Below are positions 1-64,000 of a stretch of 64,000 nt of DNA, piece after piece. Below the pieces are notes generated by a model that was given only the letters and a program-made list of their open reading frames with translations, made no database searches and was not told the origin of the DNA. The stretch's first letter is position 1. Every line of letters starts with the position of its first letter. Where the stretch lies: the NCBI GenBank assembly GCA_947378245.1, contig CANCJF010000001.1, forward strand, positions 2,668 to 66,667, written 5' to 3'. Source of the DNA: Bacteroidota bacterium (GTDB lineage Bacteria; Bacteroidota; Bacteroidia; Flavobacteriales_D; Crocinitomicaceae). The translations under genes were made by a program, and so were the position numbers.

Positions 1-687
1 TATACAGAAATACCTCAAAAAAAATGGAAAGTTATATCCGCTACTCCCTCTCAAATTGGGTATGAACCTGAAAAAGCGATAGATGGGGATTTAACGACCT
101 ATTATCATGTACCTTGGGGAAATAATTTTGTAAGACCCCATGAATTTATCATTGATTTAGGGAATACATATACCATTAATGAATTCTACTATACCGCTAA
201 TAAAAACACTTCTGCACCATGGGAAGGTAGGATTCAAAATTATAGTATCTATTTTAGTAATGATACTTTAAATTGGTCTACAGAAGTGGCAAGTGGAGAG
301 TTTTTTCAAACAGGAGTAAGGCAATATGTGCTATTTGAAAATAAAACAGGAAGATATTTGAAATTTGTTGCTTCTAGTTCTTTTGGAGACGTTAGGACTT
401 CGATTGCTGAGATTAACTTGAGAGGTTATGAGGCAAGTCTTAATTTGTCAGAGATTAAAGAGGTAGATGTAGAAATTTATCCTAATCCAACGAAAAGAAA
501 TTTTTCAGTTACTAATCTCAATGAATTTTCAAGAATCAAAATAATTGATTTATTAGGAAATATAGTAGTTGATGAAACATTAAATGAATCCAAAAAGGAA
601 TACTTTATAGAAAATAATGGTATGTATTTGGTTTATCTTAGTTCTGAAAACAAACAATTAGTCAAAAAACTAATTATCGAAAATTAA
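1..687 (+). CDS. Partial (5' truncated by window) secreted protein: discoidin/F5-8 type C-like domain plus T9SS C-terminal sorting domain
   Basis: Frame 1 is open from nt 1 with no stop. The N-part reads ...AIDGDLTTYYHVPWGNN...FIIDLG.... The last ~80 aa (EIYPNPTKRNFSV...NGMYLVYLSSE...KKLII) match the Por/T9SS type A CTD pattern. Confidence 0.7.
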   Translation, partial: YTEIPQKKWKVISATPSQIGYEPEKAIDGDLTTYYHVPWGNNFVRPHEFIIDLGNTYTINEFYYTANKNTSAPWEGRIQNYSIYFSNDTLNWSTEVASGEFFQTGVRQYVLFENKTGRYLKFVASSSFGDVRTSIAEINLRGYEASLNLSEIKEVDVEIYPNPTKRNFSVTNLNEFSRIKIIDLLGNIVVDETLNESKKEYFIENNGMYLVYLSSENKQLVKKLIIEN

Positions 688-764
688 AATAAACGCCTTG
701 AATTTTACATTTGAGTACTTGAATAATAGCCCGACATTGTTTGGTTTGTTGGTGGGGTAATCGT

Positions 765-1022
765 TTAATCATAATGATACTTACACGAAATAATTATCAC
801 GGTATCATTTTCCACCTTGTACACCAATCTATGTTCGCGATCAATCCTGCGCGACCAATAACCAGCTAAATCATATTTTAGTGCTTCGGGTTTTCCGATT
901 CCTTCATAAGGAGTTCGCTGGATATCTTTGATGAGCTGATTTATTTTCACTAACATTTTTCGGTCTTCTTTCAACCATGTTGTATAATCTTCCCAAGCGT
1001 GAGATGAAAAAGTGATCCGCAT
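765..1022 (-). CDS. yoeB: YoeB/Txe family toxin (mRNA interferase)
   Basis: 85 aa with YoeB-like sequence (WEDY..W...D.K....IN.LI.DI.R.P..GIGKPE.L...L.G.WSRRI..EHRLVY). Its ATG overlaps the antitoxin stop (TAATG). Confidence 0.9.
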   Translation of the reverse strand: MRITFSSHAWEDYTTWLKEDRKMLVKINQLIKDIQRTPYEGIGKPEALKYDLAGYWSRRIDREHRLVYKVENDTVIIISCKYHYD

Positions 1023-1276
1023 TAATCTTCGATTAAGTCGTGTGTTTGACCTTTTTGATCTCTAATTTCTTTCATGGATTCATACAAACGATCTGCATTT
1101 TTCATGGAACCAAGTAAGTGCATCGTTTCTATCATAGAGTTATATTCTTCCAAGGAAATCAACACCGTACCTTTTCCTTTCCCTCGTTTAATAATCAAGG
1201 TTTCATTATTATCTTCTACTTCATTCAGGTATTTTTTTAAGTCTGTTCTAAACTCAGAATAATTTGCAGCCAACAT
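1022..1276 (-). CDS. yefM: Phd/YefM family antitoxin
   Basis: 84 aa, YefM-like N-terminus (...NYSEFRTDLKKYLNEVEDNNETLIIKR...GTVLISLEEYNSMIETMHLL). Lies immediately upstream of yoeB and overlaps it by 1 nt. Confidence 0.9.
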   Translation of the reverse strand: MLAANYSEFRTDLKKYLNEVEDNNETLIIKRGKGKGTVLISLEEYNSMIETMHLLGSMKNADRLYESMKEIRDQKGQTHDLIED

Positions 1277-1342
1277 AACGTACGTATTTAAGTACTAATT
1301 TACGTAATTATTTGAAAGATTCAAAAAATTTGTAAAATAAAA

Positions 1343-1460
1343 TTGACGTTTAAAATTAGATTTTTTGAGGCAAACAATAAATTAAATCCGCAGTATACAT
1401 TAGTATATGAGGAGTTTAATTTTGCAGTTGAACGAAGAAAAAGCAATTTTTAAAAGTCAA
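1343..1460 (+). repeat. Copy A (short variant) of the interspersed structured repeat family
   Basis: Shares the core TAGATTTTTTGAGGCAAACAA..ATTAAATCCGCAGTATAC..GAACGAAGAAAAAGCAATTT with 10476-10628 and 40992-41150. Its own terminal inverted repeat is TTGACGTTTAAAATT / AATTTTTAAAAGTCAA. It lacks the ~40-nt internal module. Confidence 0.8.
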
Positions 1461-2684
1461 TTAATTATACTCAAATATCCCATCCCAGATTTCATCCACT
1501 CGTTGCAAAGCCTGTTCCATCGGTAATACCGTCCAAATTGCTTTGTTTTCCTGTGCCAAACCAATGTGTTGTAATTTTGCCAATGCATCTTTCACATCAA
1601 AGTCGAGGTGACACTTAAATTCTTGCGCAAACCACGTTTCAATTTGTTGGTCGAGCACTTCAGCGCTTGTCGGCTGATTATTTTGCAACAAAAACGAATA
1701 GGCCAACATACTTTCTTTCATTTCTTCTTCTTCCGATGCATCGATTAAGGAATGAAAAACGCCTCCATTATTACCTAAATTTTTGAAATACAGAGAATCG
1801 GTCAACATCTTCTTGAAATTGTTTTTCTTGTTGATGTACCCTTTGTATTGTCTGAAAAGGTATAAACCGAGTACTCCTAAAGCGATACCACTTTGAATAA
1901 GCGTAGTCTTTAATCCTTGAAGATGGCTCAAATGACCTGCTTTGTATGCTTCACCGATCTTTATAAGAGCAGGAATTACTTTCGTAGATAAGATAGGAAC
2001 ACCACCACCAATTGCCGGAATCCAAAGCAACAATTTGTCGGTTAATGACATCTTCGGTTCGGCATTCGGAAAAATGGTTTCCAAGTCGTTTTTAGGTACG
2101 CGTTTGAAGATTTTAAGTACGATACTATTTGGATCGATATGTAGTTTTTCAGGATCTATTTTTTTCGCTTCAAAGTAAGTCGCGTCTTTGTAATGAAGGT
2201 AAATAACTACTCGATCGTAATATTCTATTTCTACTTCTTTTTTCCAGAAGATAAAACGTTTTACTTGTTCTTTCGTTTTTGTAAGTCCTCGGGCATACAA
2301 ATAATATTCGTCGTAATTATCGAAGTCGATATGAAGGTTTAGACCTACTAAATCAGAAGCATTAATCGCTTTGTGAAGCACTTCATCCTCAATCTTTTCA
2401 AAGTTCCCGCGCTCCAACACTTTTTTGAAAATGGCATGGAAACTTTTTAGGTTGCTTTTATGAGTATATAATGCGCGTTCTTTTGGTAAACGGTCTGGAT
2501 CGAAATGTGCGTAATTGTGCTTTAATTGTTGATTTAACCCAAATCCTTCGTAGTGAAAATAGTGTTCAAGTATGTGAAATAAGCGTTTGAAATTAGTAGC
2601 ATCAGTTTCGTTGGTGTAGGATTGTTCTACTTGTTTTTCCAACAAGATTTCTTTGCTAAACGGTATGTAATTTTCTTTTTTCAT
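1461..2684 (-). CDS. DUF3754 / TMEM143-like membrane protein (function unknown)
   Basis: The long ORF in the track starts at TTG 2714; the first ATG is 2684 (MKKENYIPF...). Central motif ...FKRVPKNDLETIFPNAEPKMSLTDKLLLWIPAIGGG... followed by two hydrophobic helices resembles DUF3754. Family assignment is from memory, not searched. Confidence 0.55.
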   Translation of the reverse strand: MKKENYIPFSKEILLEKQVEQSYTNETDATNFKRLFHILEHYFHYEGFGLNQQLKHNYAHFDPDRLPKERALYTHKSNLKSFHAIFKKVLERGNFEKIEDEVLHKAINASDLVGLNLHIDFDNYDEYYLYARGLTKTKEQVKRFIFWKKEVEIEYYDRVVIYLHYKDATYFEAKKIDPEKLHIDPNSIVLKIFKRVPKNDLETIFPNAEPKMSLTDKLLLWIPAIGGGVPILSTKVIPALIKIGEAYKAGHLSHLQGLKTTLIQSGIALGVLGLYLFRQYKGYINKKNNFKKMLTDSLYFKNLGNNGGVFHSLIDASEEEEMKESMLAYSFLLQNNQPTSAEVLDQQIETWFAQEFKCHLDFDVKDALAKLQHIGLAQENKAIWTVLPMEQALQRVDEIWDGIFEYN

Positions 2685-2802
2685 GAACAGTGAAAATGGA
2701 TTTTTGTGCCTCAAAGATAGTGAGAAAACACTGTTTTACGACGAATTCTAATTCAAACCCGACGAATTCTAGATTGTTCTTTTAAAATCGAAATGCTGGG
2801 TC

Positions 2803-2810
2803 TACATTTG
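2803..2810 (+). promoter_or_regulatory. Candidate Bacteroidota -7 promoter element (TACATTTG = TAnnTTTG)
   Basis: Exact TAnnTTTG match 23 nt upstream of the ATG at 2833. No clean -33 TTTG seen. Confidence 0.35.
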
Positions 2811-2832
2811 ATTAAATCAAAATCAAAAAGCT

Positions 2833-5133
2833 ATGAAAACAATTTTACTATCGGCGTTTTTACTACTCGTAACAAGTATGTTTGCGCAAACCTACGTGAC
2901 GATACCAGATGCAAATTTTGCAAAGTGGTTGAGAACTTATATTCCAAATGCCATGAAGGTGGATCAATTAGATATTTCGCATCAAGATGTACTTACAAGG
3001 ACAGATATTTTTATAGATGCCTATGGAGTAGAGGATATTTCAGGAATTGAATATTTTACTTCCTTAGTGAATTTGAGTGTTGCGAATTACTCAGAGCAAA
3101 CTACAGGTAAAAGAAACTCTATTAAAATATTAACCAATCTACCACCTTCATTAGTAATTTTAGATCTTTCAAGTAATAAGTTGACATCTTTACCGATATT
3201 ACCAACTTCATTACAACAATTAAATTGTCAATACAACCAAATCTCTCAATTACCACCTTTCCCACAAACGTTGACAACTTTAATGGCGAATGGCAATCAA
3301 CTTAAAGAAGTTCCTACATTACCGGATAATCTGCAATTGTTAGATTTAGCTTCAAATATGATTTCAACACTACCAAACTTACCAAATAAGCTAACATTTT
3401 TAAATTTATCTTATAATCCCATTGGAAGTTTAACTTCTGTTCCAAGTACATTGAATGTTCTGTATGTTACAGAATGTGGATTAAATATCTTACCAAATTT
3501 ACCTCTTTCCGTTTCATTTTTAGAATGTGGTTTTAATCAACTTACTGCTTTACCTGAATTACCAAATTCATTGATTACGTTAAATTGTTCAGATAATAAA
3601 ATAACTTGTTTCCCTAAATTTCCAAAATCATTATCAACGATTAATATTTCAAACAACGCTTTTTCTTGTCTACCAAATTACCTTCCTTGTATGGATAAAG
3701 TGACTTTGTCTTTTCCTCTATGTGCTGAAGGAAACATAAGTGGTTGTCCAAGTGCTGAAGAAGGAATCGTAGGATTTACCACAAAAGATGAAAACGCAGA
3801 TTGTAAAAAAGATGAGAAAGAACAAGGTATTTCTAACCTTCCGTTGATGTTGTTAGACGCCAATAACAACGTAATTGCCCAAACTATCACTGCTGAAAAT
3901 GGGGTGTATCAATTTTCAACATTAGGTGCTTCTACTTACCAAGTACAATTAGACAAAGACAACATTCCTTTTGCCGTTGTATGTAACGATAAACAAGCAG
4001 TTGACTTAACAAATCAAACCTATGCAAAAGATGTAAACTTTAGCTTGACATGCAAAGATGGAATGGATGTTGGTGTACGTTCTATTGCAACTTCAGGAAT
4101 CATTTTCCCTGGCCAACCACATACATTAACCGTTGCTGCTGGAGACATGAGTAACTGGTACAACATGCATTGCGCTACAGGTAAAGCGGGTAAATTACAG
4201 TTAACGATTTCTGGTCCTGTTGTTTACAAAGGAATTAAAATTGGATCATTGACACCATCCATTGCAGGAAATGTATATACCTATGACATCGCTGATTTTG
4301 GTGATGTGAATTTTACAGAAGATTTTGGATTACAATTTGAGACAGAAACTACCGCACAAGCAGGAGACCAAATTTGTGTAGACGCGCAAATCACACCAAC
4401 TTCAGGTGATAATAATTTAGCAAATAACCAATATTCTTTTTGTTATTCAGTGGTGAACTCGCACGATCCAAATTTAAAGGAAGTATTCCCAGCGAACTTC
4501 AAACCGGGTTATGATGGGTATTTAACGTACACAGTACACTTCCAAAATACAGGTTCTGCACCAGCGTTTAACATCCGTTTATTAGATACTTTGGATACAA
4601 AATTAGATTTGTCAACGTTCGAAGTATTGAATTATAGCCATAAAAATCGTGTGGAATTAAATGGTAACATTATGCAAGTGTTCTACAACAACATTCACTT
4701 GAAGGATAGTACAACAAACGAAAAAGCTTCTCATGGTTTCATTCAATACCGTATCAAGCCGAAAAAAGCGATTGCTGAATCTGATCAAATTAAAAACACA
4801 GCACACATTTACTTTGATTTTAATGAAGCGGTAGTAACCAACACAACCATCAGTAAAGCAAATAAAAGTTTAGGTTTAGAAAACAAAAAAGAAACTACTC
4901 TACGTATTTATCCTAATCCTGCGGAAACAATGATTACCTTAGAAAGAGCTACTTCATCGAATGCTAAATTGAATGTTCAAATGTTGAATGTAAACGGACA
5001 CGTAGTTTATGCTACGACTTTAGAAAATACGACGAATCATACGATCGATATTAGTGCATACACACCAGGAATGTACTTTATAAATGTAGTAAGTGATGTT
5101 ACATCAGAAATCCTTAAGGTTGTTAAGAAATAA
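2833..5133 (+). CDS. Secreted multidomain protein: LPX-type leucine-rich repeats, CnaB/SdrD-like fold, conserved-repeat (DUF11-like) domain, T9SS C-terminal sorting domain
   Basis: Signal peptide MKTILLSAFLLLVTSMFAQ. About 10 repeats of L..LP.LP..L..L.C..N.L..LP (YopM/IpaH-like bacterial LRR). Then ...ISNLPLMLLDANNNVIAQTITAENGVYQFS.... Then HDPNLKEV...YTVHFQNTGSAPAFNIRLLDTLD. C-terminus LRIYPNPAETMITLE...GMYFINVV...LKVVKK. Confidence 0.8.
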   Translation: MKTILLSAFLLLVTSMFAQTYVTIPDANFAKWLRTYIPNAMKVDQLDISHQDVLTRTDIFIDAYGVEDISGIEYFTSLVNLSVANYSEQTTGKRNSIKILTNLPPSLVILDLSSNKLTSLPILPTSLQQLNCQYNQISQLPPFPQTLTTLMANGNQLKEVPTLPDNLQLLDLASNMISTLPNLPNKLTFLNLSYNPIGSLTSVPSTLNVLYVTECGLNILPNLPLSVSFLECGFNQLTALPELPNSLITLNCSDNKITCFPKFPKSLSTINISNNAFSCLPNYLPCMDKVTLSFPLCAEGNISGCPSAEEGIVGFTTKDENADCKKDEKEQGISNLPLMLLDANNNVIAQTITAENGVYQFSTLGASTYQVQLDKDNIPFAVVCNDKQAVDLTNQTYAKDVNFSLTCKDGMDVGVRSIATSGIIFPGQPHTLTVAAGDMSNWYNMHCATGKAGKLQLTISGPVVYKGIKIGSLTPSIAGNVYTYDIADFGDVNFTEDFGLQFETETTAQAGDQICVDAQITPTSGDNNLANNQYSFCYSVVNSHDPNLKEVFPANFKPGYDGYLTYTVHFQNTGSAPAFNIRLLDTLDTKLDLSTFEVLNYSHKNRVELNGNIMQVFYNNIHLKDSTTNEKASHGFIQYRIKPKKAIAESDQIKNTAHIYFDFNEAVVTNTTISKANKSLGLENKKETTLRIYPNPAETMITLERATSSNAKLNVQMLNVNGHVVYATTLENTTNHTIDISAYTPGMYFINVVSDVTSEILKVVKK

Positions 5134-5160
5134 TCATTTAACACACTTATTAGATCAATG

Positions 5161-5189
5161 AAGGCTACTTTAAATAGGTAGCCTTTTTG
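5161..5189 (+). terminator. Rho-independent terminator
   Basis: AAGGCTAC-N9-GTAGCCTT hairpin followed by a T-run, 28 nt after the stop at 5133. Confidence 0.7.
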
Positions 5190-5220
5190 AATTTAAGTTG
5201 TATTTCTCTCCAATAAAGAA

Positions 5221-5228
5221 TATCTTTG
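5221..5228 (+). promoter_or_regulatory. Candidate -7 promoter element (TATCTTTG) for dxs
   Basis: Exact TAnnTTTG, with GTTG 20 nt upstream as a weak -33. It lies inside the TTG-extended ORF of the track, arguing for the ATG start at 5243/5249. Confidence 0.4.
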
Positions 5229-5242
5229 TTAGTCAAACCTTC

Positions 5243-7204
5243 ATGACTATGAGTAATTACAAAGCAGGTCCTTTTTTAGAACAAATTAATGTTCCAAGCG
5301 ATTTACGCAATAAGTTTGCTGTGAGTGATTTACCTCAGGTTTCAAAAGAACTTCGTCAGTACATTGTGGATGTCATTTCTGAAATTGGAAATAGTCACTT
5401 TGGCGCAAGTTTAGGGGTGGTTGAATTATCTGTTGCTTTACATTATGTGTTTAATACACCCTACGACCAATTAGTATGGGACGTTGGTCACCAAGCATAC
5501 GGACATAAAATCTTGACGGGTCGTCGTGATGTTTTTCATACGAACCGCATCAAAGGAGGGATTTCAGGTTTTCCAAAACGTAGCGAAAGTGAATACGATA
5601 CCTTTGGTGTAGGTCACTCTTCAACTTCGATTTCCGCAGCGCTTGGTATGGCGGTTGCAAATCGTTACAAAGGGGAGAAGAATAGACAACACATTGCTGT
5701 TATTGGTGATGGTGCCATGACAGCTGGTTTGGCGTTTGAAGGTATGAATCACGCTGGTTTTGAAAAAGACGCTAACTTATTGGTGGTGTTAAACGACAAT
5801 TGTATGTCGATCGACCCAAACGTTGGTGCATTGAAAGAATACCTTACTGATATTACGACTTCTCATACGTACAATAAGGTAAAAGATGAGGTGTGGAAAA
5901 TGTTGGGTAAAATTTCCAAATTTGGTCCGGATGCACAAGCGGTGGTTTCCAAAATTTCACATTCATTAAAAAGTACCTTATTAAATCAAAGTAACTTATT
6001 TGAATCGTTGCAATTCCGTTACTTTGGACCGGTGGATGGTCACGATGTGGAAGGATTAGCAAAGGTATTAGAAGATTTAAAACATATCCCAGGACCTAAA
6101 ATTTTACATTGTATTACGGTAAAAGGGAAAGGGTATAAATATTCCGAAGAGGGAGATCCAACGAAATGGCACGCTCCAGGAATCTTCAACAAAGAGACAG
6201 GAGAAATTATTAAAATTGTTCCTAAGTCTCCACAACCACCAAGATACCAAGATGTTTTTGGTCATACGATTGTGGAATTAGCGGAAAAGAACGACAAAGT
6301 GATGGGGGTAACTCCTGCGATGCCTTCGGGTTCTTCGTTAAACATCATGATGCAGGCAATGCCTGATCGTGCGTTTGACGTAGGGATTGCGGAACAACAC
6401 GCGGTGACTTTTTCTGCTGGTTTAGCTACGCAAGGATTAGTTCCTTTTTGTAATATCTACTCTTCGTTCATGCAACGAGCATACGACCAAGTGTTGCACG
6501 ATGTAGCCATTCAAAATTTGAATGTCGTATTTTGTTTAGATCGCGGTGGATTTGTAGGTGCTGATGGTGCTACACATCATGGATTGTATGACATTGCGTA
6601 TATGCGTATGATTCCTAACATGATTGTTTCTTCGCCAATGAATGAGGCTGAATTACGCGATTTGATGTATACTGCTCAACAAGAAAACATGGGTCCGTTT
6701 ACGATCCGTTATCCTCGTGGAAATGGGGTGATGTTGGAATGGAAAACACCTATGAAAGCGATTAAAGTAGGAACAGGACGTAAATTAACGGATGGTATAG
6801 ACGTAGCTTTTGTTACGGTTGGACCAGTTGGAAATTTTGCGCAAGAGGCGGTTGAAGAATTAAAAACATTAGGTATTTCTGCAGCTCATTATGACCTTCG
6901 TTTTGTGAAACCATTAGATGAGGTGATGCTTCACGAAGTGTTTACAAAGTTTGACAAAGTAATTACCGCGGAAGATGGTTGTTTGATGGGCGGTATGGGA
7001 AGTGCTGTATTAGAATTTATGGGCGACCATCACTATACGTCGAAAATTGTTCGTTTAGGTGTTCCTGATAAATACATACACCATGGAACTCCTGCTGAAT
7101 TGTATGAAGAAGCTGGTTTTGATAAAAACGCCATGGTAGAACATGCAAAACAATTAGTTGGTTACCAAAAACCATCCGACCTTTCTCAAGAAATAGCAGG
7201 TTAA
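5243..7204 (+). CDS. dxs: 1-deoxy-D-xylulose-5-phosphate synthase
   Basis: Colinear with E. coli Dxs: ...GHFGASLGVVELSVALHYVFNTPYDQLVWDVGHQAYGHKILTGRR..., GDGAMTAG TPP motif, IAEQHAVTF. The track start 5198 is TTG; ATGs at 5243 and 5249. Confidence 0.95.
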   Translation: MTMSNYKAGPFLEQINVPSDLRNKFAVSDLPQVSKELRQYIVDVISEIGNSHFGASLGVVELSVALHYVFNTPYDQLVWDVGHQAYGHKILTGRRDVFHTNRIKGGISGFPKRSESEYDTFGVGHSSTSISAALGMAVANRYKGEKNRQHIAVIGDGAMTAGLAFEGMNHAGFEKDANLLVVLNDNCMSIDPNVGALKEYLTDITTSHTYNKVKDEVWKMLGKISKFGPDAQAVVSKISHSLKSTLLNQSNLFESLQFRYFGPVDGHDVEGLAKVLEDLKHIPGPKILHCITVKGKGYKYSEEGDPTKWHAPGIFNKETGEIIKIVPKSPQPPRYQDVFGHTIVELAEKNDKVMGVTPAMPSGSSLNIMMQAMPDRAFDVGIAEQHAVTFSAGLATQGLVPFCNIYSSFMQRAYDQVLHDVAIQNLNVVFCLDRGGFVGADGATHHGLYDIAYMRMIPNMIVSSPMNEAELRDLMYTAQQENMGPFTIRYPRGNGVMLEWKTPMKAIKVGTGRKLTDGIDVAFVTVGPVGNFAQEAVEELKTLGISAAHYDLRFVKPLDEVMLHEVFTKFDKVITAEDGCLMGGMGSAVLEFMGDHHYTSKIVRLGVPDKYIHHGTPAELYEEAGFDKNAMVEHAKQLVGYQKPSDLSQEIAG

Positions 7205-7208
7205 TCCC

Positions 7209-8087
7209 TTGTTTCAGAAATATAAATATCATTTTGCCCTACATTTGATTATCTTCATTTGGGGTTTTACGGGGATACTAGGAAAGTTAATACATCTGAG
7301 TTCTGAACAAATTGTTTGGTACCGTTGTTTCATTGCATTTGTATCGATGTTGATTGCGCTTAAAATCTTTAAACTTCCGATCCGTATTCCTTTAAAAAAA
7401 TATTTTTGGGCAACGTTGGGAGTTGGGATGTTGGTTGCGATGCATTGGTGGACCTTTTACCAATCCATTTATTGGTCTACGGCTTCGTTGGGAATTTTGT
7501 GTCTTTCGACTGTAACTTTGCATGTAACGTGGTTAGAACCGGTATTGTTTGGTAAGAAGTTTTCCTTGCTCGAATTTTTCATGGGATTATTGGTGGTAAT
7601 TGGTATTTATATTGTCTCCGATGATTTCAAAGGAAATGAATTTGAAGCCTTAATTTGGGGATTAATTTCTGCTTTGTGTGCGGCGTTATTTTCTGTTTTT
7701 AATGCCCAATTGGCTCAAAAAATTCCATCGACCGCAATGTCAATTCACGAGATGGGTATTGGTTTTATTTTTCTAACGTGTGTACTATTTTTTCAAGGGA
7801 AATTAGATGCCTCAATTTTTGAAATGTCGATTTCCGATGGGTTATGGTTGTTGTTTTTAGGGATTGTATGTACCTGTGTTTCGTTTATTGTAACGATAGA
7901 AGTGATGAAGAAACTAGGTGCTTTTACGGTTTCGTTGAGCATTAATTTAGAACCGGTGTATACCATCATTTTAGCGGTTATTATTTTAAACGAACATACC
8001 TTGTTGGGGTATAAATTTTACATAGGAGCCGCGGTAATTTTGTTGGTTTTACTTGCAAATGGATTATTGAAAAGAAGGATGTCTTAA
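7209..8087 (+). CDS. EamA/DMT family transporter
   Basis: 292 aa with about 10 hydrophobic helices in two EamA-like halves. Only a TTG start is available near the N-terminus, 5 nt after the dxs stop. Confidence 0.75.
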   Translation: MFQKYKYHFALHLIIFIWGFTGILGKLIHLSSEQIVWYRCFIAFVSMLIALKIFKLPIRIPLKKYFWATLGVGMLVAMHWWTFYQSIYWSTASLGILCLSTVTLHVTWLEPVLFGKKFSLLEFFMGLLVVIGIYIVSDDFKGNEFEALIWGLISALCAALFSVFNAQLAQKIPSTAMSIHEMGIGFIFLTCVLFFQGKLDASIFEMSISDGLWLLFLGIVCTCVSFIVTIEVMKKLGAFTVSLSINLEPVYTIILAVIILNEHTLLGYKFYIGAAVILLVLLANGLLKRRMS

Positions 8088-8179
8088 TGTGATTTAATTA
8101 AATTTCGCTTACATAAAATTTTGTGTGAAAATTAAGTCTTTCTTCTATTGTCTAATGGTCTTTTGTCTTAATTTTGAGT

Positions 8180-9544
8180 ATGGCTAAAATTAAAACAGCA
8201 TTTTTTTGTCAAAACTGCGGACACCAAACACCAAAATGGTTAGGTAAATGTCCTTCGTGTTCGGAATGGAATACCTTTGTAGAAGAAGTGTTAGGTAACA
8301 ATGATTCAAACGTTGTTGCTTTTTCTACAAGTAATGGTAAAACCGCGAAACCACAAGCAGTCCAAGATATCGAACATCGTGCGGAAGCAAGAATTACACT
8401 TCACGATAAAGAATTAAATCGCGTTTTAGGAGAAGGTTTAGTGCCTGGATCCTTGATATTATTTGGTGGCGAACCAGGAATTGGTAAATCGACCTTGATG
8501 TTGCAATTGGCTGTCACAGAGAAAAATTTACGCATCCTCTATGTGTCAGGTGAAGAGAGCGAGCAACAAATCAAGATGCGTGCAGAACGTATCGGTTTAG
8601 ACAATAATGAATGTTTTATTTTAACGGAAACGAACCTACAAAATATCTTTTTGCAAACAGAGGAAATCAAACCACAGTTGTTGGTCATTGACTCTATTCA
8701 AACATTATACAGTTCACACATTGAGAGTTCGCCAGGGAGTATTTCACAAGTGCGTGAATGTACAGCGCAATTATTGCGTTATGCCAAACAAACGGAAGTA
8801 CCAGTGTTTTTAATTGGTCACATTACGAAAGAAGGTGCGCTTGCAGGACCAAAAGTGTTGGAACACATGGTCGATGTTGTTTTACAATTTGAAGGAGATC
8901 GCAATCACGTGTATCGTTTGTTACGCACCATAAAAAATCGTTTTGGAAGTACGAATGAATTAGGAATCTATGAAATGCTAGGCTCTGGTTTACGACAAGT
9001 AGAAAATCCATCCGAAATTTTAATTACGAATACGGACGAAACACTAAGTGGTATTTCGATTGCCTCTACGTTGGAAGGCTTGCGACCTATGTTGATAGAA
9101 GTGCAAGCCTTAGTCAGTACAGCAGCCTATGGTACACCACAACGCTCCTCTACAGGATTTGACTTGCGAAGGTTAAACATGCTCTTGGCAGTTATGGAAA
9201 AACGCTGCGGGTTTAAATTAGGTGCAAAAGATGTTTTCTTAAATATCGCAGGAGGAATCCGTGTGGACGATCCAGCCATTGATTTAGCGGTGGTTGCTTC
9301 AGTGTTATCATCCAATGCAGACTTACCAGTCCCTAAAAATTATTGTTTGTCGGCAGAAGTAGGTTTGTCAGGAGAAATTAGACCTGTCAATCGGATTGAA
9401 CAACGCATCTCAGAAGCCGAAAAATTAGGGTTTGAAAAGATCATCATATCATCATTCAACAAAGGGATTTCTCAAAAAAATCACTCCATTGAATTGGTGA
9501 TGTGTAGCCGCATTGATGAGGTGTTAAAAGCACTTTTTTCTTAA
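8180..9544 (+). CDS. radA: DNA repair protein RadA/Sms
   Basis: N-terminal zinc finger CQNCGHQTPKWLGKCPSCSEWNTF, Walker A GGEPGIGKST, KNRFG motif, Lon-like C-terminal domain. ATG at 8180 (track start 8174 is TTG). Confidence 0.95.
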   Translation: MAKIKTAFFCQNCGHQTPKWLGKCPSCSEWNTFVEEVLGNNDSNVVAFSTSNGKTAKPQAVQDIEHRAEARITLHDKELNRVLGEGLVPGSLILFGGEPGIGKSTLMLQLAVTEKNLRILYVSGEESEQQIKMRAERIGLDNNECFILTETNLQNIFLQTEEIKPQLLVIDSIQTLYSSHIESSPGSISQVRECTAQLLRYAKQTEVPVFLIGHITKEGALAGPKVLEHMVDVVLQFEGDRNHVYRLLRTIKNRFGSTNELGIYEMLGSGLRQVENPSEILITNTDETLSGISIASTLEGLRPMLIEVQALVSTAAYGTPQRSSTGFDLRRLNMLLAVMEKRCGFKLGAKDVFLNIAGGIRVDDPAIDLAVVASVLSSNADLPVPKNYCLSAEVGLSGEIRPVNRIEQRISEAEKLGFEKIIISSFNKGISQKNHSIELVMCSRIDEVLKALFS

Positions 9545-9586
9545 TAATTTAATGAAGATCAATAAGCGAAGCAGTGAAACATACAT

Positions 9587-9748
9587 GTGCTTAGGAAATG
9601 TAAAGCTGGGACCCAAATCAATAAGTAAGCGTAAAAATTTCAATTGTTTGACTAGTTTACGAGGACCACGAAGTAGCACCGTAGGTAGTTTGGAAATTTT
9701 AGCGTCGTTTGATATTGGGTAGCTGCATTTCCAGCACTAGATTTTTTT
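9587..9748 (+). ncRNA. Candidate structured RNA or unusually long terminator: ~150-nt imperfect hairpin followed by a T-run
   Basis: 5' arm GTGCT.GGAAATG..AGCT...ACCCAA.TCAA pairs with 3' arm TTGA..TTGGGTAGCTGCATTTCC.AGCAC. Inner stem GCGTAAAAATTTC / GGAAATTTTAGCG. Then TAGATTTTTTTGTTTCTTTTTTT. Starts 43 nt after the radA stop. Confidence 0.3.
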
Positions 9749-9810
9749 GTTTCTTTTTTTATCAATGAAAAAAAGAAAAATACAGTCATATTTTGTAGTA
9801 TAGAATTTCA
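9741..9810 (+). repeat. Left copy (R1) of a ~70-bp direct repeat bounding the non-coding island
   Basis: TTTTTATCAATGAAAAAAAGAAAAATACAGTCATATTTTGTAGTATAGAAT aligns by eye, with a few substitutions and small indels, to 10663-10730. Confidence 0.6.
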
Positions 9811-9888
9811 TATTTATAATCTTAATTTATCGTATTAACATCATTAAGTAAAGGATCTATATTGAAAATAATCTAATAATTGCCTCCT

Positions 9889-9961
9889 CTTTGTGACAAA
9901 AAACCATCAAAATTGGGTTCGCTTTGTGTTTAAAAATCACTAAAATTGGGTTCGCTTTGTG
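9889..9961 (+). repeat. 33-bp-period tandem repeat (about 2.2 units)
   Basis: CTTTGTG recurs at 9889, 9922 and 9955. AAAATTGGGTTCGCTTTGTG is exact at 9909-9928 and 9942-9961. Confidence 0.8.
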
Positions 9962-10024
9962 CTGAAAACAGTATATATTTTTGATTTTAGTTAATGAAAA
10001 ATGAACAACTAGGTTCATTTCCCT

Positions 10025-10076
10025 AATCTCAAATACTCCCAAAAATTATCTTTATATATCCCAATTGTCTTTGCAG
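10025..10076 (+). repeat. Copy 1 of a ~52-bp direct repeat (125-bp period)
   Basis: AATCTCAAATACTCCCAAAAATTATCTTTATATATCCCAATTGTCTTTGCAG versus 10150-10201. Confidence 0.75.
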
Positions 10077-10149
10077 AATAAACTTCAAATCTGGAGCAAT
10101 GACACCTTTGGTTGTTTGGCGAAGGATGAGGTAGAGAAAGAGTTATAAT

Positions 10150-10201
10150 TAATCACAAATACTCCCAAAAATTTTCTTTATGTATACCAATCGTCTTTGA
10201 A
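10150..10201 (+). repeat. Copy 2 of the ~52-bp direct repeat
   Basis: AATCACAAATACTCCCAAAAATTTTCTTTATGTATACCAATCGTCTTTGAAG; most positions identical to 10025-10076. Confidence 0.75.
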
Positions 10202-10385
10202 GGATGAATAATTTACTGAATTAAAAACTATTTGTAAATAAGCGTATTGAGGTGTTTCGGGTAATTTGCTAATCGCATAATATTATAATTTATTGTGGTT
10301 TTTCTATAAAAATTTTTCTCTCTCAAAAATCACCAAAAATGATTGACAACGTGTTTTGATGTGAAAATATGCAACACAAACAAGT

Positions 10386-10419
10386 TTGTCAATCAAAAAT
10401 GGTTAAAAATGATTGACAA
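10386..10419. promoter_or_regulatory. Operator-like perfect inverted repeat TTGTCAATCA-N14-TGATTGACAA (a third direct copy at 10340-10349)
   Basis: 10-bp arms are exact reverse complements. AAAAATGATTGACAA is repeated exactly at 10335-10349 and 10405-10419. Confidence 0.35.
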
Positions 10420-10475
10420 AATAAACGTATCTCACAAAACAGTATTGTTTTTTACGATTACAAGTTGATTTATAT

Positions 10476-10628
10476 GGGAGTTCTAAAAATTAGATTTTTT
10501 GAGGCAAACAAAAAATTAAATCCGCAGTTTACTTAAGTAAAAGAGAAAGCACTGCTTTCGAAGACCAAACGATAGTGCAGGGAAATATATAACAGTTGAA
10601 CGAAGAAAAAGCAATTTTTAGAACTCCC
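10476..10628 (+). repeat. Copy B (full-length) of the interspersed structured repeat family
   Basis: Perfect 16-nt terminal inverted repeat GGGAGTTCTAAAAATT / AATTTTTAGAACTCCC flanked by TATA-like sequence. Conserved core plus a ~40-nt module GAGAAAGCACTGCTTTCGAAGACCAAACGATAGTGCAGGGAA. Confidence 0.85.
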
Positions 10629-10662
10629 TATAACACATTTCGCAGTAAAAAGTTACCATGCG

Positions 10663-10730
10663 TATTTTTTGTATGCTTTTTATCAATACGAAAAGAAAAA
10701 TAAAGTCGTATTTTCGTAGTAAAGAATATC
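10663..10730 (+). repeat. Right copy (R2) of the ~70-bp direct repeat, immediately upstream of the lipoprotein gene
   Basis: TTTTTATCAATACGAAAAGAAAAATAAAGTCGTATTTTCGTAGTAAAGAAT aligns to 9741-9810. Confidence 0.6.
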
Positions 10731-10744
10731 AAGAAATTTTAACC

Positions 10745-11284
10745 ATGAAATTTTTCATCTTAATAGCTTTATTTTTCGGATTAGCATCGTGTCATGACGT
10801 GGCTAAAAAACAACAATTGGAAGAACTTTCCATTCTGGACAAGCGAGTTGATCACATACAACGTGAATATGAAGCGCTAAAAAAAGACGATGTTTCGGAA
10901 ATTATCTACACGATGAAGGAACTGAAATACCAAGTGAAATTTGACATCGAAGATGATACACTTTCGATTGATATGGCTAAAAAATTAGACACATACAATC
11001 GTATATACAAAAAACTAAACTTAGTGGAAACCTACGGAGAAAAAATTCTGTTTGGATCTCAAAAAGTTAAAAACTCGATTGGTAATTTAACCAATGACAT
11101 TAAAAATGGAGATGGAGATAGAGGAAATTATGATAAATTTCTAGCATTTGAAACGGATAAAGTAGATAATCTTCAACAAATTATGGAAGATATGATCAAG
11201 CTTCAAAAGGAAAATATTCGTGCTTACTTAAACGTTAAAGGGGCGGTGGAACATTTCGCTGCTGAATTGGCTTCAAATAACTAG
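10745..11284 (+). CDS. Lipoprotein, predicted helical/coiled-coil, function unknown
   Basis: ATG at 10745 gives MKFFILIALFFGLASC (lipobox Cys). The track's upstream extension starts inside repeat R2. No recognisable family. Confidence 0.6.
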   Translation: MKFFILIALFFGLASCHDVAKKQQLEELSILDKRVDHIQREYEALKKDDVSEIIYTMKELKYQVKFDIEDDTLSIDMAKKLDTYNRIYKKLNLVETYGEKILFGSQKVKNSIGNLTNDIKNGDGDRGNYDKFLAFETDKVDNLQQIMEDMIKLQKENIRAYLNVKGAVEHFAAELASNN

Positions 11285-11286
11285 TT

Positions 11287-13119
11287 ATGCGTGCGAGAAT
11301 ACTATTTGTTTTTTTACTCATAACCAGTTCTAGTTTTGCGCAGGTTAGTACAGATCAACAGTTAGCACAATATTATTATTCAGCAGGAGATTTCGAAAAA
11401 GCCTTACCTTACTGCCAACAAGTCTTTCAAAAAGAGAATACGAAGTTTACATTTTTGCGTTACTACACATGTTTATTAAAAACAAAAAAAGACCGTGAAG
11501 CTGAGAAAACTTTAAAAAAACAATTAGATATCGACCCATATACAGTTGACTATCCTATTCTATTGGCTGAATTTTACGAAACACACGATGAACAAAAGGC
11601 TGCAAACAAAATCTATCAACGTTTGATGGAAGATAATGCTTCTTCAAGTGTGAAAATTTTAGAAGTGTACAAGGCGTTTAAGGAAAAAGGAAAAACAGAC
11701 CTTTCCTTGCAGATGTTGGAAAAAGGGCGCAAATTTCTTGGGAATACCTATCCTTTACACCTGCAATTTGCGGATGTTTATTTGCAGATGGGTCAACCTC
11801 AAAAGATGATCAATGAGTATTTAGAACTCTTAGAAAAAAACAAGGATTTTCAAGAACAAGTACAAACAGCATTAGCTCAACGCATTGATTTTACACAAAC
11901 ATCGAACCCAACTGCAGATATACTCAAGGAAGAATTAATAGATCGTTCGCAGTCGCGTTCGAGTGATTTGATTTATGCAGAGATGTTGCTATGGTTTTTC
12001 ACACAGCGAAAACAATTTTCGTTAGCATTAACACAAGCCCAAGCCATTGATAAACGCGAAAATAATAACGGTTATCGTGTATTTGAATTGGCGAATGTAT
12101 TCACTCAAAATAAGGATTACACCCTAGCGCGAAAAGGTTATAATTACGTATTGACACATGGAAAAGAAAAAGGATTCTATTTTATGTGTGAGAATGCAAT
12201 ACTACACACCTATTTTTTGGAAGTGACAGAACTCAGAAATTTAACCCAAGATACACTTCAAAGTATTATCGATAAATATAAAGAAGCCGTTCAACGTATA
12301 GGAAAATCTAGAAATACCTTGACTATTTTAAAAGAATTAGCACAAATTCAAGGTCTATATGCCAATCAAGTAGATGATGCAATCAAGTTATTGAAAGAAT
12401 CGATGGTAATGCCTGGACTATCTGTTATACAGGTTTCAGAAATCAAAATGTTATTGGCTGATTTTTATGTGCTTAAAAATGAAATTTGGGAAGCATCATT
12501 GTTGTATATGCAAATCGATAATGACTATAAATTTGAGACAATAGGATTTGAAGCAAAATATAAAAATGCACGTATTTTTTACTACGATGGTGATTTTCAA
12601 TTCGCACAATCCCAATTAGACATTCTCAAACAATCTACTTCTAAATTAATTGCCAACGATGCTTTAAAGTTATCATTATTAATAACGGATAATTATGGTT
12701 TAGATAGTAATTATACTGCCATGCATCAATTCGCACAAGCTGATTTATTGCTAGAACAACACCAATATAAGCAAGCATTTGTGTTGTATGACTCGATAGT
12801 AACAGCTTTTCCATATCATGGTTTGGCAGATGAAATATTATTGCGTAAAGCGCAGGCATTTCAACAACAAGGAAACTGGCCAGAAGCCATTAATTATCTA
12901 GAAAAATTACTAAAATCGTATGCAGAAGATATTTTGGCGGACGATGCTTTGTTTCAATTAGGAAATATCTATGAAAATCACCTAGGAGATAAAGAAAAAG
13001 CCATAGAAAATTATAAAAAAATTATTTTTCAATATAAAGGAAGTTTGTATGTGGTGGAAGCGCGTAAACGTTTGCGCTTATTGCGTGGTGACAAACTTGA
13101 CCTTGAAGATCAGATGTAA
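11287..13119 (+). CDS. Tetratricopeptide-repeat protein, exported
   Basis: Signal peptide MRARILFVFLLITSSSFAQ. Multiple TPR-like segments (...AQYYYSAGDFEKALPYCQQVF..., ...ALFQLGNIYENHLGDKEKAIENYKKII...). Starts 2 nt after the upstream stop. Confidence 0.75.
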   Translation: MRARILFVFLLITSSSFAQVSTDQQLAQYYYSAGDFEKALPYCQQVFQKENTKFTFLRYYTCLLKTKKDREAEKTLKKQLDIDPYTVDYPILLAEFYETHDEQKAANKIYQRLMEDNASSSVKILEVYKAFKEKGKTDLSLQMLEKGRKFLGNTYPLHLQFADVYLQMGQPQKMINEYLELLEKNKDFQEQVQTALAQRIDFTQTSNPTADILKEELIDRSQSRSSDLIYAEMLLWFFTQRKQFSLALTQAQAIDKRENNNGYRVFELANVFTQNKDYTLARKGYNYVLTHGKEKGFYFMCENAILHTYFLEVTELRNLTQDTLQSIIDKYKEAVQRIGKSRNTLTILKELAQIQGLYANQVDDAIKLLKESMVMPGLSVIQVSEIKMLLADFYVLKNEIWEASLLYMQIDNDYKFETIGFEAKYKNARIFYYDGDFQFAQSQLDILKQSTSKLIANDALKLSLLITDNYGLDSNYTAMHQFAQADLLLEQHQYKQAFVLYDSIVTAFPYHGLADEILLRKAQAFQQQGNWPEAINYLEKLLKSYAEDILADDALFQLGNIYENHLGDKEKAIENYKKIIFQYKGSLYVVEARKRLRLLRGDKLDLEDQM

Positions 13120-13122
13120 AAA

Positions 13123-13932
13123 ATGAACAAGAAAAAAACACTCTATTTTTCACTGCTAGGTTTATTGTTTTTCGCAATCCTTTTTGCGTGTAATGATGAA
13201 CAAGAACAAAAGAAAATACAATTGAATTCCGAAAGTAGATCTCCTCTAACAAAACTAGCTACTCAAGCAGAATTTTTACCTGGTTTTTGGATGAGTGATG
13301 CTTATTTAAAAAAGATAGAACAAACAAAATCTATCTACACGAATCGCTTCCCAACTTCTGCTTTTTATGGTTTCATAATAGGCAAACCAAATCAAGAAAT
13401 AGATACTTTTTTATTAAAACCATTTCCTGATTATGAGGATGAGGTAGATTCTTTTTTAGAATTTGACCGTCAGAAAAATGTGTTCAAAGGCTTGACAGAA
13501 ATCAATCATAAAAAAGAACGATTTGAACTTTATCCCCTTACAGAAGAACTTATTAAAATGTATTTTTCAGCGTTGAAAAAAACAGATGACTATCGTAAGG
13601 TCGTTGACGAAAACACAGAATTGAGAAGTATACTTTTTGAAGGAACCTATTTCACGAAAGACAAACAAATGAGTTATACTTTTGATCGTACTGGAAAAGT
13701 GAAAGGGTTAGGTGAATATGTTTTTTATGAAGTCGTATATGACTTTTCAGAAGGGGTTAACTTCGATGCAATTTTACTTTATCGTACGACTGGAGGAGGA
13801 GTTAAATCAGATGCTGATTTGTATAAATATGAGTTTAAAAAAGGGGTGTTGACTTTGACCTATATTGAAGCAGATTGGATTTTAGAGAGACATCGCATTT
13901 CCGATACTTCTATAACTATGATTAAAATTTAA
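13123..13932 (+). CDS. Lipoprotein, function unknown
   Basis: MNKKKTLYFSLLGLLFFAILFAC lipobox. Starts 3 nt after the TPR gene stop. No recognisable family. Confidence 0.6.
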   Translation: MNKKKTLYFSLLGLLFFAILFACNDEQEQKKIQLNSESRSPLTKLATQAEFLPGFWMSDAYLKKIEQTKSIYTNRFPTSAFYGFIIGKPNQEIDTFLLKPFPDYEDEVDSFLEFDRQKNVFKGLTEINHKKERFELYPLTEELIKMYFSALKKTDDYRKVVDENTELRSILFEGTYFTKDKQMSYTFDRTGKVKGLGEYVFYEVVYDFSEGVNFDAILLYRTTGGGVKSDADLYKYEFKKGVLTLTYIEADWILERHRISDTSITMIKI

Positions 13933-13945
13933 AAATAAATATACC

Positions 13946-14437
13946 ATGAAAACAAGTGAAATGTTCTTAGCGGAGATGAAAGCAGAAGCTGCTAACACAC
14001 GCAAATTATTGGCTTTAATTCCTTTCGAAAAAGGGGATTACAAACCACATGAAAAATCAATGCCGATGTTGAAATTAGCAACGCACGTGGCTGAAATCAC
14101 AGGTTGGTGGAAAGAGACCTTGTTGACTGATGAATTGGATTTTGCAAAGGGGGGAGGTACACCGAATGTATACAACTCTACAGAGGATATCCTTGCAAAA
14201 CATGATGATTTAGTAGCGAAAGCAGAAGTGATTCTTTCTGAAATCAACGAAGAAGAGTTTGACAAAAACTGGACAATGCGTAACGGTGATTACATCATTT
14301 TGACAGCTCCCAAAAGAGAGGTGGCTCGTACTTGGTGTTTGAATCATCTATATCACCACAGAGCACAATTGTCTGTTTACTTGCGTTTGTTGGATATTCC
14401 AATACCAGGAATGTACGGACCAACAGCGGATATGTAA
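13946..14437 (+). CDS. DinB family protein
   Basis: 163 aa four-helix-bundle-type sequence with ...HVAEITGWW... and ...NHLYHHRAQLSVYLRLLDIPIPGMYGPTAD, typical of DinB/DinB_2 proteins. Confidence 0.75.
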   Translation: MKTSEMFLAEMKAEAANTRKLLALIPFEKGDYKPHEKSMPMLKLATHVAEITGWWKETLLTDELDFAKGGGTPNVYNSTEDILAKHDDLVAKAEVILSEINEEEFDKNWTMRNGDYIILTAPKREVARTWCLNHLYHHRAQLSVYLRLLDIPIPGMYGPTADM

Positions 14438-14439
14438 GC

Positions 14440-15054
14440 TCAACGATAAAAATTCATCTCATCGACATACTTTCTAACTTCATCTGTCAATAAATAACGC
14501 ACTTCTTGTTTGTTTTTGATGGCCTGACGAATGTAGGTCGATGAGATTTTCATTATCGGTGCATCGATGCAAAAATGGGCTTTTGGGTATTGTTTAACCA
14601 AGGTTTGATGATGATTTTCAAAACCTATTTCCTCTAATTCTTGCGCAGTCAATACCCTTGGATATACATACATTGGGTAGTTGTCGCGAATGAGTTCGTA
14701 GTTTTTCCATTTGGTAAATCCACGTAAATTGTCTTCTCCTATAATCAGTGAAAATTGATGTGTTGGATGTTTTTCTTTTAAATACGCTAAGGTATCAATC
14801 GTGTAATTTGGTTGAGACATCTTAAATTCGATATCGCTCGCACGTAAATAATCGTTGTTCTCCACCGCAAGTTCAACCAAAGCCAAACGATGGTGATCAG
14901 CTAATAAACTAGATTTTTGTTTTAACGGATTTTGAGGTGTTACGACCAACCAAACTTGATCGAGTTCGGGTAAATTAGCAAAGTAGTTAGCAATTACTAA
15001 ATGACCTACATGAATAGGATTAAATGTTCCAAAAAATAATCCGATACGCATCAT
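14440..15054 (-). CDS. nadD: Nicotinate-nucleotide adenylyltransferase
   Basis: GLFFGTFNPIHVGHL (HxGH-type) motif and C-terminal ISSTYIR motif. ATG overlaps the gmk stop by 1 nt. Confidence 0.9.
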   Translation of the reverse strand: MMRIGLFFGTFNPIHVGHLVIANYFANLPELDQVWLVVTPQNPLKQKSSLLADHHRLALVELAVENNDYLRASDIEFKMSQPNYTIDTLAYLKEKHPTHQFSLIIGEDNLRGFTKWKNYELIRDNYPMYVYPRVLTAQELEEIGFENHHQTLVKQYPKAHFCIDAPIMKISSTYIRQAIKNKQEVRYLLTDEVRKYVDEMNFYR

Positions 15055-15635
15055 TAACCGTTTAAAAAATTAGTAATGATGTCTTCTGCCTTAGCGCACG
15101 CATTCTCAAGATTGTCATTTTCTAAGATGACATCAAATTTATATGCCAATGCTAATTCTTCCTCTGCACGGGCCATACGCATTTGAATTTTTTCTTCGGT
15201 TTCTGTACTTCTAGATCTTAATCTTCTTTCCAATTCTCCAATAGAAGGTGCTTGAACAAAAATCGACAAAGCTTGATCACCTAATTTACTTTTGATGTTA
15301 ATTCCTCCCAATACGTCCACGTCAAAAACAACCACCTTTCCTTCGCTCCAAAGTTTTTCAACTACTTCATGTAACGTACCATAAAAGTTGTCTTTATACA
15401 CTTCTTCCCATTCTAAAAATGCATCTTCCTCAATTTTCTTTTTGAAACCTTCGATTCCTAAAAAATGATAGTCTTTTCCGTTTACTTCCCCAGTTCTAGG
15501 TTCTCTACTACAAGCCGAGATAGAAAAAACCAAGGAAGGAAATTTCCCCAATAAATGTCTAACAATAGTCGTTTTACCAGCTCCCGAAGGCGCTGAAAAC
15601 AAAATGCTTTTTCCAGTAATTTTTGATGTATTCAT
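15054..15635 (-). CDS. gmk: Guanylate kinase
   Basis: P-loop SAPSGAGKTT, ...SCSREPRTGEVNGKDYHF..., 193 aa. Confidence 0.93.
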   Translation of the reverse strand: MNTSKITGKSILFSAPSGAGKTTIVRHLLGKFPSLVFSISACSREPRTGEVNGKDYHFLGIEGFKKKIEEDAFLEWEEVYKDNFYGTLHEVVEKLWSEGKVVVFDVDVLGGINIKSKLGDQALSIFVQAPSIGELERRLRSRSTETEEKIQMRMARAEEELALAYKFDVILENDNLENACAKAEDIITNFLNG

Positions 15636-15664
15636 TCTTTTATCAATATGTCATGTTGTGCTTT

Positions 15665-15730
15665 TTCGTCCGGCTGATGGTATTCGTCAAGCTGAGCGTA
15701 GTCGTGTCCGGATGAGCGTAGTCGAAGCCC
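15665..15730. repeat. Short GC-rich degenerate tandem repeats in the yicC-gmk spacer
   Basis: TGAGCGTAGTCG is exact at 15693-15704 and 15713-15724. TCCGGMTGA occurs twice. The segment is conspicuously GC-rich against the AT-rich background. Confidence 0.6.
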
Positions 15731-16602
15731 TATAACGTGTTCAAGACTTGTTCTTTAATCTTTTCCAGCGCATCTTTCATATCAACCACAATTTTTTGTA
15801 ATTCTACGTGGTAACTTTTACTTCCCAAGGTGTTGATTTCTCTTCCTAATTCTTGCGTAATGAATCCAAGTTTTTTTCCTGCGGCTGGAAGTACCATCGT
15901 TTCTAAAAAGTAATCCAAATGATTTGCCAAACGCATCTTTTCTTCCGAAACATCTAATTTCTCGATGTAGAAAATCAACTCCTGTTGAAAGCGATTTTCA
16001 TCGTATCCAGCTACAGCACCCGCTTCTTCTAAGCCTTTGCGCATACGTTCTTTGATGATGTCAATACGCACAGATTCGTAGATGTCCACTTGTTTTAATA
16101 ACGAACGAATGTCTTCAATACGCTCTGTAAATTCTTTTTCTAAAGCCTGTCCTTCTTGACGACGGAACGTATTGAAATTCATACAAGCCTCTGCAACGAT
16201 AGTATGTAACAAAGTAAATTCTTCTTCACTAATCGTTGTATCTTTTGTTTGGGTATAAATATCAGGCATACGCATCAACAAAGCTAAGTAGTCAGAACTC
16301 GATTCTCCGATGAGTGCATTTGTTTCTTTTAAATCTTGGTAATAGGCCAGTGCCAATTCTTTGTTGATTTCAACAGATTTTGATGCACCAATACTTTCTA
16401 CTTGAATGTTTAATTCTACTTTACCACGATCCAGCGCATTGGTTATATACTGACGAATTTCTAGTTCTTTTTCTCTATATGGACTCGCAATACGTGTATA
16501 TAAATCCATACTTTTACTGTTCAACGATTTGATTTCAACGCTGATTTTTTTATCTTCAAAGGAACCGGTAGCCTTACCATATCCTGTCATTGAATGTAAC
16601 AT
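15730..16602 (-). CDS. yicC: YicC family stress-induced protein
   Basis: MLHSMTGYGKA N-terminus and C-terminal ...ELGREINTLGSKS... motif typical of YicC/DUF1732. Confidence 0.88.
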   Translation of the reverse strand: MLHSMTGYGKATGSFEDKKISVEIKSLNSKSMDLYTRIASPYREKELEIRQYITNALDRGKVELNIQVESIGASKSVEINKELALAYYQDLKETNALIGESSSDYLALLMRMPDIYTQTKDTTISEEEFTLLHTIVAEACMNFNTFRRQEGQALEKEFTERIEDIRSLLKQVDIYESVRIDIIKERMRKGLEEAGAVAGYDENRFQQELIFYIEKLDVSEEKMRLANHLDYFLETMVLPAAGKKLGFITQELGREINTLGSKSYHVELQKIVVDMKDALEKIKEQVLNTL

Positions 16603-16753
16603 AAATTCTATTATTTGAGAGTAAATTTACCATAAAGAATAACTTTTTGATTGCATCTTTACAACTATTTTTATGTGAACTTGTTTTTCAAGCATACGAC
16701 TTCCTACATATTTCGTAATTTAGTAGCATAATCTGAATATTTAAAACACAGAA

Positions 16754-17704
16754 ATGAAAGTTATTGATCACTTAAAAGAAGCTAAATCAACCCTTTTTTC
16801 ATTTGAAATTTTACCTCCATTAAAAGGGAAAAGTATCCAATCTATCTACGATGGAATTGATCCATTAATGGAATTTAAACCTAAATATATCAATGTTACT
16901 TACCACCGCGAAGAGTATATTTTCAAGGAAAGAGATAACGGATTATTGGAAAAAATAGCGATTCGCAAGCGCCCAGGTACTGTAGGTATCTGTGCTGCAA
17001 TCATGAATAAATACCATGTGGATGCTGTGCCTCACTTAATTTGTGGAGGATTTAGTAAGGAGGAAACGGAAAATGCATTGATTGATTTACAATTTTTAGG
17101 AATTGATAATGTATTAGCGCTGCGAGGAGATTCTATCAAAACAGAAAGCACATTTAAACCACATCCATCCGGACATGCGTATGCGGTAGATTTGATTAAA
17201 CAAGTGGTTGAAATGAATACGGGAAATTATATCACGGAAGATTTTCAGTTGGAGCCAACAAGCTACTGTATTGGAACCGCTGGTTATCCTGAAAAACATT
17301 TTGAAGCTATGAATCTGAATACAGATTTACAATATTTGAAAGCTAAAGTGGATGCTGGTGCTGAATACGTTGTGACTCAAATGTTTTTTGATAATCAAAA
17401 ATACTTTGACTTTGTAGATGCATGTCGTGCTATTGGTATTACTGTTCCTATTATTCCAGGAATTAAGCCTATCAAAACTTTGAATCACACTACTTTTTTA
17501 CCAAAATTATTCCACATTGATTATCCTGAAGCATTAGCGAAAGAATTGTTGAAATGTAAGGATAATCAAGCTGTGAAAGAATTAGGAATAGAGTGGGGGA
17601 TACAACAATCAAAAGAATTAAAGGCACATAATGTTCCAGGTATTCACTATTATACAATGTCTAATTCGGATGAGGTAAAAGCAATCGCTTCTGAGGTATT
17701 TTAA
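16754..17704 (+). CDS. metF: Methylenetetrahydrofolate reductase
   Basis: ...FSFEILPPLKG...NVTYHRE...HLICGG...NVLALRGD...GYPEKH...AGAEYVVTQMFFDN..., 316 aa. Confidence 0.92.
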   Translation: MKVIDHLKEAKSTLFSFEILPPLKGKSIQSIYDGIDPLMEFKPKYINVTYHREEYIFKERDNGLLEKIAIRKRPGTVGICAAIMNKYHVDAVPHLICGGFSKEETENALIDLQFLGIDNVLALRGDSIKTESTFKPHPSGHAYAVDLIKQVVEMNTGNYITEDFQLEPTSYCIGTAGYPEKHFEAMNLNTDLQYLKAKVDAGAEYVVTQMFFDNQKYFDFVDACRAIGITVPIIPGIKPIKTLNHTTFLPKLFHIDYPEALAKELLKCKDNQAVKELGIEWGIQQSKELKAHNVPGIHYYTMSNSDEVKAIASEVF

Positions 17705-17712
17705 TTAAAATT

Positions 17713-18252
17713 ATGCGTAATTATTTTATAATGTGTTTACTATTAATAGTAAGCACCCTCACGTTTTCTCAAAAGAAACACATTCAATTGACCAATGGTT
17801 TATTAGTTGCACAATTGGATCGACCAGAAGAGAAATTTACCTTGGAAATAAATTTGGCTGAATTATTTTCAGCTGAAAATGTAAAGGTGGTACCGTCATT
17901 AAATCTTCTTAAACAAGGAGAGGTTGCTTCTGTTTTGGTTTCGGATTCTGTCACTAACATTCTAAAATCCAAAAATATTGATACCTATATTTTGGTATCA
18001 GTACGTGGTTTTGACAAGAATTTTAGACTTTCTTCTCATTTTGAACCTTTATCTAATGAACTAGCATCTAGTCATTTATTTCCGCTATTTAGGGATGACA
18101 TACTATCTGTGACTTTTGAGTTTACATTGTACAGAAACAACGAAGTAGTAGCAAATGAATTACTTCGTATAAAAAATGTAGATTCAAAGGATAAGGTGAT
18201 GAAGAAATTACGCAAGAAATTACCAAAGTTGATTTCCAAATGGAAAAAATGA
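17713..18252 (+). CDS. Hypothetical exported protein
   Basis: Signal peptide MRNYFIMCLLLIVSTLTFSQ and a basic C-terminus. No family recognised. Confidence 0.5.
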   Translation: MRNYFIMCLLLIVSTLTFSQKKHIQLTNGLLVAQLDRPEEKFTLEINLAELFSAENVKVVPSLNLLKQGEVASVLVSDSVTNILKSKNIDTYILVSVRGFDKNFRLSSHFEPLSNELASSHLFPLFRDDILSVTFEFTLYRNNEVVANELLRIKNVDSKDKVMKKLRKKLPKLISKWKK

Positions 18253-18255
18253 ATT

Positions 18256-18293
18256 ATTCTGTAGAGACAAAATGCGTTTCGTCTCTACAGAAT
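18256..18293. terminator. Bidirectional hairpin terminator (13-bp perfect stem) between convergent genes
   Basis: ATTCTGTAGAGAC-N12-GTCTCTACAGAAT. It is followed by degenerate partial copies (GTTGCATCCCTA, GTTGCTTCTCTACA) up to the sprA stop. Confidence 0.65.
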
Positions 18294-18341
18294 ACGTTGC
18301 ATCCCTATTAAATGTGTTGCTTCTCTACAAATAATATCACA

Positions 18342-21300
18342 CTACATTCCCGCTAAATTCAATCTTAATTTTAACCCTGCACTTGTGTTTGAAGTGGGAT
18401 AAGATGTCGCTACTTTTGGTCGATTGATTACCTGATCATAGTACATCATCAACGTTAAGTTAGGACCTAGATTATAATCCATAGAGGATTTAATTGAAAT
18501 AACCATTTGTCCTGCTGTTGCTTGGTTGGTGTTTTCTACTATTTTACGGATGACTGTAAAATTGTCTCTAAATGAGAAATCAAAACGGATATTTAAATCA
18601 TTTTCAGGAATTTTACCTTGTATTTTGAATGGGAATTTTACCTTAGAAAATTTCACACCTGAACCAACTACCCACTCCTTACTTAATATTTCAGTAATTT
18701 GTTGATTACTCAATGCTAGCGAGGAATTTCGGTCTTTCTTGTATTCTAATTTGGTAATGAGCCCTTGTCCTAAGAAATTCCAAGTTGCATCAATACCAAA
18801 CAATGGTGAAAAACGTTCGGTTAATGCCACGTTTTGAATTTGTCTTTCAGCAATAAAGTTGTTATTTAAATCAAAAGTGGAAGGATTTCCATAAGCATCC
18901 ACATTCGCCTTTAAGTTTGTTTGTATTCCAGAAATACTTACACTTGAAGAATATGCATGGCGTAATGTAATGTTCTTCGTACGTTTTTTAAAGAATTCCA
19001 TTTTGGAGAATCCATTGTAATTGATAGACCAGTTAGGTAAAGGAATGGCTGAAATCGGATTGATATTCCTTGTGGTCATTTTATTATTCGTATAGGATGC
19101 TAAAAATGAACCTACTAATACCTCTTGTTGCGTGGATCCATACCCTTTTGCATATCCGCTTGTAGTTGGTATAGAATTTGGATTTTTGGCACCAAGTAAT
19201 TGACTTACAATTTCTCGGTTATCACGCATGGTAGTAAATGAAGTGGATTGATAATCACTACTTGTTGACATGAATGTGGAACGCAAAGCAATTGTTGAAT
19301 AGGTTAACGTACCAGTTTCAACTAAACTCTGATTTTGGTAACTTTTTGTAGTATCACTCCATCGGAAAAAATCACTAGAATTCATCGTGTAATTTCGGTT
19401 AAATGATAATTCTATACTTACATCTTTTAATGGTTCAATCGTCATTCTCCCTGAAATATTTTGGGAATGGGTTAAGGTATGCTGTTTATTAAGTGATTGA
19501 TTTTTTACCAACCAGCCATTATCTGCAGCAGTTCGCGCAAAATCATAGGAAGTCTTTTGTCCGTATAAATCATAAGTTTGTTGCCCAAACAAGAATCCAG
19601 TAAGATCTTTTGGTGTAGAGGCAGGTAACCCTAAATATCTTGTTTCTAAATTATATCCGGGAAGTAATGTTCCGTCATTTAAAGAGTAGGTACCAGAAAC
19701 AGATCGAACACTCATTGCAGCACGACCAATCGTTGACACAACAATGTTGACAGGTTCCTTTTCGCGTTTTGCTTTTCTTGCCTCCCGCTTTTCTTTACGT
19801 AAAATTCGTCTTCTAATACGATCTTCTTTTCTTTTCTCTTTTCGGGTAAGTTGATCATAAGGCTTACCAAATGAAGTCACTTTTGAATCAAATTTTGTTG
19901 GTTTTTTTTCGGATTGATCAGTTGTTGAACCTACCTGAGCTCTATTTGATGTTTTATTTCCATCTATGATTTTCTTTAAATAGGGAACTTTAGAATAGAA
20001 GTTCGTCATGTTTAAGGTAGTTGTAAGATTAACTACTCGACTATTTTGTATTGTATTTCCATAAGCACTTTGTCCTAGAGGTGCTCGTTGCCAGTTAAAT
20101 GTTCCACTATATTTTGTAGAGGCAGTTACAAAATCTAATAATGGTATCTTTTCGAACGGTAAATTATACGATAATGAATAATCGTGCGTATAATCCATTG
20201 TTTTACCTAACGTACTTAATTGACGTTTAATCGTGTCTAAGAAAATTTGATAACCTACAGGATCTTCTTTTTTATTTACCCGACCATTCGATTCATCAAA
20301 AATAGCCCTATCAGTAGCATTAAACGTAAACTTTAAGTTTTTTGTAATATCATAACCAAGCATATATGATCTATTCCATGCAAATGATTTTACATAAACA
20401 GGTGTGAATTCATAGGTTGGAGCGAGGTTGTTACGCATCTTACGTTCGTTATAATTACGTAAAATATCGTTATTTATAGAAATTGTCTTAGGTGTTAAAT
20501 ATAAATTTGCATCTTTTAGAATATTCCACCATTTAGATTTCTGCATAAACTTAACCTTCTTGAATGGTTCAATCGGTTTAGCGGTAAAACTATAACTGTA
20601 CGTTAAAGCGCTTTTCCAAGACTGTGTTCTATCAAATTCTGTATTGAAATCTCGTTTATAAATCTCACTATATCCGTAACTTGCCGATAAATTTGAAATA
20701 TTCCAAAAATGAGCTTTTGCATCCGGATTCGCTTCTTTACGAACATTGGTAAAGTTGTACGATTTTCTTTCTGTAAAATCTTGTCCATTCTTTGCACGTT
20801 GGTTTTTTTCGGATAAAGAATAGTCGTTTAACTTTATATCAGGATTAAAAGGATCGTATTCAGGATTGATAATTCCTAAATTATACCCATAGAAAAAGGG
20901 CAATGAAATTTTCATTTTATTTCCTAAGAACTGTCCTAATTGCATGGTGGTGTTGAAGTCAAAACCAATTTGTTCATTTCGTTGACGTTCTTGCACACGA
21001 CTTTCGATGGTACCCCAATTTACTCCTGCGTAATTACCAGATACGGAAACATTTGCGAAATCTGCAGCTTGTACTTGCATACGCCCTACTGCAGCCGAAC
21101 CTCCATTATTTTGAAAGTCAGTTAGTCGTAATTCATTGATCCAGATATTACCACATTTAGGTAGCCCATCATCTTTCCATAGTTTATTGTTATCAATAGA
21201 AGGATTTCGTACACCAATCATGATTGTCTTAATTCCTTGTAAATTAGGACTTCCTTTAACCTTTATATACCGACTCGGATTAGCAGGATCTACCATTACA

Positions 21301-24300
21301 TACTCACTCGTGTTTGTGATTGTAGAACTAGGATTTGCTGTAATGTCATTTCTTTTTTTCTTAACCAATAATAAATTGTCAAAGTCAATTTCCATATTAT
21401 TTGCATCTGGCCAAATTTCGTTTGGAGATGTTGTATTCCAATTGGTTGTTGACATTGGCATTTCATATTCATAATAATTGTCTGTAAAATCAGATCCCAC
21501 TCGGATAAATAGAGTTAAATCATTCGTATTTAATGGACTCGATTTTGTAATTTCTTCCGCATGAACATACATCTTTAACTTCTTGTATGTTCGAACATCA
21601 AATTGTACATTTTTGTATGCTGCCCTTGCAGAACCATCTTTCAAATTACACACTTCAAAAGCTAAGGCTTGCTCATTCATTTGACGTTGTTGAATTTGAG
21701 AAGGATCAATTTCACGTAATATGCCAGGAGGAATTACATAATTAATCGGTGTACGAGATGCGTTTTCTTCTATGTTTACCGCAGAAATATTGAACGTTGT
21801 TAAGTTTGGATCTGTTTGAAATGACTCTCCAGGTACATTTATATCACCTTGATATTTTCTCCATTCTCCACGTATAAATTCTAATCGTGCAAAACGAACC
21901 AAAACTTCTTCATTAAAGTTTTTTAAAAACATCCGCATAAATCGGATAGATCGAAAATCGGATATTCCATTTACAACTTTTTGAGGCTCACGAATTGGAA
22001 CTTTAAATTGGATCCATCGCTCTGTTTTAGTCCCATTTTGATAGGTTTGTATGTTGGTCACGTTATTTTTCCCAATCTCTAAATCTTTAGAGCGTAAACT
22101 CACTTTGTATTGGTAATAACTTTCTGATTCTGATAAATTGTTGTCTTGATTTAGATCTTCGATGTCTGGTAAATTTGTTGCCTGAGTCGAATATCCTGCA
22201 GCATTGTATTTCGCTGACATTTCCAATGATGGTGAGTTTCCTTGATGCCTATTAAAACGTTTGTAACGTTCAAGAATGTCTGCTTTTTCACTATCGTAAG
22301 TGTCGCTTCTGTAATAAGAATAATCATCATTTGATGGATCAGACATCATTTTATCTTTCACACTAGGATCTAAAATTGGATTATTCTTCACCCAATTAAC
22401 ATACGTAGCAAATTGAGATTTTTCAGCATCATTATTCCAACCATCCAATCCAATATCTTGATTTTCCAAAGCTGTAGGACTAGGATCAAAAGCATTTATA
22501 ACTACATTTTGGGTGGATACTCGTGCCCACTGTGTGACATCTAAATTATCTGAAGTTGTCGTTGGAGTAGGAGGTAAACCATTTTCAAATTCTTTACGTG
22601 AATCAGGCAATACATCTTCCGAAATGTTTCCTAAATTAAAGTACAAATCTCCACCTGATGGTACAACATTCTGATTCGCTTTTACTGCATCTTCATTAAA
22701 TGGATCTAATATCCAAAACTGAATAAATTCAATGTTTGATAACTCAAAATCATTCGTACTTAATGAACGCATTATTCCTCCCCATTTTGAAGAAGGATTT
22801 TGAAAGTGACCTAACTTGTCGAGCATCGAAGTAGTGTCATAATTGTACATACCTCGTTCTTTCGGATAAAATGCTAATTCTAAAATCGGAATGTTTGTAA
22901 ATGTTCCATATTGTTGTTGAAGATTTGGAAAAATATCTTTTTGACTAACCATTCTCATCCTACTATCTGTAAGCATTTGAGGATTGTCAATGATATGTTT
23001 TGGCGTATTTGTTCCTGCCTGATAAAATAAAGGGTCAATTAGATACCATGCAATATTTGCTCGTTTAAATCCTGAACTTAAATTTTTAGTTCCTGCTTCT
23101 GGAAATAAATCAGGTTGATTTTGAGGAATAGACGCTAATTTCCAAGCACTTTGAGTTCGTAAATCAATGGTGCTTTGACTTCCTTCAAAATCATCTACAT
23201 AGGAGATACCTGTAGATGTAATTGCTTTTGGTGAGCCAGGAAACAAATGAGCTACTTCTCCTGTAAAGGAAATAGTTGATTTAGCACGCGTAGAAAGCAT
23301 AGGTAAAAGATCTATAGCTTTCGTTAAAAATGGTAATTCATGTTTGAATGATACATCTAAACCTAACATGTTGTTTTTAAATGGTTCTGAACCAATATCT
23401 ACCTTTTGTGTAATTGGTCGTTCAGTCATTCGCATCCAAGTAGCGCCTAAATTAAAATCCTTATTAAAACGGTAGTTTAAATGCGTTCCTATCATTGATC
23501 GGGCCTGAAACCCAAATACAGAATTACTTTCTACAGACACCTTAATCGGGGTGTTTGATTCTAGGACACCTGAATTTAATATTTTAACACGACCTAGGTT
23601 GTAGTCGACCGTGTAGTCTGTTCCCTCTACTAATTTTATTCCTCCTGCTGTAACTGAAACCGCACCTTGGGGAACGTTTAATGCGTTTAGAGGAATGTCA
23701 GAACTTACAGAGGATTGATATTGACCTTTAAAAATAAATCGATTTTTAGTAGGAATTTGTTGTGCCGCTGTTTTTGTAGAGTCATATAGTTCCGTAAAGA
23801 CAATCTTATCTACAGTACTAACCGGAATTCCCTTAGCAATCATTTTTTGACGTAGAGTCTGGCCAAATGGTTCGATGGTAGAAAAATAAATACGCCCATT
23901 TTTGGGGTTAATTGTTCCTCCATTATCCGCTTTATTTCCGTTAAAATTAACTGGTGCAAAATCAAATAAACCATCCGAGAAAGGTTGGTTATTCACATTC
24001 AGCTTATCCATTCCTAACAAGGAAATTAACTGAACCTTATCTAATCCCTCATATGGGAAAAAATTGACCGGTAAACTTGTCGTTGGGTTATTGTATAATA
24101 CGTCTAATCTAAATCCTTGTCGATCTAGAGAATATGCACCAATTGAATACACGTTTTTCATCATCAAATCCCAAATTTTATTTTTAGGATTGGTTAATGT
24201 TGGTTTTAATAATTTTAAATATAAAGCAGATTTTCCATCTATTCCATCCGTAGAAAATTGTCCAACTTGGTATGTTTTTCCTTGATAGGTATATTCATAG

Positions 24301-25685
24301 GCTACTGCAAGAACTTCATCATTAATTATCGGTTGATTTAATGAAATATATCCAAGCAGTGAGTTATATGAAAATTCTTGATCTGTCAGTTTTCTTGCAT
24401 TTTCAACTTTTTCGTATTCAACAGTTTGTACAAATGGCCCCGGTGCTGTTACTACATTTGATAACGTTGTTACAGCATTTGAAAATCCTTTAATTTGGTC
24501 TTGTGTTAATAACCATGGATATAATCCATTTGCATTATTGTCTGGAAAAATAGATGATGTAAAATTACTAGGACCAGGATTTGTTCCTTGAACATCTTGT
24601 GGTAATGCTTCTCCTAAATCGGTAAATGCAACGACATTTCTAGTATTTATTGTACTATTTACACGGTTAGTCAACCAAACTTCCATTCTCGTGATATTAA
24701 TCTGAGAATTGACTATCGGAAGTTGCGCCATTGCAGTATCATACTGGTTTCTAAAATAATGACTTAAAAAATAATGACGATTTGCTTCATAATTGTCAGC
24801 TGTTAATTCGAAATTTTGAACTTGTGATTTTCCAGAAACATTAATTTCCTGTTTTTTTCCTTTTGAAGATGCAATGACATTGTCGATCGTTAATTTTCCA
24901 AATTTCCACTGTGTCTTAACCCCAAAAAGTGTTTGAGAACCTTGAATTAGCGAGGTTGTCAAAGGCATGGATACATTACCTAATTCTATTTTTTGAAGAA
25001 TTTGGTCCTCATCACCAGTATATCCTAATTTTGTAACATTCTCAAAATCAAAAGCCGCTTGACTATTATAACTTGTACTTAATTTTAGCTTGGTGCCGAT
25101 TTGACCAACTAAATTAATTTGCATATTCTGTTGAAAATCAAAACGTGTTAAGCTTCGTTGTGCAACGGGTAAAATAGGGTTATCTAAACGTGAATGATTG
25201 ATTCCCATAGCAACTTCTACAGAACCTTGAGGTTTAATGTTAATTTCATCTGAACCAAAAAAGTTAGCAAAACCCTTTCCTCCAACCTTAATTGGAGGGA
25301 CTAATGGTTGACCTGATTCTGTTTGTGCATCAATTTTATCTTTCCAGTTATTCGTTAATGATTTTTTACGTTCATATTCTAAATATTCCTTCAATGTCAT
25401 CATGGAAGGGTTACGATAATTGATTTTTGTAGAATCTCCTAAAGTCTCTTTAAAGATGTATTTTCGTAAAACAGGATCATAAACAATTGTTTGCTTTAAT
25501 TTACTCGGATCCCCTAAATCAAAGCGTTGAGGAGTGTTTTGAGTCGGATCATACGTTTTCTTTATGGGAAATGGAAGTGGTTTAATAGAATCTTGGCCAT
25601 ACAAATTGCCATAAAACAAAGATAGCAAGGTAATAAAAATCACCTTGCTACACAATAGTCTATAGCCTCGTATATATTTACTCAA
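18342..25685 (-). CDS. sprA: Type IX secretion system translocon SprA
   Basis: 2447-aa ORF with a signal peptide, giant beta-barrel-type composition and position directly downstream of ruvA, as in other Flavobacteriia. Only TTG is available at the N-terminus (LSKYIRGYRLLCSKVIFITLLSLFYGNLYGQ). Confidence 0.9.
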   Translation of the reverse strand: MSKYIRGYRLLCSKVIFITLLSLFYGNLYGQDSIKPLPFPIKKTYDPTQNTPQRFDLGDPSKLKQTIVYDPVLRKYIFKETLGDSTKINYRNPSMMTLKEYLEYERKKSLTNNWKDKIDAQTESGQPLVPPIKVGGKGFANFFGSDEINIKPQGSVEVAMGINHSRLDNPILPVAQRSLTRFDFQQNMQINLVGQIGTKLKLSTSYNSQAAFDFENVTKLGYTGDEDQILQKIELGNVSMPLTTSLIQGSQTLFGVKTQWKFGKLTIDNVIASSKGKKQEINVSGKSQVQNFELTADNYEANRHYFLSHYFRNQYDTAMAQLPIVNSQINITRMEVWLTNRVNSTINTRNVVAFTDLGEALPQDVQGTNPGPSNFTSSIFPDNNANGLYPWLLTQDQIKGFSNAVTTLSNVVTAPGPFVQTVEYEKVENARKLTDQEFSYNSLLGYISLNQPIINDEVLAVAYEYTYQGKTYQVGQFSTDGIDGKSALYLKLLKPTLTNPKNKIWDLMMKNVYSIGAYSLDRQGFRLDVLYNNPTTSLPVNFFPYEGLDKVQLISLLGMDKLNVNNQPFSDGLFDFAPVNFNGNKADNGGTINPKNGRIYFSTIEPFGQTLRQKMIAKGIPVSTVDKIVFTELYDSTKTAAQQIPTKNRFIFKGQYQSSVSSDIPLNALNVPQGAVSVTAGGIKLVEGTDYTVDYNLGRVKILNSGVLESNTPIKVSVESNSVFGFQARSMIGTHLNYRFNKDFNLGATWMRMTERPITQKVDIGSEPFKNNMLGLDVSFKHELPFLTKAIDLLPMLSTRAKSTISFTGEVAHLFPGSPKAITSTGISYVDDFEGSQSTIDLRTQSAWKLASIPQNQPDLFPEAGTKNLSSGFKRANIAWYLIDPLFYQAGTNTPKHIIDNPQMLTDSRMRMVSQKDIFPNLQQQYGTFTNIPILELAFYPKERGMYNYDTTSMLDKLGHFQNPSSKWGGIMRSLSTNDFELSNIEFIQFWILDPFNEDAVKANQNVVPSGGDLYFNLGNISEDVLPDSRKEFENGLPPTPTTTSDNLDVTQWARVSTQNVVINAFDPSPTALENQDIGLDGWNNDAEKSQFATYVNWVKNNPILDPSVKDKMMSDPSNDDYSYYRSDTYDSEKADILERYKRFNRHQGNSPSLEMSAKYNAAGYSTQATNLPDIEDLNQDNNLSESESYYQYKVSLRSKDLEIGKNNVTNIQTYQNGTKTERWIQFKVPIREPQKVVNGISDFRSIRFMRMFLKNFNEEVLVRFARLEFIRGEWRKYQGDINVPGESFQTDPNLTTFNISAVNIEENASRTPINYVIPPGILREIDPSQIQQRQMNEQALAFEVCNLKDGSARAAYKNVQFDVRTYKKLKMYVHAEEITKSSPLNTNDLTLFIRVGSDFTDNYYEYEMPMSTTNWNTTSPNEIWPDANNMEIDFDNLLLVKKKRNDITANPSSTITNTSEYVMVDPANPSRYIKVKGSPNLQGIKTIMIGVRNPSIDNNKLWKDDGLPKCGNIWINELRLTDFQNNGGSAAVGRMQVQAADFANVSVSGNYAGVNWGTIESRVQERQRNEQIGFDFNTTMQLGQFLGNKMKISLPFFYGYNLGIINPEYDPFNPDIKLNDYSLSEKNQRAKNGQDFTERKSYNFTNVRKEANPDAKAHFWNISNLSASYGYSEIYKRDFNTEFDRTQSWKSALTYSYSFTAKPIEPFKKVKFMQKSKWWNILKDANLYLTPKTISINNDILRNYNERKMRNNLAPTYEFTPVYVKSFAWNRSYMLGYDITKNLKFTFNATDRAIFDESNGRVNKKEDPVGYQIFLDTIKRQLSTLGKTMDYTHDYSLSYNLPFEKIPLLDFVTASTKYSGTFNWQRAPLGQSAYGNTIQNSRVVNLTTTLNMTNFYSKVPYLKKIIDGNKTSNRAQVGSTTDQSEKKPTKFDSKVTSFGKPYDQLTRKEKRKEDRIRRRILRKEKREARKAKREKEPVNIVVSTIGRAAMSVRSVSGTYSLNDGTLLPGYNLETRYLGLPASTPKDLTGFLFGQQTYDLYGQKTSYDFARTAADNGWLVKNQSLNKQHTLTHSQNISGRMTIEPLKDVSIELSFNRNYTMNSSDFFRWSDTTKSYQNQSLVETGTLTYSTIALRSTFMSTSSDYQSTSFTTMRDNREIVSQLLGAKNPNSIPTTSGYAKGYGSTQQEVLVGSFLASYTNNKMTTRNINPISAIPLPNWSINYNGFSKMEFFKKRTKNITLRHAYSSSVSISGIQTNLKANVDAYGNPSTFDLNNNFIAERQIQNVALTERFSPLFGIDATWNFLGQGLITKLEYKKDRNSSLALSNQQITEILSKEWVVGSGVKFSKVKFPFKIQGKIPENDLNIRFDFSFRDNFTVIRKIVENTNQATAGQMVISIKSSMDYNLGPNLTLMMYYDQVINRPKVATSYPTSNTSAGLKLRLNLAGM

Positions 25686-25688
25686 TTT

Positions 25689-26264
25689 TTACAATATTTT
25701 AAGAGCCCCTTTAATTATTTGCTCCACCGTTTCCTCTCCTTGACTCACTTTTTCTATCGCTTTTTCTGCATTCTTTTTATCGAATCCTAAAGAAACCAAT
25801 GCTGTTAACGCATCAAATCGATTTGTATTGTGTCCCATCGCAGAAATTTGTGGAGAAAAACTCATTTTTACCATTTTATCTTTCAAATCCACAATCACAC
25901 GTTGTGCAGTTTTTACACCGATTCCTTTAATACTTTGAATGGTTCGTACATCCTCTACTTGAATCGCATGGGCAATTTCTTCCGGAACCAATGACGATAG
26001 CATGATCATCGCTGTATTTGGACCAATGCCTGAAACAGAAATTAAATGATTAAACATTTCTCTTTCTTCTTTCGTAACAAAACCATACAACAATTGCGCA
26101 TCTTCACGAACTATGAATTGAGTAAATACTTTCACGGATTCTTCTGAACCAATCGCAGAAAAGGTATTTAATGAAATTTTCACTTCATACCCTATTCCTC
26201 CACATTCTATGATTAGAGTCGTAGGATTTTTCTCAACTAATTTTCCGCTTATATGTGCAATCAT
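25689..26264 (-). CDS. ruvA: Holliday junction DNA helicase RuvA
   Basis: MIAHISGKLVEK...GIGYEV..., HhH motifs (ISVSGIGPNTA, IKGIGVKTAQR), 191 aa. Confidence 0.93.
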   Translation of the reverse strand: MIAHISGKLVEKNPTTLIIECGGIGYEVKISLNTFSAIGSEESVKVFTQFIVREDAQLLYGFVTKEEREMFNHLISVSGIGPNTAMIMLSSLVPEEIAHAIQVEDVRTIQSIKGIGVKTAQRVIVDLKDKMVKMSFSPQISAMGHNTNRFDALTALVSLGFDKKNAEKAIEKVSQGEETVEQIIKGALKIL

Positions 26265-26267
26265 TGT

Positions 26268-28535
26268 TTATTTATTTTGTGCATCTACCACGGCAACTTT
26301 TACCATGTTCACTATTTCACGAACTGACGCACCCATTTGCACTACATGTATCGATTTTTTCAAACCAACTAAAATTGGACCAATGGCTTCTCCTTCAATC
26401 ATCTCTTGCAACAATTTATATGCGATATTACCTGAAGAAAGATTCGGGAAAATGAGCGTATTAACTTGTTTGTTTGCTAAAGTTGAAAACGCGAACTTTT
26501 CATTCATCAAATCATTATTCAATGCAAAATTTGCCTGAACTTCCCCGTCGACAACTAAACTTGGATATTTTTCATGAAGAATATCCACTGCTTGAGCCAT
26601 TTTGATAGAGTCCTTACCTGGTGATGAACCAAAGTTAGAATAACTTAACAAAGCAATTTTTGGAACCACTTTAAACTTACGAATCGTCTTCGCAACATTG
26701 TTCGTGATTTCAGCAATTTCCTCTGCAGTAGGATCCATATTGATGGTTGTATCTGCTAAGAACAAGGGACCACGTTTTGTCATTAGTATATACAAACCTG
26801 CAATTGTTTTTACATCTTTTTGTGTACCAATTGTTTGTATAGCAGGTTTTACTACGTCTTTGTAATTACGAGTTGCTCCTGAAATCATTGCGTCTGCATC
26901 ACCTGTTTCCACCATCATGGCGCCAAAATGGTTCCGTTCACGCATGATTTGTATGGATTCAAATTCCGTAAACCCTTTTCGTTTGCGTTTTTCGAAAAAA
27001 CCTTTCCCGTAAGCGATACGTCGTTCTTGTTCCTCTTCCGATTTCGGATCAACAATTACAAATTCTGTGAATTCCAAAGCATACTCACTAATAATCGCTT
27101 CGATACGTTTTTTGTTTCCTAACAAAATTGGGAAGGCTACACCTTCTTCGCTTGCAAATTGTGCAGCTTTAAGTACTTTATAATTATCTGCTTCTGCAAA
27201 AACAACACGTTTAGGATTGCTTTGTGCTTTGACAGTAATGTTTCTCAATAATTTATTGTCTAATCCCAAACGGTTTTTCAATTCCATTTCATACGCATCC
27301 CAATCCGTAATTGGATTTTGAGCAACACCTGAGTCCATCGCTGCTTTTGCAACGGCTGGTGCTACGTAGTAAATCAAACGCGTATCCAATGGTTTAGGAA
27401 TAATTTGCTCACGACCAAAGGAAATGCTTTTATCTCCATAGGCTTCGATTACTTCTTCTGGTATCGTTTCTTTTGCTAACGAAGCTATCGCTTTCACCGC
27501 AGCCAATTTCATCTCTTCATTAATAGTTGTCGCACGAACATCCAATGCACCACGGAAAATAAATGGGAATCCCAATACATTATTCACTTGATTAGGATGG
27601 TCTGAACGACCCGTTGCCATAATAATATCTTTACGAACAGAAACAGCATCTTTGTAGGAAATCTCTGGTTCTGGATTCGCTAATGCAAATACGATAGGAT
27701 CATTTGCCATCGATGCAATCATCTCTTTAGAAACCAAATTTCCTTTGGATAATCCTAAGAAAACATCTGCATTGACAAACATTTCTTCTAAGGTTTTGTC
27801 GCCGCTAGTATGTGAACCAAAAATCAATTTGTTGTCCTCTAAGTCTTTTCTACCTGCATGTAATAAACCTTTACTATCAAACATAAAAATTTTCTTCACA
27901 TCAGCACCTAAGGAAATATATAGCTTCGCACACGACATCGCTGCTGCACCTGCTCCTGAGATAACAATGACAACATTCCCAATTTTTTTATCTGCCAATT
28001 CTAAAGCATTCAATAAAGCTGCCGAAGAAATTATCGCCGTACCATGTTGATCATCGTGCATAATTGGAATATTCAACTCCTCTTTTAAACGACGTTCAAT
28101 TTCAAACGCTTCAGGCGCTTTGATATCTTCTAAATTGATTCCACCAAAAGTTGGAGCAATCGCTTTTACAGTTTGTATAAATAATTCAGGATCTGAAGCA
28201 TCCACCTCAATATCAAACACATCAATATCAGCGAATATTTTAAATAATACTCCTTTTCCTTCCATGACTGGTTTCGAAGCCAAAGGGCCAATATTACCTA
28301 AGCCAAGCACTGCAGTACCATTAGAAATTACAGCAACTAAATTCCCTTTAGCCGTGTATTTGTATACGTCGTCTGCATTTTCAGCAATTTTCAAGCATGG
28401 CTCAGCCACACCCGGCGAATATGCTAACGATAAATCTCGTGGGGATGCGTATGGTTTTGTAGGAACAACTTGAACTTTTCCTGGTCGACCACTGGAGTGG
28501 TAATCTAAAGCGTCTTGTTTGCGAATTTTTGCCAT
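26268..28535 (-). CDS. maeB: NADP-dependent malic enzyme (malic enzyme domain plus PTA-like domain)
   Basis: ...ALDYHSSGRPGK...LSLAYSPGVA...GNIGPLASKPVMEGK...DDQHGTAII... followed by a C-terminal phosphotransacetylase-like half; 755 aa. Confidence 0.93.
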   Translation of the reverse strand: MAKIRKQDALDYHSSGRPGKVQVVPTKPYASPRDLSLAYSPGVAEPCLKIAENADDVYKYTAKGNLVAVISNGTAVLGLGNIGPLASKPVMEGKGVLFKIFADIDVFDIEVDASDPELFIQTVKAIAPTFGGINLEDIKAPEAFEIERRLKEELNIPIMHDDQHGTAIISSAALLNALELADKKIGNVVIVISGAGAAAMSCAKLYISLGADVKKIFMFDSKGLLHAGRKDLEDNKLIFGSHTSGDKTLEEMFVNADVFLGLSKGNLVSKEMIASMANDPIVFALANPEPEISYKDAVSVRKDIIMATGRSDHPNQVNNVLGFPFIFRGALDVRATTINEEMKLAAVKAIASLAKETIPEEVIEAYGDKSISFGREQIIPKPLDTRLIYYVAPAVAKAAMDSGVAQNPITDWDAYEMELKNRLGLDNKLLRNITVKAQSNPKRVVFAEADNYKVLKAAQFASEEGVAFPILLGNKKRIEAIISEYALEFTEFVIVDPKSEEEQERRIAYGKGFFEKRKRKGFTEFESIQIMRERNHFGAMMVETGDADAMISGATRNYKDVVKPAIQTIGTQKDVKTIAGLYILMTKRGPLFLADTTINMDPTAEEIAEITNNVAKTIRKFKVVPKIALLSYSNFGSSPGKDSIKMAQAVDILHEKYPSLVVDGEVQANFALNNDLMNEKFAFSTLANKQVNTLIFPNLSSGNIAYKLLQEMIEGEAIGPILVGLKKSIHVVQMGASVREIVNMVKVAVVDAQNK

Positions 28536-28640
28536 AATCTATTGGATAATTTTCAGAACAAATGTAAGAAAAATCAAGGATTAATGAAGCAAAACAAGGA
28601 AATAAAATAGGGTAAAAAATAGAGGTTTTAACTCTAAAAA

Positions 28641-28964
28641 TCAGTGTCTTACGACAAAACGCGTAGTTTGAACTAACACTTCATTCGAATAAATATTAAC
28701 TAAATAAACGTTATTCTTAAAATCCGACAAATCAATTTTTTTAAAGTTATCCAACTCATCTCCATAAATTTCAGTCCCCAAGGCGCTGAAAATTTTAATG
28801 CTTCCTTTTGTCAAACCACCTTTTACAGTAATATTCAAAAATTCAGAAGCAGGATTAGGATAAAGCGAAACGGTGATATCGTCTGTATCCACCACTTTAC
28901 TATTAGATTGAGCAAACAACCCAGTAGATATGGTTAGGAATAAAAAGACAAGAAAAACTTTCAT
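28641..28964 (-). CDS. Small secreted protein consisting essentially of a signal peptide and a T9SS C-terminal sorting domain
   Basis: MKVFLVFLFLTISTGLFAQ, then about 10 residues, then VSLYPNPASEFLNITV...IKIFSALGTEIY...NVYLVNIYSNE...RFVV. Confidence 0.65.
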   Translation of the reverse strand: MKVFLVFLFLTISTGLFAQSNSKVVDTDDITVSLYPNPASEFLNITVKGGLTKGSIKIFSALGTEIYGDELDNFKKIDLSDFKNNVYLVNIYSNEVLVQTTRFVVRH

Positions 28965-29098
28965 CGTTCACATTGATTTATTCAAATATAGAAAATAAAG
29001 TTTGGAAAAACAAACGTATTTAAAAAATATAGAATAAAATAACGAAAACTTTCCGAACAAAAAAATCAAATTTTTCTTGCTGTTTAAAAAATTAGTCA

Positions 29099-29106
29099 TA
29101 CTTTTG
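29099..29106 (+). promoter_or_regulatory. Candidate -7 promoter element (TACTTTTG) for bcp
   Basis: Exact TAnnTTTG 36 nt upstream of the ATG at 29142. Confidence 0.35.
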
Positions 29107-29141
29107 ATTAAATAATAATCGTATTTGTTTAAAATATAAGC

Positions 29142-29612
29142 ATGAAGCATTTAAAAGTAAACGACAAAGCGCCTGCATTCGAGAGTATCGACCAAAATGG
29201 GAATGCATTTTCATCAGCAACATTAGCTGGAAAAAAATATGTTGTGTATTTCTATCCGAAAGATTTAACACCGGGTTGTACTGCACAAGCATGTAACTTA
29301 CGTGATAATTATAGTGAGTTACAAGAAAAGGGTATTGAAATCATAGGTGTTAGCATGGACGATGTAAAATTACATACGCGATTCATTGATAAATATGAAT
29401 TACCATTTACTCTATTAGCAGATACCGACCGTAAAGTAATTGATGCATTCGATGTATGGGGGTATAAAAAATTCATGGGGAAAGAATACGATGGAATTCA
29501 CCGTACAACTTTTATTGTTGACGAAAAAGGTGTAATTATCGGAATCATTGACAAACCTAATACGAAAGACCACACACGAGAAATTTTAGAAATAATGGAA
29601 GGGAACAAGTAG
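29142..29612 (+). CDS. bcp: Thioredoxin-dependent peroxiredoxin Bcp
   Basis: ...VVYFYPKDLTPGCTAQAC... peroxidatic and resolving Cys motif; 156 aa. Confidence 0.92.
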   Translation: MKHLKVNDKAPAFESIDQNGNAFSSATLAGKKYVVYFYPKDLTPGCTAQACNLRDNYSELQEKGIEIIGVSMDDVKLHTRFIDKYELPFTLLADTDRKVIDAFDVWGYKKFMGKEYDGIHRTTFIVDEKGVIIGIIDKPNTKDHTREILEIMEGNK

Positions 29613-29641
29613 AACGTAAAAAAAATACGTTGTATAGGGTA

Positions 29642-29649
29642 TACCTTTG
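29642..29649 (+). promoter_or_regulatory. Candidate -7 promoter element (TACCTTTG) for recA
   Basis: Exact TAnnTTTG. It overlaps the TTG start used by the ORF track, which supports the downstream ATG at 29692. Confidence 0.35.
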
Positions 29650-29691
29650 TCAAAAGAAACGATAAATAATAACGAATTAAAAAATAAAATC

Positions 29692-30732
29692 ATGGCTAAA
29701 GAGGCAAACAAAGAAGTAAACTTAGAAAAATTGAAAGCGTTACAACTTACAATGGATAAGTTAGATAAAACGTATGGTAAAGGTACCGTAATGAAAATGG
29801 GGGATTCTCCAATTGATGAAATTGAAGTGATTCCTTCTGGTTCAATTACCTTAGACTTAGCATTAGGAGTTAACGGTTTCCCTAAAGGTAGAATCGTTGA
29901 AATCTACGGACCAGAGTCTTCCGGTAAAACTACCTTGGCAATTCACGCGATTGCAGAATGTCAAAAAAATGGAGGTATCGCAGCATTCATTGATGCAGAA
30001 CATGCATTTGATCAATTTTACGCAAGAAAATTAGGAGTTGATATTGACAACTTATTAATCTCCCAACCAGATAATGGTGAACAAGCATTAGAAATCGCGG
30101 ATAACTTGATTCGCTCAGGAGCTATCGATTTAATCGTGGTGGATTCCGTTGCTGCCTTGACTCCAAAAGCAGAAATTGAAGGAGAAATGGGGGATTCACA
30201 AATGGGTCTACAAGCACGTTTGATGTCGAAAGCACTAAGAAAATTAACTGGATCTATTTCAAAAGCGAAATGTTCTTGTATTTTCATCAACCAATTACGT
30301 GATAAAATCGGTGTAATGTTTGGTAACCCAGAAACTACTACTGGTGGTAACGCTTTGAAATTCTACGCTTCTGTACGTTTAGATATTCGTCGTGCAGCAC
30401 AATTAAAAGATGGGGAAGAAGTTATCGGTAACCGTGTAAAAGTGAAAGTGGTTAAAAACAAAGTTGCTCCACCATTCCGTAAAGCAGAGTTCGACATCAT
30501 GTATGGTGCAGGAATTTCTAAAGTTGGTGAAATCATTGACCTTGGAGTTGACCTAAACATCATCAAGAAAAGTGGTTCATGGTTCTCCTACGGAGAAACA
30601 AAACTAGGGCAAGGAAGAGATTCTGTCAAATCCATTTTATCAGACAACCCAGAATTGATGTTAGAATTGGAAGGATTAATCAAAGATGCTTTGACTAAAC
30701 CTGAAGCAAAAGAACTAATACTAGGAGAGTAA
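29692..30732 (+). CDS. recA: Recombinase RecA
   Basis: ...[26 protein letters not shown]..., Walker [12 protein letters not shown], ...IDAEHAFD..., ...VVDSVAAL... Confidence 0.97.
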
Positions 30733-30752
30733 GGATGTTGCATGCAACATCC
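30733..30752. repeat. Perfect 20-nt palindrome GGATGTTGCATGCAACATCC
   Basis: Exact self-complement starting 1 nt after the recA stop. Related in sequence to the GCATCCCTA/ACATCCCTAC motif family. Confidence 0.7.
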
Positions 30753-30753
30753 C

Positions 30754-30793
30754 AAAACAAGTACGGGAACCTAAAGCTTCCCGTACTTGTTTT
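30754..30793. terminator. Bidirectional terminator (16-bp perfect stem flanked by A-run and T-run)
   Basis: AAAACAAGTACGGGAA-N8-TTCCCGTACTTGTTTT between convergent recA and lysC. Confidence 0.8.
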
Positions 30794-30795
30794 GA

Positions 30796-32061
30796 TCATC
30801 GCATCAAAATCCGAGCAGTCTGTTCGGATTTTTGCGTTAATATAATCTGCTTATCTTCTGTTACTCTATCAATCGTCTTTTGATCGTAATGACGTATCGT
30901 TACTAATTCAAAACCTTCTTCCACCGTAATTACATACTCTTTTTCTAAAATTTGAAAAAGATTTTTAATTACATTTTGTTTATTATCAATCACAAAATCA
31001 AAACTAATCGCTGAATTTTGCATTAAATTAATATGAACTCCAGCACGAGAAAGAACATCAAATAAATGACTCAAATTTTCTTCCACTATAAATGAAAAAT
31101 CTTTAGGAGTAATACCAACCTTAATTTGATTCATCTTAAAAATAAATGAAGGAACAAGATGATCAAATTCAGTAGAAGCAGAAATTTCAGTTCCTTCAGC
31201 ATGAGGATCAATGAATGATTTTACAAATAATGGAATGTTTTTGTTTTGTAATGGCTTAATTGTTTTAGGATGGATGACAGTTGCACCATAGTATGCCAAC
31301 TCAATAGCTTCTTGAAAAGAAATTTGTTTTAATTTTATCGTATTATCGAACCATTTTGGATCTGCATTCAACATACCGGGTACATCTTTCCAAATGGTTA
31401 CACTTGATGCATTCAAACAATAAGCAAAAATTCCTGCAGTATAATCAGATCCCTCGCGACCTAATGTAGTTGTTAAACCTTCGGTAGTAGATCCAATAAA
31501 TCCTTGAGTAACAATTGTATTTGAATTTTTTAATAAGGGTGAAACATGAGTAGTAATTAACTCTTGTGTTTTTAACCAATCCACTGATCCATTGCGATAA
31601 CTGTTATCCGTTCGGATACACAAGCGAGCATCTAACCAAATCGCTTGTTCAGTTTGTTCTAACAAATAACATTCCACAATTTTTGTAGAAGCCAATTCTC
31701 CAATAGATACAATTTGATCGTAGACAAAATCATAATTTTCAGAAAGTGGTTGGTTAATCTTATTTTGTAATCCTTCAAAAAGTTCATCCAGAAAACTATT
31801 AACCCCTTCATGTGAATCAGGAAATAATTTTTCACAAACATTAATATGATATTGATATACTTGGTCAACTAAATAACGAAATGATTCAGTACTTTTATTC
31901 CAAAGAGCATCTACAATCTCTTCCATTGAATTCGTTGTTTTCCCCATTGCAGAAACAACAACTAATTTTTTTTCTTTAGGAAATAAAGAAATAATTTTTG
32001 CAACATTCTTCACAGCTTCAGCATCCTTAACTGAAGCACCACCAAATTTAAAAACTAACAT
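30796..32061 (-). CDS. lysC: Aspartate kinase
   Basis: MLVFKFGGASVKDA..., ...VVVSAMGKTT..., C-terminal ACT-like region; 421 aa. Confidence 0.88.
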   Translation of the reverse strand: MLVFKFGGASVKDAEAVKNVAKIISLFPKEKKLVVVSAMGKTTNSMEEIVDALWNKSTESFRYLVDQVYQYHINVCEKLFPDSHEGVNSFLDELFEGLQNKINQPLSENYDFVYDQIVSIGELASTKIVECYLLEQTEQAIWLDARLCIRTDNSYRNGSVDWLKTQELITTHVSPLLKNSNTIVTQGFIGSTTEGLTTTLGREGSDYTAGIFAYCLNASSVTIWKDVPGMLNADPKWFDNTIKLKQISFQEAIELAYYGATVIHPKTIKPLQNKNIPLFVKSFIDPHAEGTEISASTEFDHLVPSFIFKMNQIKVGITPKDFSFIVEENLSHLFDVLSRAGVHINLMQNSAISFDFVIDNKQNVIKNLFQILEKEYVITVEEGFELVTIRHYDQKTIDRVTEDKQIILTQKSEQTARILMR

Positions 32062-32210
32062 AATTCAATCTTTTAAATCATACACAAACAAAAGTAGACA
32101 CTTTATACTCAAATTCTATCTATTCTTTCAAATTATTAAATAATTAGATAGTGTTAACGGTCTAGAATTAATTAAATTTATAGTACTAAAATTATACTAA
32201 TATAAGGTTT

Positions 32211-32561
32211 ATGAAAGAAATTTCGGAAAAGAGCGATGTACAAGATTTAGTACAATCATTTTATTCTCAAGTATTAATTGACAAAGATCTTGCACCGTTT
32301 TTTCAGAGGATTGACTTTGAAAGTCACATGCCTAAAATGGTTGATTTTTGGTCTTTTGTTTTACTAGACGAGTCGGGCTACACAACAAATGTAACTGATA
32401 AACATATGCATATGCCTCTTACACAAGAACATTTTAATCGATGGATTGAATTATTTCATGCGACTGTGAATGCAATGTTTATTGGTGAGAGAGCTGAAAT
32501 AGCAAAACAAAGAGCAAGCTTAATAGCATGGACAATTCAAAATAAAACAGGAATTAAATAA
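32211..32561 (+). CDS. Group III truncated hemoglobin-like protein
   Basis: 116 aa; ...LVQSFYSQVLIDKDLAPFF...MVDFWSFVLL...HMHMPLTQEHFNRWIELFHATV...AKQRASLIA resembles the trHb group 3 pattern. Confidence 0.65.
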   Translation: MKEISEKSDVQDLVQSFYSQVLIDKDLAPFFQRIDFESHMPKMVDFWSFVLLDESGYTTNVTDKHMHMPLTQEHFNRWIELFHATVNAMFIGERAEIAKQRASLIAWTIQNKTGIK

Positions 32562-32572
32562 CAGTTAACGCA

Positions 32573-33388
32573 TCATTTTTTTATACTAATTTCTTTGTTC
32601 CAACTACCTATAGAAAGAATGGCTTTATCATCACATGTTCCATCCCCATAATCAATTATTGCATCTCGTTTACCTTCGCGTTTTATTGTTAATTTTCCAG
32701 ATTTAATCCATTGACAACCAATTGATTTTACTAATGGTGATTCTGTCATAAATGAATATGATTTTCCCTCAGAATTTTCTCCGCTTGAATTTCCAGAAAT
32801 TTCATAGGAGTCGTCTAAAAAATTAAGTGGTGTATCATATCCCGAAACCATTTTGCGAATTCTATTGGATATCCAAGTAATAGATGAGCCATCAGGTTTA
32901 GTCACTTTTCCATTTTCTACTTGAATTGAATGCGTAAATTTTTCAATTATTTTAATCGTTTTTTTACCACTTACCCCGTAGCCATTTATGAAATAATTTT
33001 CAGGTTCATAAATAGCTTCGCTACCCTCTAAACCAACCTTTCCAACATACTCAATATTGATTTTTCCACGTCTTTTTTTAGTATCATTACAAGTACAATC
33101 GGTCAATCCAAAATCAACAAATAACTTTATTTTTTTTGCTAATGAATCATAAGACACAACATTTACTTTTATGCATGTATCTTTTGATTTATCATAATCT
33201 TTTACCGTATTTGTTATACCTGCTAGATCTCCAATGTCTTTCAAATCTGAAAAAGAATTATCTGCAACATTATCATCTGTTGCAATGCTTGAAACTTCCA
33301 TCACATCCTTATCTTTTTTCCCACATGAAACGAGCAATGTAGCTGCAATTAGTACTATAAATATTAATCTACCAATTGTTTTTTTCAT
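32573..33388 (-). CDS. Lipoprotein, function unknown
   Basis: MKKTIGRLIFIVLIAATLLVSC lipobox and several paired Cys. No family recognised. Confidence 0.55.
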   Translation of the reverse strand: MKKTIGRLIFIVLIAATLLVSCGKKDKDVMEVSSIATDDNVADNSFSDLKDIGDLAGITNTVKDYDKSKDTCIKVNVVSYDSLAKKIKLFVDFGLTDCTCNDTKKRRGKINIEYVGKVGLEGSEAIYEPENYFINGYGVSGKKTIKIIEKFTHSIQVENGKVTKPDGSSITWISNRIRKMVSGYDTPLNFLDDSYEISGNSSGENSEGKSYSFMTESPLVKSIGCQWIKSGKLTIKREGKRDAIIDYGDGTCDDKAILSIGSWNKEISIKK

Positions 33389-33419
33389 TCTTTTATTTTA
33401 ATTTTTGTAAGTTGCATCG

Positions 33420-34004
33420 TTATTTTTCCATACAATCACATGGTGCATCAAATTCTATTTTTACCCAATGTAATCCGCGTAACCATTTTTGTTGGTATGT
33501 AGGTCCATAAACAATCCCTCGCATATCAATGTATTTTAAATTTTTCATCGATAAAAATGCATTGGGAAAGGTTTCAAGAGGCGTTTCCCATAAATCTATA
33601 TATCTCAATTTATCCAAATTAACTATGCTTTCTGAAATATGAGTAAAAGGATTTTGACTTAATAGTAGTCGCTCAAGTGACTTAATCTTACAAATTTCAG
33701 TTGGAAAAACAGTTAAATTGTTTTTAGATAAATCAATATCAATTAATCGCTCAAAACTTGATATAAATTCTGGTACTTCTGATAATTTATTTTTACTTAA
33801 ATTCAAATGACGCAAAAACTTATATTTACTTAATTCTTTGGGTAATGCAGTCAGTTTTCGCTTGGATAAGTCTATTGCAGTTACTTCTTCAATTTCCATG
33901 GAATGTGCCTGTTCAAGTGTCACATAATGGATGGTATCCACCTCCTTATTAGCAATTGTAAAAAAGGTGCTACTCAGAAAAAGAAGTACGAACAAATATT
34001 TCAT
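33420..34004 (-). CDS. Small secreted leucine-rich repeat protein
   Basis: ATG at 34004 gives signal peptide MKYLFVLLFLSSTFFTIA (track start 34013 is TTG). About 5 typical LRRs (L..L.LS.N.L...P..I). Its 5' end overlaps the ribF 3' end by 35 nt. Confidence 0.7.
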   Translation of the reverse strand: MKYLFVLLFLSSTFFTIANKEVDTIHYVTLEQAHSMEIEEVTAIDLSKRKLTALPKELSKYKFLRHLNLSKNKLSEVPEFISSFERLIDIDLSKNNLTVFPTEICKIKSLERLLLSQNPFTHISESIVNLDKLRYIDLWETPLETFPNAFLSMKNLKYIDMRGIVYGPTYQQKWLRGLHWVKIEFDAPCDCMEK

Positions 34005-34905
34005 CCTGTGCAAGTTGATGTTTTAACGCTTCAACATTCGCAAATTTTTGCTCTTCACGAACGCGCTCTATCAAAGATACGTGAATTTTTTGATTATAAA
34101 TATCTTCCGAGAAATCAAATATATGTACTTCAATATGTGTTTCCATGGAGTCATCTAAGGTAGGACGAGTACCTATGTTCATCATACCTGAATGCATTTG
34201 GCCATTTTCCAAGGATATTTTAACACCGTAAACTCCATTCCCAGGAATTAATTTTAATGAATCATCAATACGAATGTTAGCTGTAGGATAACCTATCGTT
34301 CTACCTAATTTATTTCCATGAATAACAGTTCCACTAAGTTGATACGTTTCATTCAAATAGTGATTAGTAGTAGAAATATCCCCTTTGGATAATGCTTTTC
34401 TAATTTTCGAAGAACTAATATTTACATCGTTAATCTCTTGAGCTGAAATTTCCTCAACACAAAATCCATAGTTTAATGCGCGTAATTCTAAAAAATGTAA
34501 ATTTCCTTCTCTATTCTTTCCAAATTGATGATCATAACCAACAATAATTGTATGAACATGTAATTTAGCAACCAAAAATTGCGAAACAAATTCATCAGCA
34601 GTGAATTCTGAAAACTCTTTAGTAAATGGAAAAACGATTAAATGTTTTAGTCCTAAGCGCGCCAGTTTTTCTATTTTCTCTTCTTGAGTTTGTATTAATT
34701 TAATCCCATGATTCGTAGGATGAATAATCATCCTAGGATGAGGAAAAAAGGTAAATAACACAGATTCTCCACCTACTTCATCTGCTCGGTGATTGAGTTG
34801 CTCAATAATTTTCTGATGACCAAGATGTACACCATCAAACGTTCCAATAGTTAACACCGGATTGGGAATTTGTCCAATTTCATCAAAGTTTGTGTAAATT
34901 TTCAC
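33970..34905 (-). CDS. ribF: Bifunctional riboflavin kinase / FMN adenylyltransferase
   Basis: ...LTIGTFDGVHLGHQKII... nucleotidyltransferase motif and C-terminal riboflavin kinase (...GRTIGYPTANI...). GTG start, no nearby ATG. Confidence 0.92.
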   Translation of the reverse strand: MKIYTNFDEIGQIPNPVLTIGTFDGVHLGHQKIIEQLNHRADEVGGESVLFTFFPHPRMIIHPTNHGIKLIQTQEEKIEKLARLGLKHLIVFPFTKEFSEFTADEFVSQFLVAKLHVHTIIVGYDHQFGKNREGNLHFLELRALNYGFCVEEISAQEINDVNISSSKIRKALSKGDISTTNHYLNETYQLSGTVIHGNKLGRTIGYPTANIRIDDSLKLIPGNGVYGVKISLENGQMHSGMMNIGTRPTLDDSMETHIEVHIFDFSEDIYNQKIHVSLIERVREEQKFANVEALKHQLAQDEIFVRTSFSE

Positions 34906-34989
34906 CCTAATTTTATCCTTGAAAGTTCTATGCCGTGAAGTTACTAAATAGAATTTGTATTTTAGTGCGTTTAACAGGTATTTATAGAG

Positions 34990-36153
34990 ATGAAAAAATT
35001 ACTTTTTATAGGCTGCATACTGATTTTATTAGCTGCAAAATGTCAAACAGGGGTCACTAAAAACACCTTTAACATACATAAAAATACAATAGATACTATT
35101 TTACATAGAAATGCATTAAATCATGTTTATGCCTTGTTAAAGAACCTTGCTGTATCCAATGATTCATTATTTTCAATTGTTCACATAGGTGATTCACACA
35201 TTGAAATAGGTCAATTTTCAGGTGAAATTAAAAATCAATTGGAAAATCAATATGGCAAAAGTGAAGAAGCCTGGATGTTTCCTTATCAATTTTTCAATAA
35301 ACAAAGTCAAAAAGTATTTCCTATAGATACTTTAGGGACTTGGAAAAGAGCAAGTATCAAAGAACCTAATCCAGCTACACCACTTGGTATTACAGGGCTT
35401 GGTTTTTATTTAAGCAGTACAACTGGAAATTTAATTTTCTCTTCAAATTCTTTGTACAAGGATATTACTAAAATTTCGTTCTTACATTATTATGATGGTA
35501 ATCCTTTACCAATTTCCATTCACAAAGGTAAAATTCACACACAAGTAATTAGTAAAAACACTGCGATTACTGAAATTACTTTTAGCTCAATCGAAAACAA
35601 TTACTCTTTAAAATTCTCAAAATCTGATGGTTTATTAATTTATGCGTTAAAATTAAATTCACACCCTAAGCGTGGAATAAGTTATCACAAATTTGGTGTA
35701 GCTGGCTCAACTATGCAACAATTCATGAATAACACTCCTTTATTTATGGAACAATTACGTGCACTAAAACCAAGTTTATTAATTGTTTCTTTAGGCACAA
35801 ATGATTCCTACATTGATTCATTAAAAGAAGATAAAGTTTTTCAAGAAGTACGTGTGTTTACAGAATTATTATCACGCTACAGTTCTAAAACTGCAATTTT
35901 ATTTACAACTGCACCTGATACAAAATATGATGACAGACGTCCAGAACGATTGACTGAAATCAACCGTATTATTCGAAATATTGCCAATGAAAATCCGAAT
36001 ATTGCACTTTGGGATCTTCAACATATTATGGGTGGAGATGGTTCTGTAGATGCTTGGATAAAGAAAAATTACATGATTTTTGATCATCTTCATTTTAATC
36101 CTGCTGGTTATAAACTTCAAGGAGAGTTGTTTATGGAGGCGTTTGAAAAATGA
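34990..36153 (+). CDS. SGNH/GDSL-type hydrolase, exported
   Basis: Signal peptide; block I VHIGDSH, block III SLGTNDS, block V DHLHF. Confidence 0.7.
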   Translation: MKKLLFIGCILILLAAKCQTGVTKNTFNIHKNTIDTILHRNALNHVYALLKNLAVSNDSLFSIVHIGDSHIEIGQFSGEIKNQLENQYGKSEEAWMFPYQFFNKQSQKVFPIDTLGTWKRASIKEPNPATPLGITGLGFYLSSTTGNLIFSSNSLYKDITKISFLHYYDGNPLPISIHKGKIHTQVISKNTAITEITFSSIENNYSLKFSKSDGLLIYALKLNSHPKRGISYHKFGVAGSTMQQFMNNTPLFMEQLRALKPSLLIVSLGTNDSYIDSLKEDKVFQEVRVFTELLSRYSSKTAILFTTAPDTKYDDRRPERLTEINRIIRNIANENPNIALWDLQHIMGGDGSVDAWIKKNYMIFDHLHFNPAGYKLQGELFMEAFEK

Positions 36154-36209
36154 GGATGCCTTAGGCTTATTGGAATCGAAGTGTTTTTTTACTATGATTT
36201 CACTTTTAA

Positions 36210-37490
36210 TTACTTATATATTAAATATTTTTTGCGTATCATTTTAAAATCTAATAAATCATCTTCCCATGATTTACGAATCTCTTCTTCAGGAATATTA
36301 TTGATTAATTGCATTCTAAATTTTGAAGTTCCAGCTAAACGATCAAAAAATATTGGTTGATCAATAAAGGTGATGGAGTCTCCCAACAACTTTTTAGCTT
36401 GTATAATCCAATCGATGTTTAGTTTATTGACGTCCTGCATCCCCAATGTCTTGAGATCGTATCCGTAGCAAAGTTTATTTTCATTCACTGGTCGCTTTGA
36501 ACCAAAACCGGAAACGGGTGTAAATTTATAGTCTGATTCCGGAAATAAAGGATGACCAAAGACTTCAAATGGTGAATCAGTTCCACGACCTATACTTACT
36601 GTAGTTCCTTCAAAAATACACAAACTTGGATACAATGAAATTGCAAAATCTGATCTTAAATTTGGACTTGGAGGAACAGGTAATACATATTTAGTGTCAT
36701 GTGTATAATTTTTACATGGAACTACGTATAAATTACATCCTGAACTATCGCTCAACCAACACTCATTATTAATCATCTCAGCATATTCACCGATAGTCAT
36801 TCCATATACAATCGGAACAGGATGCATACCGATAAATGATTTATGAAATTCATCACGTACAGGTCCATCCACATAATGTGCATTCGGATTAGGTCTGTCT
36901 AATACAATCAAGGGTATATTGCTGTCAGCACATGCCTCCATCACGTAATGTAAAGTTGAAATATACGTGTAAAAACGAACTCCAACATCTTGTATATCAA
37001 ATAAAACGATGTCTACATCTGATAGTTGTTCTTTTGTTGGTTTACGATTATGTCCATACAAAGAAATAATATCAACTCCAGTTTTTGGATCATGATCATT
37101 CCATACATGCTCTCCATTGTCTGCAACCCCTCTAAATCCATGTTCCGGAGCAAATACTTTTTGTATTTTAATACCTAAACTGATTAAGGTGTCTACCAAA
37201 TGTGTTTTACCAATCATTGATGTTTGATTCCCAACGATTGCAACACGCTTCCCAACCAATGAATCAAAATACAAATCCAAACGTTCAACAGCCAATACGA
37301 TGGGTTTATGATGATTTGAATCGACTTTTTGAGTAGGATATTTAATTGGAAAAGTTAATAGAACATTCGAAGTTTTTTTCCAAGAAACGGTTAAGATTAA
37401 GATCAAAATCAAGAAAATACTTTTTAAGGACAAAAGCATTGTGTACTTTCGTAATCCATAAATAGAGAACTTGAAATTTGAATTTTTCAT
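36210..37490 (-). CDS. DUF1343 family protein (NamZ-like exo-beta-N-acetylmuramidase)
   Basis: ...VAIVGNQTS...APEHGFRG...ISLYG...DIVLFDIQDVGVRFYTYISTL...LDRPNP... The alternative start at 37439 (MLLSLKS...) would remove the overlap with the divergent gene. Confidence 0.8.
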   Translation of the reverse strand: MKNSNFKFSIYGLRKYTMLLSLKSIFLILILILTVSWKKTSNVLLTFPIKYPTQKVDSNHHKPIVLAVERLDLYFDSLVGKRVAIVGNQTSMIGKTHLVDTLISLGIKIQKVFAPEHGFRGVADNGEHVWNDHDPKTGVDIISLYGHNRKPTKEQLSDVDIVLFDIQDVGVRFYTYISTLHYVMEACADSNIPLIVLDRPNPNAHYVDGPVRDEFHKSFIGMHPVPIVYGMTIGEYAEMINNECWLSDSSGCNLYVVPCKNYTHDTKYVLPVPPSPNLRSDFAISLYPSLCIFEGTTVSIGRGTDSPFEVFGHPLFPESDYKFTPVSGFGSKRPVNENKLCYGYDLKTLGMQDVNKLNIDWIIQAKKLLGDSITFIDQPIFFDRLAGTSKFRMQLINNIPEEEIRKSWEDDLLDFKMIRKKYLIYK

Positions 37491-39138
37491 AGCACGTAAA
37501 CTTCTAAAAAACGAAGTGGAAGGGAAAAAAGTTTCTCAACCCATCGTTCGTATCTCTATTATTAGTATTGCTCTCGCAATGATTGTTAATATTATTACTT
37601 TAGCCGTAGTTAAAGGCTTTCAACAAGAAGTACGAGATAAAGTGATAGGTTTTGGATCTCATGCTATCATTACAAAATCTGGTGAAAACACCATTCATGA
37701 AAGTGAACCCATTTTTATCCATCAATCGTTTTATCCATCATTGTTACATGATCAAAAGATAAAACACATCCAACCTGTTGCTTTTAAAGCGGCCCTTCTA
37801 CAGTCCAATATTACTAAAAAAAATCCGGAAATTCAACAAGAAATTGAAGGTGTGCTTGTGAAAGGAGTTGATAAATCTTACGATTGGGAGTTTTTTAAGT
37901 CGAATTTAATATCCGGTAGAATTCCAAATTTTGACACTAAATATACTTCTGATGAAATTCTAATTTCTACTAAAATCGCACATGATCTTAATTATCACCT
38001 TGGTGACGAAGTTCGTACTTTTTTCGTGAAAAATAAACCCATTAAAAAGATGTTTAAGATTGTCGGCATCTATGAAACTGGGTATGAAGAATTGGATAAA
38101 CAGATGATTATAGCTGACCTCCGACACATTCAACTACTCAATGATTGGGGAATTCAAGTAAGTGTTACAGTTTCTGATACTTTATATAAAGGAAACCTAG
38201 TCATTCAAGCCAATCCTATTGGTGGAAACGGAAATTATCGTTTGGATTGGGGAACTGGTTACGATAAAGTGGGAGCCTATGGTTTCTACCCAACTAAAGA
38301 TACTGTAATCCGTGTTATTGCATCGGATTACTGGATGTTTATGGATGGTAAAGATGGGGAAACAAGTATACCTGATACAGCTTTTTTAAAAGTAAAAGTT
38401 CACAATAATAACTCAGATTTTCAACCCATTCAAGCAAGTTCAGAAGGCCTGGTTGACAAAAAATATCTAGATGAATCAGGTTATCATTTTTCCATTCAAG
38501 CAGGAAATCGAACCATTGAATTCACACAAATTGATGGCAAAGGAAGTTACCATAACTATGTAGGTGCTTTTGAATGTACAGTAAATGATTGGAATACCTT
38601 GGAAGAAGATGTACGTCACCTAAAAAATCAAGTATTACTGGGGAGTGAACAAAACCAACAATTAAAAGTCACGAGTATCGTAGATAGCCAAAGTGACATC
38701 TTTGTTTGGTTGAGTTTTCTCGATATTAATGTCTGGATCATCTTAAGTTTGATGATCATCATTGGGGTCATTAATATGGGGTCTGCGTTGTTAGTGATGA
38801 TTTTAGTAAAAACAAATTTCATTGGATTGATGAAGGGTTTAGGTGCGTCCAATTGGAATATTCGTAAGATTTTCCTTTACCAAGCTGCATTTCTTATGTT
38901 TCGAGGTATGTTTTGGGGAAATGTGATAGGTATCGGTTTTTGTACCCTCCAAAAATATTTCAAATTAATCCCGCTTAATCCCGAAGTGTATTATCTGAAC
39001 GCTGTACCTATTCAACTAAATATCGGGATTTTCATTTTGTTAAATATTGCTACACTTGTGATATGCTTATTAGCGTTAATTGTACCATCCTATATTATAA
39101 CACGAATTAGTCCTGCAAAATCAATTAAGTTTAATTAG
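37471..39138 (+). CDS. FtsX-family ABC transporter permease (LolC/E-like) with enlarged periplasmic domain
   Basis: N-terminus LKFEFFIARKLL...VRISIISIALAMIVNIITLAVVKGFQQEVRDKVIGFGSH and a C-terminal 3-TM FtsX domain. 555 aa, TTG start. About 375 aa lie between TM1 and TM2. Confidence 0.8.
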   Translation: MKFEFFIARKLLKNEVEGKKVSQPIVRISIISIALAMIVNIITLAVVKGFQQEVRDKVIGFGSHAIITKSGENTIHESEPIFIHQSFYPSLLHDQKIKHIQPVAFKAALLQSNITKKNPEIQQEIEGVLVKGVDKSYDWEFFKSNLISGRIPNFDTKYTSDEILISTKIAHDLNYHLGDEVRTFFVKNKPIKKMFKIVGIYETGYEELDKQMIIADLRHIQLLNDWGIQVSVTVSDTLYKGNLVIQANPIGGNGNYRLDWGTGYDKVGAYGFYPTKDTVIRVIASDYWMFMDGKDGETSIPDTAFLKVKVHNNNSDFQPIQASSEGLVDKKYLDESGYHFSIQAGNRTIEFTQIDGKGSYHNYVGAFECTVNDWNTLEEDVRHLKNQVLLGSEQNQQLKVTSIVDSQSDIFVWLSFLDINVWIILSLMIIIGVINMGSALLVMILVKTNFIGLMKGLGASNWNIRKIFLYQAAFLMFRGMFWGNVIGIGFCTLQKYFKLIPLNPEVYYLNAVPIQLNIGIFILLNIATLVICLLALIVPSYIITRISPAKSIKFN

Positions 39139-40931
39139 TCCTCCCCAAAATAATCATATAACACCTTAGCCTTAGCCTTACCAATACAATTTTCTAAGGA
39201 TTCTATAGATGCTTTTTTAATTCCAGATAAACTTTTAAAAGTATTCATTAATTTTTTGAAAGTTGTTTCACCGATTCCTGGTATTCCTTCTAATTCCGAA
39301 ATAAAAGCTCCTTTACTGCGTCGATTACGATGATGTGTTATCCCAAAACGATGTGCCTCATTTCGCATGTATTGAATCACTTTCAAACTCTCTGAACGTT
39401 TATCTAGATAAATTGGTATACTATCTCCCGGAAAGAATATTTCTTCCAAACGTTTAGCGATACCAATAATGGCTATTTTGCCTCGTATATTTAATTTTTC
39501 TAAAGCTTTTAATGCCGCGCCTAATTGCCCTTTACCTCCATCAATAATGATTAATTGAGGCATTGACTCATTTTCATCTAATAAGCGCCTGTATCGTCTA
39601 AAAACAACTTCCTCCATAGTTGCAAAGTCATCAGGACCCACAACTGTTTGCACATTAAAATGTCTGTAATCTTTTTTGGAAGGTTTACCATCTTTAAATA
39701 CCACACATGCCGACACAGGATTTGTCCCTTGTATATTGGAATTATCAAAACATTCCATGTGCTTTGGAAGTTCTGACAATCGTAAATCGCGTTGAATGGT
39801 TTTTAATATACGTTCAGTATGTTCTTCAGGATTGATAATTTTTTGGTGTTTAAACTTTTCAATTCGATAAAACTTCGCATTTCTTAGCGATAACTCAATC
39901 AAATTCTTTTTATCGCCAATCTGAGGAACCAAACATTTAAAGTCTGTGGAAGGAGAAACGATAGCTATTGATGTCAATACTTCTTTGGTAATACTCGAAA
40001 ATCGTACACGCAATTCAAGTAAAGCAAATAAGAGTACGTCTTCCATTGTCTCCTCTAATTTCTTTTGCACTTCCAAAGTAATACCATGTATGATCGCACC
40101 GTTGGAAACTACTAAATAATTTACAAAATAGGCTTTCTCATCTTCAATCGCAGTAATCACATCCACAGCCTGAATTTTTGGAGAAACTATGGTGGATTTT
40201 GCCTTGTAATTTTCTAATAATTCTAGCTTTTCCTTCATTGTTTGAGCATCTTCAAAACGATAAACATCCGCATACTCCATCATCGTTTTTTTTACATACT
40301 GAATTACGTTAGAAATTTGACCTTTTAGAATGGCTTCAATGTGCTGAATAGAGATCGTATATTCATCATTTGTTTGTTTTCCAACACATGGTGCTTTACA
40401 ATTTCCAATGTGGTATTCTAAACACACTTTGTATTTTTCTTGTTGTATATTTTTTTCTGATAAATCAAACGAACACGTTCGCAATTGATATAATTCTTTA
40501 ATCAATTGAACTAACGTATTTACCATTTTCACATTGGTATAGGGGCCAAAATACCGTGAACCATCACGTACTAAATTACGTGTAGAAAACACCCTAGGAA
40601 AAGGCTCATTTTTTATACATATCCATGGATAAGTTTTGTCATCTTTAAGTTGAATATTGTATTTTGGTTGATACTTTTTGATCAAACTATTTTCTAGCAA
40701 TAAAGCATCCAACTCAGTATCCACAACCAGATATTGTATATCAATAATTTGCTTTACTAGGATACGTGTCTTCGCATTATCTTGTGTTTTGACAAAATAG
40801 GAAGTAACACGTTTTTTCAAATTCTTGGCTTTCCCTACATAGATTATTACACCATTATTATCGAAATACTGATAAATGCCAGGTTGTTCAGGAATAGTTT
40901 TTAGTTTAAGTTGTAAGTGTTCAGGTGCCAT
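39135..40931 (-). CDS. uvrC: Excinuclease ABC subunit UvrC
   Basis: GIY-YIG (PGIYQYFD...IIYVGKAKNLKKRV), UVR, the central endonuclease region and C-terminal HhH. ATG at 40931 (track start 40949 is TTG and abuts a terminator). Confidence 0.95.
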   Translation of the reverse strand: MAPEHLQLKLKTIPEQPGIYQYFDNNGVIIYVGKAKNLKKRVTSYFVKTQDNAKTRILVKQIIDIQYLVVDTELDALLLENSLIKKYQPKYNIQLKDDKTYPWICIKNEPFPRVFSTRNLVRDGSRYFGPYTNVKMVNTLVQLIKELYQLRTCSFDLSEKNIQQEKYKVCLEYHIGNCKAPCVGKQTNDEYTISIQHIEAILKGQISNVIQYVKKTMMEYADVYRFEDAQTMKEKLELLENYKAKSTIVSPKIQAVDVITAIEDEKAYFVNYLVVSNGAIIHGITLEVQKKLEETMEDVLLFALLELRVRFSSITKEVLTSIAIVSPSTDFKCLVPQIGDKKNLIELSLRNAKFYRIEKFKHQKIINPEEHTERILKTIQRDLRLSELPKHMECFDNSNIQGTNPVSACVVFKDGKPSKKDYRHFNVQTVVGPDDFATMEEVVFRRYRRLLDENESMPQLIIIDGGKGQLGAALKALEKLNIRGKIAIIGIAKRLEEIFFPGDSIPIYLDKRSESLKVIQYMRNEAHRFGITHHRNRRSKGAFISELEGIPGIGETTFKKLMNTFKSLSGIKKASIESLENCIGKAKAKVLYDYFGED

Positions 40932-40946
40932 GCAAACAAATTTACA

Positions 40947-40976
40947 CAAAAAAAGGTCGACCTTTCAGCCGACCTT
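40947..40976 (-). terminator. Rho-independent terminator on the minus strand (after ppiD plus repeat copy C)
   Basis: The minus strand reads AAGGTCG-N10-CGACCTT followed by TTTTT. Confidence 0.6.
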
Positions 40977-40991
40977 ATATATATTGTTTAA

Positions 40992-41150
40992 TGTGATTTT
41001 TAAATTAGATTTTTCGAGGCAAACAAAAAATTAATACCGCAGTATACTTTAGTATATGAGGAGAGAAAGCTTGCTTTCGAAGACCAAACGTTAGTGCAGG
41101 GAATCAAAAGGATTTTATAAAAAAGAAGAAAAAGCAATTTAAAAATTATA
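40992..41150 (+). repeat. Copy C (full-length) of the interspersed structured repeat family
   Basis: Conserved core TAGATTTTTCGAGGCAAACAAAAAATTAATACCGCAGTATAC... plus the ~40-nt module. Terminal inverted repeat ATTTTTAAATT / AATTTAAAAAT, extendable by G.U-compatible pairs. Abuts the ppiD stop codon. Confidence 0.85.
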
Positions 41151-43343
41151 TTATCTTCTTATCCCTAAGAATGCGAACTTACGATTATCCTTAACATCCG
41201 CCAATTTAATCAATGCCATTTTCGCTTCCCCTTGTTGGTTCCCACGAACACTGTTTAATAATTGCATAGCTTCCATTGTATAATCACTAGTTGTTGGTGC
41301 TTTAATTGTTTTGTTGATTTGAATTACATAAACACCTTGTTCTCCTTTTACAAGTACAGTAGAACCATCTTTTAAACCAGCAAATAATGTTCCTACAGCT
41401 TCAGGTTCGAATCCTTGCAATTGAGGATTCGCAAAAGTTACTTCTCCTTTGTTTACAATTGTTTTTCCTTTTTTAGCAAGAACATTTAAGTTCTTTTGTT
41501 TTCCTATTTGCTTAACAAAACGATCACCTTTCTTTTGTTTGATGACTTCTAATTTCATAGATTCTTGAACATCTATGAAAGCAGGAACACCTTTTTCCCT
41601 TACTGAAGATACGATTGCAATAATATATCTGTTACCATCAATGATTGGTTTTGAACATAAAGTTCCTACTTCCGTATTTTCGTCATAGGCTAATTTCAAT
41701 ATTGCATCCTCAGCCAATGTAGTTGTGAATCCTTGAGCAGAAGGATTTTCATCAAGTATTCTTACTGGACGAGCAAAATACCCTTTTTGTTGTGCAATTG
41801 TATCAAATAAATCCAACTTTGCTTTTGGAGAATTTTTTCTGTAAATTTTTTCGTCTAATTCATTTAAAACATCAAATGCGTCATCTGTTGCTTTCATTTT
41901 TGTATCATTACTTGGAAGTAATTCTTTTTCAATGAATGAAACAATAGGATATTTTACCGATTTACGATCCATTACTTCAATGATGTGAATCCCGAAATCT
42001 GTAGTTACCATTCCGATAGTACCAATTGGTTTTTCAACTGCAAATTTAGAGAATTGAGGAACCATTTCGTAATCGAGGAAGTTTTCATATACACCACCCG
42101 TACTTTTAGATCCAGGATCTTCACTGTATTTATTTACATATTCAGTAAAGTTGTCTTTGTTGATTTTCAAAATTAAAGTATCTGCCATTTTACGAACAGC
42201 ACGTAATTTTAAAGAATCTCCTTTTGGTGCGCTTAATAAGATGTGTCTAACTTTGCAAACATTGTTATTGAAACCTCTTACTTTCGCAATACGGAATTTT
42301 CCATTGTCAACATAAGGTCCAACAAGTTGTCCTGCAGAAGCCATCTTAAATACTGTATCCATTTTTAATGGGAAAGTTAATCCTTGTTGAGCTTTAGCAT
42401 CACCTTCAGGACGTAAAGTAGATTGACGAGTACTCGTGTAGAATTTTAAGTCGCTATTTGACAACACAAACGTAGAATCATCTTTTGTTTTAGAGAAACC
42501 ATCTTTGATAGTTTTCAATATTTTATTAAATTCTGTTGTATCTTTTTTAGATGGAGCGATATTTATATCAAAATATTTTACATCTCTGCCTGCAGTAGAT
42601 TCGTATTTTTTCTCATTTTTATGCTCTTCATAGTATGATTTTACTTCATCCTCAGATACTTTGATTTGATCATCAGGAATTTCAGAGTAACGACGTATTA
42701 CATAAGAAATATTTTTAACTTCTTTTTGTGCTTTATACTCTTCTTTACCTTCTAATTTAGTTACATAAACACCTTGAGAAAGAATTTGGTAGTATTTTTC
42801 GTTTTTACGTTGGTTTGTAAAACTTGTTTTTGTTGTTTCCCAATCTGCTTGTACTTTAGGATCTGTTGAACTTTCCATATCTTGGATACGTTTTTCTAAC
42901 ATACGTGGGTTAAATTGACCAGTAACTGAATCAACAAAACTTTGTGCTAAATTTGGCATTACAGTAAAACCATCAGTACCGTATAAATAAGCATCAAATT
43001 CATTTTTACTTACATCGATTCCTAATTTTTCGTATTCTTCTTCTAAGATTTTCTCTTCCACCAACATGGTCCATGCACGATTTTCAGACTGTTTTTTATC
43101 TGTCTCTGTATAAGGACGTTGTTGTTGTGCATATTGCTGTTGATCTGATTGAATCATCGATTGAACCAATTTTTCATATTCCATTGGATCCACTTTCTCA
43201 CCGTAAACCTCCCCTAAACCAATAGGTTGATTTGAAGAACCAAACATATTGTCCCATCCACTCATGATGAATGCGAACATTGCCAATCCTAATAAAACGA
43301 TAGTAATCCCTGATTTTTCACGTATTTTTCCAATAATAGCCAT
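41151..43343 (-). CDS. ppiD: Periplasmic chaperone / peptidyl-prolyl isomerase PpiD-like
   Basis: N-terminal anchor MAIIGKIREKSGITIVLLGLAMFAFI, SurA-N-like region and a central parvulin-like segment (...VRHILL...DPGSKSTGG...FGIHIIEV...); 730 aa. Confidence 0.8.
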   Translation of the reverse strand: MAIIGKIREKSGITIVLLGLAMFAFIMSGWDNMFGSSNQPIGLGEVYGEKVDPMEYEKLVQSMIQSDQQQYAQQQRPYTETDKKQSENRAWTMLVEEKILEEEYEKLGIDVSKNEFDAYLYGTDGFTVMPNLAQSFVDSVTGQFNPRMLEKRIQDMESSTDPKVQADWETTKTSFTNQRKNEKYYQILSQGVYVTKLEGKEEYKAQKEVKNISYVIRRYSEIPDDQIKVSEDEVKSYYEEHKNEKKYESTAGRDVKYFDINIAPSKKDTTEFNKILKTIKDGFSKTKDDSTFVLSNSDLKFYTSTRQSTLRPEGDAKAQQGLTFPLKMDTVFKMASAGQLVGPYVDNGKFRIAKVRGFNNNVCKVRHILLSAPKGDSLKLRAVRKMADTLILKINKDNFTEYVNKYSEDPGSKSTGGVYENFLDYEMVPQFSKFAVEKPIGTIGMVTTDFGIHIIEVMDRKSVKYPIVSFIEKELLPSNDTKMKATDDAFDVLNELDEKIYRKNSPKAKLDLFDTIAQQKGYFARPVRILDENPSAQGFTTTLAEDAILKLAYDENTEVGTLCSKPIIDGNRYIIAIVSSVREKGVPAFIDVQESMKLEVIKQKKGDRFVKQIGKQKNLNVLAKKGKTIVNKGEVTFANPQLQGFEPEAVGTLFAGLKDGSTVLVKGEQGVYVIQINKTIKAPTTSDYTMEAMQLLNSVRGNQQGEAKMALIKLADVKDNRKFAFLGIRR

Positions 43344-43405
43344 CTTATGATAATTTTTTAAGCACGCGAATATACATATCAGAATTGATTTTTAAAAGAA
43401 AACCC

Positions 43406-44398
43406 CTAGTTATTCTTTTTTCGTTCCCATTTAAGTGTATAAATAACACCTCCATACATTACAAAATATGGAGTTGAAGCAGCGCCAGAACCGATATTTT
43501 GTGGCATGGTATAATAGGGAGAAAGATTAATTGTAAACTTTTTAAATACATACCTAAAATCAAGGTTAAATGTATATGCTAAAAAGGGAGTATTTGTTTT
43601 GATGGTTTGTGTTGATGTTTTTGTTTGTAATCCTTTTCCTTTTGCTAGTTTTTTGGTAGTTGCACTTGATTCTACTCCATTTTGAGTTCCATATAATACG
43701 TCAATTTCCGGAGTTAAAATTAATTTATCATATTGGTTGAGTAGTTCATAAAAATAGAAAGTGATTGAATTCATGAAAGTCATGGTAAAATCTTTTGCTT
43801 CTACATAGGTATACCCAGTATTATCTACCAAAACGTATTTCTCTTTTTTATTAAATACACTATCCACTGAGTGAAAAGGGACAGTTTTTTTACCAGAAGT
43901 ATAATCCAAACTTAATCCTGTGTATATATCATGTCCCCAATCAAAACCAGCATAAGCATTAAAATCATTATTTACTACAGCACTTAATCGATCGACTTCT
44001 TTACTATAATTATATCGTGTATATGAAAGTGTAAAATTCCAACGTTCTCCGATATAAAAATTCTTTCCAATTTTTAGATCTACCTCATCAAACATTTTGG
44101 ATGTCGTGTTTGAGTGCACGAGTGAGATTTGATAAAAGAAGTCTTTGGATGTTGTATATTTTATGGTCGGGGTTAGTATTGGAATTGGAATAGAATCTCG
44201 TTTACCTAACATTGTATTCGCACTTGAATAATTTAGAGAAGCACGAAAACGCCTGTAAACAGGATCTTTAACTAATGTGTCATGTTTGTAGACTGCAGTA
44301 TCTGAAATATGAATAGAATTACCTATGTTTTGTGAATAATATAATTCACTGTTTCCTATTAAAAAAAGCAGGATGACAATTAATTTTGAATTTATCAT
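43406..44398 (-). CDS. Hypothetical outer-membrane (beta-barrel-like) protein
   Basis: Signal peptide and alternating hydrophobic/aromatic beta-strand-like pattern throughout. No family recognised. Confidence 0.45.
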   Translation of the reverse strand: MINSKLIVILLFLIGNSELYYSQNIGNSIHISDTAVYKHDTLVKDPVYRRFRASLNYSSANTMLGKRDSIPIPILTPTIKYTTSKDFFYQISLVHSNTTSKMFDEVDLKIGKNFYIGERWNFTLSYTRYNYSKEVDRLSAVVNNDFNAYAGFDWGHDIYTGLSLDYTSGKKTVPFHSVDSVFNKKEKYVLVDNTGYTYVEAKDFTMTFMNSITFYFYELLNQYDKLILTPEIDVLYGTQNGVESSATTKKLAKGKGLQTKTSTQTIKTNTPFLAYTFNLDFRYVFKKFTINLSPYYTMPQNIGSGAASTPYFVMYGGVIYTLKWERKKNN

Positions 44399-44419
44399 TT
44401 ACCAATTAATATAGTAATC

Positions 44420-45145
44420 CTATTTACACAATTCTTTCATATATCCTTCAGCCTCTTTATCTCCCAAGTCTTTTGCATTATTAAAATCAGCACATGCATC
44501 TTCTGGAAAACCTAAATTAAATTCAGTAATAGCACGATTAAAATAATAGTTACTATATGAATTATTTAATGCAATTGCCTGATCATAAAAACTCAATGCT
44601 TTTTCAAAATTTCCTACTGAAAAATAAGCATTTCCCAAATCAAACTGAACTTCGTGAAGTGATGGTGTATATTTCAAAACAGTTTCGTAATCTGTAATAG
44701 CATCATTATAATTTGCCAATTTATAGGAGCAATTTCCACGCAAATAATAAGTGTATGTGTTTTTAGAATCGAGGATCATCACTTTGGAGTAATCTCGGTA
44801 TGCTAAGGTATAATCTTTCGTTTGAAAATAACAACTTGCACGATTGTAATAAGCATCACTGTAATTCGCATTAAAAGCAATCGTTTGTGAAAATTGCTTG
44901 ATGGCATTGTTAAAATCTAATAAATCTAAATACGCATTTCCCAAATAGAAATATAAATCTGCATTTTCTGGTGTTTGCTTCACGCAACGTTCAAACACAC
45001 TAATTGCCTCTTGAAATTTCTTTTCATTGGCTAATTTCAAACCTCGATCTACGGTTGCTGAACTGTCTTGCGCTAAAATGAAATTACTAGTAACCATACA
45101 TGAAACTAGCAATATCCATAGACCATTCAAATGTTGGATTTTCAT
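44420..45145 (-). CDS. Tetratricopeptide-repeat protein, exported (possible lipoprotein)
   Basis: ...WILLVSC... then about 6 TPR units (e.g. YFYLGNAYLDLLDFNNAIKQFSQTIAFN). Confidence 0.75.
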   Translation of the reverse strand: MKIQHLNGLWILLVSCMVTSNFILAQDSSATVDRGLKLANEKKFQEAISVFERCVKQTPENADLYFYLGNAYLDLLDFNNAIKQFSQTIAFNANYSDAYYNRASCYFQTKDYTLAYRDYSKVMILDSKNTYTYYLRGNCSYKLANYNDAITDYETVLKYTPSLHEVQFDLGNAYFSVGNFEKALSFYDQAIALNNSYSNYYFNRAITEFNLGFPEDACADFNNAKDLGDKEAEGYMKELCK

Positions 45146-45177
45146 AAATTAAATTCTAAATCAATTATTAACCTTTT

Positions 45178-45543
45178 TTAGCGACGTTCTTTACGTTGTT
45201 GCATAATCTCTTGACGTTTCTCTTGTCTTTTTTCTTGACCCTGTTCAATATGTTTCTCATGATGACGCTCTTTTTTTACATCTTCTCTTCTTGGACGATC
45301 ACCATGTTTTCCATCTAAATGAGGGCGGTTATGTCTTTCTAAAGTTGGTTTGTGTGCGTGATCTCTAAGATCTTCTTTCTTCAAATCAATACGTTCCGAT
45401 TTATGATCGTTTGTTTTACGGTGTATTTCATGATCTGCATTAATAGACCGAATTTCTAATTTAGGTTTTTTCTCTCCATTCGCATCTTGTGCAAATGAAA
45501 ATGCAGTAAAAAGTATCGCTGTAAGTAGTACTAAATTTTTCAT
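45178..45543 (-). CDS. Small secreted, highly charged His/Lys/Arg/Glu-rich protein
   Basis: Signal peptide MKNLVLLTAILFTAFSFAQ, then low-complexity ...HEIHRKTNDHKSERIDLKKEDLRDHAHKPTLERHNRPHLDGKHGDRPRREDVKKERHHEKHIEQGQEKRQEKRQE... Confidence 0.55.
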   Translation of the reverse strand: MKNLVLLTAILFTAFSFAQDANGEKKPKLEIRSINADHEIHRKTNDHKSERIDLKKEDLRDHAHKPTLERHNRPHLDGKHGDRPRREDVKKERHHEKHIEQGQEKRQEKRQEIMQQRKERR

Positions 45544-45660
45544 AGTTTTAATTGTTAGTTATAGTACTAGGACTTCACCAAATCCAAAAAGTTTAATAAA
45601 ACTAAAAATATTTTTTGAATTGCATAGAATTGACATTCTAGATTGTTTAATTTTGTTGAT

Positions 45661-45975
45661 ATGATATTATATAATGTTACAGTAAGCATCGATCAACAAA
45701 TTGAAAAAGAATGGTTGGCTTGGATGCGCGCTACGCACATACCAGAGGTGTTGCAAAGCGGTTGTTTTTTAGAAAGTAAAATTTCAAGAATACATGGAGA
45801 AGAAGATGGAGGAGTAACCTATTCAATTATGTACACGAGTCCTACGCAAGAAAAATATGATGAGTACCAACGGGATTATGCACCACGTTTGCAAAAAGAC
45901 CACACCGAAAAATACCAAGGAAAATTCGCAGCATTCCGTACATTATTAACGGTTGTTGAACACTTTACCGTTTAA
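45661..45975 (+). CDS. DUF4286 family protein
   Basis: MILYNVTVSIDQQIEKEWLAWMRATHIPEVL...GGVTYSIMYTS...FAAFRT.... A TAATTTTG -7-like motif at 45648-45655 lies inside the TTG-extended track ORF. Confidence 0.7.
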   Translation: MILYNVTVSIDQQIEKEWLAWMRATHIPEVLQSGCFLESKISRIHGEEDGGVTYSIMYTSPTQEKYDEYQRDYAPRLQKDHTEKYQGKFAAFRTLLTVVEHFTV

Positions 45976-46760
45976 TGTCAGTTAAAGCTAAAAAGCATTT
46001 AGGTCAACATTTCTTGATCGATAAAAATGTAAGTAAACGTATTGCTCAACAATTCGGCGGATTTAATGATTGCCGTAAAGTGTTGGAAATTGGACCTGGA
46101 ATGGGGGCGTTAACAGTCTTTCTTTTAGAAGAAGAAAAAAATGATTTATGGGCTATGGATGTCGATAGAGATTCAATAGCCTATCTTCATGAACATTTCC
46201 CTCAATTAAAGGATAAAATTTTTGAAGCAGACTTTTTAAAAGCTAACCTTGCCTCGTTTTTTGGAGATCAACCATTCGCTGTAGTTGGTAACTTTCCATA
46301 TAATATTTCTTCTCAAATTTTATTTCGTTGTTTAGAATATCGAAATCAGATTCCTGAAATTATGGGAATGTTTCAAAAAGAAGTTGCAGAACGTATAGCT
46401 GTAAAACCTGGAACTAAGACCTATGGCATCATTAGTGTTTTATTACAAACCTTTTATGATATCACGTATTGTTTTACGGTGGACGAGCATGTATTTAATC
46501 CTCCTCCAAAAGTAAAATCAGGTGTGATTCGGTTGACTAGAAATAACAGAGATAAACTACCTTGTGATGAAAAGTTTTTTATTCAAGTAGTTAAAGCATG
46601 TTTCAATCAACGAAGAAAAATGATACGAAATTCAGTTAAACCATTTTTATTAGGAAATGTGGTAGAGCATCGATTTTTAGAAACACGACCTGAAAGGTTA
46701 TCCGTAGATGATTTTATCGAATTGACGTTGTTGTTGGAAGGATTAAAACCGGTGGAATAA
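45975..46760 (+). CDS. rsmA: 16S rRNA (adenine1518/1519-N6)-dimethyltransferase
   Basis: ...KKHLGQHFL.D.N..., SAM motif VLEIGPGMGALT, ...VVGNFPYNISS.... ATG overlaps the upstream stop (TAATG). Confidence 0.93.
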   Translation: MSVKAKKHLGQHFLIDKNVSKRIAQQFGGFNDCRKVLEIGPGMGALTVFLLEEEKNDLWAMDVDRDSIAYLHEHFPQLKDKIFEADFLKANLASFFGDQPFAVVGNFPYNISSQILFRCLEYRNQIPEIMGMFQKEVAERIAVKPGTKTYGIISVLLQTFYDITYCFTVDEHVFNPPPKVKSGVIRLTRNNRDKLPCDEKFFIQVVKACFNQRRKMIRNSVKPFLLGNVVEHRFLETRPERLSVDDFIELTLLLEGLKPVE

Positions 46761-46765
46761 ATATG

Positions 46766-46816
46766 TTTTTGTGTTTTGTAGGGATGTACATGATACATCC
46801 CTACAAAACACAAAAA
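46766..46816. terminator. Bidirectional terminator / palindromic repeat (23-bp stem, GTAGGGATGTA family)
   Basis: TTTTTGTGTTTTGTAGGGATGTA-CATGA-TACATCCCTACAAAACACAAAAA between convergent rsmA and purN. A partial extra copy ACATCCCTACAT overlaps the purN stop. Confidence 0.8.
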
Positions 46817-46823
46817 AACATCC

Positions 46824-47399
46824 CTACATATCCAAAATTTCACGTTCAATTGTTGGCGCAAAATGTTGGTGTTCCAATTGATGGACCTTTTCCTGAATGG
46901 CTTCAACAGTATCATCGATTTGGATTGGAACGGAAAATTGCGCAATGATTCGTCCCGAATCAAATTCTTCCGAGACATAATGAATAGAGATACCTGTTTC
47001 CTTTTCATGAGCAGCTATTACAGCTTCATGCACAAACTTACCATACATACCTGCACCGCCAAATTTTGGAAGTAAAGATGGGTGAATATTGATAATTTTT
47101 TCAGGATAAAAAGCTATTAGCGTATCTGGAATTTTACGTAAAAACCCTGCTAAAATAATATAATCAATGTCTTGACTTTTACAAAGATTAACTAAATAAC
47201 TTTCATCCTCAACCTGTTGATTGTTACAGATAATTAAAGAAACTCCCAACGACTTTGCTTTTTCAACAATAGGTGCGTGTGATTTATTAGATAAAACAAA
47301 AACAATCTCTACAGCTGAATGATGTTCAAAATACCGAATGATTGTTTCAGCATTTGAACCTGTTCCAGAAGCAAAAAGCGCAATTTTAATAGGTTTCAT
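46824..47399 (-). CDS. purN: Phosphoribosylglycinamide formyltransferase
   Basis: ...IALFASGTGSNAE..., ...ILAGFLRKIP..., ...INIHPSLLPKFGG.GMYG..VHEAV... Confidence 0.93.
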   Translation of the reverse strand: MKPIKIALFASGTGSNAETIIRYFEHHSAVEIVFVLSNKSHAPIVEKAKSLGVSLIICNNQQVEDESYLVNLCKSQDIDYIILAGFLRKIPDTLIAFYPEKIINIHPSLLPKFGGAGMYGKFVHEAVIAAHEKETGISIHYVSEEFDSGRIIAQFSVPIQIDDTVEAIQEKVHQLEHQHFAPTIEREILDM

Positions 47400-47581
47400 G
47401 CAACAAAGTTAAAACTAATTTATTGTTATAAAAATGAAAAAATACTTTTAATTAAATTTCTGTAATACAATTGATTATGTTTAATTTGTGATACTTTGAG
47501 ATAATTAAATTCGTAATTATTTTGTTTTTTACTCCATATATTCTTTCTTTGCAAGCTGAATTAATCATTAAATTAAAAAAG

Positions 47582-47818
47582 ATGTCTGAAATCAAATCAA
47601 AAGTAATATCCATTATCGTAGATAAATTGGGTGTTGAAGAAAGCGAAGTAACAAACGAAGCAAGCTTCACAAACGATCTAGGTGCTGATTCACTAGATAC
47701 AGTAGAATTGATTATGGAATTTGAAAAAGAATTTAACATCGCTATTCCAGACGATCAAGCTGAAACTATTCAAACTGTAGGTGACGCTGTTTCTTATATC
47801 GAGAAAAACGTAAACTAA
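47582..47818 (+). CDS. acpP: Acyl carrier protein
   Basis: 78 aa with the phosphopantetheine site [19 protein letters not shown] at 47582 (the track ORF is extended upstream). Confidence 0.96.
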
Positions 47819-47851
47819 TAAAAACGTATTAACAAACAAAAGACATTCTGT

Positions 47852-49105
47852 ATGGAATTAAAGAGAGTTGTTGTAACAGGTTTAGGTGCTCTTACCCCAA
47901 TTGGTAACACAGTTACTGAGTATTGGGATGCTTTATTGGCAGGTAAAAGTGGAGCAGCAATTATTCAGCAGTTCGATGCGTCTTTGTTTAAAACACAATT
48001 TGCGTGCGAAGTGAAAAACTTCAATGCGGAAGATTTTATCGACCGTAAAGAAGCACGTAAAATGGACCAATTTGCTCAGTATGCTATGGTTTCAGCTTCT
48101 GAAGCCGTAGCAGACTCGGGTTTATTAGATTCAAATCCAAATTTTGATAAAATTGGTGTGGTTTGGGGTTCTGGAATCGGAGGATTAAAAACGTTTCAAG
48201 ATGAAGCAGAAAATTTCTTCGGTGGTGATGGTACACCTAAATTCAATCCTTTCTTTATCCCAAAAATGATCTCCGACATTGCTGCGGGATTAATTTCTAT
48301 TAAATATGGTTTCCGTGGGCCAAACTACGTAACTGTTTCTGCATGTGCTTCTGCAAGTAACGCAATTATTGATGCATTCAATTTAATTCGTTTAGGTAAA
48401 GCTCACGCAATTGTTACTGGTGGTTCGGAAGCAGGTGTAAACCAAATGGGAATGGGTGGATTCAATGGTTTAAAAGCATTGTCTACACGTAATGATTCTC
48501 CAGAGACTGCTTCTCGCCCTTTTGATGCTGACCGTGATGGTTTTGTATTAGGAGAAGGTGCTGGCGCCATTATATTAGAAGAATATGAGCACGCTGTTAA
48601 AAGAGGTGCTAAAATTTATGCAGAAATTGCAGGAGGTGGACTTTCCGCTGACGCATACCACATGACTGCACCTCACCCAGAAGGTATTGGAGCACGTAAT
48701 GTAATGATTTCTGCTTTAGAAGATGCTGAAATGCAGCCAGAAGAGGTTGATTACATCAACGTTCACGGGACTTCTACACCATTAGGTGACATTGCTGAAA
48801 CAAAAGCAATTGCTCAAGTTTTTGGAGAACATGCTTACAACTTAAATATTAGCTCAACTAAATCAATGACTGGTCACTTATTGGGTGCTGCTGGTGCCAT
48901 TGAAGCGATTGCTTGTATTTTAGCGGTTAAGAATGACATTGTTCCTCCAACGATCAATCACTTTACAGATGATCCAGAATTAGATAACAAGTTAAACTTT
49001 ACATTTCATACTCCTCAAGAGAGAACTGTAAATGTTGCTATATCTAATACATTCGGATTTGGTGGCCATAATACATCAGTGATTGTGAAAAAATTCAAAG
49101 GATAA
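47852..49105 (+). CDS. fabF: 3-oxoacyl-ACP synthase II
   Basis: Active-site ...VSACASASNAI..., ...NVHGTSTPLGD..., ...KSMTGHLLGAAG...; 417 aa. Confidence 0.96.
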   Translation: MELKRVVVTGLGALTPIGNTVTEYWDALLAGKSGAAIIQQFDASLFKTQFACEVKNFNAEDFIDRKEARKMDQFAQYAMVSASEAVADSGLLDSNPNFDKIGVVWGSGIGGLKTFQDEAENFFGGDGTPKFNPFFIPKMISDIAAGLISIKYGFRGPNYVTVSACASASNAIIDAFNLIRLGKAHAIVTGGSEAGVNQMGMGGFNGLKALSTRNDSPETASRPFDADRDGFVLGEGAGAIILEEYEHAVKRGAKIYAEIAGGGLSADAYHMTAPHPEGIGARNVMISALEDAEMQPEEVDYINVHGTSTPLGDIAETKAIAQVFGEHAYNLNISSTKSMTGHLLGAAGAIEAIACILAVKNDIVPPTINHFTDDPELDNKLNFTFHTPQERTVNVAISNTFGFGGHNTSVIVKKFKG

Positions 49106-49110
49106 TCTCT

Positions 49111-49833
49111 TTGTTTCGTAATCTTTTTACAAGTTCTCAAAAACGTTCGGAAGACGAGTTACGTTTAACTCGTTTTATGATTGATCAATTTGGTTACCGA
49201 CCGAAAGATATTTCTTATTTCAAAGTCGCAGTTACACATAAATCTGTGCTAAATAAAGGACATTATTTAGAATCTAACGAACGTTTAGAATTTTTAGGGG
49301 ATTCTATCTTAGGTTCTGTAATTGCAGAATGGTTATACCTAAAATTCCCTAATGAAGATGAAGGTTATTTAACACAATTGAAATCTAAGATTGTTAGCCG
49401 TAAAATTCTATCTGAAATTGCTGAAAAACTAAAAGTTCGTACAGTTATAAATTACCAAGAAGGTAGATCAATGAATATCTCAACGATAGAGGGAAATTGT
49501 ATTGAAGCACTTTTTGGAGCAATGTATTTAGACGGAGGTTTTGAAGCTGTGAAAACAAGTATTACCAAATTTATTTTTGGTAAGTATGTAGATGTAAAAA
49601 AATTATTAGCCGAAGAAATTGACTTTAAATCGAAACTATTGATTCTTTGTCAACGAAACCGTTGGGAGTTGGATTTCAAAATCATAAATGAAAACCAAGC
49701 CCCAAATAATCACACATACGAAATCGTTGTTTATATAAATAACGAAAACTATGGAAGTGGTTCTGCAAATTCTAAAAAAGAGGCAGAACAAATTGCTTCA
49801 AAATTAGCGCTTCAAAAAATTGAAAACCTCTAG
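49111..49833 (+). CDS. rnc: Ribonuclease III
   Basis: Signature NERLEFLGDSIL and a C-terminal dsRBD (...GSGSANSKKEAEQIASKLAL...). TTG start; the first in-frame ATG at 49177 would remove about 22 residues of the N-terminal leader. Confidence 0.9.
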   Translation: MFRNLFTSSQKRSEDELRLTRFMIDQFGYRPKDISYFKVAVTHKSVLNKGHYLESNERLEFLGDSILGSVIAEWLYLKFPNEDEGYLTQLKSKIVSRKILSEIAEKLKVRTVINYQEGRSMNISTIEGNCIEALFGAMYLDGGFEAVKTSITKFIFGKYVDVKKLLAEEIDFKSKLLILCQRNRWELDFKIINENQAPNNHTYEIVVYINNENYGSGSANSKKEAEQIASKLALQKIENL

Positions 49834-49840
49834 CTAATTA

Positions 49841-50431
49841 CTACCTATCTCTAGAAATATCTGTGTTTAAAATAAAGAATGAAAATTCTTCATTCACTTT
49901 TTCAAAATAATAGCTGAAAGGAGCTTCTGATTTTCGAGCAATATCAATCAATCCTAAACCTGCACCTCCTCGTTCTGAAATAGAAGTGTCTTTTAACGTA
50001 AATTTGTATAATTCGTTCAAACCATCTTGATCCATAAGATTTAGGTTGTCAAGAATATATGCCATGCGCTCTACTTTGGAATTTAATATTAAGTTTCCTG
50101 AAGAAACGAAATAATGGTCTTTTTTCTTACCAACAATAAAAATTCCCGATTTCATAAAATGACCTTTTTGATCATTATCCATCTCAATAGTATCGCTGTC
50201 AGTGTGTTTTACAATGTTTTGTAAATATTCAACCATCACGTGATATACAATTTTTTTAACTTTTTTATTAGACTCGTTTTGTGCAAGTCTACGTTCAGTT
50301 AACGTTGTAAATGCCATCAATATATCTTGAGAAACAATCCCATCGTAGGATAAAATTATTTTTTCATCATTCATTAATTTACTAAAGTCAATGACAAACT
50401 GAAGGAAATCTTTTGGAATTGAAGCGTTCAT
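49841..50431 (-). CDS. SiaB-like / HATPase-fold (RsbW-type) small protein kinase family
   Basis: 196 aa; ...KKIVYHVMVEYLQNIVKH... (N-box-like) and ...ERGGAGLGLIDIARKS... (G-box-like). Resembles Bacteroidota SiaB family/DUF6272 proteins. Confidence 0.5.
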   Translation of the reverse strand: MNASIPKDFLQFVIDFSKLMNDEKIILSYDGIVSQDILMAFTTLTERRLAQNESNKKVKKIVYHVMVEYLQNIVKHTDSDTIEMDNDQKGHFMKSGIFIVGKKKDHYFVSSGNLILNSKVERMAYILDNLNLMDQDGLNELYKFTLKDTSISERGGAGLGLIDIARKSEAPFSYYFEKVNEEFSFFILNTDISRDR

Positions 50432-50612
50432 GATCTGAAGTTTTTAATTTCTTTAAATTAGATTTAATTTTTGACATAATCAATAAATATGAAATTAAAT
50501 TTACTTTATCTCTTTTTATATATTGTGAATTTGAAACCGAATGTTATTAATTCATATCTTTAATTTAACAGTAGCAATAGATTAAAAAGTGTAATTTTAT
50601 TTCTAAGAATAC

Positions 50613-51044
50613 ATGAGTAAAAAGAAAAAACATACTTTAGATTTTGAAGTCGATTACGATTACGATATGATTGGTATCTGCTCGCCAAATAATGATTATC
50701 GTATTGTTTGGGCGATGAATGAATTACTGAATATTCGCTTAGAAAAATCTGTAGAGTTTTTTATCATTGTTAATCAAAAGGGTGAGAAGAAATCAGAACA
50801 TCCTTTTTATCAATTTTCAGATGAAGAAAATTTTTTAGAGTTGTTTTTCATTAAAAATAAATTTGAAGGGAAATACTTAATCCCTGAGAATAAACAAATT
50901 GATTATTTTTTCTTTTTATTACATAATCAGTTATATAAGTTGCCAGATTTAATCACTAAATTGAAAACAATAACAACAATCCATGGCGCCTATGAATTTG
51001 ACCCAACAGACTTCGCGTCCACTGAATTAATAATATTTGAATAA
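50613..51044 (+). CDS. IPExxxVDY family protein (conserved Bacteroidota protein usually upstream of pyk)
   Basis: N-terminus ...DFEVDYDYDMIGICSPNNDYRIVWAMNELLNIRLEK... matches my recollection of this family. Sits directly upstream of pyk, 1 nt between its stop and the pyk ATG. Confidence 0.5.
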   Translation: MSKKKKHTLDFEVDYDYDMIGICSPNNDYRIVWAMNELLNIRLEKSVEFFIIVNQKGEKKSEHPFYQFSDEENFLELFFIKNKFEGKYLIPENKQIDYFFFLLHNQLYKLPDLITKLKTITTIHGAYEFDPTDFASTELIIFE

Positions 51045-51045
51045 T

Positions 51046-52464
51046 ATGAAAAAAACAAAAATAATAGCAACAATAGGACCTGCTTCATCTGAGCGTGAAG
51101 TGTTAAAACAAATGATCCTTGAAGGAGTAAATGTTTGTAGATTAAACTTTTCACACGGAGCTTATGAACAACATGAGGAAGCAATTAAATTAATTCGTTC
51201 ATTAAACGAAGAATTAAACGTTAATACGGCAATTTTAGTTGATTTACAAGGACCAAAAATTCGTGTAGACGAAGTAGAAAATAATGGGATATTACTAGAG
51301 AAAGACCATATTATTACTGTTACAACGGATAAATGTATTGGGACTTCAAACCACATTTCTATCAATTACAAAGATCTTCCAAAAGATGTAAAAGTAGGAG
51401 AGAAGATTCTACTAGATGATGGTAAATTATGTTTAGAAATTGTTGAAACGAATGGTGTAGACAAGGTTAGTTGTAAAGTTATTCATGGTGGAATATTATC
51501 TTCCAAAAAAGGAGTAAATCTACCAAATACTAAAATTTCTTTACCATCTTTAACCATTAAAGATAGAGCTGATTTAGAATTTGCTTTGGAACAAAATGTG
51601 GATTGGGTAGGATTATCATTTGTAAGAAACGCGCGTGATATTATCGAATTAAAACACATTATTGCTGAAAAAGGAGCAAAAGCAAAGGTTATTGCAAAAA
51701 TTGAAAAACCAGAAGCCATTGATGATATCGATGAAATCATTGCTGCAAGTGATGGTTTGATGGTTGCGCGTGGAGATTTAGGTGTTGAAGTTCCCTTTCA
51801 AAATGTTCCTTTGATTCAAAAGATGTTGATTAAGAAGTGTATGGAACATGCAAAACCAATCATTGTAGCCACTCAAATGATGGAAAGTATGATTTCTAAT
51901 GCATCTCCTACTCGTGCGGAGGTTAACGACGTTGCAAATGCTGTATTAGATGGCACTGATGGTGTTATGCTTTCTGGAGAAACCTCTGTCGGTGCTTATC
52001 CAATAGAAACGATACGCGCCATGTCTAACATTATTAAAGAAATGGAAACTTTTGAAGGAATTTACCACAAAGAAGTTTCTCCAAGTAAAACAAACCCACG
52101 TTTTATTTCTGATTCTATTTGTTTTAATGCTTGTCGTTTAGAACAAAGAGTAGATGCAGACGCTATAATCACCATGACTTTTTCAGGCTATACAGCTTAT
52201 AAAATCGCATCACAACGACCAAAAGCACCTGTTTATGTATTTACATCTAACGAGCAAATTTTAACACAATTGAACTTAGTATGGGGTGTTAAAGCGTTTT
52301 ATTATGATAAGCATTACAGTACAGATCACACGATTGCTGATATCAAGTATATTCTTCGTAAAGAAGGCTTATTGAAAAATGGAGATCTAGTCATAAATAT
52401 TGCTGCAATTCCATTGGAAGAAGATGGTAAAACAAATATGTTGAAATTAAGTTACGTGGAATAA
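51046..52464 (+). CDS. pyk: Pyruvate kinase
   Basis: MKKTKIIATIGPAS..., ...NFSHG..., ...MVARGDLGVE..., ...TQMMESM..., ...MLSGETS... Confidence 0.96.
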   Translation: MKKTKIIATIGPASSEREVLKQMILEGVNVCRLNFSHGAYEQHEEAIKLIRSLNEELNVNTAILVDLQGPKIRVDEVENNGILLEKDHIITVTTDKCIGTSNHISINYKDLPKDVKVGEKILLDDGKLCLEIVETNGVDKVSCKVIHGGILSSKKGVNLPNTKISLPSLTIKDRADLEFALEQNVDWVGLSFVRNARDIIELKHIIAEKGAKAKVIAKIEKPEAIDDIDEIIAASDGLMVARGDLGVEVPFQNVPLIQKMLIKKCMEHAKPIIVATQMMESMISNASPTRAEVNDVANAVLDGTDGVMLSGETSVGAYPIETIRAMSNIIKEMETFEGIYHKEVSPSKTNPRFISDSICFNACRLEQRVDADAIITMTFSGYTAYKIASQRPKAPVYVFTSNEQILTQLNLVWGVKAFYYDKHYSTDHTIADIKYILRKEGLLKNGDLVINIAAIPLEEDGKTNMLKLSYVE

Positions 52465-52485
52465 TTCACCAATTATAACGCATAA

Positions 52486-52518
52486 AAAAGGGCGATTTCA
52501 ACTAGAAATCGCCCTTTT
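52486..52518. terminator. Bidirectional terminator (14-bp stem with A/T runs)
   Basis: AAAAGGGCGATTTC-AACTA-GAAATCGCCCTTTT between convergent pyk and kbl. Confidence 0.85.
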
Positions 52519-52536
52519 ACTTTTAAGTTTAAAGTA

Positions 52537-53727
52537 CTATTTGATAACACCCAATTCTTTTCCAACTTTGATAAAAGCAGCAATTGCTTTATCTAAATCT
52601 TCAATGGAATGGGCAGCAGAAATCTGTGTACGTATACGTGCAGCTCCTTTAGCTACTACTGGATAAAAGAATCCGATTGCATATACACCTTCTTTCAATA
52701 ATAAATCTGCAAATTTCTGAGAAAGTGCTGCATCATATAGCATAATTGGAATAATCGGCGAATCTCCTGGTTTAATATCAAATCCTGCTTCAACGATTTT
52801 ATCTTTAAAATATTTAGTGTTTGATTCTAATTTGTCACGTAATTCAGTAGTTGAACTTAAAATATCAAATACTTTGATCGATGCACCAACAATTGCTGGA
52901 GATAATGAATTAGAGAACAAGTATGGACGAGAACGTTGACGTAACATTTCAATAATTTCTTTTTTCCCTGTAGTATAACCACCCATTGCTCCTCCTAATG
53001 CCTTCCCTAATGTACCAGTAATGATATCTACACGATCCATTACATTGCAATATTCAGGAACACCACGACCAGTTTTACCAATAAATCCAGCAGAGTGACA
53101 TTCATCCGTCATTACAAGTGCATTGTATTTATCTGCTAAATCGCAAATTTGATCCATTTTAGCAATGTCTCCATCCATAGAGAAAACGCCATCGGTAACA
53201 ATAATACGGAAACGTTGATCTTGTGCAGCAATTAATTGCGCTTCCAAATCCGCCATATCAGAGTGTTTGTATCGGTATCTTTTTGCTTTACATAATCGAA
53301 CTCCATCAATAATTGAAGCGTGATTTAATTCATCTGAAATGATTGCATCTTCTTCTCCAAATAATGGTTCAAAAACACCTCCGTTTGCATCAAATGCAGC
53401 TGCATACAAAATCGTATCTTCTGTACCATAAAAATCGGCAATCTTTTTTTCTAATGTCTTGTGAATATCTTGTGTTCCACAAATGAATCTTACCGATGAC
53501 ATCCCGTAACCATGTGAATCTAACGCATCTTTTGCGCCTTGAATCACAGCTGGGTGAGAAGATAATCCCAAATAATTATTAGCACACATTATCACTACTT
53601 CATCTCCAGAAGAAACGGTTACTTTAGCTCCTTGAGGTGAAGTAATTATACGTTCTTTTTTGAAAATTCCTCCTTCTTCAATTGTTTTTAGCTCGCCTGC
53701 TAAAAAATCTTTCATTTTTCCGTACAT
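52537..53727 (-). CDS. kbl: Glycine C-acetyltransferase (2-amino-3-ketobutyrate CoA ligase)
   Basis: Colinear with E. coli Kbl: ...[14 protein letters not shown]...CANNYLGL...[13 protein letters not shown]...[27 protein letters not shown]... Confidence 0.93.
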
Positions 53728-53871
53728 ATTCTATAATTTGTTTGAATCCTGTTTTCTACAAAATTAAAAAAAAACAGATAGTCTAGTTATGGCTTCTTAT
53801 TTAATTATTTAGGATCTATTACAGTTTTAATGATCTACTAAATCTTTTTGCAAATAAATATTTTCATTTGG

Positions 53872-53879
53872 TATCTTTG
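53872..53879 (+). promoter_or_regulatory. Candidate promoter: -7 TATCTTTG with -33 TTTG 21 nt upstream
   Basis: Exact TAnnTTTG ending 20 nt before the ATG at 53900. TTTG at 53847-53850. Confidence 0.45.
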
Positions 53880-53899
53880 CTTAATCAAAATAGAAACAA

Positions 53900-54688
53900 A
53901 TGAATTTAAACTTAGAAAATAAAACCGCATTTGTATGTGGAAGTACACAAGGAATTGGTAAAGCAAGTGCATTAGAAATGGCCTCTATGGGTGCTACAAT
54001 TGTTTTACTTGCGCGAAATGAAGACAAGTTAAAAGCGACCTTGTCTGAATTACCATCACCTGCAGGACAAAAACACAGTTACATAGCTGCTGATTTCTCT
54101 AAACCTACAGAATTAAAAACTGTAGTTGAAAACCATCTTGCTAAAGGTGTAACTTGTCATATCTTAGTAAATAACACTGGAGGTCCAAAAGGAGGTCCAA
54201 TTCGCGAAGCAGGAATCGATGAGTTTTATGATACGTTTACACAACACCTTATTTGTAATCATATTTTAGTTCAGGCATTATACCCTGTGATGAAAGACAA
54301 TGGTTATGGTCGTATTATCAATGTTATTTCTACAAGTGTAAAACAACCTTTACCAAATTTAGGAGTTTCTAATACTATTCGTGGTGCAGTAGCTAGTTGG
54401 AGTAAAACATTAGCAACTGAATTAGCTCCATTTAATATTACAGTTAATAATGTTTTGCCTGGTGCAACAAATACCATTCGTTTGCAAGGAATTGCTGAAG
54501 CTAAATCTGTTAAAACTAACGAAACAATTGAAGATATTTTCGCTGAAATGGCTTCTGAATCCCCAATGGGAAGAATTGCTCAACCAGAAGAGGTTGCGAA
54601 TGCAATTGCATTTTTAGCATCACCAGCCGCAAGCTACATCAATGGCATCAATGTTCCTGTTGATGGAGGAAGAACAAAATCGTTGTAA
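53900..54688 (+). CDS. Short-chain dehydrogenase/reductase family protein (atypical active-site region)
   Basis: Rossmann motif GSTQGIGKA, NNTGG, and ...INVISTS... Where YxxxK is expected the sequence reads SNTIRGAVASWSK. Confidence 0.8.
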   Translation: MNLNLENKTAFVCGSTQGIGKASALEMASMGATIVLLARNEDKLKATLSELPSPAGQKHSYIAADFSKPTELKTVVENHLAKGVTCHILVNNTGGPKGGPIREAGIDEFYDTFTQHLICNHILVQALYPVMKDNGYGRIINVISTSVKQPLPNLGVSNTIRGAVASWSKTLATELAPFNITVNNVLPGATNTIRLQGIAEAKSVKTNETIEDIFAEMASESPMGRIAQPEEVANAIAFLASPAASYINGINVPVDGGRTKSL

Positions 54689-54689
54689 T

Positions 54690-54731
54690 TTTTTTGTAGG
54701 GATGTAGCATGTTACATCCCTACAAAAAAAT
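54690..54731. terminator. Bidirectional terminator / palindromic repeat (GTAGGGATGTA family)
   Basis: TTTTTTTGTAGGGATGTA-GCATGT-TACATCCCTACAAAAAAA between the convergent SDR gene and rodA. Confidence 0.8.
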
Positions 54732-54744
54732 TAAAGACATAAAA

Positions 54745-56142
54745 TTACCCTAACACATCCCCGCGTTGACTGTCTAATTTTAATAAGACAAACATCATTA
54801 CGCTAAATGACATCATGGATGATCCTCCATAACTAAAGAAAGGTAAAGGAATACCAATTACGGGTGCAAATCCTATGTCCATACCAATATTTACCGCAAA
54901 GTGATAAAATAATATCATCGCAACACAGTAAGCATATACCCTGTTAAAACGTGATTTTTGTCTTTCTGCAATTTGCACGATGCGAAACAACATAAACATA
55001 AATAGGCAAATCAATACTAAGCTTCCAAAGAATCCCCATTCTTCTGCTAAAGGACAAAAGATAAAATCTGTTTCTGATTCTGGAACGTGATTAGATTCAA
55101 CACTTGCAACACTCGCGTTTCCATATCCTTTTCCAAAAAATCCTCCAGAACCTACAGCAGCCATTGCACGATTGCGGTTGTAATCCTCTCCATCAGGGTC
55201 TTCACGTAATCCTAAAAATAATTCGATTCGGTCTTTTTGGTGTTTTTTCAAACCCTGAAATCCAAAGTTTACAATTGAAGCGATTAAAGAACATAAAAAG
55301 AAACCAATCACAACAATCATAGTGATTCGATTACGCTCACGTTTAGAGGCAAAGAATCGTAAGATTATATAGGTTACAACACCCATAAATAATAATGCAC
55401 CTATGACGCCAAAAAAACCGGGGATGTCAACCCCTGGAAATAAAAAGAAGTGAATTGTATTGTTGCTCATCAATAAGGTAATGATAGATAAGAATACAAC
55501 AACGAATAAGATTGGAATAAAGTGAGATCCAACCCACGTACTTTTGAATCGAACACCTGGTATTAAATTGACCAAATGCAGTACAATTGGATCATAGGTA
55601 ATCCCTTCACGATACATCACAAATAGAAATCCTGTAAAAACTACGAATGTTCCAGCATCTGGTTGTAATAAGATTAATGCCATTGGGAATAGTAGGATTA
55701 TGTTTGCTACTATTACTGTATTCACGTTTTGCTGTTTTACATTGATACTATTTACATAACTTGCCAAGGCAATTGCTGTGCCTATTTTTGCAAATTCTGC
55801 CGGCTGAATCCCCAATGAACCTATACCTAACCAAGCATGAGCACCATTAACACTTGGCATAAAAAGTACAATGACCAATAAAACCAAACAAAACAAATAG
55901 ATAGGTATTGCAAATTTTCGGTAAATACTCGCATCTATCAAGAATACTAATAACCCCAAGAACATGGAAATTCCTACCCACATAATTTGTTTTCCATATT
56001 TCTGTGAAAAATCTAATAAATATGGATGTTTTGGGTTGAATGCTGCCGAATAAACATTGGCTACACCCATAAATACCATGACAAGGAAGACGATAGCTAA
56101 TCCCCAGTCAATGTTTCCTAATATTGATTCGTCTCTTTTCAT
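54745..56142 (-). CDS. rodA: Rod shape-determining protein RodA (SEDS family)
   Basis: FtsW/RodA/SpoVE pattern (...GAHAWLGIGSLGIQPAEFAKI..., ...QPDAGT..., ...E..TDFIF....EEWGF.G..., ...PLPFFSYGGSS...). Last gene of the mre-mrd operon; 465 aa. Confidence 0.9.
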   Translation of the reverse strand: MKRDESILGNIDWGLAIVFLVMVFMGVANVYSAAFNPKHPYLLDFSQKYGKQIMWVGISMFLGLLVFLIDASIYRKFAIPIYLFCLVLLVIVLFMPSVNGAHAWLGIGSLGIQPAEFAKIGTAIALASYVNSINVKQQNVNTVIVANIILLFPMALILLQPDAGTFVVFTGFLFVMYREGITYDPIVLHLVNLIPGVRFKSTWVGSHFIPILFVVVFLSIITLLMSNNTIHFFLFPGVDIPGFFGVIGALLFMGVVTYIILRFFASKRERNRITMIVVIGFFLCSLIASIVNFGFQGLKKHQKDRIELFLGLREDPDGEDYNRNRAMAAVGSGGFFGKGYGNASVASVESNHVPESETDFIFCPLAEEWGFFGSLVLICLFMFMLFRIVQIAERQKSRFNRVYAYCVAMILFYHFAVNIGMDIGFAPVIGIPLPFFSYGGSSMMSFSVMMFVLLKLDSQRGDVLG

Positions 56143-56233
56143 AATTTGTTAGAGTAAAGACTAAAAGAACAAAGAACAAAGACAGGATAATTTTCCGTCT
56201 TTTATCTTTTATCTTTCCGTCTTTTGTCTTATT

Positions 56234-58087
56234 CTAATCTAAATCCGATTCCAAAATGTGTTTTTCTTTTTCTTTGTCGGTAATTTTTTTCTTTAAGTAT
56301 TTTTCCATCATCAAGTTGGCAATCGGCGCTGCCCATGTCCCTCCAAACCCTGCATTCTCTATAAAGACTGCAATTGCAATTTTAGGTTTATACATAGGAG
56401 CAAAAGCTATGAACACCGAGTGGTCTTCTCCTTGTGGATTTTGAACAGTTCCTGTTTTACCACATACAATGATATCTTTGATACGTGCTTGTGAACCTGT
56501 TCCTCCTTTTTCATTTACAACCATACGCATACCTTCTATTACAGGATCAAAATGTTGGCGATTAATCATGGTGTAATGTTTCTTGCGATATATTGGTAGA
56601 GGTCCTTTACTACCAATTGATTTAACAAAGTGAGGTGTAATGAACCATCCTCTGTTTGCTAAAATTGCTGCTAAATTTGCAAGTTGTAAAGGAGTTGCTT
56701 TTACTTCTCCTTGACCGATAGAGTTAGAGCGTATGGTACTAAAAGCCCATGCATTGTGTCCATACCATTTGTCATAATAGGCCGGATCTGGAATTAATCC
56801 AGAACGAATTCCAGTAATATCTGTTTCTAATTTCACACCAAAACCAAAACTTTTCATGTATTTGGTCCATTTTGCCAAACCAATAGGAGCGTCTTCAGTC
56901 ACTTTTTTGCGCTTACCTTGTTGTATAATTTTCTTTACCGTATAGTAGAAATAAGGGTTACATGAATATTGTACCGCTTCTGAAACATTACGTGCATGTG
57001 GGTGGTTATGACATCCAACCATACTTTTTGTACATGGAAAACCAGTACCAGGACGAATTACACCTTCCTGTAAAGCAGTTAGTGCTTGAATTAATTTAAA
57101 GGTAGAACCTGGAGGGTATTCAGCAGATAAAGGCCTTGGATATAATGGTTTTGCTGGATCATTTATTAAGCGTGAATAATTTTTTGATATACTTCTTTTA
57201 CCTACAAATAAGTTTGGATCAAATGTTGGAGCGGATACTAAAGCCAATACTTCACCTGTACTAGGTTCAATCGCGACGATACATCCACGTTTATTTTTCA
57301 TTAATTTTTCACCGTATGCCTGTAAAACGATGTCAACACCTAAATGTAGTGCTGGTCCTTGTTTAGCAATCGTATCATATTTACCATTAGCATATGGTTC
57401 AATAGCGTTATTCAATGCAGAAGTTACGATATAGTGAATTCCTTTTACACCCCGTAATTCTGTTTCATAAAAACGCTCTAAACCAGCTCTTCCGATATTA
57501 TCTCCTGCTCTGTAAAAATGATCCTCTTTTACTTCATCACTATTAACTTCTGAAAGATATCCTAAGATGTTTGCTGCATTTGCATATGGATAGCTTCGCA
57601 TACTTGTAATTTCCTCATAAAATCCAGGAAAATTCTGTAAATATGGAGCGATATTAGCCATTTCTTCCATGGACATTTCTTTTACGAAAGGGTAGGATCT
57701 AATTTTTTGGTAATTGGAAGTAGTTTTACCAGTATGCGGATTTTTATATCTTCCTTCTCCTAGTTTTATTTCCCAAAAACGACTTTTCACTTTCATCGGT
57801 GTCCAGCCAATTAATTTAGCAAATGCATTTGTGTCAAATTTTTCCTTCATGTCAGCTTCGCGCATCATGAGGTTAAAATAGGTTTTGTTAGCTACAATTT
57901 TTTTTCCTCTACGATCGAAAAACACACCTCTAGGTGGAGTAATTTGTTGTCTTTTTTCAGCAATTTCTTGTGCTCGTAAAGTCCAACTATCATCAATCAC
58001 CTGCATGTAAAACAAACGGACTGCATAAATGGATCCAACTAACAAAAAAAATACAATGATTACATATCTTCGAGCGTCCGTATTCAT
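56234..58087 (-). CDS. mrdA: Penicillin-binding protein 2 (transpeptidase)
   Basis: SxxK STFK, SxN SCN, KTG(T) GKTGT. N-terminal anchor; start overlaps the mreD stop (ATGA). Confidence 0.93.
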   Translation of the reverse strand: MNTDARRYVIIVFFLLVGSIYAVRLFYMQVIDDSWTLRAQEIAEKRQQITPPRGVFFDRRGKKIVANKTYFNLMMREADMKEKFDTNAFAKLIGWTPMKVKSRFWEIKLGEGRYKNPHTGKTTSNYQKIRSYPFVKEMSMEEMANIAPYLQNFPGFYEEITSMRSYPYANAANILGYLSEVNSDEVKEDHFYRAGDNIGRAGLERFYETELRGVKGIHYIVTSALNNAIEPYANGKYDTIAKQGPALHLGVDIVLQAYGEKLMKNKRGCIVAIEPSTGEVLALVSAPTFDPNLFVGKRSISKNYSRLINDPAKPLYPRPLSAEYPPGSTFKLIQALTALQEGVIRPGTGFPCTKSMVGCHNHPHARNVSEAVQYSCNPYFYYTVKKIIQQGKRKKVTEDAPIGLAKWTKYMKSFGFGVKLETDITGIRSGLIPDPAYYDKWYGHNAWAFSTIRSNSIGQGEVKATPLQLANLAAILANRGWFITPHFVKSIGSKGPLPIYRKKHYTMINRQHFDPVIEGMRMVVNEKGGTGSQARIKDIIVCGKTGTVQNPQGEDHSVFIAFAPMYKPKIAIAVFIENAGFGGTWAAPIANLMMEKYLKKKITDKEKEKHILESDLD

Positions 58088-58599
58088 CGTTTAATTGGCT
58101 TTTTGAAGAATAAAAATTGAAGTAAAATACAAAGAAGAAGCGAAAGAGGAACTCCTAGAACGGTCTTCAAAACTACATACCAAAATTCGCTCCATTTAAA
58201 TTGTTCGATGAAGAAAAACCACATAGTATGAGCTAATAAAAATGTTCCAAATACATATCCAAACCATGCATAACCCATAGAATAAATCGTTAATTCTGTT
58301 CCTGGATCAAAACCATCTCTTGGTTCAAATAATTTTATTAAATAAGGCCTCCCATAAGCAATAATTAATGCTGAAGACGCATGTAGACCGTATGTGTTTG
58401 AAAATAAATCTATACCAAATCCTAAACCGAAAGAAACTAACATCAGAAGAAACACATTCATTTCTAATGGTAATAAGAAAATATATAATGGATATACCAT
58501 TAATTGTATTCCTAATCCTATTTCTAATTGATTAAAAATAAAAGCTTGTGCAATCAAAAACAACACAAAACGTATACTATGTTTTATAATATCTATCAT
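58084..58599 (-). CDS. mreD: Rod shape-determining protein MreD
   Basis: 171-aa polytopic membrane protein between mreC and mrdA, with ATGA overlaps on both sides. Confidence 0.8.
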   Translation of the reverse strand: MIDIIKHSIRFVLFLIAQAFIFNQLEIGLGIQLMVYPLYIFLLPLEMNVFLLMLVSFGLGFGIDLFSNTYGLHASSALIIAYGRPYLIKLFEPRDGFDPGTELTIYSMGYAWFGYVFGTFLLAHTMWFFFIEQFKWSEFWYVVLKTVLGVPLSLLLCILLQFLFFKKPIKR

Positions 58600-59447
58600 A
58601 AACCTTCTGGTTCTTCGATGTCATCAGGAATACTTGATTCAATCTTTTCTTGTTCGTTTAATAGTAAGTTTTTGATTACATACACGTTTTGAATTTTTCG
58701 GTAATCTTCAGAATAGTAAATGGAGACATCCCATAAAGGTTTACCTTCTACCATTTTGAATTCTTTAATTTTACCAACAGTTAATCCTCTAGGGAAAATT
58801 CCTGATCCTCCACGTGTTACAATTTTCGACCATTTTTTAACCGGTAAGTCATTGGAAATACTTGCAATAGAACCAATTTTTGCATTCATTCCGTTCCATT
58901 TCAATAGTCCAGGAATTCCTGTTGATTCAACCATTACGTCAATATTGATGTCTTCTGTAAGTACAGATTTTACGACCGAGTAATGCTCACTTACATTATG
59001 AATGATACCAACTATCCCATTCGGAGAAAAAACGCCCATCCCACGTTTTATCCCACGACGCCAACCACTGTTTAAGGTAAAATAGTTATTGCGTTTATTA
59101 ACCGTTGAATTGATTACAACAGCTGGAATATATTCGTACTGTTGATCATTCAGAGTATCATTTATTAACACTGAATGCTGATCGACACGTACAAAACTAG
59201 TTGCTAATCGTTTGCGCAGTAAAGCATTTTCGTATTGTAACTTTCTGTTATTGAATGCTAATTGAAAATGTTTCGTGATATCATTGTGATATTCCAACAT
59301 CTGACCAGAAACAGCAGAAGCAGTTGTCAAGTACTGTGATCTAGGATATGCTAAATAATTAAAATACGTGGTTAATGCTATCCCTTGTAAGAATGCGAAG
59401 AACAAGAAGATACGAAAACGTCTAAAAAACGCAATTAGGTTACGCAT
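58596..59447 (-). CDS. mreC: Rod shape-determining protein MreC
   Basis: N-terminal anchor, coiled-coil (...NALLRKRLA...), ...GIVGII... and ...TRGGSGIFPRGLTVGKI... motifs. Confidence 0.9.
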   Translation of the reverse strand: MRNLIAFFRRFRIFLFFAFLQGIALTTYFNYLAYPRSQYLTTASAVSGQMLEYHNDITKHFQLAFNNRKLQYENALLRKRLATSFVRVDQHSVLINDTLNDQQYEYIPAVVINSTVNKRNNYFTLNSGWRRGIKRGMGVFSPNGIVGIIHNVSEHYSVVKSVLTEDINIDVMVESTGIPGLLKWNGMNAKIGSIASISNDLPVKKWSKIVTRGGSGIFPRGLTVGKIKEFKMVEGKPLWDVSIYYSEDYRKIQNVYVIKNLLLNEQEKIESSIPDDIEEPEGL

Positions 59448-59486
59448 AGTATAGCAAAAACATAAAGTCCCTTGCGGGACTTTTCA

Positions 59487-60512
59487 TTAATCTTTAATTA
59501 AGAATTGGAATCTATCAATATTTTTCAAGGCGATACTTGTTCCACGTGCTACAGCTCTTAATGGATCTTCAGCAATGTGAACTGGAAGTTTCGTTTTTTG
59601 AGAAATACGTTTGTCCAAACCACGAAGCATGGAACCACCACCTGCTAAATAGATACCAGTTTTGTAGATATCTGCAGAAAGTTCTGGCGGAGTCATCTCC
59701 AATGCACTTAAAATCGCTTCTTCAATTTTAGAAATCGTTTTATCTAATGCGTGTGCTACTTCTGTATAGGAAACGATAATTTCTTTAGGAATACCTGTCA
59801 TTAAATCACGACCACGAACTGCGAAGTCTGCAGGTGGATTTTCCAATTCTGGAATAGCAGCACCAACTTCAATTTTCAATAGTTCAGCCGTACGCTCACC
59901 AATTAAGATGTTGTGTTGACGACGCATGTATTCTTCGATGTCTTGTGTGAAATCATCACCCGCTACACGAATAGATTTATCACAAACGATACCGCCTAAT
60001 GCAATTACCGCAATTTCAGAAGTACCACCACCTATATCAATGATCATATTTCCCATAGGTTCTTCTACATCAATACCGATACCAATTGCTGCTGCCATCG
60101 GCTCGTGAATCAGGTAAACTTCTTTCGCTCCTGCATGTTCACAAGAGTCACGTACTGCACGTTTTTCTACTTCAGTAATACCTGAAGGTATACAAACAAC
60201 CATACGTAATGTAGGAGTAAAAAAGCTTTTACCAATGTTGATCATTTTGATCATTCCACGAATCATTGCTTCAGCACTTTGGAAATCAGCGATTACACCA
60301 TCTTTCAACGGACGAACCGTTTCAATCAATTTATGCGTTTTACCATGCATTTGTTGTGCACGTTTTCCAATCGCTACAATATTTCCAGACTGAATGTCTT
60401 TAGCAACAATAGAAGGTTCATCCACTACTACCTTATCATTCATGATAATCAGCGTGTTAGCCGTACCTAAGTCGATTGCTATTTCTTGTGTTAAAAAACT
60501 AAATAATCCCAT
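59487..60512 (-). CDS. mreB: Rod shape-determining protein MreB
   Basis: ...IAIDLGTANTLI..., ...EPMAAAIG..., ...DIGGGTSEIAV..., ...IYLAGGGSMLRGLD... Confidence 0.97.
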   Translation of the reverse strand: MGLFSFLTQEIAIDLGTANTLIIMNDKVVVDEPSIVAKDIQSGNIVAIGKRAQQMHGKTHKLIETVRPLKDGVIADFQSAEAMIRGMIKMINIGKSFFTPTLRMVVCIPSGITEVEKRAVRDSCEHAGAKEVYLIHEPMAAAIGIGIDVEEPMGNMIIDIGGGTSEIAVIALGGIVCDKSIRVAGDDFTQDIEEYMRRQHNILIGERTAELLKIEVGAAIPELENPPADFAVRGRDLMTGIPKEIIVSYTEVAHALDKTISKIEEAILSALEMTPPELSADIYKTGIYLAGGGSMLRGLDKRISQKTKLPVHIAEDPLRAVARGTSIALKNIDRFQFLIKD

Positions 60513-60603
60513 TTTTAAAGTATGCTTCTATTTCTAGAAGACTTTTTTAATGCTGTTATATCGCAAAATCACAAATTTTGTTTCACTTTTCGCCAACTAT
60601 TTT

Positions 60604-62136
60604 TTAGTGCTTGAAGTGTCTGTTACCAGTCATTACCATTGCCAATCCATTTGCATCGCAGTAATTCACTGATAAATCATCTTTGATAGAACCTCCCGGT
60701 TGTACCACAGCCGTAATTCCTTCGTTGTGTGCAATTTCTACACAGTCAGGGAAAGGGAAAAACGCATCGGATGCCATCACAGCACCTTTTAAGTCAAAGT
60801 TGAAAGCTTTTGCTTTAGTAATTGCTTGTACCAAGGCATCTACACGTGAAGTTTGACCAGTTCCACTTGCTAATAGTTGGTTGTTTTTAGCAAGAATAAT
60901 TGTATTTGATTTTGTATGTTTTACTAATTTGTTTGCAAAAACCATATCTTCCATTTCTTGTGCAGTTGGAGCAACTTTCGTTACTGTTCTAAAATCTGCT
61001 ACCGTTTCCGTTAATAAGTCTTTGTCTTGTTCTAATACGCCATTCAAAATTGTACGGAATTGTTTTGTTGGTAGTTGTACAAATTTTTGTTGAAGTATAA
61101 CACGATTTTTCTTTGATTTCAATAATTCTAATGCCTCGGCTTGAAAACCTGGAGCAATTACAACTTCACAGAAAAGTTCATTGATCATCGTTGCAGTTTC
61201 TAAATCTAATTCTGTGTTAGAAATTAAAATCCCGCCAAACGCTGAAACAGGATCCGCAGCCAAGGCTACTTCGTATGCTTCTTTGATTGTATTTCTTGTC
61301 GCAACCCCACACGCATTATTATGTTTCAATATCGCAAAGGTTGGTCCGTCTGCCTTGAATTCATTCAATAACAAAACAGCTGCATCTACATCTAACAAGT
61401 TATTGTAAGATAACTCTTTTCCGTGTAACTTCGTGAAAATATCGTCTAAATTTCCGTGGAAAATCCCTTTTTGGTGTGGATTTTCTCCATAACGCAATAC
61501 TTGGTTCGTTTTCACACTTTCGTTGAAGGTTACTTTCTCCCCTTGGTTGAAATAATGGAAAATTTGCGTGTCGTAATGTGAAGAAACATGGAACGCATCG
61601 CGCGCAAAATTTTTACGTTCTTCCAAAGTTGAAGATCCGTTTGCATTAGAGTTTAATACATTCAAAAATTCTTCGTATTGTTCTTGAGAAGGAATAATCA
61701 CCACATCTTGGTAATTTTTTGCAGCTGCACGAATTAAAGAAATTCCGCCGATATCAATTTTTTCAATGATGTCTTCATGACTTGCACCTGAAGCTACAGT
61801 CGCTTCGAAAGGGTATAGGTCCACAATCACCAAATCAATTTCAGGAATTTCAAATTCTGCAATTTGTCCTTGGTCTTCTGAATGGTCTCTTCTATTTAAG
61901 ATTCCACCGAAAACTTTTGGATGTAATGTTTTTACACGACCACCCAAAATTGATGGATAAGAAGTTAAGTCTTCTACACGTTCCACAGCTACACCTAAAC
62001 TTTCCACGAAAGCTTGTGTTCCACCAGTAGAATAAATAGTTACTCCTAGTTCGTTTAATCGATTGATAATTGGCTCTAAACCAGTCTTATCATATACCGA
62101 AATTAATGCGCTTTTTATTGTTTTAGATGTACTCAT
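60604..62136 (-). CDS. purH: Bifunctional AICAR transformylase / IMP cyclohydrolase
   Basis: ...ALISVYDKTGL..., ...GGRVKTLHPK..., ...DLVIVDLYPF..., C-terminal ...GNRHFKH. Confidence 0.96.
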   Translation of the reverse strand: MSTSKTIKSALISVYDKTGLEPIINRLNELGVTIYSTGGTQAFVESLGVAVERVEDLTSYPSILGGRVKTLHPKVFGGILNRRDHSEDQGQIAEFEIPEIDLVIVDLYPFEATVASGASHEDIIEKIDIGGISLIRAAAKNYQDVVIIPSQEQYEEFLNVLNSNANGSSTLEERKNFARDAFHVSSHYDTQIFHYFNQGEKVTFNESVKTNQVLRYGENPHQKGIFHGNLDDIFTKLHGKELSYNNLLDVDAAVLLLNEFKADGPTFAILKHNNACGVATRNTIKEAYEVALAADPVSAFGGILISNTELDLETATMINELFCEVVIAPGFQAEALELLKSKKNRVILQQKFVQLPTKQFRTILNGVLEQDKDLLTETVADFRTVTKVAPTAQEMEDMVFANKLVKHTKSNTIILAKNNQLLASGTGQTSRVDALVQAITKAKAFNFDLKGAVMASDAFFPFPDCVEIAHNEGITAVVQPGGSIKDDLSVNYCDANGLAMVMTGNRHFKH

Positions 62137-62322
62137 TTTGGACGTGTAAAATAGGGTACAAAATTAAGGCAAAAAAAGGAGATTTTAATGCTTTGTTTTG
62201 ATAAAATAGTAGGATTGTGGAAAGAATTTTTTAGGCTTCCAAACTTGTAGAAATTGGAGGGTGTTTGAAGCTAAAATTATCCGTAACATTTTTGTTACGA
62301 TTAGCAGGGTTATTCGTAACAT

Positions 62323-63579
62323 TTACTCCCCAACAAACAATCTTACTACCTCAATGCGACGGTCTGAAACCTCTTCTATGACCAAACGTAATTTTTCGGT
62401 TTTGATTTCTTGTCCGGCTTCTGGGATGGACTCTAATTCATGTATAATCAATCCTCCAAGAGTTTCGTACTCTTCGGATTCTACAAGTCCTAATTTGTAA
62501 TTTTCATTAAGGTAGTCAATTTCAGCACGTGCAGAGAAACGGTATTCGGAATCGGAAATTTTTTCCTCTAACCAATCTTCTTTGTCGTGTTCGTCTTCGA
62601 TGTCTCCAAAAATTTCTTCGATCACATCTTCAATAGTGATTACACCTGCAGTACCACCATATTCATCTACTACAATAGCTATACTTACCGATTTACTTGT
62701 AAACATTTCTAACAATTCTTTGCCAGGAATAGATTCAGGAACAAATAAAATAGGTCTTAATATTTTGGCGATGGAATCTGGTTTGTTAAACAACTCAAAC
62801 GAGTGTGCATAACCAATGATGTTATCAATCGAATCCCGGAAAACAACCACTTTTGATATACCAGTTTTTACAAAAAGGGCATGTAAATTCGTAATTGGTT
62901 CATTCACTTCTATTGCAATGATTTCTGGGCGTGGAACCATACAATCGCGTGCTTTTATTTTGGAGAAATCTAAGGCATTTTGCAGGATTTGCATCTCATT
63001 TCCGAAGTCTTCTTCTTCTTTGATGCGCTCATTCATGTCTTGCACGTAGTGTTCTAAATCGACTTTCGAAAATACCTTTTCCGTACTTGAAATTTCTACT
63101 TTCATTAGTTTTAGAAAACGCAAACTAATAAACATGATGACCGAAGTCGGTAGATACAAGATCCAGTAAAAAAGATAAGCAGGAACAGCAAACGACTTCA
63201 TAAATGCGTTTGGATTCAACTGACAAATTGCTTTTGGTAAAAATTCCGCTATGATCAATACCAATATGGTAGATATAACCGTTTGAATCAAGAGTTGTAA
63301 TACCTGTTCATTAACTCCCCAAGAAGCAATGATCGGATTCAGTATTTCAGCTGCTTGTATTCCGAAAAGTACAAGGGCAATGTTATTCCCAAGTAGTAAT
63401 GCTGCTAAGAAATGACCTTCATGGCGGTAAAAAAAGCCTAATATTTTACCTGTTACTGACCCCTTATTTTTATCTAATTCGATGCGTAAACGACTGGACG
63501 AAACAAATGCAATTTCTACACCAGAACTAAAGGCAGATATAAAAAGGGTGATTAGAATAATAAGGTAACCGGGGTCCAT
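62323..63579 (-). CDS. CNNM/DUF21-CBS-CorC_HlyC family protein (hemolysin-like; GldE-like)
   Basis: N-terminal 4-TM DUF21, CBS pair (...ARDCMVPR...), and C-terminal transporter-associated domain. No gldD adjacent, so I do not assign gldE. Confidence 0.8.
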   Translation of the reverse strand: MDPGYLIILITLFISAFSSGVEIAFVSSSRLRIELDKNKGSVTGKILGFFYRHEGHFLAALLLGNNIALVLFGIQAAEILNPIIASWGVNEQVLQLLIQTVISTILVLIIAEFLPKAICQLNPNAFMKSFAVPAYLFYWILYLPTSVIMFISLRFLKLMKVEISSTEKVFSKVDLEHYVQDMNERIKEEEDFGNEMQILQNALDFSKIKARDCMVPRPEIIAIEVNEPITNLHALFVKTGISKVVVFRDSIDNIIGYAHSFELFNKPDSIAKILRPILFVPESIPGKELLEMFTSKSVSIAIVVDEYGGTAGVITIEDVIEEIFGDIEDEHDKEDWLEEKISDSEYRFSARAEIDYLNENYKLGLVESEEYETLGGLIIHELESIPEAGQEIKTEKLRLVIEEVSDRRIEVVRLFVGE

Positions 63580-63585
63580 GTAGAA

Positions 63586-64000
63586 TTACTTGGTATAATT
63601 GATTAGATCTTTTCCGATATCTTTTCTGAAGTTTGCACCTTCAAATTCGATTCCTTCAATGGAAGTGTATGATCTATTTAATGCTCCTTCAATGGTTTTA
63701 CCATAAGAAGTAACGGCAAGTACACGACCTCCAGAAGAAAGAACTACAGGTCCGTCAGAACTTGTTCCTGCATGAAAAACAATACTATCTTTCACGGCGT
63801 TTAGTCCATGAATCGTTTTGCCTTTTTGGTATTCTTCAGGATAACCACCAGCTACCATCATGACAGTAGTAGCAGCACGTTCGTCAAACTGAACATCACG
63901 TTCTGAAAGAGTACCAGTAGCAATACCTTCAAATAAATCTAAAATATCCGATTTAATACGTGGCATAACCACTTCTGTTTCTGGATCACCCATTCTGCAA
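63586..64000 (-). CDS. purD: Phosphoribosylamine-glycine ligase, C-terminal part (5' end beyond window)
   Basis: ...GDPETEVVMPRI...ATTVMMVAGGYPE...VFHAGT...GGRVLAVTS.G.T...A...Y...I.F.G..FR.DIG. The ORF is open to the window edge. Confidence 0.9.
   Translation of the reverse strand, partial: CRMGDPETEVVMPRIKSDILDLFEGIATGTLSERDVQFDERAATTVMMVAGGYPEEYQKGKTIHGLNAVKDSIVFHAGTSSDGPVVLSSGGRVLAVTSYGKTIEGALNRSYTSIEGIEFEGANFRKDIGKDLINYTK

Follow-up and report, generated by a model that had tools for sequence, protein, structure and literature searches.

Mobile MITE-like elements in Bacteroidota with an apparently selected fold

Three repeats on one contig of a Crocinitomicaceae genome share a core, and each is closed by ends that differ from copy to copy. 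Are these repeats a novel structured RNA or an unusual MITE? The original prediction offered these two possibilities, and we find that each is right in part: the internal helices of the element (P2 to P4) covary and have no match in Rfam, and the element is also mobile. Overall, we view it as a structured MITE-like element whose behavior is nearest to that of the ERIC, Correia, and REPIN repeats. The family is large, uncatalogued, and real, and the three repeats are genuine members of it.

All three copies are on the + strand of the window (the whole stretch of DNA that was analyzed, 64,000 nt), where they had been predicted, and they align over a common core. With up to three mismatches allowed, the 22-nt core sequence TTAGATTTTTYGAGGCAAACAA occurs three times in the window, always on the + strand, versus 0.01 occurrences expected. 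The sequence GAAGAAAAAGCAATTT is likewise present in all three copies. A covariance model for the family (see below), run on the window with its filters off, finds these three copies only; the next-best match scores 16.6 bits (E = 0.06). The copies and their parts are:

1343–1460, + strand: copy A, the short (canonical) form, about 118–120 nt; covariance-model match at 1357–1446 (88.7 bits, E = 1e-22)
1343–1357, + strand: copy A, 5' strand of the closing stem P1 (the terminal inverted repeat), with its partner at 1445–1460; from the sequence and the fold
1359–1366, + strand: copy A, 5' strand of P2, with its partner at 1437–1444; from the covariance-model alignment
1367–1371, + strand: copy A, 5' side of loop J (GAGGC), opposite AACGAA at 1431–1436; from conservation across the family
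1388–1412, + strand: copy A, loop L and the apical hairpin, that is, CC-GCAG, P4 (UAUAC-AUUA-GUAUA), and UGA-GG
10476–10628, + strand: copy B (the copy that was flagged), long form, 153 nt, with a damaged core; covariance-model match of 28.2 bits
10476–10491, + strand: copy B, 5' strand of P1, GGGAGTTCTAAAAATT, with its partner at 10613–10628; from the sequence
10543–10590, + strand: copy B, the long-form module, which is a hairpin (GAAAGC-N3-GCUUUC) and then GAAGACCAAACGAUAGUGCAGGGAA; common to copy C and to loci L006 and L015
40991–41151, + strand: copy C, long form, 161 nt; covariance-model match of 46.2 bits
40991–41006, + strand: copy C, 5' strand of P1, AUGUGAUUUUUAAAUU, with its partner at 41136–41151 and two G-U pairs; from the sequence

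The closing stems had been predicted to be complementary in each copy. This is true of copy B, where GGGAGTTCTAAAAATT pairs with AATTTTTAGAACTCCC at 16 of 16 positions, and of copy C, where 11 of 11 positions pair. As was also noted originally, the stem of copy C can be lengthened, to 16 bp, via two G-U pairs that are valid on the + strand only. But copy A has a closing stem with a mismatch and a bulge, so its pairing is imperfect. Two internal changes are just as described: the apical hairpin is UAUAC/GUAUA in copies A and C and UUUAC/GUAAA in copy B, which is a compensated change, and the helix TTTTTT:GAAAAA becomes TTTTTC:GAAAAA in copy C.

The original prediction missed that copies B and C are a long form. 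These two copies share a 32-nt stretch that is absent from copy A, and the long form has an extra module of 45 nt, inserted just after the position of UGAGGAG. Also missed was that copy B lacks UGAGG, which is present in the other long forms when the long forms are aligned. The internal sequence TAATTTTG is confined to the window-type subfamily.

How large is the family? With one genome per species, a 27-nt core pattern matched 19 loci in seven freshwater MAGs labeled as Flavobacteriia or Crocinitomicaceae (two of the seven bear evidently wrong species names). Among metagenome contigs, the apical anchor CCGCAGTNTACNNNNGTANATGAG was found at 120 or more loci, and the covariance model has at least 146 matches with E < 1e-3 in the retrieved loci. 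One metagenome assembly has at least 10 copies on its contigs. Because one locus is from a Bacteroidaceae genome, the range of the family includes Flavobacteriales and Bacteroidales at a minimum. The copies in the window represent a single branch of this broad family, whose members have a common architecture even as the G+C content of its copies ranges from 0.28 to about 0.6. We found no real copy in viral contigs (IMG/VR). In these contigs, a 19-nt core pattern gave five matches and the 24-nt anchor gave one. We rejected all of them as chance, because they had no covariance-model match or were the anchor alone inside an ORF. BLASTN searches with two subfamily representatives against plasmids, and with one against phages, gave no meaningful match.

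The shared architecture is a rod that consists, in order, of the closing stem P1, P2, loop J (RAGGC/AACGMA), P3, loop L (CC-GCAG/UGA-GG), and the hairpin P4. From 5' to 3', the strand reads P1, P2, Y-RAGGC, the 5' strand of P3, CC-GCAG, P4, UGA-GG-A, the 3' strand of P3, AACGMA-G, and the return strands of P2 and P1. P3 has 15–17 bp, and P4 has 5–6 bp and a free loop of 4 nt. The length is 121 nt for the canonical unit and 153–164 nt for the long form; overall, units are 118–164 nt and contain no conserved ORF. (By eye, we rejected a small ORF that begins with AUGAGGAG: its frame and its stop are not conserved, and copy B has no AUG.) The two asymmetric internal loops, RAGGC opposite AACGMA and CC-GCAG opposite UGA-GG, are nearly unchanged across the family. 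In all, about 25 unpaired nucleotides are invariant amid variable, covarying helices. AGGC and AACG.AG are conserved in the metagenome copies even though they lie outside of the retrieval anchor. By eye, the R of RAGGC covaries with the M of AACGMA (G goes with A, and A with C), which suggests a non-canonical contact. We inspected the loops for K-turn, loop-E, and UAA/GAN motifs and rejected all three, as the registers do not fit.

P1, together with P2, gives each element inverted ends of 16–25 bp (for instance, AAGACCGTTGCAAAA...TTTTGCAACGGTCTT). The closing stem represents the terminal inverted repeats of the element, with a sequence that is constant inside a subfamily and unrelated between subfamilies. 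The end GGGAGTTCTAAAAATT recurs at six or more unrelated loci, including L001/L016, L006, L015, and L018, and the closing stems of copies A and C were not seen elsewhere. Copies of one subfamily are similar from precisely the ends, or the target duplication, inwards, with short direct repeats outside. In a neutral scan, 18 of 78 elements had flanking repeats of 4 bp or more, versus 4.4 expected. Among the 121-nt units of the AAGACC...GGTCTT subfamily, there are 22 exact 5-bp duplications, versus 0.73 after permutation (maximum 3), and among the 121-nt units of the GGGGAC...GTCCCC subfamily there are 24 exact 4-bp duplications, versus 2.8 (maximum 8); the 22 and the 24 count each strand, so the number of loci is roughly half of each. 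In a third subfamily, the left end occurs in an additional copy of 20 nt, and the element is flanked by TAATTA or TATTTA (about 6 bp), with the same variant on both sides of a given copy. Insertion is at AT-rich sites close to the ends of genes, and 4–6 bp of the target are duplicated. One copy is a 134-nt insert inside a cobalamin riboswitch aptamer and another is in a 23S-5S spacer. We also see gain and loss of units between close relatives.

These results show that the family is mobile. It is a MITE by definition, being multicopy, noncoding, bounded by terminal inverted repeats, and duplication-making, and its size is within the usual limit for MITEs (under about 300–800 bp). They also change the meaning of the copy-specific ends. 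The original prediction took ends that differ in sequence and are still complementary as proof of conserved structure. However, any terminal inverted repeat is complementary, and this one does not vary within a subfamily and has a weak G-U bias (below).

What moves these elements? Solitary ends flanking a gene and split half-elements, which would be the marks of a parent IS, do not occur in the roughly 1 Mb of retrieved loci, and we did not find an autonomous element with matching ends or a binding protein. The canonical length of 121 nt is common to three subfamilies with unrelated termini. Given those termini and duplications of 4, 5, or 6 bp, either several transposases are needed or the enzyme does not read the sequence of the ends. 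Ends and duplication lengths that vary by subfamily fit a single ordinary transposase poorly.

In the window, copy A lies between the stop codon of a DUF3754 gene (1461–2714, - strand) and a yefM-yoeB module. It is absent from relatives L150–L152; at this locus, relatives have neither the module nor the element, or the module without the element. Copy B forms the 3' end (the last 153 nt) of a noncoding region of about 1.13 kb, all of which is missing, copy B included, from relatives whose RadA is 94–98% identical. The last base of copy C overlaps the stop codon of ppiD (41151–41153, - strand), and the element sits between this stop codon and the ppiD terminator. The terminator hairpin proper is intact beside copy C and is canonical and separate from the element. 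Relatives whose PpiD is 93%, 88%, or 68% identical have 55–79 nt at the site of copy C and no element. In L148 (PpiD 85% identical), the orthologous copy is present and is internally deleted.

The alleles with 93% identical PpiD retain TTTTTTAAAATTAGATT, which resembles a remnant of the left end, and the missing part is flanked by a 10-nt imperfect direct repeat (AAATTAGATT / AAATTATATT), so we read these alleles as deletions and not as virgin sites. The element-free alleles of L145/L146 (copy C) and of L150 (copy A) keep a stretch that resembles the left strand of P1, so the "empty" alleles of the closest relatives may be deletions. In L145, this stretch includes TTAGATT from the interior of the element. 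The original prediction had proposed checking the insertion sites and had pointed to the TATA-like flanks of copy B. Those flanks (TATAT / TATAA) are indeed a near-duplication, identical at four of five positions. However, a perfect target duplication is absent from all three window copies, and the flanks of copies A and C show none at all. Nor did we obtain a clean virgin empty site for the window copies: for A and C there are apparent deletion remnants, and for B the 1.1-kb region is missing. The window copies are recent or unstable. Visible decay, such as the loss of UGAGG from copy B and the internal deletion in L148, implies that not every copy is maintained.

Alternatively, as was originally suggested, the core might insert into palindromes that already exist at the target, such as terminator stems. 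This would explain why the closing stems of copies A and C are unique to their loci and why element-free alleles of L145/L146 and L150 retain sequence like the left stem. But the remnant in L145 holds interior sequence, which makes a deletion more likely, and the true terminator hairpin beside copy C was not disrupted. Above all, identical closing stems are found at many unrelated loci, each with a different duplicated target, which leaves this idea without support. We find it hardly credible.

As predicted, we found no transposase, integrase, or RAYT in the window, and no reverse transcriptase or HUH protein either, among 50 ORFs that were compared to Pfam (a 2447-aa ORF was left out). The same is true of RadA, PpiD, and UvrC. 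The window also includes a gene for RNase III, at 49111–49833.

Even if the elements are MITEs, their interiors could be selected for a fold. The original prediction proposed collecting more copies and building a covariance model, which we did. The model is based on a hand-checked alignment of 31 diverse members. In this alignment, 88.3% of cells are paired, versus 32–44% after sliding the 3' partners over one to three columns, and the covariation score is 0.496, versus 0.083–0.143 when slid. There are 195 doubly changed cells, versus 68 ± 6 if columns are shuffled; none of 500 shuffles reached the observed value. Across 98 distinct matches to the model, pairing is seen in 88.8% of cells (sliding gives 47% at most), double changes occur in 24 of the 30 pairs, and the covariation score is 0.439 (at most 0.130 when slid). 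This larger alignment was fitted to the model and hence is biased towards structure, but the hand alignment agrees. All eight pairs of P2 have double changes across the family, and the middle pair of P4 covaries among U-A, A-U, and G-C. Among rare variants within subfamilies, there are about nine compensated double changes versus 47 single mismatches.

The paired cells also indicate which strand is folded. In duplex DNA, transitions are expected to yield G-U and A-C equally. On the + strand, we counted 232 G-U versus 26 A-C (or 135 versus 26 without one invariant pair). This excess implies that the + strand, in single-stranded form, is the strand that is kept paired. In the region of P1 and P2 the bias is weak, at 85 versus 50. 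These comparisons show that selection acts on the interior for base pairing of the + strand. The evidence for a selected fold is in P2 to P4 and in the two invariant asymmetric loops, not in the closing stem.

Selection is also visible at individual loci. Across MAG species, orthologous copies are 94–100% identical, and their 200-nt flanks, which are mostly coding, are 74–96% identical. For example, one orthologous copy is 95.9% identical, versus 76% and 82% for its flanks. Between L004 and L007, about half of the few differences are in the 4-nt apical loop (by eye). Copies at the same locus are evolving several-fold more slowly than the DNA around them. Conservation extends to the closing stems, which are specific to each locus; this is evidence against homogenization of the elements by gene conversion from a master copy. 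Our data show that some resident copies are under purifying selection and that others are decaying.

Could this be an ordinary selfish MITE after all, that is, an imperfect inverted repeat that derives from an IS and acts as double-stranded DNA, with no folded RNA or single-stranded DNA under selection? Covariation would then arise because the two arms descend jointly or because one arm templates the correction of the other within the palindrome. The terminal inverted repeats and target duplications are as expected for such an element, as are the decay of copies and their presence or absence among relatives. The elements have no promoter peak, and the weak G-U bias in P1 and P2 would also fit. 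However, a duplex predicts parity between G-U and A-C, which is far from what we see in the core. Also, the internal loops are asymmetric, and neither is an inverted copy of the other; both stay invariant even where subfamilies have unrelated ends. Finally, a selfish duplex does not account for orthologous copies that are far better conserved than flanking DNA that is mostly coding. We consider this explanation unlikely.

If the core is an RNA, it is not one that we could assign to a family. As the original prediction surmised, it does not match a known family: Rfam 15 at its gathering thresholds gave no match over the elements, either in the window or at 17 diverse loci, and around copy B, Rfam matches with E up to 10 were noise only. 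The Rfam families without a match over the elements include ribozymes, FopS, Flavo-1, 6S, SRP, and Y RNA. A full-text search of the literature for the core sequences turned up only primers, and we found no match in a published MITE survey or in the Breaker lab's motif papers.

Hammerhead and twister ribozymes often occur in repeats, and we considered that a mobile element might likewise have a ribozyme that cleaves itself, or some other small RNA with catalytic or other activity, as its core. The family does have a pattern that is typical of ribozymes: its helices vary and covary, about 25 unpaired nucleotides amid them are invariant, and each genome has many copies. However, even at E up to 10, no ribozyme family in Rfam matches. 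And the rod is unbranched, with a continuous helix of 15–17 bp between the loops, which would seem to leave little room for tertiary docking. We view a ribozyme as very improbable.

The genomic context of the family gives further clues. Copies are dispersed singly among housekeeping genes. When we clustered the ORFs within 3 kb, no protein family recurred as a neighbor (the most frequent was at 8 of 143 loci at most), and in L126 and L061, where copies are paired, the intervening ORFs are ordinary genes. For 81 elements, the orientations of the flanking genes relative to the element are:

both antisense: 35
both sense: 22
convergent: 19
divergent: 5

As just 5 of 81 are divergent, the elements avoid spacers with promoters. 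The 5' end of the element is 50–100 nt from the neighboring gene. The 3' end is a few nucleotides from the next gene, often from the stop codon of a convergent gene. For 54 of the 81 elements, the nearest gene downstream is convergent with the element; the strand found in the mRNA of such a gene would be the complementary one, which pairs less well.

These observations bear on another possibility, which is that the elements are free-standing genes for trans-acting sRNAs, each with its own promoter and terminator, that multiplied by duplication as FopS or Qrr did. Conserved structure, a wobble bias that is specific to one strand, purifying selection at orthologous loci, and several copies per genome are all compatible with sRNA genes. 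But sRNA genes should have promoters, and there is no peak or enrichment of the Bacteroidota -7 box (TAnnTTTG) upstream of the elements. There is no single-stranded seed either, as every variable segment is paired. Moreover, the target duplications point to transposition, and similarity within a subfamily begins exactly at the duplication. The multicopy sRNAs of Bacteroides, FopS and GibS, have a single-stranded seed (at the 5' end in FopS) and a terminator, and were deposited in Rfam according to their authors (PMC11697453). That architecture differs from our rod, and our elements have no match in Rfam. All told, we think that sRNA genes of this kind are quite improbable.

Instead, the conserved shape and the two invariant loops suggest a factor that reads a folded single strand. 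One candidate for that strand is single-stranded DNA: the hairpin could be a site for a structure-specific recombinase or an HUH-type enzyme, in the manner of attC, REP/REPIN-RAYT, or IS200/IS605. If the enzyme binds the invariant loops and cuts at a fixed distance, then the sequence of the ends would be irrelevant, and this would account for ends that are unrelated between subfamilies and a unit that is nevertheless a constant 121 nt. Strand-specific pairing fits as well, and so does the orientation of neighboring copies on a contig, which is shared by 11 of 13 adjacent pairs (tallied from their coordinates). On the other hand, the named single-stranded systems make no target duplication, while ours have 4–6 bp. 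No gene for an HUH protein or a tyrosine recombinase is among the window ORFs or recurs near the copies. And GC skew in the window bears no consistent relation to the elements: copies A and B are on one arm and copy C is on the other, which is why we dropped a rule based on GC skew or replication strand. We judge this explanation to be distinctly unlikely as a whole.

Our preferred explanation, which we think is somewhat more than an even bet, is that these are non-autonomous mobile elements found across Bacteroidota, whose + strand folds, probably as RNA, and is read via its loops, and which are moved by a transposase in trans. Specifically, a trans-acting protein that is conserved in the host bacteria would read the folded + strand through the two invariant loops. 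The folded strand would most likely be an RNA hairpin in read-through transcripts, and this hairpin would act in cis on the host's message by affecting 3'-end formation, processing, or stabilization. A transposase in trans would move the DNA form via the terminal repeats. The main alternative for the folded molecule is a single-stranded form of the DNA, which the mobilizing enzyme might read. We infer the nature of the folding molecule (RNA or single-stranded DNA) and of its partner from comparisons of sequences.

The RNA reading is supported by the layout of the elements and by the double-stranded stem of about 24 bp that the RNA would have. The missing promoter peak, and the antisense position of most copies relative to the closest gene downstream, weigh against it. 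In most subfamilies there is a run of A 5' of the rod and a run of U 3' of it. Across P1 and P2, A:T pairs outnumber T:A pairs by 452 to 273, and some subfamilies have the reverse orientation. The stem that adjoins the U run is AU-rich; an intrinsic (Rho-independent) terminator has a short G+C-rich stem that is directly followed by the U run.

We also considered that the family is a new class of structured nucleic acid, with the loops of its folded + strand read by a protein that is conserved across Bacteroidota. Transposition might then be guided by structure, in a pathway as yet undescribed in bacteria, with the ends set by their position along the helix, or a widespread functional RNA might have become mobile. 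We consider this to be improbable. Still, ends that are set by helix position would fit the constant length of 121 nt, the unrelated termini, and the 4–6-bp duplications.

If the fold is functional, then Bacteroidota have a widespread and highly conserved structured element that is absent from the RNA catalogues, is sited at the ends of many housekeeping genes, and has a partner that would read two invariant loops. There is a practical use as well. These repeats interrupt riboswitches and rRNA spacers and could pass for sRNAs or terminators, and the covariance model lets annotators mask or label them.

How does the family compare to known repeats? Overall, it behaves like the ERIC, Correia, and REPIN repeats and belongs to none of them (the likeness to ERIC is by behavior only). 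ERIC/IRU elements are imperfect palindromes of about 120–127 bp that are found between genes, at gene ends, in many copies, and encode no protein. Their interiors outlast the surrounding sequence across genera, and longer variants arose by insertions at fixed internal sites. When transcribed, they fold into a long RNA hairpin, and their effects depend on orientation. To our knowledge, their sequence is unrelated to that of our family, and their hosts are from a different phylum. (They are reportedly from Enterobacteriaceae and Vibrionaceae and are said to be described by De Gregorio et al. in 2005 and Wilson and Sharp in 2006.) Our family resembles them in its size, its palindromic form, its placement at gene ends, its conserved interior, and its long variants. 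It differs in having subfamily-specific ends, duplications of 4–6 bp, two invariant loops, and a strong G-U bias.

The Correia elements of Neisseria (CREE/NEMIS) are MITEs of 100–160 bp with short and long forms that lie beside genes and have no transposase of their own. Their terminal inverted repeats form a long stem in mRNA, which is a substrate of RNase III. Our family is like them in its MITE size, its terminal inverted repeats, its short and long forms, and its location next to genes. However, the ends of Correia elements are constant (26 bp) and they duplicate TA, while our elements have variable ends and duplications of 4–6 bp. The Correia interior contains an IHF site and promoter-like boxes, instead of a covarying rod with invariant loops.

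REP and REPIN sequences are dispersed hairpin repeats whose folded single strand is recognized by a single-copy enzyme in trans, with long-term vertical inheritance. (The REP/REPIN-RAYT system is said to be due to Bertels and Rainey, 2011.) Our elements are also dispersed and form hairpins. But a REPIN comprises two short inverted REPs with a GTAG/CTAC motif, has a RAYT gene, and makes no duplication, while our elements have a single asymmetric core and target duplications, with no RAYT or HUH/Y1 transposase among the window ORFs. The ends of IS200/IS605 elements have subterminal hairpins, no terminal inverted repeats or duplication, and TnpA/TnpB near the autonomous copies. Our elements differ from IS200/IS605-type ends and PATEs in having inverted ends and duplications, and the IS605-orfB family in Rfam does not match them. 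Integron attC sites have R''/L''...L'/R' boxes (GTTRRRY) and form the boundaries of cassettes in arrays beside intI. In our family, the copies are dispersed singly and the conserved bases are in the interior, not at the ends.

Finally, the family is similar to classical IS-derived MITEs in being small, noncoding, and multicopy, in having terminal inverted repeats and target duplications, and in being polymorphic between relatives. But in a classical MITE, the ends are conserved and the interior drifts. Here the usual pattern is reversed: the interior is conserved across orders, while the ends are free to vary, as does the length of the duplication. This makes the family a good system for asking how ERIC and REP-like hairpin repeats persist, and whether such repeats are parasites, domesticated RNA signals, or both.

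Copy A, one of the three window copies of the hairpin-forming mobile element, is directly adjoined by a YefM-YoeB toxin-antitoxin pair (765-1276). In two related genomes, both the toxin-antitoxin pair and the element are missing, and the DUF3754 gene abuts ilvA.

Copy B, a long-form copy, forms the 3' end of a non-coding region of about 1.13 kb (9545-10672) that lies between radA and the gene for a 178-amino-acid lipoprotein. This interval is missing in relatives whose RadA proteins are 94-98% identical. Its boundaries are marked by a duplicated stretch of about 55 nt from the promoter region downstream (9756-9810 versus 10677-10730). The non-coding region also contains these repeats:

10024 and 10150: direct repeat of 59 nt, two copies
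within 9545-10672: direct repeat AAAAATCACNAAAATTG, three copies
10387-10418: palindrome TGTCAATCA...TGATTGACA

GC skew flips from positive to negative across 16000-24000 of the window, which places copies A and B on one skew arm and copy C (the other long-form copy) on the other. The covariance model of the element also gave a weak match at 46575-46624 (16.6 bits, E = 0.06). Helix P2 and the two sides of loop J are present in this match and helices P3 and P4 are missing; the match may be due to chance or may be a stump of the element.

Among the loci from other genomes and metagenome contigs, six (L021, L043, L082, L105, L131, and L134) form the GTGTCTGG subfamily, whose element is a 143-nt variant with an extra hairpin, CCUGUCCCGUUCUAAACGGGAG, placed within the AAGGC loop. 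In L011, L028, L033, and L042, the element has different inserts, located at the UGAGGA position or close to it. The AAGGC loop and the UGAGGA position appear to be the sites where the element tolerates expansion.

L039 (6503-6730) has a head-to-tail pair of copies with a spacing of 137 nt. L094 (1-841) is a tandem array with a period of 162 nt and at least 3.6 copies; it is composed of two kinds of unit, each of about 80 nt and each resembling the element's 5' half. At the end of the array come a single complete element and a terminator rich in G+C. L126 has two diverged copies in opposite orientation (6715-6799 and 7652-7740), about 0.85 kb apart, and one of them has a G+C content of 0.58. 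The genes on the L126 contig look unlike those of Flavobacteriales, and the reach of the family may extend past the orders identified so far.

At L100 (207-399), the spacer between the 23S and 5S rRNAs holds the element on the rRNA sense strand. At L036 (110-407), the element interrupts the aptamer of a cobalamin riboswitch as a 134-nt insert; despite this insert, the aptamer still scores above Rfam's threshold.
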